A stretch of DNA of 32,000 nucleotides from Candidatus Helarchaeota ASGARD archaeon Hel_GB_B. GTDB lineage: Archaea; Asgardarchaeota; Lokiarchaeia; Helarchaeales; HEL-GB-B. Positions 1 to 32,000 of this stretch are shown here, one piece after another. Where the stretch lies: positions 20,327-52,326 of the forward strand of contig SUPR01000011.1 of assembly GCA_005191425.1 (NCBI GenBank). The letters run 5' to 3'. Positions within the stretch are counted from its first letter, which is position 1, and each line of letters starts with the position of its first letter. Below the pieces are notes generated by a model. That model had not been told where the DNA came from, searched no databases, and saw nothing but the letters and a program-made list of their open reading frames with translations. The position numbers and the translations under genes are program-made.

Positions 1-188
1 ACAAAAGTTCCGCCAATTTTATTGCATTCTTCTTGAATTATTGGTCCACCTTTTCTCCTAATAGCACCAGCCACACCACCACCCATGATTAATTGTGCAT
101 TAGCTGCATTAACTATTGCGTCAGTATCTTGTTCTGTAATATCTCCTTTTATTAAATTAATTTCTGAATCCTTTATTCTTACATTCAT
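1..188 (-). CDS. Macro domain protein (ADP-ribose binding / O-acetyl-ADP-ribose deacetylase family), runs off the left edge of the window
   Basis: Not in the ORF track. Manual reverse-strand translation from ATG at 188 gives [49 protein letters not shown]..., with the macrodomain motifs GDIT, AIVNAAN and GGGV. A GGTG RBS-like motif lies 8 nt upstream. Confidence 0.93.
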
Positions 189-285
189 TTAACTTACACC
201 AAATCAATTATTTTTATTCTAAATTAAATAGTATTGTTGAATATTTAAATTTATAAAAATTCATTAAATTAAAAAAAGTTGTCAA

Positions 286-981
286 TTAACTAATTATAGA
301 ATATAATTCTTCCAAATCATTGACTAATAGATCAGGCGCTTCGCTTTTTAATTGGTCTTTAGAGTGAAAACCAGTGCAAACAGATATACACATAATACCA
401 CCATTTTTACCTGCTTTTATATCATGGATTGAGTCTCCAATGATAATACATTCCTCTTTTTTTAAATGTAAGTGATTGACAGCCAGAAGATAAGCCGCAG
501 GATTTGGTTTTCCAATTTTTATGTTATCACCAGTTATAATTACGTCAAAAAAATCAAACAATTTCACTTTTTTCAAAATATAATTAACATTAATTTGAGG
601 TGTAGAGGAACAGACCGCCAGTTTGTAATTATTAGACTTAAAATATTTTAATAATTTAATTGCGCCATTTTGGACAGGAATATCTCCTTCTAAAAATTCG
701 TGATAATATTTAATTTTTTTAGATGCAATTTTTTTTACAACTTTTTTTTCAGTACCACCAAGAGAATTAAAATTTTTATTAAATAAGATATCACTTGGAA
801 TATCCCACGGAGTTCGTCCCATATTTTGCTCTATAATTTTTTTGTCAATTGTATAACTACTTTCGTTAAATGCTTTCAAAAAAGCCTGGACATGATATTT
901 TAAAGTATTTATAAGCGTTCCATCTAAATCAAAGATAAACCCTTTTATTCTATTATTTAATATTTTATTCTTTAAGCTCAT
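286..981 (-). CDS. HAD-superfamily phosphatase (beta-phosphoglucomutase / phosphoglycolate phosphatase-like)
   Basis: Motif I FDLDGTL (DxD), motif II CSS, motif III KPNP, motif IV GDSIHD. Substrate cannot be assigned. Confidence 0.9.
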   Translation of the reverse strand: MSLKNKILNNRIKGFIFDLDGTLINTLKYHVQAFLKAFNESSYTIDKKIIEQNMGRTPWDIPSDILFNKNFNSLGGTEKKVVKKIASKKIKYYHEFLEGDIPVQNGAIKLLKYFKSNNYKLAVCSSTPQINVNYILKKVKLFDFFDVIITGDNIKIGKPNPAAYLLAVNHLHLKKEECIIIGDSIHDIKAGKNGGIMCISVCTGFHSKDQLKSEAPDLLVNDLEELYSIIS

Positions 982-2653
982 TGTCGCTCTTTCTTGTAGA
1001 TAATTTATTAAATATTAAAGTTCGTCTTCTTATACTTTTAAAAATACTTTTAATTGACCTTTTTAATGCACCCATATCATTTTTATGAAAACCCTTTATT
1101 AAATAGAAGATTAGAAAGCTAGTCCCGGCATATATCAATATTATTAGTCCATCAACAAGTAAATACAAGAATCCTTCGGTTGTCGTATATGGAATAAGAT
1201 TAAAAAATTTCAAAAATAAAAACAAGGTACTTGGGACAGAAATGGAGAATAGTATTTTTCCAAATTTAGTTATCAAACTTTTAATGGGATATTGTAATTT
1301 ATTTGCAGTATAAAATAAGAAAATAAATGAATAGATTGAAACTGCAAGTGCTACGCCCATTGCAAGTCCATTTAAATCGAAAAATATAAACCCAACTAAA
1401 CTAAATGAAACAATTAATCCATATTCAAGAAAAGCTAAGTACATCCATTTGTGGGTTAAATTCATACTTTGCATAATATATCTGCATAATCCTATGCTTA
1501 ATTTAATAGCGTACATTAATACTAAACTGCTTAATATTGGCCATGCATTATAAAATGGTAGACCGATGTAATGTAATAATATTTGGGGCGATAATAACAT
1601 TACGCTTGTTGCTAAAACAATTGATAAAAAGAAGGACAAATTGAATAATCTTCCAAATAAATCTCTAAATTTTTGCATTTCTTTTTTTGTATATAATTCA
1701 GTTGCAATTGCAACTTGACCACCCTGCAAGCTAGATGTTAATGCCATTCCATATCTTCCGAGTTTCAGAGAAGTCCCATAAATAGTAATTGAGTAATTTG
1801 GATTTGTATATGGGTATTTCATAGACATTAGATAAGGGATTAAAACGGTATTTAAATCAATAAACAATGTTTCATCAAAATTAGCGAAATAAAATGCTAA
1901 CCCTTGAGAGCTATACCTTTTTATATCTTTCCAATTGACATACTTTAAACTGAATTTCAAATTCTTATATCTTTTTTTGATTATGTAAAAAATGGCAATG
2001 CTCCCAATAATTATAAACAAATAATCAGATATAATGAGTCCTAATACATTAAAGCCCAATACAATAAATATTATTTTAAAAAATGATGTAGTTGTATTAA
2101 CAATAGTCATTATAAATACATAGAAATCATTTCTTTGGAAGCCCAATAATACTATTGTATATGGATTAACTAAATTAAGAATAAATCTACCAATTATTAA
2201 TGCAACACATGATGATATATAAATATTCATAAAACTTGGCTCAATAATACCTCTAGACGGCACAAAAAAAAACATTATAAAAATCAAAATTATTGTAGTT
2301 ATGATGGAAGCTAAAATATTTAAAAATAAATTAATCGAGAAAACTGAATTTATTTTGTTTTCATTCTTTAAGGAAAAATATTCCGATATGAATTTGCTAC
2401 TAGAAAAATTTGTCCCTAAATTAAAAAAATTATAGGATAATATTATTATACCGGCATAGGAAGTGATAGTGTAATAATATCCGAAATCAAATTTGATAAA
2501 ATTTAAGATTATTGGTATTGAAATAAACTTTAAAATATAACTTATTATATTTCCTGCTAGATTAAATAAAGAGTTTCTACCAACTCTTTCACTAAAAGGA
2601 ATTTTATAGCTTATATTTTCATCAAAATCATTATTTTGCTTGTCTTCTGCCAC
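965..2653 (-). CDS. Oligosaccharide/polysaccharide flippase (Wzx/MurJ-like, MOP superfamily)
   Basis: 562 aa with roughly 12-14 hydrophobic segments. The N-terminal pattern 'VGRNSLFNLAGNIISYILKFISIPII...GYYYTITSY...NLG' is typical of polysaccharide-biosynthesis flippases. GTG start; overlaps the HAD gene by 17 nt. Confidence 0.75.
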   Translation of the reverse strand: MAEDKQNNDFDENISYKIPFSERVGRNSLFNLAGNIISYILKFISIPIILNFIKFDFGYYYTITSYAGIIILSYNFFNLGTNFSSSKFISEYFSLKNENKINSVFSINLFLNILASIITTIILIFIMFFFVPSRGIIEPSFMNIYISSCVALIIGRFILNLVNPYTIVLLGFQRNDFYVFIMTIVNTTTSFFKIIFIVLGFNVLGLIISDYLFIIIGSIAIFYIIKKRYKNLKFSLKYVNWKDIKRYSSQGLAFYFANFDETLFIDLNTVLIPYLMSMKYPYTNPNYSITIYGTSLKLGRYGMALTSSLQGGQVAIATELYTKKEMQKFRDLFGRLFNLSFFLSIVLATSVMLLSPQILLHYIGLPFYNAWPILSSLVLMYAIKLSIGLCRYIMQSMNLTHKWMYLAFLEYGLIVSFSLVGFIFFDLNGLAMGVALAVSIYSFIFLFYTANKLQYPIKSLITKFGKILFSISVPSTLFLFLKFFNLIPYTTTEGFLYLLVDGLIILIYAGTSFLIFYLIKGFHKNDMGALKRSIKSIFKSIRRRTLIFNKLSTRKSDNELKE

Positions 2654-3223
2654 TAATTCTCACATTCCATATAACTATTATTACAAAATCTATTAATCAA
2701 ACATAATAAACAATCAAATCAAAACTTTACTACTATTTTAAGATTTATTAAATGTTTATTCTTAAACTCTTTCGATTTTTTCATTCGACTTTTTAAATTA
2801 ATTGGTATAATTTATTTAAATACTTTAATTTTAATGTTCAGATTTTGAAAATATAATTATGTAATAAATTTTTTAATGTAGAATAGAACCAAATTAACTG
2901 TTAATATATAAATTGCGCATCATATTGATTGTAATTGTTTCTTTTTTCTGCTCAAATGATAGTTTAAATTTTTAAATTATCGAAAATTTTCATTCGCACC
3001 TAAATTATTAAAATTAATAAATATTTTTTTAATTAGATTATTTTGAAAATATCTAAAAAAATAACTAAATATATTAAAAATACAATCGCCTTAAATAGAA
3101 TCATCAAAAATTAAATTATTTAAGGTATTAAAATTATAGTAAGAAAAATTTAACTACAAATTCAGTTATATAAAAGGGCTTATAATTTATAATCCAATAA
3201 AAAATAAATATTAATTCAGAAAA

Positions 3224-4192
3224 ATGAAAAAAATAATTATAATTACACATAGAGAAGACCTTGATGGAATAGGTTCTGCTGCAATATTAAAGAGATATTA
3301 TGACCAAAGTGGTGAATATTTCTTTTTTTTTTATTACTCTCTTTATAGTGAATTTGTGAAATTAATTTCAAAGGCAATAGTTAAAGATTTTGATTTGTTA
3401 TATATAACAGATATTGGATTTAATGAATTATATTTACCATTTTTTCGAGGAACGGTTGATTTTCATAAAAAAAATTATTATGAATCTATTAGATTAAAGT
3501 TCAAGAAAATTTATTGGATAGACCATCATCTGATTAATAATGAAAATAGAAGATTTATGGAATCTATTTTAGGAGGTTTTATTCACAACGCTAAAAATGG
3601 TTGCGCATCTAAATTACTTTATAAATATCTAAAGGAAAAATATGGGTGGATAGATAGTATTTCGGAGCAAATTTCTAATTTTGCTAATGCAGTAGACCAT
3701 AATATAAGTTTAGAAATATCAGATATGTTGCAGAGGGTCATAAATGCAAATCAAACTAATTTAAGAAATTTATATAAAATAATGTTATATTTATCTGAGG
3801 GAGATTTTGAGAATGACTGGATTATAAATCAGAACAAAGAAAGATTAAAAGTTGAAAATATCGAGATAAAACGAGTTTTAAAAAATTTAATAAATTTTGA
3901 AATAAATGGGTTGAAAATACTTATAGGAATTTCTGAAATATTTACGACAGGTAGTCTTATAAAATATTTATTTAACAATCTTGATGCAGATATCTATCTA
4001 ACAATAAATGGAGACCAAGTTTCAATTAGAAGCCATTCGATCAATGTGCGAAATATAGCAACTGAATTCGGCGGTGGTGGACATAAATTTAGAGCAGGGT
4101 TTGTTTATAAAGATATAATTAAAGATAACAAAATATCAAAAAAATTCATAGAGGAGTTTAAAAATATAATAAGTATTAAAACTAAAAAATAA
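3224..4192 (+). CDS. DHH/DHHA1 family phosphoesterase (NrnA-like)
   Basis: THREDLDG (DxDG), ITDIG, WIDHH (DHH) and C-terminal GGGH (DHHA1) motifs. Confidence 0.9.
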   Translation: MKKIIIITHREDLDGIGSAAILKRYYDQSGEYFFFFYYSLYSEFVKLISKAIVKDFDLLYITDIGFNELYLPFFRGTVDFHKKNYYESIRLKFKKIYWIDHHLINNENRRFMESILGGFIHNAKNGCASKLLYKYLKEKYGWIDSISEQISNFANAVDHNISLEISDMLQRVINANQTNLRNLYKIMLYLSEGDFENDWIINQNKERLKVENIEIKRVLKNLINFEINGLKILIGISEIFTTGSLIKYLFNNLDADIYLTINGDQVSIRSHSINVRNIATEFGGGGHKFRAGFVYKDIIKDNKISKKFIEEFKNIISIKTKK

Positions 4193-4226
4193 GTTATGAC
4201 TTGGGTTTTTTTAATTTGAAAAATCA

Positions 4227-4760
4227 TTAATCAGTACTGGACCCACATTTAAAACAGAATTTATCATTTCTTGAGATTGGTTCACCACAATAGGGACAAT
4301 AATAAGGATTTTCAGATTTTGCTTCACTGACTTCAATTTTTTGGTCTTCCAATTTTTTAGGATTGATAATAATATCACCAGTTTTTTTATCATAGATATA
4401 TTTTAACCTGCCTTCAGATCTTAAGTCCATTAGAACTCTGAGTAAAATGTTTTGACTAATCATGGTCTCTGAACTTAACTTATCTAGTGAAATTCTATCG
4501 TTCAATTCTTTATAAGAATTCAATACACTTTCTACTGTTTTCTTAAATCTTTTATTTTGCATATATTGATTAACTGACGCAATCCATAGGAAAAAAGCTG
4601 GGATACCAAACCAAAAGCCCCAATACTTAATTCCAATAAAAGGAATATCAAATATAATGAATACAATACTGATTAATACAAGTATTGTAAAAACTAAAGC
4701 TACACCAGCAGTATTCCAGAATTCTCTACTTTTTTCATAATACCTATCATCTTTTTTCAA
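4227..4760 (-). CDS. Membrane protein with winged-helix (PCI-like) segment and C-terminal zinc ribbon
   Basis: Two N-terminal hydrophobic helices, then 'RISLDKLSSETMISQNILLRVLMDLRSEGRLKYIYDKKTGDIII' (winged-helix pattern), then CPYCG...CFKCG. TTG start. Confidence 0.65.
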   Translation of the reverse strand: MKKDDRYYEKSREFWNTAGVALVFTILVLISIVFIIFDIPFIGIKYWGFWFGIPAFFLWIASVNQYMQNKRFKKTVESVLNSYKELNDRISLDKLSSETMISQNILLRVLMDLRSEGRLKYIYDKKTGDIIINPKKLEDQKIEVSEAKSENPYYCPYCGEPISRNDKFCFKCGSSTD

Positions 4761-5011
4761 TATTCAAACACCAAAGAATTTCTCTTTATTTTCTATACAT
4801 ATTCCAATTGTCTTATCTTATATAAAGATTTAAAGATTGAATAGAATTATTAATAATAAAAAAACTTTATTTTAAATAGTTATTGGTTTTATAATCTAAT
4901 AAAAGGCTAAGAAATTAAAATAAAAAAGATAAAACATAATTTTTCAATCAATAAAAAAGAGTTTCAAAAATATTCTGAGAATAAAATTAAATCAAAAATT
5001 AAATAAAAAAA

Positions 5012-5932
5012 TTAAATAAAAATTTTAACGAGTGGAGCAAAGAATCTTATAAAACCAACTTTCCAGCCAAGATTACTTCTAAGATCATCGATGTAATCGT
5101 CGAAATTTCTTTTTTGAAAATTAAAGACTTTTTCAGATGTATTTGTATCATACCAGTCAAGGTAAAAATGGTCATTACTAAATTTTTCCTTATTGGGAGG
5201 CGGCAAATTGAACATTTCAAATAACTTAACAATTTGATCATAATAAATAAGTTGACATTGTGTGCCGCCACCGATAATATAGGTCTTTTTAGCTTGATGG
5301 GGAGGTATTGAAACTGCATTGGATACAGCTAAGGCTACATCTAAAGGATGAATAAATTCCACTCTTTGATCCCAAGGAAGTGAATACATTCGTTTTAAGT
5401 TTTTTGGTTTAAGGTCAACATTTAGATATGGTGCTTCAGCAAATCTGAGGATTATCCACTCTAAATTAGAGTTTTTAACAATATTTTCACATTTTATTTT
5501 ATGTTCAGAATAATTATCTGTAGCAAAAACAGGGTGATCAACAGTTATTGGGGGATTTTCATTATGTGTATGGCCAAAAACAGCAACAGAAGAAGTAAAT
5601 ATAAGTCTACAATTTGGATTTAATTGCTCAATTAATTTTACTAACTGTCTAGTACCTTCAACATTAATTTCATAAGCTTTGGGATTTGTTTCAGACCAAG
5701 GAGGTAATATGAATGCTAAATGTATAATAACATCTTGATCAGGAATTAAATCCTTATACGTATTTTCATCTAATATATTTCCCCATTTTACTAAGTCGGG
5801 AAATTTATTAGCGCCCATTTGGTTATTCATAGTTTTTAGATCAAAAATGGTAATTTCATGCCCTTTTTCTAACAAATTTTTGCAAATATGTCTTCCTAGA
5901 CCGCCTAAGCCACCAGTAATTAATATTTTCAT
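5012..5932 (-). CDS. Extended SDR (NAD-dependent epimerase/dehydratase; 3-beta-hydroxysteroid dehydrogenase-like fold)
   Basis: TGGLGGLG Rossmann motif with acidic residue after beta-2 (IFD, NAD preference), IIHLA, NVEGT, FTSS and catalytic YSEHK (YxxxK). Confidence 0.85.
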   Translation of the reverse strand: MKILITGGLGGLGRHICKNLLEKGHEITIFDLKTMNNQMGANKFPDLVKWGNILDENTYKDLIPDQDVIIHLAFILPPWSETNPKAYEINVEGTRQLVKLIEQLNPNCRLIFTSSVAVFGHTHNENPPITVDHPVFATDNYSEHKIKCENIVKNSNLEWIILRFAEAPYLNVDLKPKNLKRMYSLPWDQRVEFIHPLDVALAVSNAVSIPPHQAKKTYIIGGGTQCQLIYYDQIVKLFEMFNLPPPNKEKFSNDHFYLDWYDTNTSEKVFNFQKRNFDDYIDDLRSNLGWKVGFIRFFAPLVKIFI

Positions 5933-6041
5933 AGTAGTTCACTTTTAAACAAATAAATTTTAACCAATTAATATTACCCAAAAAATTATAAAATAAATAA
6001 ATAATGCTTGAAATATCAAGGTAATATAAAAATAATAAAAT
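5933..6041. promoter_or_regulatory. Probable bidirectional promoter region between SDR and 5-alpha-reductase-like gene
   Basis: 109-nt AT-rich spacer between divergent genes with TATA-like runs. Position is the only support; individual elements cannot be resolved at this AT content. Confidence 0.3.
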
Positions 6042-6797
6042 GTGAAAATGATGATCGAATTGTTTTTTTTTTACACAATAGAAATCATGTTTTTAATTTG
6101 GGGTGGAATAATGTTTATAGTTTTATTATCTAAACCAGCTAATTATGGGAGACATGCTAAGAGTGGAATTAATTATAGGATAGCATGGGTAATTATGGAA
6201 TCAGTATCATTGTTTATGTACTTAATTTGTTATTTTATTGGTAATAGATTGTATAATGTAGTTGCTATAATATTTATGTGTTTATTTGTTGGACATTATA
6301 TTAACCGAGCTTTTATTTTTCCATTTCTTGTTAGAGGTAAAGAATTTATTCCATTTTCTATAATGATGACAGGTGTTCTTTTTAACTTAATAAATGGATA
6401 TTTACAAGGAAGATGGTTAACTTATTTTGGTCCTATTCTCGAAATTAATTGGTTATTAACGCCACAATTTTTAATAGGTATTACCATTTTTTTTATAGGA
6501 GTGATAATTAATTTGCATTCAGACCATATTCTAAGGACATTGAGAAAACACGGTGATAGAGGATATAAAATTCCTTTTGGAGGAGTTTTCAAGTGGGTAT
6601 CTTGTGGAAATTATTTGGGAGAAGTTATAGAATGGGTTGGATGGGCTATTTTGACCTGGTCTTTTTCAGGTCTAGTTTTTGCTTTTTGGGTCATGGCAAA
6701 TTTAATTCCCAGAGCGAGGTCACATCATAAATGGTATTTAGAACATTTTCCGGACTATCCAAAAGATAGAAAAGCCATTTTTCCATTTTTAATTTAG
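6042..6797 (+). CDS. 3-oxo-5-alpha-steroid 4-dehydrogenase (SRD5A1/2, DET2-like) membrane reductase
   Basis: Family motifs YGRH, WVIMES, GHYINRAF, INLHSDHILRTLR, YKIPFGG..VSCGNYLGEVIEW, NLIPRARSHHKWY and RKAIFPF; about 7 hydrophobic segments. The true start may be the in-frame ATG at 6048 or 6051. Confidence 0.9.
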   Translation: MKMMIELFFFYTIEIMFLIWGGIMFIVLLSKPANYGRHAKSGINYRIAWVIMESVSLFMYLICYFIGNRLYNVVAIIFMCLFVGHYINRAFIFPFLVRGKEFIPFSIMMTGVLFNLINGYLQGRWLTYFGPILEINWLLTPQFLIGITIFFIGVIINLHSDHILRTLRKHGDRGYKIPFGGVFKWVSCGNYLGEVIEWVGWAILTWSFSGLVFAFWVMANLIPRARSHHKWYLEHFPDYPKDRKAIFPFLI

Positions 6798-6818
6798 TTT
6801 ATTAAAAAAAAGCAAATA

Positions 6819-6825
6819 AAGGAGG
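6819..6825 (+). promoter_or_regulatory. Shine-Dalgarno motif AAGGAGG
   Basis: AAGGAGG ends 6 nt before the ATG at 6832. Confidence 0.7.
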
Positions 6826-6831
6826 ATGTAG

Positions 6832-7503
6832 ATGAAAAAAATTATATTACAAATAAAAAATGAAATTCCAAAAGAATTCATGGAGATCATTGGTTTTAAG
6901 TCGTTATTTGACTATGTAGAAAAATTAGAAGTTTTACATATTTTCAGATATGATAATTATAATTTAATAGCAATCCAAAAGTTCAAGTTTTGCTGTGATT
7001 ATAAGCCAATTGATTTATTAAAAATAAAAGAAATGGGGATTAAATATATAGAAGAACTGGCTATTATAAATGAAAATGAATATATTTGCTTTGTTAAAAC
7101 GCAAAAAGAAAATAAATTTCATGAATTAATATCAGATTTTGATGTATTATTGCATTATCCAATTATTTTTACGAAAAATTATATTAAAATATCAATAATA
7201 TCCTATGAAACACAATTAAAATCGGTCATAGATTTTTTTTCTAAGTATACTTCAAAAGAAAATTTTAAAATATTAAGCATTATGCCAATTAAAAGTAATA
7301 TAAATTCAATTTATTCGATATTATCGGCAAAGCAATTGGAAATAATGAAATATGCTGTACAAAATGGTTATTTCCAAATTCCAAGAAAAATTTCGGCTGA
7401 ACAAATAGCAAAGCACTATAATATTTCAATTTCCGCGGTCCACGAACATTTAAGAAAGGCAGAACGAAAAATTTTTGAGGTATTATTTAGAATTGAGATT
7501 TAA
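6832..7503 (+). CDS. Transcriptional regulator with C-terminal bacterio-opsin-activator-type HTH (HTH_10)
   Basis: C-terminal LSAKQLEIMKYAVQNGYFQIPRKISAEQIAKHYNISISAVHEHLRKAERKI matches the HTH_10 pattern. The N-terminal ~160 aa may be an effector domain. Confidence 0.85.
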   Translation: MKKIILQIKNEIPKEFMEIIGFKSLFDYVEKLEVLHIFRYDNYNLIAIQKFKFCCDYKPIDLLKIKEMGIKYIEELAIINENEYICFVKTQKENKFHELISDFDVLLHYPIIFTKNYIKISIISYETQLKSVIDFFSKYTSKENFKILSIMPIKSNINSIYSILSAKQLEIMKYAVQNGYFQIPRKISAEQIAKHYNISISAVHEHLRKAERKIFEVLFRIEI

Positions 7504-7535
7504 TTATTTTGTATAATAAAAAATAAGGATATTCA

Positions 7536-9104
7536 TTAGTAAGATTCTAAAATAAACTTATTTAAGTCAGAATAAATTTCATTTTCGTTCATAATATTAA
7601 ATATCCTTTTATTAATTGCAAACAATTTATTATATTTTTCATTGTTTTTTGCATTGGGTTTTAATTTTTCTTTAATTGTAATCATGCTTTCAATTGCATC
7701 ATCAAAATTTTTATATACCCCGGAACCTACCCCAATTAAAATAGCACAGCCAAGTGAGGTAGTTTCTTCAGTTGAAACCCTTAGTACGGGTATCCCGTAA
7801 ATATCGGCTTGTATTTGATTCCAGAACGAAGATCTAGTACCTCCCCCTGTAATTCTTATTTCATCAACCTTAATACCCATTTCGTTAAATAATTCAATAT
7901 TTTTTCTAATTTCGAAACCAACTGCTTCAAAAATTGACCTGATAATATCATACCTTGTATGGTTTAATGATAATCCAATAATAATTCCTTTAGCTAAACT
8001 ATTCCAGTAAGGAGCACCTGCACCTGCAAAATGAGGAATTAAAAGCAGCCCATTTGCTCCAAGTCTAGTATTTTTTTTGCATTCTTCATTTAGAATATCA
8101 TAAGGGTCTCTACCAGTTTTATTTGCTAATTCTTTTTCTTTTTCTCCAAAATTATCCCTAAACCACCTATATATAGCGCCAGTAGTAAAAACAGAAGCTT
8201 CAAGAATATATTTTCCGGGTATAGCATGACATGTAGTAAGAATTCTTCTTTTAGGATCACGAGTTAATTTATCAATATATGCCAAAATAAAGCTCCCAGT
8301 TCCAGTAGTAACTTTGACCCGTCCTTCTTTTATTACCCCATTTCCAACCGCTGCACATTGTTGGTCGCCGCCACCTGCTATTATCGGAGTACCTTCATTA
8401 AATCCAGTTTCATTTGCTGCTTTTTTCGAGACCTTACCAACAACTTTACTTGATGGAACAGTTTCAGGTAATTTATCAATATCAAGTTCTAATTTATCAC
8501 AAATTTCTTTACTCCATTCGAATTTAGTTATATCAAATAACATAGTCCTGGATGCATTCGACCAATCTGAGACAAAAATATTTCCTAGTTTATTAATTAA
8601 GAAATCATGGACAAGTAAAAATTTGTGTGTCTTTTTGAAAATTTCGGGTTGATTTTTTTTAATCCACATTATTTTAGGGGCAGAGAAATAAGGGTTAATC
8701 GTAAGGCCAGTAATTCTATTTATTTCTTCAAAACCAATTAGCTTTTCTATATCTTTACATTCATCAATAGTCCTTCTATCCTGCCAAATAATTGCATTTC
8801 GTAGAGGAATGCCGTCTTCAGATACGGGTACAATGGTTTCTCTCTGATTGGTAATGCTAATTCCAATTATTTGGTCTTTCGATACACCAGACTTTTTTAT
8901 TACAGCTTTTGAAGTTTCTTTAACTGATTGATACCAATCATTAGCATTTTGTTCGACCCAATTTGGATTTTCAAAGTAACTTTTATGCTCTTTATAAGCT
9001 TTGCCGAGTTCTTTCCCAGATGAATCATAAAGAATAGTCCTTAATCCGGTTGTACCTGCATCTATAACTGCAAAAATTTCCTTTTTAGCCATATTTATCA
9101 TCAA
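7536..9104 (-). CDS. FGGY-family carbohydrate kinase, glycerol kinase-like
   Basis: IDAGTT, NQRET, WQDRRT, YFSAPK, SDWSNASRTMLF, GDQQ, GTGSF, GAPYW and GGGT motifs. Confidence 0.85.
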   Translation of the reverse strand: MMINMAKKEIFAVIDAGTTGLRTILYDSSGKELGKAYKEHKSYFENPNWVEQNANDWYQSVKETSKAVIKKSGVSKDQIIGISITNQRETIVPVSEDGIPLRNAIIWQDRRTIDECKDIEKLIGFEEINRITGLTINPYFSAPKIMWIKKNQPEIFKKTHKFLLVHDFLINKLGNIFVSDWSNASRTMLFDITKFEWSKEICDKLELDIDKLPETVPSSKVVGKVSKKAANETGFNEGTPIIAGGGDQQCAAVGNGVIKEGRVKVTTGTGSFILAYIDKLTRDPKRRILTTCHAIPGKYILEASVFTTGAIYRWFRDNFGEKEKELANKTGRDPYDILNEECKKNTRLGANGLLLIPHFAGAGAPYWNSLAKGIIIGLSLNHTRYDIIRSIFEAVGFEIRKNIELFNEMGIKVDEIRITGGGTRSSFWNQIQADIYGIPVLRVSTEETTSLGCAILIGVGSGVYKNFDDAIESMITIKEKLKPNAKNNEKYNKLFAINKRIFNIMNENEIYSDLNKFILESY

Positions 9105-9239
9105 ATATTATGCTAGTTTTTTAGTATTAGTTATTTTTATAATAATTAAAACTTTAGCTAATAATATTTTAATTGAAGATTCTTAATCAAATTAAATTTA
9201 ATCTTGGAAAATTAAATTAAAAAGAATTAAAATAAAAAA

Positions 9240-9632
9240 TTAGCCTTCAATTTTTTCAATAAACATTAAAGGGAAATTTAATTCTTCAATAAATTTTATA
9301 CGAGAATAGACGATTATATTTTCATATTCAGATATTAATTTTACATCAATTATTTCGCTGTTTAAAACAGAGTAGTCATAAGGATTTTCATGATTTTTCA
9401 ATTTATCAAAATTTATTTTTACATCTACGGATTTAATGTAAGGTTGCGTTGATATTGATTCTTCTATCATTTTTTCGACATTTGAAATAAAAATTTTATC
9501 TTTTTTTAATGGCATCCCTATAAATTGATGAAATAATGCGCCGAGACTAATTCCTGCCTCGAATATAGCCCGATCTCTTGCTAAAACTTCATTTCCAAAA
9601 AATTTTTTGATAATTTTTTCAGAATCGTTCAT
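9240..9632 (-). CDS. mptD: Archaeal dihydroneopterin aldolase (MptD family)
   Basis: RDRAIFEAGISLGALFHQFIGMP, IEESISTQPY and C-terminal LNFPLMFI match the MJ0408/MptD family. Confidence 0.85.
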   Translation of the reverse strand: MNDSEKIIKKFFGNEVLARDRAIFEAGISLGALFHQFIGMPLKKDKIFISNVEKMIEESISTQPYIKSVDVKINFDKLKNHENPYDYSVLNSEIIDVKLISEYENIIVYSRIKFIEELNFPLMFIEKIEG

Positions 9633-9762
9633 ATTGTTGATATAGGTTTATTTTAAATTTAATAATTTGTATTATTTGGAACTTTAAGATTAAAATGTAT
9701 TAAGATATATTTTGATTACAATAGGAAAAATATTAACAAAGTTAACCAGTTATCTTTCATTT

Positions 9763-9954
9763 TTATCTAAAATGAAGGTCTGCTATTGCTTTTGCAATTG
9801 AGAAACGCATTAATCTGTCTTTCTCGCTTAGATGGTCATATGCATGTGTTAAATCTTGAATTATCATCTTTTTTATTTGAATATCTACAGGTAATTCAAA
9901 TCTCTCTTTATTATTTATTATTTGTTTCATGAATAATATTTTAAAAAGATTCAT
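9763..9954 (-). CDS. Small hypothetical protein
   Basis: 63-aa ORF co-oriented upstream of mptD with protein-like composition; no recognisable motif. Confidence 0.45.
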   Translation of the reverse strand: MNLFKILFMKQIINNKERFELPVDIQIKKMIIQDLTHAYDHLSEKDRLMRFSIAKAIADLHFR

Positions 9955-10007
9955 AACATATAATCGAGTAATATATGAATATTATCAAAAAAAAATAGTG
10001 ATTCAAA

Positions 10008-10688
10008 ATGTCATGGATAAAATCATCCTTTTTGTCAATAGATTCATTTGTTGACAAATTCAAATTACAAAAATATGCAATTTATGAGACGATAGTTTCA
10101 ACTTTTAATAATAAACCGGATTTTCCCCATGCTGCACCAATGGGAATAATATTTAAAGATGATTATATCTCAATAAAGCCATACAAAACAAGTAGGACAT
10201 ATAAATATATGGATAAAAATAGGTGTGCAGTTATAAATTTTATTGATGACCTAAAGTTATTTTATATTTTTTCCCAAGAAGATAAAGATATGAGTAAATT
10301 GATGGATTATTTTAAAGTTGTTTCTGAATTTACGACGCCAATTTTTAAAAATTCCAATCTATCAATTGAAGTTAAAGTCTTAGAGGACGTCAGAAAAGAT
10401 GATATTCGGGCTGAATTCAAATGTGAGCCATTGAATTATATTTATAATATGGATTATCAAAAAGAATTTGAACCGATTAATAGAGCCACTGGATGTGTAT
10501 TAGAATCAATCATTCATTCGACCAGAATTTCATTATATCGAAGGTTAAATACTCCAGAACTAATTTCAAAAATAGACGGACTAATATCACTTTTAAAGCA
10601 TTATAGAAGAATAATAAAAAAGGTCTATCCAAATTCGGTATATTCATGGATTATAGATGATATTTTCAATAGATTAAAATTAGAATGA
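10008..10688 (+). CDS. DUF447 family protein (split-barrel, flavin-binding-like)
   Basis: IYETIVST...PHAAPMGI..., IKPYKTSRTY, AVINF, INRATGCVLESIIHSTR pattern recalled from archaeal DUF447. Confidence 0.75.
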   Translation: MSWIKSSFLSIDSFVDKFKLQKYAIYETIVSTFNNKPDFPHAAPMGIIFKDDYISIKPYKTSRTYKYMDKNRCAVINFIDDLKLFYIFSQEDKDMSKLMDYFKVVSEFTTPIFKNSNLSIEVKVLEDVRKDDIRAEFKCEPLNYIYNMDYQKEFEPINRATGCVLESIIHSTRISLYRRLNTPELISKIDGLISLLKHYRRIIKKVYPNSVYSWIIDDIFNRLKLE

Positions 10689-10713
10689 TTAAAATTTATA
10701 GGTTATTATAAAA

Positions 10714-11628
10714 TTATTCTCTGTCCATTAAAGAAATAAGGTCAATACCTTTTTTAATATTAGCACCGCAATTTCCGCAATAATTAGATATTTCTCTTAA
10801 AGGCGCCCCGCAAACAAAACATGATACTAAATTACCACATCTGTCGCAAAATAACGCGCCTTGATTTATAATTTCATTACAAAAAGGGCAGTGCTGAGTT
10901 TCTAATTGTGAGATATTAGAGAATTCTTCTATTTCTTCGCCACAATGAACACAATATCGAGATTTTTCTAAAATGAAATTGCCGCATTTTTTACATATTA
11001 TCTCTTTATGACAGTTAGGACAAGTATTTTCATCGTAATTGTTAATCTCATAGCCACAATAAACGCATTTTATTTTAGGTAATTCTACTTTTTTAGGTAG
11101 AATTCCTCTAATGTCAGATAGGATATCATAGGGTATAATTTTTGTTCTTTCTGTTTTACAATTTTTACAAAGATAAACAATTGTCGCATAATTAATTGCT
11201 TTCCAATCCCATCCAAACCGAGCTCTAATTGTTTCTAGTGATTTTTCTCCACATAAATCACATCTTTCAATCATCTCTTCAACGTGCCCTAACCAGTTAT
11301 TTTTTTCGCTTAACGGTAAAATAATTTTTTTTCGTTTTTTACATTTGACGCAACGACTAATAATAATTAATTGGTTCTTTTTAATTACACCCTTAATAAA
11401 AATAGTTTTTCTATTACAAAAATCACATTCTAATGCTTTACTCCAATCACTATGTTTGAAATTGGGAGTATTACTTTTACGAATAATTAAGCAGTCATCT
11501 ATTACTTGGAAATTTAATTCTTCTCCTCTTTCCCATCTTAAGATATGTTCAATAATATTTTTCGGGAGATATACATGAAAATAAAAACGTCCATTTCTTT
11601 TGATTACTTGGAGTTTCAAAATTTTCAC
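10714..11628 (-). CDS. AbrB/SpoVT-like N-terminal domain fused to multiple (double) zinc ribbons
   Basis: N-terminus 'GRFYFHVYLPKNIIEHILRWERGEELNFQVIDDCLIIRK' is swapped-hairpin-like, followed by 12 CxxC motifs. The called GTG sits inside AGGTGA, so the in-frame TTG at 11619 may be the real start. Confidence 0.7.
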   Translation of the reverse strand: MKILKLQVIKRNGRFYFHVYLPKNIIEHILRWERGEELNFQVIDDCLIIRKSNTPNFKHSDWSKALECDFCNRKTIFIKGVIKKNQLIIISRCVKCKKRKKIILPLSEKNNWLGHVEEMIERCDLCGEKSLETIRARFGWDWKAINYATIVYLCKNCKTERTKIIPYDILSDIRGILPKKVELPKIKCVYCGYEINNYDENTCPNCHKEIICKKCGNFILEKSRYCVHCGEEIEEFSNISQLETQHCPFCNEIINQGALFCDRCGNLVSCFVCGAPLREISNYCGNCGANIKKGIDLISLMDRE

Positions 11629-11716
11629 CTAATAATAAAAATTCTTATTTAAATAAAATGAATTAAACATTAAATAAAATTTTCTTTAATTTTCAAATAA
11701 ATAGTGGTAAGAATTT

Positions 11717-13087
11717 ATGACAGATTTAGAAGGAATGTCACGGGCACTCATTAATAAGAACATTTCAAAAACAAAAATCATTGATAAATTGGTCGAAGAA
11801 TATTTAATATATAAAGACATAACAGAGGAGAATGCGAGAAACTTAGCCGAAGCTGTATATGAAGAAGTTGTGAATAGTTCAATTGAACCGCGAGATGATT
11901 TTGTAAAATCATTATTGTTTTACCCAAAGAGTAATGTAACTATAGGTGAACAGGGAGTTGGATGCCGAGGATGGGGCGATTTTTTTGTCCATAATTTAAT
12001 TGCAAAATTATCTGAAACATCAAAAAAAGCATTTTTATCTCCAACTTCATTAGATGATGCAGGGGCTGTAGAATTTAATTCTATAGAAAAGGAAAATAAA
12101 ATTTATATAACATCTAAAATGGAAGGTATGCATTCTCGATTAAGTGATTTTCCCTTTATTGCTGGATTTCATGTAACTAGAGCTGCTCTAAGAGATTTAT
12201 ATGTAAAAGGTTCAGAACCAATTTCCATTTTAATTGACATACATTTGGCTGATGACTGTGATATAGGAAAACTATTTGACTTTATGGGGGGGGTTTCAGC
12301 TGTTGCAGAGCTGGCAGAAGTACCAATTACTGGTGGAAGTACACTAAGAATTGGCGGAGATATGGTCATTGGTACTCGAATTACAGGTGGAATTAGTGCT
12401 GTAGGAGTTGCAAAAAAAATATTAGCAAGAAAATTTATTACAGACAATGATGTTATTTTGATGACTAGTGGAGCTGGAGGCGGTACTATAGCTACAACTG
12501 CAATATACGGTGGTTTGCCAGATGTGGTTAAAGAAACAATTAATATAAAATTTTTAACAGCATGTAAAGCCATTTTTGATAATGGTCTCCAAAATGTCAT
12601 AAATAGTATGTGTGATGTTACAAATGGTGGAATTCGTGGCGATTTAAATGAAATTGCATATGAATCAAAAGTAGGAATGACAATTGATGAAGAGAAATTT
12701 AAATCTTTAATAAACCATAAAGTATATAAAATGCTAGAGAACTTAAATGTAGATTATTTAGGTGTCTCTCTTGATACATTATTAATATTCTGCCCGAAAT
12801 CTAGTGTAGATGAAATTATTTCAACTGTAAAAAGAGCAGGAGTAGATATTGCAATCATTGGTTCTACAAATAATAATAAAGGTAAAATTCAGATGAAAAC
12901 AAAAGATGGAAAAATTGAGTTGTTAACAAAATATAGAGAAAGTGCATATACAAAAGTTAAAAAAATAGTTGGTGAAGAAATTGACAATGAAATCAAGAAA
13001 AAATTGACAGATAAAATTAAGAAATCAGCCGATGATGCCTTACTTAAAAGAGAAAATATAGTAAAATGGATAAAACAAAATAAATAA
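11717..13087 (+). CDS. AIR synthase (PurM)/HypE-superfamily ATP-dependent enzyme, archaeal family of unknown function
   Basis: DDAGAV, KMEGMHSRLSDFPFIAGFHVTRAALRDLYVKG, GGSTL and CDVTNGGIRGDL motifs, plus an N-terminal helical extension. Confidence 0.8.
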   Translation: MTDLEGMSRALINKNISKTKIIDKLVEEYLIYKDITEENARNLAEAVYEEVVNSSIEPRDDFVKSLLFYPKSNVTIGEQGVGCRGWGDFFVHNLIAKLSETSKKAFLSPTSLDDAGAVEFNSIEKENKIYITSKMEGMHSRLSDFPFIAGFHVTRAALRDLYVKGSEPISILIDIHLADDCDIGKLFDFMGGVSAVAELAEVPITGGSTLRIGGDMVIGTRITGGISAVGVAKKILARKFITDNDVILMTSGAGGGTIATTAIYGGLPDVVKETINIKFLTACKAIFDNGLQNVINSMCDVTNGGIRGDLNEIAYESKVGMTIDEEKFKSLINHKVYKMLENLNVDYLGVSLDTLLIFCPKSSVDEIISTVKRAGVDIAIIGSTNNNKGKIQMKTKDGKIELLTKYRESAYTKVKKIVGEEIDNEIKKKLTDKIKKSADDALLKRENIVKWIKQNK

Positions 13088-13089
13088 GA

Positions 13090-14166
13090 ATGTGCTTTTT
13101 AATGGTTAAAGTTATTGGAATTGATCCTGGAACAAATTTATGGGGTATTGTAGGACTAGAAAATTCTACTATTATATATGAAAATGCCTTTCCAACAAAA
13201 AGAGTCATTAACAAACCAGAATTGTTAATAGATATCTTAGATTCAATTGAGGATATTGATTTAATTGTTGCGCCCAGTGGATTTGGGATCCCGTTGACTT
13301 CTATTACTGAGCTTACCCATGAACAAATTTTCGAATTGACATTAAAAAGACAAAAATCAGGGTCTGAGTTAGTTGGTCTAGGAAGAGTAATTGACCTTTT
13401 ATTAAAAAAAGATTATAATGCATATTTTATACCAGGTGTAAAACATTTACCAACAGTACCTTTATATAGAAAAATAAATAAAATAGATATGGGGACTGCA
13501 GATAAAGTTTGTTCGGCAGCTCTCTCTATTTTTGATCAATCAAATTATTATAATATTGATTATGATAAGACGAATTTTATTTTAATTGAACTAGGAAGTG
13601 GTTTTACTGCAATATTGGGAATAAAAAACGGACAAATTGTTGATGGAATAGGTGGTTCATCTGGTGGATTGGGTTTTATGGGTGGTGGCGCATTAGACGG
13701 TGAACTCGCATATATATTAAAAGACATAAAAAAGTCAACAATTTATCAGGGAGGAATAACATCAATTGTTGGTTCATCGCAACTAAGTCCTGAAGAATTT
13801 ATGTTGCTAATAGAAAAAGATGATAGATGTAAAATAGCATTTGATGCATTAATAGAAAGTATATGTAAAAGCGTGCTAGCAATGACTATTTCAGTAAATA
13901 AACCTAAGGAAATATTATTGTCTGGAAGATTATCACAGCAAGAAGAAATGTTTGGTGCACTAAATAAAAGATTATCATATATAGCACCATTAAGAAATAT
14001 ATCTGGACTAGCTGGAGCAAAATATACAAAAGAAGCCGCCCAAGGAGCTGCCTTAATTGCAAATGGCTTGGCTGATGGTCAATATAAAAAATTGATTGAA
14101 AATATGAAAATTAAAGATGCATCAGGTTCAATTTTTGATAATATTTATTATGATTTACCTGAATAG
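13090..14166 (+). CDS. DUF1464 family ASKHA-fold kinase-like protein (predicted butyrate-kinase-like)
   Basis: VIGIDPGT phosphate-1 loop, APSGFG, IDMGTADK, ELGSGFTA, DGIGG and LSGR motifs. Confidence 0.78.
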   Translation: MCFLMVKVIGIDPGTNLWGIVGLENSTIIYENAFPTKRVINKPELLIDILDSIEDIDLIVAPSGFGIPLTSITELTHEQIFELTLKRQKSGSELVGLGRVIDLLLKKDYNAYFIPGVKHLPTVPLYRKINKIDMGTADKVCSAALSIFDQSNYYNIDYDKTNFILIELGSGFTAILGIKNGQIVDGIGGSSGGLGFMGGGALDGELAYILKDIKKSTIYQGGITSIVGSSQLSPEEFMLLIEKDDRCKIAFDALIESICKSVLAMTISVNKPKEILLSGRLSQQEEMFGALNKRLSYIAPLRNISGLAGAKYTKEAAQGAALIANGLADGQYKKLIENMKIKDASGSIFDNIYYDLPE

Positions 14167-15135
14167 GTGGTGTATAAAATTTCTGAATTACCGGATATAC
14201 AAAATCAATTATCACTTATCCCAATTAAAATAGATAAAGTCGGTATAAATAATGTTAGGACTCGAGTAAAAATTAGATATGACCATAAAGATTATGAATT
14301 TACACCTTTAATTTCTGCAGTTGTTGAATTACCCAATAATCTTCGTGGCACGCATATGTCTAGAAATAGTGAAACTATCGAAGAAGTCATTGACGAAATA
14401 TCTCACAAACCCGCTAGAAGAATTGAAGATATTACAAAAAATATGGCATTTAGACTATTAGAAAAACACGAATATACATCAAAAGTTGAGGTACTTTTAG
14501 ATGGAATATTAGTTATTGATGTATTTCAAGAGGGTAAAGGCAAAGTCCAGAAAAGTCTTGAAATACATATTAAAACAGAAGGATTTAAAGACGTAGAAAA
14601 TGAAAATAATAAAATAATACGACAATATTTGACAGTTTCTATTATTGGAATGAGTGCTTGCCCTTGTGGACAAGAATTATCTAGAGATTATGCTAGATCT
14701 ATCCTGGAAAGTCGAAAAAATGAATTTCATATTGATGATAAAATAATAAATGATATTCTTAACCTTGTTCCTATGGCAACTCACAGCCAAAGATGTATCG
14801 GAACTATAACAATTGAAATTCCATCAAATTTCGACATTGAACTTTTAGATTTAATTAAAATTATAGAACAAAGTATGTCCGGAATTACATATAATATTTT
14901 AAAACGTACGGACGAAGGAAAATTAATTAGATATTCACACCTTAATACAAGATTTGTTGAAGATTGTATTAGAATAATGGCTTTGAATTTGTTTAAAAAA
15001 TATATAAATCTTCCAGATAATACGACTGTTAATTTCAAAGTTGAAAGCCAAGAAAGTATTCATCCTCATAATGCTATAGCCGAAATACATTCAACTATTG
15101 GAAATTTAAGATATGCTTTTAAAAATAAGGTATAA
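14167..15135 (+). CDS. mptA: GTP cyclohydrolase MptA (type IV; FolE2/MptA family)
   Basis: LPDIQ, RGTHMSR, GMSACPC, THSQR, FVEDCIR and ESIHPHNA motifs. The GTG start abuts the previous stop codon. Confidence 0.9.
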   Translation: MVYKISELPDIQNQLSLIPIKIDKVGINNVRTRVKIRYDHKDYEFTPLISAVVELPNNLRGTHMSRNSETIEEVIDEISHKPARRIEDITKNMAFRLLEKHEYTSKVEVLLDGILVIDVFQEGKGKVQKSLEIHIKTEGFKDVENENNKIIRQYLTVSIIGMSACPCGQELSRDYARSILESRKNEFHIDDKIINDILNLVPMATHSQRCIGTITIEIPSNFDIELLDLIKIIEQSMSGITYNILKRTDEGKLIRYSHLNTRFVEDCIRIMALNLFKKYINLPDNTTVNFKVESQESIHPHNAIAEIHSTIGNLRYAFKNKV

Positions 15136-16162
15136 TTATATGAAAAATATGCTTGCATGTGAAGGGTTCTTTATAGAAACTTATGATGGACTAATATTTG
15201 ATGTTAAAGGACATATTCATCCAGAAAATAAAATTATTTCATTTATTAGATATTTCCCTGCTATTGATGGAAATAGAAAAAGAAATGGAGTGAAATATAA
15301 AAAGGTCTATTCTATCTCAGATAGAACAGAAATATTGCGTAAAATTCACCCAGAATACTTGTTTTATGACCCTATTTTGGATACAAATCTTCAAGGTGTT
15401 CTAAATAAAGATATAAAATATATCTATAATCCTGTTAATTTTAGATTAACTTTAAAGAAAAAACAGAATTTGACCAGTTTACAAAAATCTGCACTGAATT
15501 TTACAGATATCCTCATAAACTCGACAAATTGTGATGAAAATAAAATTGGAATTTCGGGTTCCCTCATGGTTGATTTGGAAACAAAAAATTCAGATATAGA
15601 CATAATAATCTATGGTGCAAAAAATGTTAGAATGGTATATGATAATATGTCAAAAATTTTTTCTGATAAAAATGATATAAATAGATACTCGATAGATCAA
15701 TATAAAAAATTATATAAATTTAAACGAAAAGATACCAAGATATCATGGAAAGATTTTATTAAAATTGAATCAAGAAAACTTTTTCAAGGAATATTTAAAG
15801 GAATAGATTTTTATATTAGGGGAATTAAAGACTGGGATGAAATAGAATATTCATATGGTGATTTTAAAATCAAAAATTATGGATATGCAACTATAAAAGG
15901 ACGTATAAAAAATAATTCAGAATCTATTTTTACTCCTTGTATTTATAAAACTTATGAAACTGAAATACTGACTAAAAATTTTCCAGATCTTCAGATTGAT
16001 GAGATTTTTTCATATCGGGGCAGATTTTCTGAATTATTAAATGAGGGCGAATCTTTCATTGCTCATGGTAAAATTGAAAAAGTTATTACAAATACCAAAA
16101 GTTCATATTATAGATTAATTGTAGGTTCCAGCAAAAACGATTACCTAAAATTAGTAGATTAG
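15113..16162 (+). CDS. Pol-beta superfamily nucleotidyltransferase with C-terminal OB-like domain (COG1665-like), copy 1
   Basis: GISGSLMVDLETKNSDIDIIIYG (GS...DxD), N-terminal FFIETYDGLIFDVKG..HP, C-terminal beta-rich region ending G.IEKV...RLIVG. The in-frame ATG at 15140, with AAGGT 8 nt upstream, is a more likely start. Confidence 0.8.
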   Translation: MLLKIRYNYMKNMLACEGFFIETYDGLIFDVKGHIHPENKIISFIRYFPAIDGNRKRNGVKYKKVYSISDRTEILRKIHPEYLFYDPILDTNLQGVLNKDIKYIYNPVNFRLTLKKKQNLTSLQKSALNFTDILINSTNCDENKIGISGSLMVDLETKNSDIDIIIYGAKNVRMVYDNMSKIFSDKNDINRYSIDQYKKLYKFKRKDTKISWKDFIKIESRKLFQGIFKGIDFYIRGIKDWDEIEYSYGDFKIKNYGYATIKGRIKNNSESIFTPCIYKTYETEILTKNFPDLQIDEIFSYRGRFSELLNEGESFIAHGKIEKVITNTKSSYYRLIVGSSKNDYLKLVD

Positions 16163-16166
16163 GAGG
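16161..16166 (+). promoter_or_regulatory. Shine-Dalgarno motif AGGAGG overlapping the stop codon of NTase copy 1
   Basis: AGGAGG lies 7 nt upstream of an in-frame ATT (16174) of NTase copy 2. Confidence 0.6.
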
Positions 16167-16173
16167 CTCTAAA

Positions 16174-17229
16174 ATTAAAGATTTAGTATTTAAGGATCGA
16201 GACTTTATTTTGACTAAAGATAACTTCTTTTTTTGTATTGTTGGGTATGACCATCCATCAGATCGAATTATTTCTTATTTAAAATATGCACCTGATACTG
16301 TTGGAAAATGGAAGATGGACGAACAGCCGCTTAAAAGAATGATCCCATTTTATTCAGCAATATCAGTCCAGAAAAGCTTAAAATTTCTTGAGAATTATCC
16401 AGATTACATTTTTAATGATAAATTTAATAATGTTAAAATTTCAGCAGTACCACTCACTTATGTTAAAAAATATTATGAAGCTGATAAAAAAATTGAAGAA
16501 ATTGCTAATTTAAAAAAGCGAGATGCCCTTCAAGAAAAAGTTATTGCTCTTGTAGATTATTTAAAGGATAAAAGTGGTGTAAATAGGGATAAATTTGGTG
16601 TTACAGGTTCGATTTTAATAAATATTCATAATCCGAAATTTTCAGATATAGATTTAACAATTTATGGAGTTAATAATGCTAAAAAAATTAAAAAAACATT
16701 AATTATGGAATATGATGAATCCAAAAGAATTAAACAATTTAAATCCAATCACGAGATCGAAAATTGGATAAAAAGAAAAACAGAGCAATTTAATTTTAAT
16801 AAAAAAATTGCAAAAATCATATTATCAAGACAATGGTCATTTGGATATTTTGATGATACAAGATTCTCAATTCATCCAATAAAAGAAATAAAGAATATAA
16901 ACAATAATTATGGAAATGAGCAATGTAAATATTTAGGGCTTGCAAAGATAAGAGCAATGATAAAAGATTCTAATAATAGTATGTTTTTGCCGTCTAAATA
17001 TGTAATTGAAGATGTTGAAATAATCAAAGGTAAAAAATCAGAGAATTTGAATCAAATTATTTCCTATGAAGGTATTTATTCTAATATAGTAGAAAATGGG
17101 GAAAAAATTGAATCATATGGAAAATTAGAAGAAGTATTTGATTTAAAGACAAAATCGAAATATCAGAGATTGCTAATAGGTTCCTATGAGGCAAAAGGTA
17201 ATGATTATATGATCCCAATTGACTTTTAA
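16174..17229 (+). CDS. Pol-beta superfamily nucleotidyltransferase with C-terminal OB-like domain (COG1665-like), copy 2; proposed ATT start (ORF track uses TTG at 16210)
   Basis: GVTGSILINIHNPKFSDIDLTIYG motif. The frame is open back to 16114, and the residues upstream of the TTG (VFKDRDFI-LTKDNFFF) align with ACEGFFIETYDGLIF of copy 1. Confidence 0.78.
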   Translation: MKDLVFKDRDFILTKDNFFFCIVGYDHPSDRIISYLKYAPDTVGKWKMDEQPLKRMIPFYSAISVQKSLKFLENYPDYIFNDKFNNVKISAVPLTYVKKYYEADKKIEEIANLKKRDALQEKVIALVDYLKDKSGVNRDKFGVTGSILINIHNPKFSDIDLTIYGVNNAKKIKKTLIMEYDESKRIKQFKSNHEIENWIKRKTEQFNFNKKIAKIILSRQWSFGYFDDTRFSIHPIKEIKNINNNYGNEQCKYLGLAKIRAMIKDSNNSMFLPSKYVIEDVEIIKGKKSENLNQIISYEGIYSNIVENGEKIESYGKLEEVFDLKTKSKYQRLLIGSYEAKGNDYMIPIDF

Positions 17230-17629
17230 CTTTAATTTATTAAATTAAATAATAGTTTTACATTAATATTCCAGTTAATTTATTGTGTATATAACAAATT
17301 CTTCTCCTTATAACATCGAAAATTTCTCAAAATTTGTTCTATTAATTGCCTATTAATTTTTAAATAAATTTTTGGATAATTTAATACTAAAAAAGTACTT
17401 TTTTCCATGAATTTTTACAATAAAAAATCATAAAATTATAAAAAATTAAAAAGTATCTTAAAAATAAATTTATATAAGAATTAAATTAAGTAAATCGACC
17501 TAAAATATGGAATAAAAATCGTATAATACTAATAAAATATGATTTCTTAATTATTGTGTTGAATTATTAATCAGAATTGACCATAAAATATTTAATTAAT
17601 AATAGAATATAATGAAACAGGTATTAAAA

Positions 17630-17962
17630 ATGTGCGAATTTCGAGTAAAATTAAAAGATGGAAATGTTTTAACAGATATTACAGAAGGTATTGTATTTTG
17701 TACAATAAAAGACGGTGAAATTATCTTTAGAGGCTTAGGAGTTGAGAAGAAAGTATCCGGTGGAATTATTACTGAATTTAATGTTATAGGAGAAGAAAGT
17801 GCATACATACATATTGTGAAATCACCCATAATTAGTGAGTTTCTTAAATTCATAGATAAAGAGCAAGAAAACAAAAATGGAAATTTGTCCAAAACAGACC
17901 TATTAAATGAATGGGAAAAAGTTAATGGTAATATTAAAAATTTCTTGATGAATTTGGAATAA
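17630..17962 (+). CDS. CooT-like (putative Ni-binding) small protein with C-terminal extension
   Basis: From the second in-frame ATG (17630, AGGT 7 nt upstream) the protein starts MCEFRV, the Met-Cys start typical of CooT, followed by a short beta-rich domain. The ORF track starts at 17612. Confidence 0.55.
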   Translation: MCEFRVKLKDGNVLTDITEGIVFCTIKDGEIIFRGLGVEKKVSGGIITEFNVIGEESAYIHIVKSPIISEFLKFIDKEQENKNGNLSKTDLLNEWEKVNGNIKNFLMNLE

Positions 17963-18040
17963 AAAATATGTATTATATTATTTTACTTGTATTTTTTTAT
18001 AATTTAATATCTATTTTCTTTTTGTAATTTCAAAAATATT

Positions 18041-19438
18041 TTAATGATATGATTTGCCTCTAAACTTAAATTTTTTAGGCATCTGGCCCATATTTGGAGG
18101 AATATTTCCACCTAAGAACATAGAAGGCATTCCACCTTTTCTTAATTTGCGACTTTTACCAAATTTTTTGATCATCTTTTTCATCATGTCGTATTGGTCG
18201 AGTAACTGTTTTACATCACGATAAGAAGTACCAGAACCCCGTGCAATTCTCATAATATGCGACTTTTTAATGATGCTTGGATTTTCGCGTTCTTTTTTCC
18301 GCATAGAATCCATTATTACCTTCCATTTTTTGATATTATCATCTGCAATATTTTTATATTCATCAGGCAATTGACCTGCAAGCCCCATCATGTCCAGCAT
18401 TTTTTTCATAGAGCCAAGTTTTTTAAATTGTTTGATTTGGTTCATCATGTCCTCTAAAGTAAAATTTCCCATTAGGAACTTTTTCTTTAATTCTTTTTCA
18501 GGTTCAATTTCAGCTCTTTTAACGCGTTCTAAAATTCCATCAAGATCTGGAATACCAATTAATCTACCTACAAAGTTTTTTGGATTAAATTTTTCTAAAT
18601 CATCAATTTTTTCTCCAGTACCAATAAATTTTATGGGAGCCCCAGTTGCAGCTACAGCTGATAAAGCTCCTCCGCCCTTAGCCGACCCATCTAGCTTTGT
18701 AACTATTATAGAACCAATATCCGTAAATTTATTAAAAGCATGAGCTTGAATTGCTGCTTGTTGGCCAATAGTTCCGTCAATAACAAGAATAATTTCAGTT
18801 GGATTGATTATTCTGGCTATTTGTACCATTTCTTTTATTAACCCTTTTTCGTCTTTATGCCTACCTGCAGTATCGACAATTATTACTTCATATTTTTTAG
18901 ATTTAAAATGTTCAACGCCCTTTTTAGCAATATAAACAGCATCGTTATTTCCAGGGTCTCCATAAATTGGAACGTCAATAGATTTTGCTAATTGTGAAAG
19001 CTGGTCAAACGCACCAGGTCTGTAAGTGTCAGCACAGACAATAGCAGTTTTTGAAGTTTTCTTTAAATAATTAGCGAGTTTAGCAGTTGTAGTCGTTTTT
19101 CCACTACCTTGTATCCCAATCATCAATAGTATATTTGTTTCTCCAGAATTAATTTGTAAAGGATAATATTTTTTACCTAAAAAACTAGTAATCTCATCAT
19201 AAACTACCTTAACGATGTAATTATTTCTACTTATCCCCATAGGTAATTCGTCTTTAAGCGCTCTTTTTCTTATATTTTCAGATAGTGCATTAATAAGTTC
19301 AACATGAATATCTGCTTGGAACATCGCCCGTTGTAATGTCTTTATAAATTCTTCAACAGCATTTTTGTCGATTATTGGTTTTCCCAATAATTTTTTGATA
19401 GCATCTCTTAATGAATTTCCGAAATTTTCAAAAACCAA
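18041..19438 (-). CDS. srp54: Signal recognition particle protein Srp54
   Basis: GIQGSGKTTT, DTYRPGA, DTAGR and TKLDG NG-domain motifs; M-domain FTLEDM...RIARGSG; Met/Gly-rich C-terminal tail. Confidence 0.97.
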   Translation of the reverse strand: MVFENFGNSLRDAIKKLLGKPIIDKNAVEEFIKTLQRAMFQADIHVELINALSENIRKRALKDELPMGISRNNYIVKVVYDEITSFLGKKYYPLQINSGETNILLMIGIQGSGKTTTTAKLANYLKKTSKTAIVCADTYRPGAFDQLSQLAKSIDVPIYGDPGNNDAVYIAKKGVEHFKSKKYEVIIVDTAGRHKDEKGLIKEMVQIARIINPTEIILVIDGTIGQQAAIQAHAFNKFTDIGSIIVTKLDGSAKGGGALSAVAATGAPIKFIGTGEKIDDLEKFNPKNFVGRLIGIPDLDGILERVKRAEIEPEKELKKKFLMGNFTLEDMMNQIKQFKKLGSMKKMLDMMGLAGQLPDEYKNIADDNIKKWKVIMDSMRKKERENPSIIKKSHIMRIARGSGTSYRDVKQLLDQYDMMKKMIKKFGKSRKLRKGGMPSMFLGGNIPPNMGQMPKKFKFRGKSYH

Positions 19439-19577
19439 AATAGTTCGCCAACATAATTTTAATTAATCATATTTTATATAAATATTAAATTTATTATAAT
19501 AGAATTAATAAATACCTTAAAATATAAATTCAAGCAATTTAATCAAGATTAAATTAATTTTATTAGAGTGGAAACAG

Positions 19578-19958
19578 ATGAGTATTCGAGAAATTGAACA
19601 AAAAATTGCTACTATTCTTGAAAGAATAGCATCAGAAGTTGCGCTTCATACTCTTGCACTTATCTCAAGGGATGGTCGAAGGATTGCATATTATTCTCAG
19701 ACATCCATTGACCCGGATTTGATGAGTGCAGTAGTTGCAGCTATTCTTAATAGTGCTGAAATGGCAATTAACTCGATGGGGCAGGGTCCACTATGGGAAA
19801 TAGTACTAAGAGGCCAAGCGGGATTTACTGTAGTTAGTTGTGCAGGTACGGGCTTCTTATTGATTGGGTCAGGATCTCCAGGAGCTGATCTAGGTCTAAT
19901 TGTTGCTACATTAAGGGATTATGCTCAATTAATTACTGAAATTCTTGGTATGACTTAA
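19578..19958 (+). CDS. Roadblock/LC7 domain protein
   Basis: 126 aa with the roadblock alpha-beta-beta-alpha-beta-beta-beta-alpha pattern: LALISRDG, D.DLMSAVVAAIL, EIVLRGQAG, ADLGLI. Confidence 0.88.
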   Translation: MSIREIEQKIATILERIASEVALHTLALISRDGRRIAYYSQTSIDPDLMSAVVAAILNSAEMAINSMGQGPLWEIVLRGQAGFTVVSCAGTGFLLIGSGSPGADLGLIVATLRDYAQLITEILGMT

Positions 19959-20069
19959 TAAAAAATAAAAATTCTCTCGAAAAAATAAAAAATAATTAAA
20001 TTTTGTTTTTTTATTAATAATAAAAGTTATGAAAAAATTTTAATAATAAAAATGAATTAGTTCTGATCA

Positions 20070-20606
20070 TTACTTTTTAATCCGTCTAATGGTTTTTGGG
20101 CGCTTTTTTATTTTTGTACCACAATTTGGGCATTTAAAATCTTTATTAGGAGATTTAATTATTGTTCTGCACTCCGGACAGTAGAATTCCCAATGTATAA
20201 GTGATTTAATTCCTAATTCTACAAATGAGGTATATTTTATATTTATTTTTGAGAGAATATTTTGCATTGAATAATCCTCAGTTAAAACAATAGGATCAAA
20301 ATTTAAATTATTCTTTATATACCAAGCTAATGCCAAAATTTTTCTATCAATTTTAGATAAATTGTAAAAATCACCAGTTTTTCTGCTAATTTTTTCAATA
20401 TATTTTTGTGATTTTAATGATGGTTCTATTAAATTTAGTCTGCCATTTATAAGAGCTACATCAAAAAGTAATTTTGCTCTTTCTGAAATTAATTCTTGTC
20501 CTAATTCGTTAATAGTGAAAAGTGGATAATTAAGCTGCAGAATTTCGATATTATTAATAAAAATACTTGAGTCCAGAACTAGTACAACAGATTTTTTATC
20601 TTTCAA
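20070..20606 (-). CDS. nob1: Nob1-like ribosome biogenesis endonuclease (PIN + Zn ribbon)
   Basis: LVLDSS, LSKIDRKILALA, LTEDYSMQN, CPEC...CPNCG. Confidence 0.9.
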   Translation of the reverse strand: MKDKKSVVLVLDSSIFINNIEILQLNYPLFTINELGQELISERAKLLFDVALINGRLNLIEPSLKSQKYIEKISRKTGDFYNLSKIDRKILALAWYIKNNLNFDPIVLTEDYSMQNILSKINIKYTSFVELGIKSLIHWEFYCPECRTIIKSPNKDFKCPNCGTKIKKRPKTIRRIKK

Positions 20607-21494
20607 TTAATCTACGCCTAGAATTTTAACCGGTTCTTTTAATTTGAGAAATTTAATAGATTTTTCCTTAATTTCAGGGGTTGTCCCATATTTTACTTTG
20701 ATCAATAGTTGTCTAATTGTAAAAAAATTTAATCTTTTTATCTCATTTGATGTCAATTTATTGTCAAAATATATATTTAAGAATTCCTTTGAATAAATCT
20801 GGTTCATTAAAAGGTCAATAAAAAAATAAACTATATCTTTAAATGGATCACCCATAGATGAAGCTTCTAAATCAATTAATGAGATTTTATCATAACTACA
20901 GATGAAATGTTCAATTCTAGCTCCACCATGTATAAATGTTAAATTAAGAGGTATATTACGATAGGATTCCATATCATCTAAAATTTTACTTCTCAAATTT
21001 GCGTTTAATATATTTATATATGATTTTCCTCTATCAATTTCAATATCATGATAATTTTTAATATTTTTATCTCTTAATCGTTCATCTAAATGAATTTTTT
21101 TAAGTAATTTAATAGCTTTTATAATAATTTTTTTATCAACGCTTTTATCCATAGATTTACCCTCTATATAATCACAGAATAATATTCCTAATTCCCGTTT
21201 TAAATTGCCCCAGCCCCAATTTTCCAAGATATTACCTTGTATTGGAATATATTTTAGAGGTTTCGCAACTGGATAATTATATTTATACAATTTTTTATGG
21301 TTTTCAAATTCAATTTTATTCCACCCTCTATATCCTATTTTTGCAATACCTCTATTTTTTTCGCCTGATATTAAATAAACGACATTTTCACTCAAACTCA
21401 ATAATTCAATTTTATTAACTTTTCCAAAATAATTAAACAAATAATTATCATTATTAATTATTTTTAAAATTAAATCTTTAGTCAATACAATCAC
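20607..21494 (-). CDS. Aminoglycoside/choline phosphotransferase-fold protein with degenerate catalytic loop
   Basis: SENVVYLI, IAKIG and LIDLE motifs are present, but the HGDxxxxN loop reads HGGARIEH (checked in DNA: cat ggt gga gct aga att gaa cat). Confidence 0.7.
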   Translation of the reverse strand: MIVLTKDLILKIINNDNYLFNYFGKVNKIELLSLSENVVYLISGEKNRGIAKIGYRGWNKIEFENHKKLYKYNYPVAKPLKYIPIQGNILENWGWGNLKRELGILFCDYIEGKSMDKSVDKKIIIKAIKLLKKIHLDERLRDKNIKNYHDIEIDRGKSYINILNANLRSKILDDMESYRNIPLNLTFIHGGARIEHFICSYDKISLIDLEASSMGDPFKDIVYFFIDLLMNQIYSKEFLNIYFDNKLTSNEIKRLNFFTIRQLLIKVKYGTTPEIKEKSIKFLKLKEPVKILGVD

Positions 21495-21537
21495 AATAAG
21501 ATAAAATAAGAAATTATGAAAATAATGAAACTAAGAA

Positions 21538-21936
21538 TTAGCCTTTCACTTTTTCAATATGATAACGCCCTACAATATCCCAATATTCTACTTGTACTCC
21601 TTCTTTTATTTTGCTTTTTATTTCTTCATCAGTAGGCATCTCTAATTCAAATGTATTATAAGATTCCATATCCATTAAGCTTATTGTATCACCCATAATA
21701 GAATTTACCATTGCCGTCCTTTTATCTATTATTGGGACTTCTACTTTCGTGTCTACTGGAAAATTTAAACTTGTTTTCTTATTTGTATATAGATTTACTG
21801 CTACGAACCTGACACGAGCAGAGCCATGTTTGCCCGGCTTTGATTTTTCTGCCGAAATTATTTTAAATGGATCATTATTTATTAATATATATTTACCAGG
21901 TTTAAGCGACCCTGCTTCAACAATATTTTTTGACAT
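21538..21936 (-). CDS. eif5a: Translation factor aIF5A (eIF5A)
   Basis: SKPGKHGSA hypusination motif (Lys36), followed by VEVPIIDKR and LMDMESY. Confidence 0.97.
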   Translation of the reverse strand: MSKNIVEAGSLKPGKYILINNDPFKIISAEKSKPGKHGSARVRFVAVNLYTNKKTSLNFPVDTKVEVPIIDKRTAMVNSIMGDTISLMDMESYNTFELEMPTDEEIKSKIKEGVQVEYWDIVGRYHIEKVKG

Positions 21937-22126
21937 CTCAATCGACCATATTATTTCAATTTATTTAATTTGATAATCTTTAATTTATTTAATTTATTTA
22001 AATTTTTAAAAAATCATTTATAAATTTTTTAATATTATAAAATTAGGCTAATGATATAATTTTTCGTCTGATTAAAATATGATGATCTCTATGAGTTTTG
22101 AAGCCAGATATTATTTGGTTCAATAT

Positions 22127-22708
22127 TTATTGAATTATACTACCTAATACTTCACTTTTTTTTGTATATTTAGCAATAAAATCATTTATTTTTAACTTAA
22201 TATCATGAATCATATTATTACACCTGTCTATTTTATCTGAAAGAACCTCATATTTTCCTTTTAAATCATTAATTTCTTGTTTAATTTTATTAATTTCATT
22301 ATTTTCAAAATTTTTATCCCAATTAGTCGTTTTATAATCTTGGTTCATTTCAATAATTTCATCAATCATAATCAATTCCTTTTTCAAGTCATCAATTGTC
22401 AATTCATTCTCAGAAGAGATTTTAGCCATCTTTTTCAAAATAGCATCTTTAGCCAAATTAATATTTTTATTTGAGTCTAACATTAACACAAGGACTTCAT
22501 TTTTATCTTTATTATAATAACTCGAGTATATTTTGTTTTTATGTTCCATAGTGAGAAATTCAATTGGATTTTGGTCCATTACATGCGAGATATAAATATT
22601 TAAAATTTCATTGTTATTTAAATTGATATCAGGGTATTTCATTTTAATATATGGACCAATAATATTGTCCCACTTTATTAATACTAATCCTTCTTCATTT
22701 AAGATCAT
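22127..22708 (-). CDS. Longin/uDENN-like N-terminal domain with C-terminal coiled coil
   Basis: N-terminal GLVLIKWDNIIGPYIKMKYP resembles the (F/W)D...GP.....YP start of uDENN/longin domains. The C-terminus has a heptad-like INKIKQEINDLKGKYEVLSDKIDRCNNMIHDIKLKI. Confidence 0.55.
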   Translation of the reverse strand: MILNEEGLVLIKWDNIIGPYIKMKYPDINLNNNEILNIYISHVMDQNPIEFLTMEHKNKIYSSYYNKDKNEVLVLMLDSNKNINLAKDAILKKMAKISSENELTIDDLKKELIMIDEIIEMNQDYKTTNWDKNFENNEINKIKQEINDLKGKYEVLSDKIDRCNNMIHDIKLKINDFIAKYTKKSEVLGSIIQ

Positions 22709-23203
22709 TCTATTCTGTACCTGTTTTTTATTTGATTTGTAAACATTATTTAATTAATGCTCAAAATCGCTATTCTTTTTATTTATTTATATTTAAATAA
22801 TTCTTTATTAAGATTTTTTTGATTAAATTCTAATTTCCTAAAAAATACTTGAAAGTTACTTTACAAATTTATATCATTTTGATTATGATTCATAACTATA
22901 ATTTTAAAGAATTCATAAAATTTAAAAGAAATGAATTGGATTAAAAATGAAACTTATTTTCTATTTAATAATTAGTTAAAATGCGATTTATATCCAAACT
23001 TTTCATCGAATTTTTTTCTAAATGAAAAAATAGGTAAAAAATTTATATTTGAATTCTTAAATTTCAAATAATCTATTTAGATTTGTTGGCTTTTATCAAA
23101 TTCTTTAAATTGAAAATTTTATAATTATAAATTTCATGAAAAAACTTATTTATAAAATTAAATTAATTCAATTGAATTCTTAATTTAAAATAAGGTAATA
23201 AAA

Positions 23204-24097
23204 TTGATATGGAGTAATTTCATCATATATCCAGAAATTCAAGATTATTTAATAAGAGGTAAATGTATTTTATCAGATAAATATAATAACTTGGATGATG
23301 AATTACCTTTTATAAATAAATTTATTGAAGTGATGCCAACTTTAAAAAATTTGGATGAAGGCTATAAACAAATAGGAAAAATTAACTTCATATATATTTC
23401 ATTTAATGATTTAATTTTTGTAACATGTGCCGATTTGAATGAAGATGTTCTATCAATTGCTCAAAAAAGCGTTAAACTGATTAAAGATTTTTATAACAAA
23501 TATAAGAATAAATTAGGGGATTTTCCTTCAGATTTATCTATTTTTGAACCGTTTAAGTCTACAATCACAGAAATTTTCTTTAAAAAGGAGGAGGAAACCG
23601 CGAAATTAGAAGAGGTAAGCAATGAAGAATTAATACAAATTAAAATTGGGGTCGTTGGCTTAGAAAATGCGGGTAAACGGTCGTTGGTCCATTTAATTTT
23701 TGGGAGAAAAGCAGACTCAATGACATTAAAGAAAGAACCACAAGTATTTATGAAAAAAGGAAGGATTACCCAAAAATATAATGCGTTTGTAATCGCAATT
23801 CCATTAAAAAGTTTAGAAGACCAAATTATGCTTTTAAAAAATTCGGATTTAATTTTTGTTGTAGTAGATAGCAAATTTCAAAATGTAATAACAACTCAAA
23901 ATTATTTAGACAAAATTCAGGAAATTATTGATAAATCACGAATTATTATAATTGCAAACAAACAAGATCAAGCTAATACTGTTAAACCTGATGTTATATC
24001 AAAGATGTACACTATTCCAACGATTGGGTTTGTTGCAAATAATCAAAAATATTATACAAAGATAATAGATATAATTGAAAAAAAATTGAATAAATAA
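23204..24097 (+). CDS. Longin-like domain fused to degenerate small GTPase (Ras/Arf-like) domain
   Basis: C-terminal half: IKIGVVGLENAGKRSL, DLIFVVVDS, IIIIANKQD. N-terminal half has a longin-like beta/alpha pattern ending 'DLSIFEPFKSTITEIF'. TTG start. Confidence 0.7.
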   Translation: MIWSNFIIYPEIQDYLIRGKCILSDKYNNLDDELPFINKFIEVMPTLKNLDEGYKQIGKINFIYISFNDLIFVTCADLNEDVLSIAQKSVKLIKDFYNKYKNKLGDFPSDLSIFEPFKSTITEIFFKKEEETAKLEEVSNEELIQIKIGVVGLENAGKRSLVHLIFGRKADSMTLKKEPQVFMKKGRITQKYNAFVIAIPLKSLEDQIMLLKNSDLIFVVVDSKFQNVITTQNYLDKIQEIIDKSRIIIIANKQDQANTVKPDVISKMYTIPTIGFVANNQKYYTKIIDIIEKKLNK

Positions 24098-24099
24098 AC

Positions 24100-25173
24100 T
24101 CAGGTTAAATTTTTATTTTTTAGGCCTATTCCTTTAACTTTTATTTCATACAAATCATTTTTTATTTTATTTACATTAAACTTTGTTTTTGTAATATATT
24201 CTGTAATTTCAATATTTGTTCTTAAATGCTCTGTAATATTTCTTACTTTAATGATAGATACGCCATCAGCAATTGCAAGATAAGGGATTATCATATCACT
24301 GGTATGAATATCAAGTAATGCATGGGATTTTATTTCATTTACAAGTTTTCTAGCAGCTTCAATACCTACTTTTTCCGCAGTTTTTCCACGTTCACCATAT
24401 GAATCTCCACTTAGCGGTATCTGATTATCAGGGGTACACCAGAGAAGAATTCCACTGCCAGGCCCTAAATGAGGGTCTACTTCGGGTTTATAAAATTCTA
24501 TTTTTATTTTTGGTTCGGGTAAATTGTTTTCTCGTAAAAATTTTTTGGCTGCGTTCATTTGACGGACGGCAACATGTTTAGGAAGCTTTACACAATGTGA
24601 GATCCCTTCGATTTTCTGAATTTCTTTATAATTTTTTATATTTAATGGCTTTAGATATTTTACTGGTTCAAAAACTGAATTTACAATCCCACCACCCCTT
24701 GGATAATGGCCCCTTCTATTTATTTTAATATTATAAATATACCCCATTGAACTTAAAATCGGTCTGAATACCTCTTGAATAAAATCTACTGGAGGACTCC
24801 AATTTACATCAGTACCTCCAGTATTTGTTAATGTGATTCTTTCTCCGGCAAATGCCATGATTGGCATGAGTACTTGTAATACTAAGGAGATACTTCCAGC
24901 TGTCTTTATATTAATTTCATAATTTCCGCCTTGGATTTTTCCAGGTTTATAAGTTATTTCCTCTGAATTTAATTTAACACCAGATATTTCTGCATTACTA
25001 ATTTTTGCAGCCGCTTTTATACCTACAGTGTGCTGAAATTTTAGACCCGGCTTAGGTCGGCTTGACCTTATATTATAAATGCGTATTGATTTTCCAAGTA
25101 ATGTAGATAAAGCTATGCTCGTTCTAACAATCTGTCCACCGCCTTCTCCAATTGATCCATCTATTTCTATCAT
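24100..25173 (-). CDS. rtcA: RNA 3'-terminal phosphate cyclase
   Basis: IEIDGSIGEGGGQIVR, RPKPGLKFQH, TAGSISL, GGTDV, GHYPRGGG and the adenylated-His region DIHTSD. Confidence 0.95.
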   Translation of the reverse strand: MIEIDGSIGEGGGQIVRTSIALSTLLGKSIRIYNIRSSRPKPGLKFQHTVGIKAAAKISNAEISGVKLNSEEITYKPGKIQGGNYEINIKTAGSISLVLQVLMPIMAFAGERITLTNTGGTDVNWSPPVDFIQEVFRPILSSMGYIYNIKINRRGHYPRGGGIVNSVFEPVKYLKPLNIKNYKEIQKIEGISHCVKLPKHVAVRQMNAAKKFLRENNLPEPKIKIEFYKPEVDPHLGPGSGILLWCTPDNQIPLSGDSYGERGKTAEKVGIEAARKLVNEIKSHALLDIHTSDMIIPYLAIADGVSIIKVRNITEHLRTNIEITEYITKTKFNVNKIKNDLYEIKVKGIGLKNKNLT

Positions 25174-25478
25174 TTTGAATGACCATGTTTCACCAATTTT
25201 TATTTAAGATAATTATAGAAAAATTATTAGAAAAAATAAATTTTTAGAAATTATGATAATGTTGATTTCATAGTTTAAAAATGTTAAAAAAACCCTTTAA
25301 TTAATGTTTATTTAATGTAAGGTTCCTTGCCTTAATATTTAGAATTTGTTAAAATTAATAAACGTCTAATTTGGCAATTAAATAAAATGGACTGTAGAAC
25401 TTAAAAAATGATAAAATAGAAAAGAAATTATAATCACACGAAAAAAATATTGAACACAACTCTACGAAAAGAAAATAA

Positions 25479-25868
25479 ATGATGGAAATAATGAAAGATA
25501 ATAATAAAGAAATTACAAATAACTCAAAACAAGATATCGATTTATCTCAATTCAGTATATTTGAAAAAAAAGTTTACGAAATTACACAACGAATTCCTGA
25601 AGGAAAAGTTTCTACATATGGCCAAATAGCCAAGGTATTAGGTAATATTAAATATGCAAGAGCAGTTGGGAATGCACTTCATAAAAATCCATATATGATA
25701 ATAATTCCATGTCATCGAGTTGTCAAAAGTAATGGACAGATTGGTGGATTTGCAAAAGGAATAGAAAAAAAGATCGAATTGTTAAAAAAGGAAAATATTA
25801 AAATTATTAATAATAGGGTCGACTTATCAGAATTTTTGGTAGATGAAAAAATATTGGTAAATGAATGA
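25479..25868 (+). CDS. ogt: O6-methylguanine-DNA-protein-cysteine methyltransferase (single-domain MGMT)
   Basis: IPEGKVSTYG, ARAVG, NP..IIIPCHRVV with the active-site Cys retained. Confidence 0.9.
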   Translation: MMEIMKDNNKEITNNSKQDIDLSQFSIFEKKVYEITQRIPEGKVSTYGQIAKVLGNIKYARAVGNALHKNPYMIIIPCHRVVKSNGQIGGFAKGIEKKIELLKKENIKIINNRVDLSEFLVDEKILVNE

Positions 25869-25882
25869 ATAGGTGATATAAT

Positions 25883-26410
25883 TTGTATAAAAGAGGATTA
25901 TTTTTAGGCAGATTTCAACCAATCCATAATGGCCATCTTCAAGTAATTAAGTCATTATTAAAAATGGTAGAAGAATTGATAATTGTAATTGGAAGTGCAC
26001 AATATTCCCATTCTTTTAATAATCCATTTACATCAGGGGAACGAATATTGATGATTAGAAATGCATTGATTGAAAACAATATTGATATTTCAAAATTATA
26101 TATTATACCAATTAATGATACAAATGATAACCGAATCTGGGTATCACATATTATTGCTAGTACTCCAAAATTTGATGTTGTATTTACTAATAACAAACTT
26201 GTTTTTAGGTTAATGAAAGAATTTGGAATTGAAGTAAAAAATACGGAATTATTTAATAGAGAAAAATTATCTTCAACAACAGTTAGGACTAGGATCTTAA
26301 ATAATGAAAATTGGGAAGAATTAATACCAAAAAGTGTGAGTTCTATTATAAAAGAAATAGATGGTATAAACAGAATTAGGGAAATTGGTTTCTCAAACTT
26401 AAAAAAATAG
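25883..26410 (+). CDS. nadM: Nicotinamide-nucleotide adenylyltransferase
   Basis: GRFQPIHNGH (HxGH), IGSAQ, NPFTSGER and SSTTVR motifs. GGTGA RBS 6 nt before the TTG. Confidence 0.92.
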   Translation: MYKRGLFLGRFQPIHNGHLQVIKSLLKMVEELIIVIGSAQYSHSFNNPFTSGERILMIRNALIENNIDISKLYIIPINDTNDNRIWVSHIIASTPKFDVVFTNNKLVFRLMKEFGIEVKNTELFNREKLSSTTVRTRILNNENWEELIPKSVSSIIKEIDGINRIREIGFSNLKK

Positions 26411-26478
26411 AAACTTTATTTAATCATTGTTTATAATATTGTATATTATGTTTTTATTATTATAAAATAAGAGTAAAA

Positions 26479-27798
26479 ATGAATAGTTATCCAGACGAAT
26501 CAGACGATTTCTTAGAATTTAATGGGCATAAAGTCTATTTTAAGAATTCTGAAAATATGCGTGAAATTCCAGACAATTCTATACAATTAGTAATTACTTC
26601 ACCACCTTATGGGACGATTAAAGATTACGGGACTAAGTATCAAATCGGATTTAATGACGGATTTGAAACATATATTCAACGATTAACTAATGTCTGGAGA
26701 GAATGTTTTCGTATCTTGGAACCACAATGTAGATTAGTAATTAATGTGGGCGATCAATATCTAAGAAAAACTGAGTATAAACGATATCGAATATTTTCAA
26801 TTCATTCAGCAATAATAGAAGAATGTTTAAAGATTGGATTTGATTATTTGGGTGATATAATTTGGCAAAAAATATCTACAACAAATACTACCGGTGGATG
26901 CTCTTTAATGGGCTCAGTTTATTATCCTAGAAATGGGTTATTAACTTATGATTATGAACATATTCTAATTTTTAAAAAATGGAATGGTAAAGAACGAAAA
27001 GTTAATCTAAAAACTAAAGAACTATCCAAAATTTGTCTAGATGAATGGAAAAATTGGTATAATGGACATTGGATCTTCCCGGGCATTCAACAAAAAGAAC
27101 ACATAGCAATGTTCCCCGAAGAATTACCTTATAGAATAATTAGAATGTTCTCATATATTGGTGATACTGTATTAGACCCTTTCTTGGGTTCAGGAACTGT
27201 TCTTAAAGTTGCCGATCAGTTAAAACGAAAAGGCATTGGGTATGAAATAAATAAAAATTTTAAACAGATAATTATCAAGAAATTAACAGCACGAGATACA
27301 GATAATAGAAAAGATTTTCATAAATTATTGATGTTTTTAGCTCAATATGAGAAATTAAATAAATTAAAATTTAATTTCGAGTTATCTAAAAGAAAAGGAT
27401 ATACTGTTGTTTCCGATTTGGAATATAAGAAAAATATAGCGATAGATATTTTAATTACTGACAAAATTTCAAATTCTAATGAATTAAACGACCTTATTAA
27501 AAAGAAGATAAATGAAAATAATATCCAAAATTTTTTAAAATCAATAACAAATCCTGAAATCAATAAAATTTACAAATTTTTAATTATATTAACGTATTTA
27601 CCAAAAGAGTTTGGCAATATTTTAACAAAATTTAATCGAAAATTTGCAAATAAACTAAAATTCATAGAGTGGGATAAATTTTATAATAACTATGCATATA
27701 TACAACGAATATTATCAGAGAATAATTCAGGTTCTAAAATTTCTAATGAGAAAATAAAAAATTTAAATTATTTTCTGAAAAAAAAGTTAATTTCATGA
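26479..27798 (+). CDS. Beta-class amino DNA methyltransferase (N4-C/N6-A) with ~170-aa C-terminal extension
   Basis: ITSPPY (motif IV) precedes HIAMFP and VLDPFLGSGT (motif I). SPPY suggests m4C but does not prove it. Confidence 0.88.
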   Translation: MNSYPDESDDFLEFNGHKVYFKNSENMREIPDNSIQLVITSPPYGTIKDYGTKYQIGFNDGFETYIQRLTNVWRECFRILEPQCRLVINVGDQYLRKTEYKRYRIFSIHSAIIEECLKIGFDYLGDIIWQKISTTNTTGGCSLMGSVYYPRNGLLTYDYEHILIFKKWNGKERKVNLKTKELSKICLDEWKNWYNGHWIFPGIQQKEHIAMFPEELPYRIIRMFSYIGDTVLDPFLGSGTVLKVADQLKRKGIGYEINKNFKQIIIKKLTARDTDNRKDFHKLLMFLAQYEKLNKLKFNFELSKRKGYTVVSDLEYKKNIAIDILITDKISNSNELNDLIKKKINENNIQNFLKSITNPEINKIYKFLIILTYLPKEFGNILTKFNRKFANKLKFIEWDKFYNNYAYIQRILSENNSGSKISNEKIKNLNYFLKKKLIS

Positions 27799-27855
27799 TA
27801 AAAAAATTGATTATAAAAAAATTGAATTTAGAATATAAACCCATGCTATCAAATA

Positions 27856-28745
27856 TTATTCCTTTTTATATATTTTTAATGTTAATTGATCACCTAGAGA
27901 TAGATTCAAGGATTTATCTATAAAATCTTGGTTCTTAGAAAATTCTAAATTACCATGACTTCCAATATCGCCACGAAATCTTTGCTCCTAACTTCGCTAT
28001 ATGTCCTTTTAAATGGAAATTCGATTTTTGCAAACGATTTCGACTCATCAAATACATTACCTTTACAAATTCTAATGATTATGTTATTTAGATCTTGAAT
28101 TTTATTTGTTTTTTTAAGTTTATCAATTAATTCCATGACTATTTTTTCAGGGATATTCGTAATTATATTTCCAAAATTATCAATGTCTAAAATATTAAAT
28201 GTTATTTCATTAGTGGGCTTGACTATTCCATAAGAATAGAACATGTTATCATTTTTTTCAATATTTTTAATTTCTTCCCCAAAATTTTCGATATCAACAC
28301 CGTTTGCACAATGTGCAGCGATAGGTGCGAATATATCACTTCCATGAAAAGTATTGGATATATTTGACATAAAATACCTTTTATTTTCTAATGCAATAAT
28401 TTTGTCTATTCCATCATTATACGCTAACAGACTTAGAACGCCATTATCTGGGCCAATTAAAAAATATTTTTTTGTTTTAATTAAAATGGGCAATCTTATA
28501 GACCCAATTCTGGGGTCAACAACTATTACATGAATTGTATTTTTTGGAAAATATTTACCAGAATTTAGCAAAATAAGAGCAGCTTTTAGAATATTGAATT
28601 TTGGAACATTATGACTTATGTCAATAATTTAAATATCTTCTTGAACAATCGATTATATAACGCCTTTCATTATTCCTCCATAGGGATCTGATGTACCAAA
28701 ATCCGTTAATAAAGTAATAATTCTAGAACCCATAATAACAGCCAT
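27856..28745 (-). pseudogene. SAM hydroxide adenosyltransferase / chlorinase-fluorinase family (DUF62) pseudogene
   Basis: Manual translation from ATG 28745 gives ...IITLLTDFGTSDPYGGIMKGVI*SIVQEDI*IIDISHNV..., with TAA at 28653-28655 and 28629-28631, continuing in frame into the 27945-28571 ORF (VDP, GPDNG, DNFGNIITN). Near 27966 a 1-nt frameshift moves the conserved IGSHGNLEFSKNQ...LGDQL tail into another frame that ends at 27856. Confidence 0.88.
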
Positions 28746-28948
28746 TTATTTTTTTTTAGGAAAATCTTTTATTAATATTTGAAATGAACAATTCAATTTA
28801 AAGAATTTTTTAATATTTTCAATTTAAAATCAAATTTTGATTAAAATAAAAAGTTTTAAAAAAAATTAAATAATGTATTAGATACTTCAAAAATGATTTA
28901 ATATACAAAAATAGAAAGTATTTTCAGTAAAAGTAGTGCGGATTAAAA

Positions 28949-30106
28949 ATGATTGATCTTGAAACAGAACTATTAATGATCCCAGGGCCAGTTAAATTTC
29001 ATCCTAGAATATATCGTGCCATGTCAAGACCAATAATTGGGCATAGGACTAAAGAATTTAGTGAATTGATGAAGGATACCACCGAAAAATTCCAAAAATT
29101 ATTAAAGACGAAAAATGACGTCTTTTTTATAACAGGTTCCAGTACAACAGCAATGGAATCGGCTATTGCCTCATTAGTCGCACCTAATGATAAAGTATTA
29201 ACAATAATTCAGGGAAAATTTTCCGAACGATGGGTAGACATAATAAAAGCATATCAGGGAATACCGGTCGAACTAAATATTGAATGGAGAAAAGCAGTTC
29301 TACCTGATGATATTATACCTATTTTAGAAAAAGAGCCAGACATTAAATTTATTACCTTATGTCATAATGAAACTTCAACTGGAATACTAAATCCTGGAAA
29401 AGAAATTGGAAAAATTGCTCGCGAATACAATAAAATTTTAATTGCAGATTGTGTGACCTCAGTAGGTGGAGATTATGTTCTACCTGATGATTGGAATTTT
29501 GATATCGTAGCAACTGGCGCTCAAAAATGTATCGGAGTGCCACCAGGTTTAGGAATTATAATGGTAGGACCAAGGGCATGGGAAATCATAAACAATCGAA
29601 AAAACATCCCGTCTTTATATTTTAACTTAAAATTATACAAAAAGCAATATGAAAAAAATAACCAAACACCATTTACTCCATCAGTACCACTCATTTGTGC
29701 TTTAAATGAGAGCCTTAACATAATGTTTGAAGAAGGTTATGATAATCGAGTAAAAAGACACCGCTTAATGGGAAAAGCACTTCGGGAAGGAATTAAAGCA
29801 CTTGGACTAAAATTATTCGCTGATGAAAAATATGCGTCCAATACAGTTACTTCAATTTTATATCCACCAAAAATTGATGATAAAATATTAAGACAAAAAA
29901 TGAGAGAAAAGGGTGTTTTAATCGCTGGAGGTCAAGGAAAATTAAAAAATAAAATTTTTAGAATCGCTCATATGAATATGTGTAGTAAAAAAGACATCTT
30001 GTTAACTCTATCAATTCTAGAGATCTGTCTAAAAGAACTAGGCTTTAATTTAAGATTAGGATCGGGTGTAGCTGCTGCACAAGAAATATTTTTAACCAAT
30101 AAATAA
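28949..30106 (+). CDS. Class V PLP-dependent aminotransferase (serine-pyruvate / alanine-glyoxylate / archaeal phosphoserine aminotransferase-like)
   Basis: LLMIPGP, HNETSTG, ADCVTS, TGAQKCIG (PLP Lys), TPFTP and FRIAHM motifs. Confidence 0.92.
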   Translation: MIDLETELLMIPGPVKFHPRIYRAMSRPIIGHRTKEFSELMKDTTEKFQKLLKTKNDVFFITGSSTTAMESAIASLVAPNDKVLTIIQGKFSERWVDIIKAYQGIPVELNIEWRKAVLPDDIIPILEKEPDIKFITLCHNETSTGILNPGKEIGKIAREYNKILIADCVTSVGGDYVLPDDWNFDIVATGAQKCIGVPPGLGIIMVGPRAWEIINNRKNIPSLYFNLKLYKKQYEKNNQTPFTPSVPLICALNESLNIMFEEGYDNRVKRHRLMGKALREGIKALGLKLFADEKYASNTVTSILYPPKIDDKILRQKMREKGVLIAGGQGKLKNKIFRIAHMNMCSKKDILLTLSILEICLKELGFNLRLGSGVAAAQEIFLTNK

Positions 30107-30167
30107 AATTTTAAAATTCAGATAAATATAAGTTGCATAATTATTTTGTAAGTTAGAGGGTGTAATT

Positions 30168-30719
30168 GTGAGAATCCTCATAATTGGTGATTTCCATTAC
30201 CCAGACCGAGCAGATTTTCCTAATGAAATTTTTGAATATTTAAATGGTGAAAAATTCGATTTGGTCTTATGTACTGGGGATTTAACTGAACTCTCGATTT
30301 TAGATGAATTAAAGAAATTTGGCCCAGTTAAAATTGTTCAAGGAAATATGGACTGGAAATTCAAACACCCTAATAAACATGTTATATCAATTAAAAATCT
30401 TAAAATAGGTCTAATTCATGGACACCAAGTCCATCCAAGAGGAAATCTTGAAAAATTATCAGCACTTGCAAAATCAATGGGAGTAAATATCTTAATTTCG
30501 GGGCACACGCATAAACAATCTATAATAAAATATGCAGGAGGGAAACTTTTAATTAATCCCGGGAGCGCTTCAGGAGCTTGGAGTTTTGTTGCAGATGGTA
30601 TCCCATCATTTATAATAATGGAAACAGATGAAGAAAATGTGTTCATTGAAAAAATTCGTTTGATTAACAATAATTTTGAGAGAGAACCTTTATCATTTAG
30701 AATATCAGAACTGAAATGA
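30168..30719 (+). CDS. Vps29-like / MJ0936-family metallophosphoesterase
   Basis: GDFH, LCTGDL, VQGNMD, IGLIHGHQV, ILISGHTH, INPGSA and IPSF motifs, collinear with eukaryotic Vps29 as I recall it. GTG start with GGGTG upstream. Confidence 0.85.
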   Translation: MRILIIGDFHYPDRADFPNEIFEYLNGEKFDLVLCTGDLTELSILDELKKFGPVKIVQGNMDWKFKHPNKHVISIKNLKIGLIHGHQVHPRGNLEKLSALAKSMGVNILISGHTHKQSIIKYAGGKLLINPGSASGAWSFVADGIPSFIIMETDEENVFIEKIRLINNNFEREPLSFRISELK

Positions 30720-30826
30720 ATCGATAGGGATAATTTTATTGTTTTTAATTCTATAAAATAAAAATTAAACCTAAATGTAATATTTATTCAAATCATTTTT
30801 ACATTTGTATTTTTGTAATTTTTTAA

Positions 30827-31720
30827 TTAAAATCGTCCAAACCATTTCCAATTCGCTGGATATATTATTATATAGGAAAAATAATTCTTAGATAATAACG
30901 ATTTTAAACATGATCTACAAACACCAGAATAGAAAATCGAAGGACTATCTAATAATTGGTAAAAAATGTAGAACTTAAAAACATGGTTCGCGCATTTATA
31001 GCAATATCTATTTTTCTTTTCATAATTCCATATGTATTTATTTTTCTTATTTATTATAAAATCAATTAATAATGTATCAATAGGAGGTAAATTTTTTGGA
31101 AAAATACCATGTATTTCTAAATTATCATAATATATGTCATCCTGAAGTTTTTCTAAACAATTAATACATATATCTGACCGAAACTGCCACTTATATGCGC
31201 CAATGTATGGTATATCTTCTGAACTATCTTCATCATCATCGGTATTATATTCATCATCACGTGTATAGATAAAATAAAAATCTGACTCAGATTTGCAGAA
31301 ATTACAAAAATTATATATATCGCTCCGCTTATTATAACGGATTTTTATATAGTCTAAATGATAATAATCACAAAATAAAATATTCAATAACGATAACTCA
31401 AATTTCTTTATAATAGAAATATTTTTTATGAATTTTGATGTATCTATCTCAAAATCTACAACATAATTATCTAAATCTTTGTAATTATTATATTCTTGAT
31501 CATCAATAAAATAGTTTTTATCTACTTTTGTAAATTTACATGGAATTGAGAATTGTCCGTGTCCACTCCATGTCTTAAATGAGCCAATAAATTCTTTTTG
31601 ATTTATATTTTTAATTTTATATACATGATTTCCAAAGAGTGGAGAACCAATATCAAGATTATAATTGAAAATTTTCTTTGCTTTATTTAATACATTAACA
31701 TAAATATCTATCATTTTCAT
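30827..31720 (-). CDS. Hypothetical protein with two putative Zn-binding modules
   Basis: 297 aa with AAGGAG RBS upstream of the ATG. CNFC...CINC and CYKC...CRSC pairs; acidic insert EYNTDDDEDSSED. Confidence 0.6.
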   Translation of the reverse strand: MKMIDIYVNVLNKAKKIFNYNLDIGSPLFGNHVYKIKNINQKEFIGSFKTWSGHGQFSIPCKFTKVDKNYFIDDQEYNNYKDLDNYVVDFEIDTSKFIKNISIIKKFELSLLNILFCDYYHLDYIKIRYNKRSDIYNFCNFCKSESDFYFIYTRDDEYNTDDDEDSSEDIPYIGAYKWQFRSDICINCLEKLQDDIYYDNLEIHGIFPKNLPPIDTLLIDFIINKKNKYIWNYEKKNRYCYKCANHVFKFYIFYQLLDSPSIFYSGVCRSCLKSLLSKNYFSYIIIYPANWKWFGRF

Positions 31721-32000
31721 TTTATATATCTCCTTATTTTACAAAACTATTTTAATTATGTATTTTATATATTGAGTTAAATCTTTTTTGATTTCGGTAT
31801 TCTATATTTTTAATTCTTCTTTAAATCCATTTTCAATTCTTTAAGTTTCTCCTTTTTTTATCCAAATACCCATATAAAATATGAAATAAATTTAGTTTTT
31901 ATATTAATGAATTACAATTAAAAAGTATTTAAAACTATATAGCAGAAAAAGATAAGGACACCTTTTGTTAAGGTTTAAATGAATTTATTTTTATACTATT

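Follow-up and report, generated by a model that had tools for sequence, protein, structure and literature searches.

Three neighbouring genes in a 32,000-nt stretch of DNA from Candidatus Helarchaeota archaeon Hel_GB_B (the window) probably form a unit under local regulation, in which two enzymes act on a single hydrophobic substrate, and one of them, an SRD5A-type reductase gene, was inserted recently; we put the probability of this reading at about 0.55. The intact genes, the catalytic residues, the conserved pairings, the insertion and the conserved palindrome are established by the analysis below. We infer a substrate common to both enzymes, the order of their steps, the binding of the regulator and the class of the substrate as follows. 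The NAD-type extended SDR would interconvert a hydroxyl and a carbonyl group, and the SRD5A-type membrane enzyme, with NADPH, would saturate the C=C bond in conjugation with that carbonyl, which Glu53 and Tyr86 would polarise. The HTH_10 protein would bind the palindrome at 6006-6021 and control the divergent promoters, and the insertion would have created a reductase-regulator operon beside the SDR gene.

Two enzymes and a regulator

The SDR gene occupies 5012..5932 on the minus strand, and the reductase gene (6042..6797) and the regulator gene (6832..7503) lie on the plus strand. All three open reading frames were intact where the sequence-only reading of this locus had placed them, and its spacers of 109 nt (SDR/reductase) and 34 nt (reductase/regulator) were found again when re-measured, as was its Shine-Dalgarno sequence ahead of the regulator, a GGAGG. 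Contigs from three other studies (runs X2, X3 and X4) spanned both junctions between the genes, which rules out misassembly as the source of their order. The reductase ORF encodes 251 amino acids from a GTG at 6042, with in-frame ATGs at 6048 and 6051; from 6051 it encodes 248, the length of the identical database protein P0001. The closest named homologues came from Helarchaeota and Lokiarchaeota MAGs, and the source habitats were hydrothermal-vent and marine-sediment metagenomes. Two further genes lay nearby in conserved synteny, one of the Polysacc_synt flippase type and one for an FGGY sugar kinase.

The reductase matched Steroid_dh (PF02544) at 3.4e-55 (186.6 bits against a cut-off of 22.6). 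Residues 15-251 aligned with 17-258 of PbSRD5A (7c83; 9.4e-61) and residues 27-250 with 29-257 of human SRD5A2 (7bw1; 3.5e-47). The catalytic pair that had been read from the letters was borne out by alignment, the Glu of WVIMES corresponding to E57 and the Tyr of GHYINR to Y91 of SRD5A2, and these residues (E53 and Y86 of the reductase) did not vary in 100 plus 144 homologues. The NADPH-binding residues were retained as well, with N157, D161, R168, N190, E194, R224, H229 and Y232 as the equivalents of N160, D164, R171, N193, E197, R227, H231 and Y235. The equivalents of N160, D164, R171, N193, E197, H231 and Y235 were conserved in 100 homologues, and R224, the R227 equivalent, was invariant in a 26-sequence alignment (A1). 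One replacement had been overlooked earlier: Met52 stands in place of the Gln of the published Q-E-Y motif. In human SRD5A2 this Gln (Q56) is needed, and the Q56A and Q56L mutants are inactive. Met occupied the position in all 244 prokaryotic homologues checked, including those of gut Bacteroidales (Rikenellaceae); because it was universal there, Met52 is non-discriminating, and its use as an argument against steroid reduction was dropped.

By its length and its full-length alignment to SRD5A2, the protein is a predicted SRD5A1/2-type NADPH-dependent membrane enone reductase in a comparison with PDB entries. It scored 57 bits (2.1e-14) against TECR (art-1), compared with 164.5 bits against SRD5A2. 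The idea that an SRD5A-type gene in an archaeon is something unusual did not hold: prokaryotes commonly carry the family, and on the reductase tree bacterial sequences were interleaved with the Asgard ones; a Bacteroidales reductase with an OYE-type (Oxidored_FMN) neighbour (L094) nested within the Asgard sequences. The reductase itself, belonging to a family widespread in prokaryotes, is not new.

The 306-residue SDR is, as had been read from the letters, an NAD-type extended SDR. It carries TGxxGxxG and an N-S-Y-K tetrad, and strand 2 ends in Asp31, the mark of the NAD type. T6, G7, G10, G13, N90, S114, Y141 and K145 were invariant in 43 homologues, and position 31 was D or E in 38 of these 43. 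Its identification as a 3-beta-HSD was not clearly supported, since the Pfam matches to Epimerase (8.5e-23, 81.4 bits) and 3Beta_HSD (PF01073; 3e-17, 63 bits) were both confined to residues 1-165, the Rossmann half. The 3Beta_HSD match was above its cut-off, below Epimerase, and covered model positions 1-161 of 280; in some orthologues 3Beta_HSD was the best-scoring model. Every named SDR family scored far under its cut-off, including GalE (66.3 bits against 262.3) and dTDP-glucose dehydratase (27.6 against 365), and the substrate domain matched no characterised family. The AF2 model had a pLDDT of 95.9, and a Foldseek search of it against the PDB returned generic extended SDRs only, at TM-scores of 0.72-0.79, with sugar-nucleotide SDRs as the best matches, which does not separate a sugar from a lipid substrate. 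GalE-type enzymes carry a YFN motif, the Asn of which is absent from the Asgard-enriched SDR subfamily c1 that includes the window SDR. The conserved hydrophobic C-terminal tail of the window SDR fits membrane work.

The regulator (223 amino acids) was confirmed as a one-component regulator of the HTH_10 (Bat-like) group, with its C-terminal residues 164-216 matching the HTH_10 model at 1.4e-17 (63.7 bits against a cut-off of 23.1). As a lead only, an Atlas model likened its N-terminal domain to BAT, DmsR_N and HVO_0513_N of haloarchaeal HTH_10 regulators.

Insertion of the reductase gene and its probable local control

At four loci of relatives (L114, L120, L121 and L122) the HTH_10 and SDR genes diverged from each other across 123-497 nt, and no reductase gene lay in between. 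L114 and L120 belong to the same genus as the window, and their flanking synteny was otherwise complete. The reductase was located elsewhere in L113, which is from the same genome as L114, and in G001, and both genomes kept the SDR-HTH_10 pair with the reductase unlinked. In G003, G004 and G005 the SDR was present (in G004 also with an HTH_10 neighbour) and no reductase was found. Thus the SDR has no strict need for the reductase. Among 41 relatives the SDR family occurred in 33 and the reductase in 23; a search with the reductase as query detected none in 18 of the 41, several of which are 98-100% complete. The divergent HTH_10-SDR pair without a reductase in four relatives, and the reductase inserted in the window, are new here. 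Judging from these loci, the reductase gene was recently inserted between the promoter/operator of the regulator and its coding sequence, and the arrangement is not ancestral. The insertion behind the regulator's operator is a clear example of cluster formation through relocation.

The divergent intergenic region 5933..6041 holds the predicted promoters of both flanking genes, that of the SDR directed to the left and that of the reductase to the right, and it contains a stretch nearly identical to the HTH_10-SDR spacer of L114. A genome scan and the spacers of the relatives pointed to the palindrome GCTTGAAATATCAAGG (6006..6021, plus strand) as a candidate operator. It is abutted by a TATA-box-like run, ATATAAAA (6024..6031, plus strand), which was read from the sequence and lies about 17-27 nt 5' of the possible reductase starts, suggesting a leaderless or short-leader reductase transcript. 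With the reductase directly behind the palindrome and the putative TATA box, its relocation seems to have placed it under local control. The Shine-Dalgarno GGAGG at 6821..6825 (plus strand), 6 nt ahead of the regulator ATG, fits translation of the regulator as the second gene of a reductase-regulator transcript. Between their HTH_10 and SDR genes, L121 has one and L122 has two palindromes of the form CTTG-N6-CAAG, akin to GCTTGAAATATCAAGG. In the two closest relatives the palindrome was only half-conserved, which counts against the main reading. When one mismatch was allowed, the genome scan gave 53 matches compared with 26 for the control. The scan found no wider regulon, because in the 3.54-Mb genome the site at this locus was the only one that was intergenic, had an AT-rich spacer and lay next to a TATA-like run.

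Recurrence of the pair and the nature of the substrate

An extended SDR was by far the most frequent neighbour of reductase homologues. It lay within 1.5 kb at 37 of 80 loci, from many bacterial phyla, Thermoplasmatota and Asgard, and adjoined the reductase at 12 of 19 loci of the Lokiarchaeia class. With about 17-20 Epimerase-type genes in the 3.54 Mb of the genome (G000), adjacency by chance would be expected at about 2%. On the SDR tree, adjacency to a reductase required at least five changes and was seen in three orientations; it arose independently at least five times. The sister clade of the window SDR clade includes an Anaeromyxobacter reductase-SDR operon with gaps of 9-18 nt, and a locus from a second Asgard family (L032) holds SDR, SDR, HTH_10 and reductase genes together in an order that differs from that of the window. 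An apparent SDR-reductase fusion in high-GC loci such as L047 was rejected as an artefact of ORF calling, the 779-aa ORF having an SDR domain only. Prediction of a complex between reductase and SDR gave scores of 0.00 and 0.00, which speak neither way. The expectation of a conserved arrangement stood for the SDR-reductase pairing and, across the order, for the HTH_10-SDR pairing, but not for the three-gene order of the window, a recent insertion. The view of the three genes as one regulated unit is supported by the conserved and repeatedly arisen SDR-reductase pairing, the order-wide HTH_10-SDR pairing and the L032 cluster, and because the pairing recurs in many archaea and bacteria, it is probably a genuine lipid-saturating unit.

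The genes might instead be neighbours without a shared pathway, where an older HTH_10-SDR unit acts on a soluble metabolite such as a sugar acid or a sugar nucleotide, and the reductase landed beside it by chance and works independently. The four relatives with the pair alone, the wider occurrence of the SDR family (33 against 23 of 41 relatives), the GalE, RmlB and ErythonDh types as the best named sequence and structure matches of the SDR, and the flippase-type and sugar kinase genes in conserved synteny are all compatible with this. We nevertheless consider it unlikely: the named SDR families are far under their cut-offs (GalE at 66 against 262 bits), the SDR subfamily lacks the YFN Asn and has a hydrophobic tail, it is improbable that the reductase gene came by chance to lie next to one of about 17-20 genes of this kind, precisely behind the operator, and the adjacency arose independently many times, in the sister clade as well.

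For the two-enzyme unit, we favour a substrate of the class of imported, steroid-like 3-oxo-delta-4 compounds, processed by a sterol-to-stanone/stanol logic, a tentative choice that we hold at clearly less than even odds. In vitro, progesterone is reduced through the E/Y mechanism by PbSRD5A, the closest relative with a solved structure. Neither squalene synthase (SQS_PSY) nor squalene cyclase was found in the genome, which is 93.7% complete; a steroid substrate would therefore have to be taken up from outside. Should the substrate prove to be an environmental sterol, the pair, widespread as it is, would be a candidate for microbial sterol-to-stanol hydrogenation in anoxic sediments, for which we know of no identified enzymes. 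Apart from the Nature 2025 dating paper and a preprint on N-glycosylation, a literature search for Asgard or archaeal SRD5A function yielded nothing.

An endogenous lipid other than a steroid or dolichol was also considered. Examples are isoprenoids with an allylic alcohol or aldehyde group (derivatives of geranylgeraniol or phytol, for instance), the side chain of a quinone or, as for TECR, a 2-enoyl thioester. The chemistry of the family is general for a C=C bond adjoining a carbonyl, and TECR is a distant relative. In some Asgard loci a DUF1295 paralogue lies between the SDR and the reductase, suggesting that more than one double bond is reduced. The similarity to TECR is, however, much weaker than that to SRD5A2, and the neighbourhood survey found no CoA-handling or isoprenoid genes conserved next to the pair, and we regard such a substrate as quite improbable.

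Relation to eukaryotic lipid enzymes and known systems

Eukaryotes owe steroid 5-alpha-reduction, the synthesis of dolichol and the elongation of very-long-chain fatty acids to the SRD5A family. A relevance of the locus to the origin of eukaryotic lipid enzymes had been proposed, and this agrees with a published analysis (PMC12872463), which infers that SRD5A1, SRD5A3 and TECRL stem from an Asgard-related gene and that Asgard clades branch before the eukaryotic duplications. A table in the Nature 2025 paper lists Asgard as the sister lineage of the whole eukaryotic SRD5A1/SRD5A3/TECRL family, so the Asgard gene predates that split. The probable partners of the Asgard enzyme, a dehydrogenase and a dedicated regulator, make this a concrete system for finding the original substrate.

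PMC11250103 describes how DHRSX and SRD5A3 share the work in eukaryotic dolichol synthesis: after an SDR has oxidised an alcohol, the conjugated C=C bond is saturated by an enzyme of the SRD5A family, and an SDR then re-reduces the product. By exactly this logic, the Asgard SDR could convert polyprenol, an allylic isoprenoid alcohol, to polyprenal, the reductase could saturate the alpha-isoprene, and the SDR could reduce dolichal to dolichol. The pair would then be the prokaryotic forerunner of DHRSX/SRD5A3, and steroid 5-alpha-reduction and TECR would have come from it through duplication. The alpha unit of archaeal dolichol is saturated, but Lombard (2016, PMC5088576) reported that no polyprenol reductase had been found in archaea; if this route were real, the pair would supply that enzyme for some Asgard lineages at least. 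The Asgard position as sister lineage and the fit of an endogenous substrate to the missing sterol/hopanoid synthesis genes speak for it. The reductase was, however, undetected in 18 of 41 relatives, and so patchy an occurrence speaks against an essential role. Bacteria, which are known to use unsaturated undecaprenol, commonly have the same pair. A gene that moved recently and has its own local regulator is more in keeping with a conditional than with a housekeeping function, and in the comparison with PDB entries the protein resembles SRD5A1/2 in length and in its whole-length SRD5A2 alignment. DHRSX itself is a classical and not an extended SDR. All in all, we see the dolichol route as a long shot.

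The proposed regulated unit on an imported steroid-like compound resembles the gut Bacteroidota 5AR/5BR/3-beta-HSDH cluster, which makes isoalloLCA and in which 5AR works with 3-beta-HSDH on bile acids (Sato et al. 2021, as summarised in PMC12345280). Both combine a prokaryotic SRD5A-type reductase with a dehydrogenase; in the gut cluster the dehydrogenase is of hydroxysteroid type, and the two enzymes act on the steroid A ring. In contrast to that cluster, no OYE-type 5-beta-reductase (Oxidored_FMN) was present among the seven scanned neighbours in the window, the SDR belongs to the c1 subfamily, the regulator is of the archaeal HTH_10 type, and the habitat is sediment instead of gut. Widespread operons of bacteria and Thermoplasmatota show the same two-enzyme logic, with reductases at 40-50% identity and co-directional genes 0-160 nt apart. 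Their SDR is HpnA/SdmB-like (about 210 bits, under cut-offs) and lies upstream on the same strand, whereas the window SDR is of c1 type, divergent and accompanied by its own regulator. PbSRD5A and human SRD5A2 are matched over their full length, with similar length and the catalytic Glu and Tyr and NADPH residues in the window reductase, which differs from them in carrying Met for the Q-E-Y Gln, as do the 244 prokaryotic homologues.

Three intact genes and the characters of the two enzymes

Three intact open reading frames were read at 5012-7503, in agreement with the sequence-only reading: an extended SDR of 306 aa on the minus strand (5012-5932), an SRD5A-type membrane reductase of 251 aa from a GTG on the plus strand (6042-6797), and a 223-aa HTH_10 regulator, also on the plus strand (6832-7503; Pfam HTH_10, 1.4e-17). 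The gaps of 109 nt and 34 nt and the GGAGG placed 6 nt 5' of the regulator ATG were as described there. The reductase gene has further in-frame ATGs at 6048 and 6051, and the database protein of identical sequence is 248 aa long. Contigs from three further studies spanned the gene junctions on either side of the reductase, to the SDR and to the regulator, and thus the gene order is real. The stretch occurred in hydrothermal-vent and marine-sediment metagenomes, and for each of the two enzymes the nearest named homologues were from Helarchaeota, Lokiarchaeota and Promethearchaeota MAGs.

The reductase matched Steroid_dh (Pfam, 3.4e-55) and aligned over its whole length with the structure of the bacterial enzyme PbSRD5A (7c83, 9.4e-61) and human SRD5A2 (7bw1, 3.5e-47), whereas the alignment with TECR (art-1) was far weaker (2.1e-14). 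The catalytic E57 and Y91 of SRD5A2 are kept as Glu53 and Tyr86. PMC7815742 lists the NADPH-binding residues, and all of their equivalents were present, which upholds the motifs named in the sequence-only reading. Where the published signature reads Q-E-Y, Met takes the place of Gln. All 100 prokaryotic homologues and all 144 members of the gut-Bacteroidales branch, Rikenellaceae included, had this Met, which is therefore treated as a family trait and not as counter-evidence to steroid chemistry; PbSRD5A reduces progesterone in vitro. The M-E-Y active-site variant, universal in these homologues, is new here.

The SDR matched Epimerase (8.5e-23) and 3Beta_HSD (3e-17), in each case only across residues 1-165. 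The TGxxGxxG motif was present, the N-S-Y-K tetrad was invariant in 43 homologues, and in 38 of these strand 2 ended in an acidic residue, the NAD-preferring pattern expected for the NAD-type enzyme that had been proposed. No curated family was reached: GalE gave 66 bits where 262 are required, and the scores for HpnA, OleD, ErythonDh and SdmB were far under all four cut-offs. The predicted model (pLDDT 95.9) matched generic extended SDRs only (TM 0.72-0.79, 17-21% identity), and matches to such a model do not decide between a sugar and a lipid substrate. This subfamily has few members, most of them Asgard, and its conserved hydrophobic C-terminal tail would suit membrane work.

Directly downstream of the SDR, a 177-aa protein (4227-4760, minus strand), which has hydrophobic stretches at its N terminus and a zinc ribbon at its C terminus, holds the same position in two relatives, L114 and L120. 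The gene of an FGGY kinase (7536-9104, minus strand) converges on the regulator gene, with synteny kept in these two loci; the kinase scored 393.6 bits with the xylulokinase equivalog, above the required 380.25.

Recurrent pairing of reductase and SDR

When one genome per species was scanned, at least 590 relatives of the reductase were found, spread over many bacterial phyla, Thermoplasmatota and Asgard archaea. Their commonest neighbour by far was an extended SDR, found within 1.5 kb in 37 of the best 80 of these loci. In bacteria the SDR was usually HpnA/SdmB-like and lay immediately 5' of the reductase in the same orientation. Among Lokiarchaeia-class loci, 12 of 19 had an SDR of the window's superfamily beside the reductase, in three orientations and sometimes with a DUF1295 paralogue in between. 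Since the window's genome holds ~17-20 Epimerase-type genes, chance adjacency would be ~2% by our own arithmetic. Adjacency required at least five changes on the SDR tree, where the sister of the clade with the window's SDR includes an Anaeromyxobacter operon with the SDR 9-18 nt after the reductase. The counts and the repeated adjacency give good support to a joint function of SRD5A-type reductases and extended SDRs, and the pairing suspected from this one locus thus recurs in bacteria and archaea.

Several of these loci had further features. Two Anaeromyxobacteraceae loci (L068 and L085) carried, besides the SDR of the window's subfamily 9-18 nt after the reductase, an HpnA-like SDR ~1.9 kb off, so that both partner types occur in one locus. 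A GPP34-cytochrome P450 fusion (678 aa) formed a three-gene cluster with an HpnA/SdmB-like SDR and an SRD5A-type reductase at L056:2829-6720 and in L053, L066, L093 and L095; these MAGs were assigned to different phyla (Silicimonas, Latescibacterota, Bryobacterales, Alphaproteobacteria) with SDRs 82-87% identical, reflecting either recent transfer or binning error. In one Lokiarchaeia genus (L026:8808-9716; also L022, L025 and L028), a ~300-aa DUF1295 paralogue (PF06966, 7e-52) adjoined the reductase and separated it from the SDR wherever an SDR was present, giving two related membrane reductases per cluster. Just upstream of another reductase, L029:8826-10376 and a matching L030 gene encode a 516-aa protein with remote SDR similarity (28% over ~350 aa), a long extension and no Pfam family over cut-off; in the relative G002, a truncated protein encoded beside the reductase (L016:5907-6713) matched the C-terminal part of this 516-aa protein.

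The regulator and the position of the reductase

Four relatives had the HTH_10 gene and the SDR orthologue as divergent neighbours, 123-497 nt apart and without a reductase between them: L114 (a JGI Helarchaeota MAG), L120 (same-genus G001), L121 (G002) and L122 (G004). Flanking synteny with the window was otherwise complete in L114 and L120, and both genomes had the reductase at an unlinked site (L113 and contig C166, respectively). A search with the window reductase found none in G003, G004 and G005. The simplest reading of these gene orders is that the reductase gene entered the HTH_10-SDR spacer once, in the lineage of the window. The unlinked copy at L113:6001-7374, the closest relative, lies between genes for ribosomal protein L15e and a UbiE-type methyltransferase.

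A palindrome, GCTTGAAATATCAAGG, lies at 6006-6021, abutting a TATA-like run, with the reductase start 21-30 nt downstream; the genome has no other intergenic site of this kind. Related CTTG-N6-CAAG palindromes were present in the L121 and L122 spacers, and half-sites remain in those of L114 and L120. The regulator now lies 3' of the reductase with its own Shine-Dalgarno sequence. Other Lokiarchaeia had further HTH_10-SDR pairs, and in a second Asgard family (L032) two SDRs, HTH_10 and the reductase stood together in a different order. Because HTH_10-SDR pairs occur without the reductase, which probably entered behind the palindrome, the regulator is probably in the first place the SDR's, and the reductase would have been brought under the same control. 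Of the regulated three-gene module first proposed, the HTH_10-SDR pair is thus kept in relatives, but the gene order seen here probably arose by an insertion in one lineage. We put the probability that SDR, reductase and regulator form one functional unit at about 55%.

SRD5A-type genes were already annotated in Asgard archaea, and a published analysis that made use of them (PMC12872463 and its supplement) gives Asgard as sister to the family of SRD5A1, SRD5A3 and TECRL. Our reductase tree, of prokaryotes only and with weak deep nodes, had two separate Asgard groups with bacteria interleaved. New here are the Asgard-enriched SDR subfamily with an HTH_10 regulator and the evidence for a probable recent reductase insertion behind a conserved putative operator.

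Candidate substrates

Neither a squalene/phytoene synthase nor a squalene cyclase was found in the window's genome (3.54 Mb, 93.7% complete), and a polycyclic substrate would therefore need import. The closest characterised enzymes act on steroids or bile acids. If the three genes are one unit, an imported steroid-like substrate would have roughly one chance in three. Dolichol-type saturation by the pair is improbable by comparison: the eukaryotic DHRSX/SRD5A3 route follows the same logic (PMC11250103), and as of 2016 no polyprenol reductase had been found in archaea (PMC5088576), but a housekeeping role of this kind fits poorly with 18 of 41 relatives having no detected reductase, several of them 98-100% complete, and with the pair being common in bacteria too.

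With regard to the steroid-like substrate, one Bacteroidales locus (L094:3163-5918) has, in this order, an acyl-ACP thioesterase, an SRD5A-type reductase and, as neighbour of the latter, an OYE-family flavin oxidoreductase. Its layout resembles that of the gut 5AR/5BR genes, and its reductase nested within the Asgard part of the tree.

Follow-up and report, generated by a model that had tools for sequence, protein, structure and literature searches.

The Helarchaeota-like Asgard archaeon analysed here carries a conserved gene cluster that we assign, with a probability of roughly 0.75, to the biosynthesis of tetrahydromethanopterin (H4MPT) or of a closely related carrier of the same type. The cluster spans positions 9240 to 17229 of the window, by which we mean the whole 32,000-nt stretch of DNA that was analysed. 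Four of its genes represent uncharacterised families and are good candidates for pathway enzymes: a PurM/AIR-synthase-superfamily ATPase (PurM-like), a DUF1464 protein and two MJ1086-type nucleotidyltransferase paralogues (NT1 and NT2). It is quite likely that all of these families are H4MPT pathway enzymes. Our literature search returned no paper on the four orphan families and no published link of DUF1464 or MJ1086-type nucleotidyltransferases to the H4MPT pathway. H4MPT is essential for methanogenesis, anaerobic methane oxidation and the archaeal Wood-Ljungdahl pathway, including that of Asgard archaea. To our knowledge, ribitol formation, addition of the second ribose-phosphate and formation of the hydroxyglutarate phosphodiester have been without an assigned enzyme since the methanopterin pathway was outlined in the 1990s. 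The conserved and clustered orphan set, comprising the MJ1086-type nucleotidyltransferases and the CitG-like, DUF1464, PurM-like and DUF447 families, offers concrete candidates for these missing steps and, if the assignment is true, possible targets of methanogen-specific inhibitors.

Gene organisation and the pterin branch

Profile searches confirmed all seven family assignments made in the first-pass annotation, and the list of open reading frames bore out its coordinates and its spacing of five genes between 11717 and 17229. MptD, the archaeal dihydroneopterin aldolase, is encoded on the reverse strand at 9240..9632 (Pfam DHNA, PF04038, 117.7 bits) and matches the solved structure of MJ0408 (PDB 2ogf, E 2.7e-19). 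Transcribed divergently from it, on the forward strand, is the gene of a DUF447 protein (10008..10688; DUF447_N, 62.6 bits), a divergent pair that is seen again in relatives. The remaining genes, also on the forward strand, encode the 456-aa PurM-like ATPase (11717..13087; AIRS and AIRS_C domains), the ASKHA-fold, ATPase or kinase-like DUF1464 protein (13090..14166; PF07318, 323 bits against a cut-off of 23.5), the archaeal GTP cyclohydrolase MptA (14167..15135; TIGR00294, 285.8 bits against an equivalog cut-off of 220; PF02649, 205 bits), NT1 (15140..16162, with an alternative ATG start at 15113; NTP_transf_2, 21.3 bits) and NT2 (16210..17229 from a TTG start; NTP_transf_2, 23.3 bits).

PurM-like, DUF1464, MptA, NT1 and NT2 form one tightly packed, co-oriented block, in which spacers of 2 nt and 0 nt separate PurM-like from DUF1464 and DUF1464 from MptA, respectively. 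MptA and NT1 are 4 nt apart if NT1 starts at ATG 15140 and overlap by 23 nt if it starts at ATG 15113, whilst NT2 begins 47 nt after NT1 if it is read from TTG 16210 and 11 nt after it if read from the in-frame ATT 16174. The sequence 5' of the TTG codes for the conserved residues DRDFI, and the real NT2 start probably lies upstream of that codon, with ATT 16174 as a candidate. The block ends at NT2, because a 382-nt AT-rich spacer comes next. Tight gene packing is common across this genome, and an unrelated zinc-ribbon gene is located within the cluster.

MptA, found as a single copy in the genome, is the first step of the pterin branch, which MptA and MptD together supply. Both are shared with the H4MPT genes of methanogens (MptA, MptB, MptD, MptE, MptG and an MJ0301-type DHPS-like gene), of which MptG and the DHPS-like gene are found in orthologous operons rather than in the window; conversely, DUF1464 and the two MJ1086-type nucleotidyltransferases are additions of the window to known H4MPT gene sets. 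The first-pass annotation had seen no MptB, MptE or pteroate synthase gene. This stands for the window, where the open reading frames and profile searches yielded no MptG, DHPS-like, MptB or MptE gene, but not for the genome, in which MptE and two TIGR00284-type (MJ0301-type) DHPS-like genes (347 and 263 bits, cut-off 257) are encoded on other contigs. Of MptG, only a contig-end fragment on another contig was found in this genome, by tblastn alone. H4MPT-dependent enzymes are likewise encoded on other contigs, with two matches to Ftr and one to Mch (405 bits), and the genome also has an MtdB-like (Mpt_N) match.

Conserved neighbourhoods and genome distribution

In 20 loci around DUF1464 (10 kb on either side), all taken from genomes within this archaeon's class, MptD was present in 16, DUF447 and MptA in 13 each and PurM-like in 12, and 19 of the 20 loci held at least one pterin gene. 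The linkage of the cluster genes exceeds chance. In four loci of sister families the operon reads PurM-like, MptG, DUF1464, DHPS-like, MptA, NT1 and NT2, so ordered that both committed H4MPT enzymes are included: MptG, a canonical RFA-P synthase scoring 348 bits on NF040726 (cut-off 328), and the DHPS-like enzyme of the MJ0301 type, scoring 344 bits on TIGR00284 (cut-off 257). Jord- and Freyarchaeia have MptG, DUF1464, DHPS-like, MptA, NT1 and NT2, followed at a distance of 4-6 kb by a CitG-like gene. The unknown families are also present outside Asgard archaea, in Bathyarchaeia, Nitrososphaeria, Thermoproteales and MSBL1. In the last of these, a nucleotidyltransferase gene lies beside DUF1464 and a GHMP-kinase-family gene that is probably RFA-P synthase, whilst nucleotidyltransferase genes adjoin a CitG-like gene in Nezhaarchaeales and stand beside CitG-like, Ftr, Mpt_N and Fwd subunit genes on a TACK contig.

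A second survey, centred on NT2 and covering 80 loci from 80 species, found NT1 nearby in 51 loci (within 300 nt in 44) and at least one pathway gene other than a nucleotidyltransferase in 60. CitG-like genes were the partners recorded most often (38 of 80), followed by Ftr (24), MptA (14), DHPS-like (13), MptG (12) and DUF1464 (12), with MptA, MptH or MptG each in 12-14 loci. Of the 33 loci with both NT1 and CitG-like, 15 had the two no more than 300 nt apart. By our own rough, uncomputed estimate, a single-copy gene falls within a given 20-kb stretch of a 3-Mb genome less than 1% of the time. These comparative data contradict the notion that the adjacency is fortuitous and that the four orphan genes are unrelated to pterin metabolism. 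The packing of this genome and the embedded zinc-ribbon gene would accord with such a reading, but its probability is negligible, as the linkage persists, in changing gene order, at the level of orders, classes and phyla, and as the phyletic distribution of the families goes with that of Ftr.

The phyletic survey covered 101 Asgard genomes in 24 GTDB families. The nucleotidyltransferase family was present in 70 genomes and Ftr in 67, and the two agreed in 22 of the 24 families (both present in 14, neither in 8, disagreement in 2). Neither nucleotidyltransferase nor DUF1464 was found in one surveyed family that has Ftr, and Ftr was not found in two Asgard genomes of another family that have cluster genes. 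DUF1464 occurred in 46 of the 101 genomes and was restricted to nucleotidyltransferase-positive families, whereas the CitG-like gene, detected in 65 of the 70 nucleotidyltransferase-positive genomes, was also present in 17 negative ones and in Haloferax, and thus spreads more widely than the nucleotidyltransferases. Lineages differ in carrying one, two or four nucleotidyltransferase paralogues, with four in this genome. DUF1464 was found in Sulfolobus but not in two methanogen controls, and therefore cannot be a universal pathway step.

The DUF1464 distribution, the variable nucleotidyltransferase copy number and the two genomes without detected Ftr would also suit a cluster making another pterin-type carrier, folate-like or sulfopterin-like, with the orphan enzymes decorating a lineage-specific side chain. 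We regard this as unlikely, given that orthologous operons hold canonical MptG and MJ0301-type genes, that Ftr and Mch occur in this genome, that the nucleotidyltransferase family tracks Ftr across Asgard families and that its fold is present in Methanocaldococcus jannaschii (MJ1086). Much of the same evidence bears on the first-pass annotation. Its proposal of a pterin or C1-carrier cluster is supported, the unknown families being tied to the pterin genes by both conserved gene order and genome distribution. Its suggestion of an undescribed route to an Asgard modified folate or similar cofactor is not supported, given the canonical sister-family operon, the DHPS-like, MptE, Ftr and Mch genes and the MptG fragment elsewhere in the genome, and the occurrence of the unknown families beyond Asgard archaea.

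Nucleotidyltransferases and a possible CitG-like partner

NT1 and NT2 share 29% identity over their full length and score barely above the 21-bit cut-off of NTP_transf_2. The catalytic motifs G-x2-G-S and D-x-D are invariant across all paralogue groups, with G137-x2-G140-S141 and D152-x-D154 of NT1 invariant among 26 orthologues, and these motifs together with the minimal NTase fold place both proteins in the Pol-beta nucleotidyltransferase superfamily. The AF2 model of NT2 (pLDDT 94.6) comprises an N-terminal beta domain, a minimal Pol-beta NTase and a C-terminal OB fold, and matches MJ1086 over its full length (TM 0.86/0.85, rmsd 2.7, 351 aligned positions, 26% identity). MJ1086 (Swiss-Prot Q58486, uncharacterised) was the sole full-length Swiss-Prot match for the family fold; M. 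jannaschii has one such entry in that search, compared with the four paralogues of this genome.

The closest likenesses of the C-terminal OB domain are to OB folds that bind nucleic acid, those of SSB, MCM and the anticodon-binding domain of aspartyl-tRNA synthetase (Z about 7-8.7), whilst the NTase core is similar to those of CutA, TUTases and Pol X (Z about 7-7.8). Such likenesses would be expected if NT1 and NT2 acted on RNA or tRNA and were linked to mptA solely because MptA also feeds 7-deazaguanine (archaeosine) synthesis. This is very improbable, as tRNA-modification genes do not recur in the 80 NT2 loci, where the neighbours are CitG-like, Ftr and Mpt genes, and as the nucleotidyltransferase distribution follows Ftr instead of being universal like archaeosine. 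Distant relatives on Streptomyces plasmids also argue against an RNA role, for they sit in a small-molecule-type cassette with a kinase, a phosphatase and a methyltransferase.

A different precedent is provided by citrate lyase (CitG and CitX) and malonate decarboxylase (MdcB and MdcG), in which a CitG-family protein is paired with a Pol-beta-fold transferase, much as the two genes are neighbours in many other archaea. The chemistry of CitG and CitX suits an alpha-ribosyl-5-phosphate in phosphodiester linkage, as in the methanopterin tail. Unlike CitX and MdcG, the nucleotidyltransferases have an additional beta domain at the N-terminus and an additional OB domain at the C-terminus, and the CitX and MdcG Pfam models matched none of 30 family members at E values up to 1. 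A fold search of AFDB clusters placed MdcG at rank 20 as a weak hit (probability 0.96, E 6.3e-3, TM 0.25/0.35), with fukutin as another. A further difference from the CitG/CitX systems is that the CitG-like gene of this genome lies outside the window, on a separate contig, and that no carrier-protein gene was noticed in a non-systematic look.

By analogy with these systems, the MJ1086-type nucleotidyltransferases may work with the CitG-like protein on the H4MPT tail, a proposal to which we give somewhat less than even odds. As in the CitG/CitX and MdcB/MdcG systems, the CitG-like enzyme would transfer an alpha-linked 5-triphosphoribosyl group, derived from ATP, onto the ribitol hydroxyl of an aryl-ribitol intermediate. 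The nucleotidyltransferase would then resolve the triphosphate, with release of pyrophosphate, to give the phosphodiester to 2-hydroxyglutarate. At much the same odds, the complete scheme would have the nucleotidyltransferases and CitG-like protein attach the alpha-ribosyl-5-phosphate and 2-hydroxyglutarate of methanopterin, with ATP as ribosyl donor and CitX-like phosphodiester formation, and DUF1464, PurM-like and DUF447 fill further steps of the aryl-ribitol branch.

Bacterial holo-ACP systems, too, combine a CitG-family protein and a Pol-beta NTase in just this way. Together with the adjacency of the two genes in many loci and the weak match to MdcG, this could indicate that the CitG-like protein and nucleotidyltransferases make a protein-bound 2'-(5''-phosphoribosyl)-3'-dephospho-CoA-type group for an archaeal C1-pathway enzyme and not the methanopterin tail. 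We consider this improbable: the nucleotidyltransferases lie within operons with MptG, DHPS-like and MptA, the CitG-like protein scores 44 bits against 272 for the CitG and MdcB equivalog cut-offs, and a non-systematic look beside the pairs revealed no CitD- or MdcC-like carrier gene.

PurM-like, DUF1464 and DUF447 families

Roughly 95 residues precede the first domain match of the PurM-like protein, which has the AIRS and AIRS_C domains common to the PurM superfamily (PurM, PurL, ThiL, HypE and SelD). Its scores of 48-67 bits fall well short of the equivalog cut-offs (125-300), and it was assigned to none of these named subfamilies; ThiL scored best (67 against 184), with HypE at 48 against 252. 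HypE is the nearest solved relative (E 1e-6), and an LDDAGAV stretch, which we take to be the superfamily nucleotide-binding motif, is apparently intact. Its orthologues in other Asgard lineages show 52-73% identity, and the gene lies directly upstream of MptG in all four sister-family operons. On the RFA-P branch the enzyme might conceivably, though this is doubtful, replace oxygen by nitrogen at the expense of ATP or carry out a phosphorylation.

DUF1464 has butyrate kinase as its nearest solved relative, weakly (E 2e-3), and its IGIDPGT, ELGSGFT and LLSGRLS stretches are presumably the ASKHA phosphate and adenosine motifs. In the sister families and in Jord- and Freyarchaeia its gene is flanked by those of MptG and the DHPS-like enzyme; that it acts as a kinase or phosphohydrolase between these two steps is a speculative assignment. 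We also considered DUF1464 as a stand-in for MfnF/TIGR03123 and rejected it, since the distributions are not complementary and both coexist in many Asgard families. The genome's own TIGR03123 gene (330 bits) adjoins an MfnE-like kinase on another contig.

In the DUF447 protein, DUF447_C scores 23.2 bits, slightly below the cut-off of 24.8, and the protein matches the structural-genomics entries 2nr4, 2iml and 2ptf. Its solved relatives bind FMN, and DUF447 is a candidate for a flavin-dependent pathway step; reduction of the ribofuranosyl to the ribitol moiety would be a long shot among such steps. Linkage to MptD, DUF1464 or PurM-like was found in 13 of the 20 class loci, in Freyarchaeota and in Vulcanisaeta. 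In Methylobacterium, AIR-synthase-related, DUF447-type and CitG-like 'orf' genes are reportedly needed for dephospho-H4MPT, a form of the cofactor devoid of the phosphate and the hydroxyglutarate. The 'archaeal-like' H4MPT islands of methylotrophic bacteria likewise associate an apparent PurM-like/DUF447 pair with a CitG-like gene. In the gene table of a Methylomonas methanotroph, a CitG-annotated gene lies two genes after mch, past an alpha-L-glutamate ligase (PMC11533326).

Gene content and conserved linkage of the cluster

All of the open reading frames proposed in the first-pass annotation of the AT-rich window (G+C ~27%) were recovered at the positions assigned to them: mptD (9240-9632, - strand; PF04038, 117.7 bits, with a match to the solved MJ0408), a DUF447 gene (10008-10688, +; DUF447_N, 62.6 bits), a PurM-like gene (11717-13087, +; AIRS and AIRS_C, every named equivalog cut-off lying far above its scores), DUF1464 (13090-14166, +; PF07318, 323 bits), mptA (14167-15135, +; TIGR00294, 285.8 bits, cut-off 220) and the two MJ1086-type Pol-beta nucleotidyltransferase paralogues NT1 (15113 or 15140-16162, +) and NT2 (16210-17229, +), both barely above the NTP_transf_2 cut-off. 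The tight spacing of the five-gene block also held: DUF1464 is separated by 2 nt from the PurM-like gene and is directly followed by mptA (0 nt), mptA and NT1 are 4 nt apart (or overlap by 23 nt with the NT1 start at 15113), and NT2 lies 11-47 nt beyond NT1, a distance set by the choice of NT2 start. Conserved N-terminal residues of NT2 (DRDFI, from alignment to the orthologue P0003) are encoded upstream of TTG 16210, the first canonical start, and no ATG, GTG or TTG usable for a start that includes them was found in 16150-16215. As a GGAGG at 16162-16166 precedes an in-frame ATT (16174) by 8 nt, translation of NT2 from a non-canonical start is possible. A 382-nt spacer lies 3' of NT2, past which is a CooT-like small gene (17612-17962, +; PF10133, 25.9 bits, slightly below the cut-off of 27); at an MSBL1 locus a CooT gene lies directly upstream of an NT gene (L022:4910-5092).

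The proposed linkage was kept in relatives of the host, whose own genome (3.5 Mb, 182 contigs) is 94% complete with a contamination estimate of 4.9%. Judged by the organisms named for its close protein relatives, the host falls among Helarchaeota-like Asgard archaea. All but one of the 41 class genomes had DUF1464, and among 20 loci surveyed within ±10 kb of it in this class, MptD was found at 16, DUF447 and MptA at 13 each and the PurM-like gene at 12. A gene encoding a 304-aa multi-zinc-ribbon protein (10714-11628, -) splits the window cluster between DUF447 and the PurM-like gene; since only a same-genus relative (L002) shared it among the 20 loci, it probably represents an insertion or a regulator specific to the lineage.

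In two sister families (loci L003 and L004, also L034 and L052), the operon is colinear with that of the window plus two additional genes, an RFA-P synthase (MptG) between the PurM-like gene and DUF1464 (NCBIfam NF040726, 348 bits versus 328) and an MJ0301-type 'dihydropteroate synthase-like protein' (DHPS-like) between DUF1464 and MptA (NCBIfam TIGR00284, 344 versus 257 bits). RFA-P synthase and the MJ0301-type DHPS-like protein are committed enzymes of tetrahydromethanopterin (H4MPT) synthesis, and their place in colinear sister operons marks the window block as a predicted H4MPT operon from which this genus relocated two genes. The host genome encodes two TIGR00284 genes (contigs C70 and C73), an MptG fragment at the end of contig C102 (detected by tblastn only), MptE on C113, two Ftr matches, Mch and an MtdB-like gene. 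Farther afield, Vulcanisaeta holds DUF447, DUF1464, MptA, Ftr, NT2 and a CitG-like gene all inside ~12 kb, and in Freyarchaeota the PurM-like gene and DUF447 remain paired, apart from the main operon.

MptA and MptD belong to the H4MPT pathway, and the four orphan families cluster and co-occur with H4MPT genes in a pattern conserved across phyla. The cluster is a real, conserved predicted H4MPT operon with orphan enzymes, and its value lies in supplying testable candidates for pathway steps that have no assigned enzyme. Roles for the PurM-like, DUF447 and DUF1464 proteins, drawn from family chemistry and gene position, are guesses. A literature search outside the older key papers returned nothing for DUF1464, for COG1665 or for a methanopterin-synthesis nucleotidyltransferase, and plasmids searched for PurM-like relatives, as a route to methylotroph islands, yielded none. 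Involvement of MJ0815 in the phenol-to-aniline step was dropped from consideration, as an entry in a published reference list gives MJ0815 as MfnD.

A second, partial operon copy was observed on C73, a 5.8-kb contig of the host assembly (L115:1-2483), comprising a DUF1464 fragment (46% identity to that of the window), a PF02441 flavoprotein (possibly DmrX-like) and the second TIGR00284 DHPS-like gene (263 bits). The copy may be a genuine paralogous cluster, or the contig may be a contaminant.

Spread and neighbours of the nucleotidyltransferase family

NT1 and NT2 share 29% identity over their full length, and the host genome encodes two further paralogues, on contigs C9 and C181. Relatives of NT2 occur in Asgard lineages, Bathyarchaeia, MSBL1 and Nezhaarchaeales. 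Three contexts outside Asgard were inspected: in MSBL1 an NT gene accompanies DUF1464 and a GHMP-kinase-family gene, in Nezhaarchaeales a CitG-like gene accompanies orthologues of both NT1 and NT2, and a 779-kb TACK contig carries a CitG-like gene and four NT paralogues, one orthologous to each of the four in the host, followed by Ftr, Mpt_N and Fwd subunits. Scanning species-representative genomes recovered 299 NT2 relatives. Neighbours counted at the best 80 of these 299 loci were NT1 (51, at ≤300 nt in 44), CitG-like (38), Ftr (24), NT3 (20), NT4 (16), MptA (14), DHPS-like (13), MptG (12) and DUF1464 (12), and at least one non-NT pathway gene was found at 60 of the 80.

The fourth host paralogue (C181; L112:3025-9254) lies beside a PRPP synthetase (ribose-phosphate pyrophosphokinase) gene and nitroreductase-family, metallo-beta-lactamase-fold and B12-binding radical SAM genes. 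At one relative's locus (L025), the 263-aa gene that separates the CitG-like gene from NT1 is no homologue of the 267-aa neighbour of NT4 in the host. Distant full-length NT2 relatives (~20% identity, E ~1e-9) were also detected on Streptomyces plasmids (n = 13). In the single record inspected, from Streptomyces anulatus (NZ_CP109318.1, 145108-150326; L110), the gene sits with a GntR regulator, a histidine phosphatase, an APH-family kinase and a methyltransferase, a cassette content that suggests a small-molecule substrate for the plasmid protein.

Co-occurrence of the NT family with Ftr was evident in a fixed set of 101 Asgard genomes, each with a completeness of 80% or more. Of these genomes, 67 had Ftr and 70 the NT family and, by GTDB family, the two were both present in 14 and both absent in eight, so that 22 families agree and two disagree. 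DUF1464 was present in 46 of the 101 genomes, solely within NT-positive families, and CitG-like genes in 82 (65 of the 70 NT-positive genomes and 17 NT-negative ones). These figures are plain counts rather than a statistical test, because related genomes are non-independent. Beyond Asgard, the family's presence in methanogens would be indicated solely by a fold match to the Methanocaldococcus jannaschii protein MJ1086. As DUF1464 is missing from two methanogen controls and NT copy number differs between lineages, a rival explanation is that the cluster may make a variant cofactor.

The small genomes of one Asgard family (f6: G045, G056, G066 and G076; 1.3-1.4 Mb, 93-98% complete) matched Ftr, CitG-like and TIGR03123, but neither an NT nor a DUF1464 match was found in them; these organisms either acquire the cofactor differently or rely on other enzymes. 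DUF1464 as a stand-in for the TIGR03123/MfnF-type ASKHA protein was rejected, since both occur in the host genome and in many Asgard families. The host's TIGR03123/MfnF-type gene (330 bits) adjoins an MfnE-like amino-acid-kinase-fold gene in a methanofuran module on contig C121 (L117:8192-9940), and several other Asgard genomes have their MfnF-type gene at a distance of 9-17 kb from the NT3/NT4 pair.

Structure and candidate chemistry of the nucleotidyltransferases

Three parts make up the predicted model of NT2 (pLDDT 94.6): a beta domain at the N-terminus, a nucleotidyltransferase core of minimal Pol-beta type, which resembles CutA, Pol X and TUTases (Z 7-7.8), and an OB fold at the C-terminus, with Z scores of up to 8.7 to the OB domains of MCM, SSB and tRNA synthetases. 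G-x2-G-S and D-x-D motifs are invariant across all NT paralogue groups, and every copy therefore looks competent for catalysis. The uncharacterised MJ1086 was the only full-length match among Swiss-Prot models (TM 0.86), and no solved structure matched NT2 over its whole length. A complex prediction for NT1 with NT2 scored 0.02 against a mark of 0.32, a result that weighs neither for nor against binding. Action of these proteins on RNA, to which the OB fold is the sole pointer, is opposed by both the gene neighbourhoods and the phyletic pattern.

CitG moves 5-triphosphoribose from ATP, forming an alpha-glycosidic bond, after which the Pol-beta-fold enzymes CitX and MdcG create a phosphodiester and pyrophosphate is lost, as established for citrate lyase and malonate decarboxylase. 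Methanopterin contains an alpha-ribosyl-5-phosphate that is phosphodiester-linked to hydroxyglutarate, the same linkage type. Since this linkage corresponds to the product type of CitG plus CitX/MdcG, the most economical reading is that a CitG-like enzyme and an MJ1086-type nucleotidyltransferase would jointly build the alpha-ribosyl-5-phosphate/hydroxyglutarate linkage, a proposal to which we give a probability of roughly 35-40%. Service to a protein prosthetic group is possible for the nucleotidyltransferases, although no carrier gene was noticed beside the NT and CitG-like pairs. A methanotroph gene table in which Mch is followed in succession by a glutamate ligase and a 'triphosphoribosyl-dephospho-CoA synthase' (PMC11533326) agrees with a link of CitG-like genes to H4MPT in bacteria too.

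On host contig C115, two 'HMPTM-like' radical SAM genes lie ~9 kb from the CitG-like gene (L113:1957-6700). They were rejected as methanopterin methylases, as NCBIfam assigns them as tetraether lipid synthase (Tes)-like (NF045702, 457 and 429 bits, cut-off 450), which makes a similar radical SAM gene at locus L023 uncertain too.

CitX and MdcG sequence models gave no match to the NTs and thus no sequence-level link, and weak AFDB cluster matches of NT2 included MdcG, fukutin and a triphosphoribosyl-dephospho-CoA synthase entry. Another AFDB cluster match (A0A7V8VEV0, rank 7, 452 aa) has a CMP/dCMP-type deaminase domain fused to an MJ1086-type body (residues 162-451), a fusion that may offer a lead to the substrate class of the nucleotidyltransferases.
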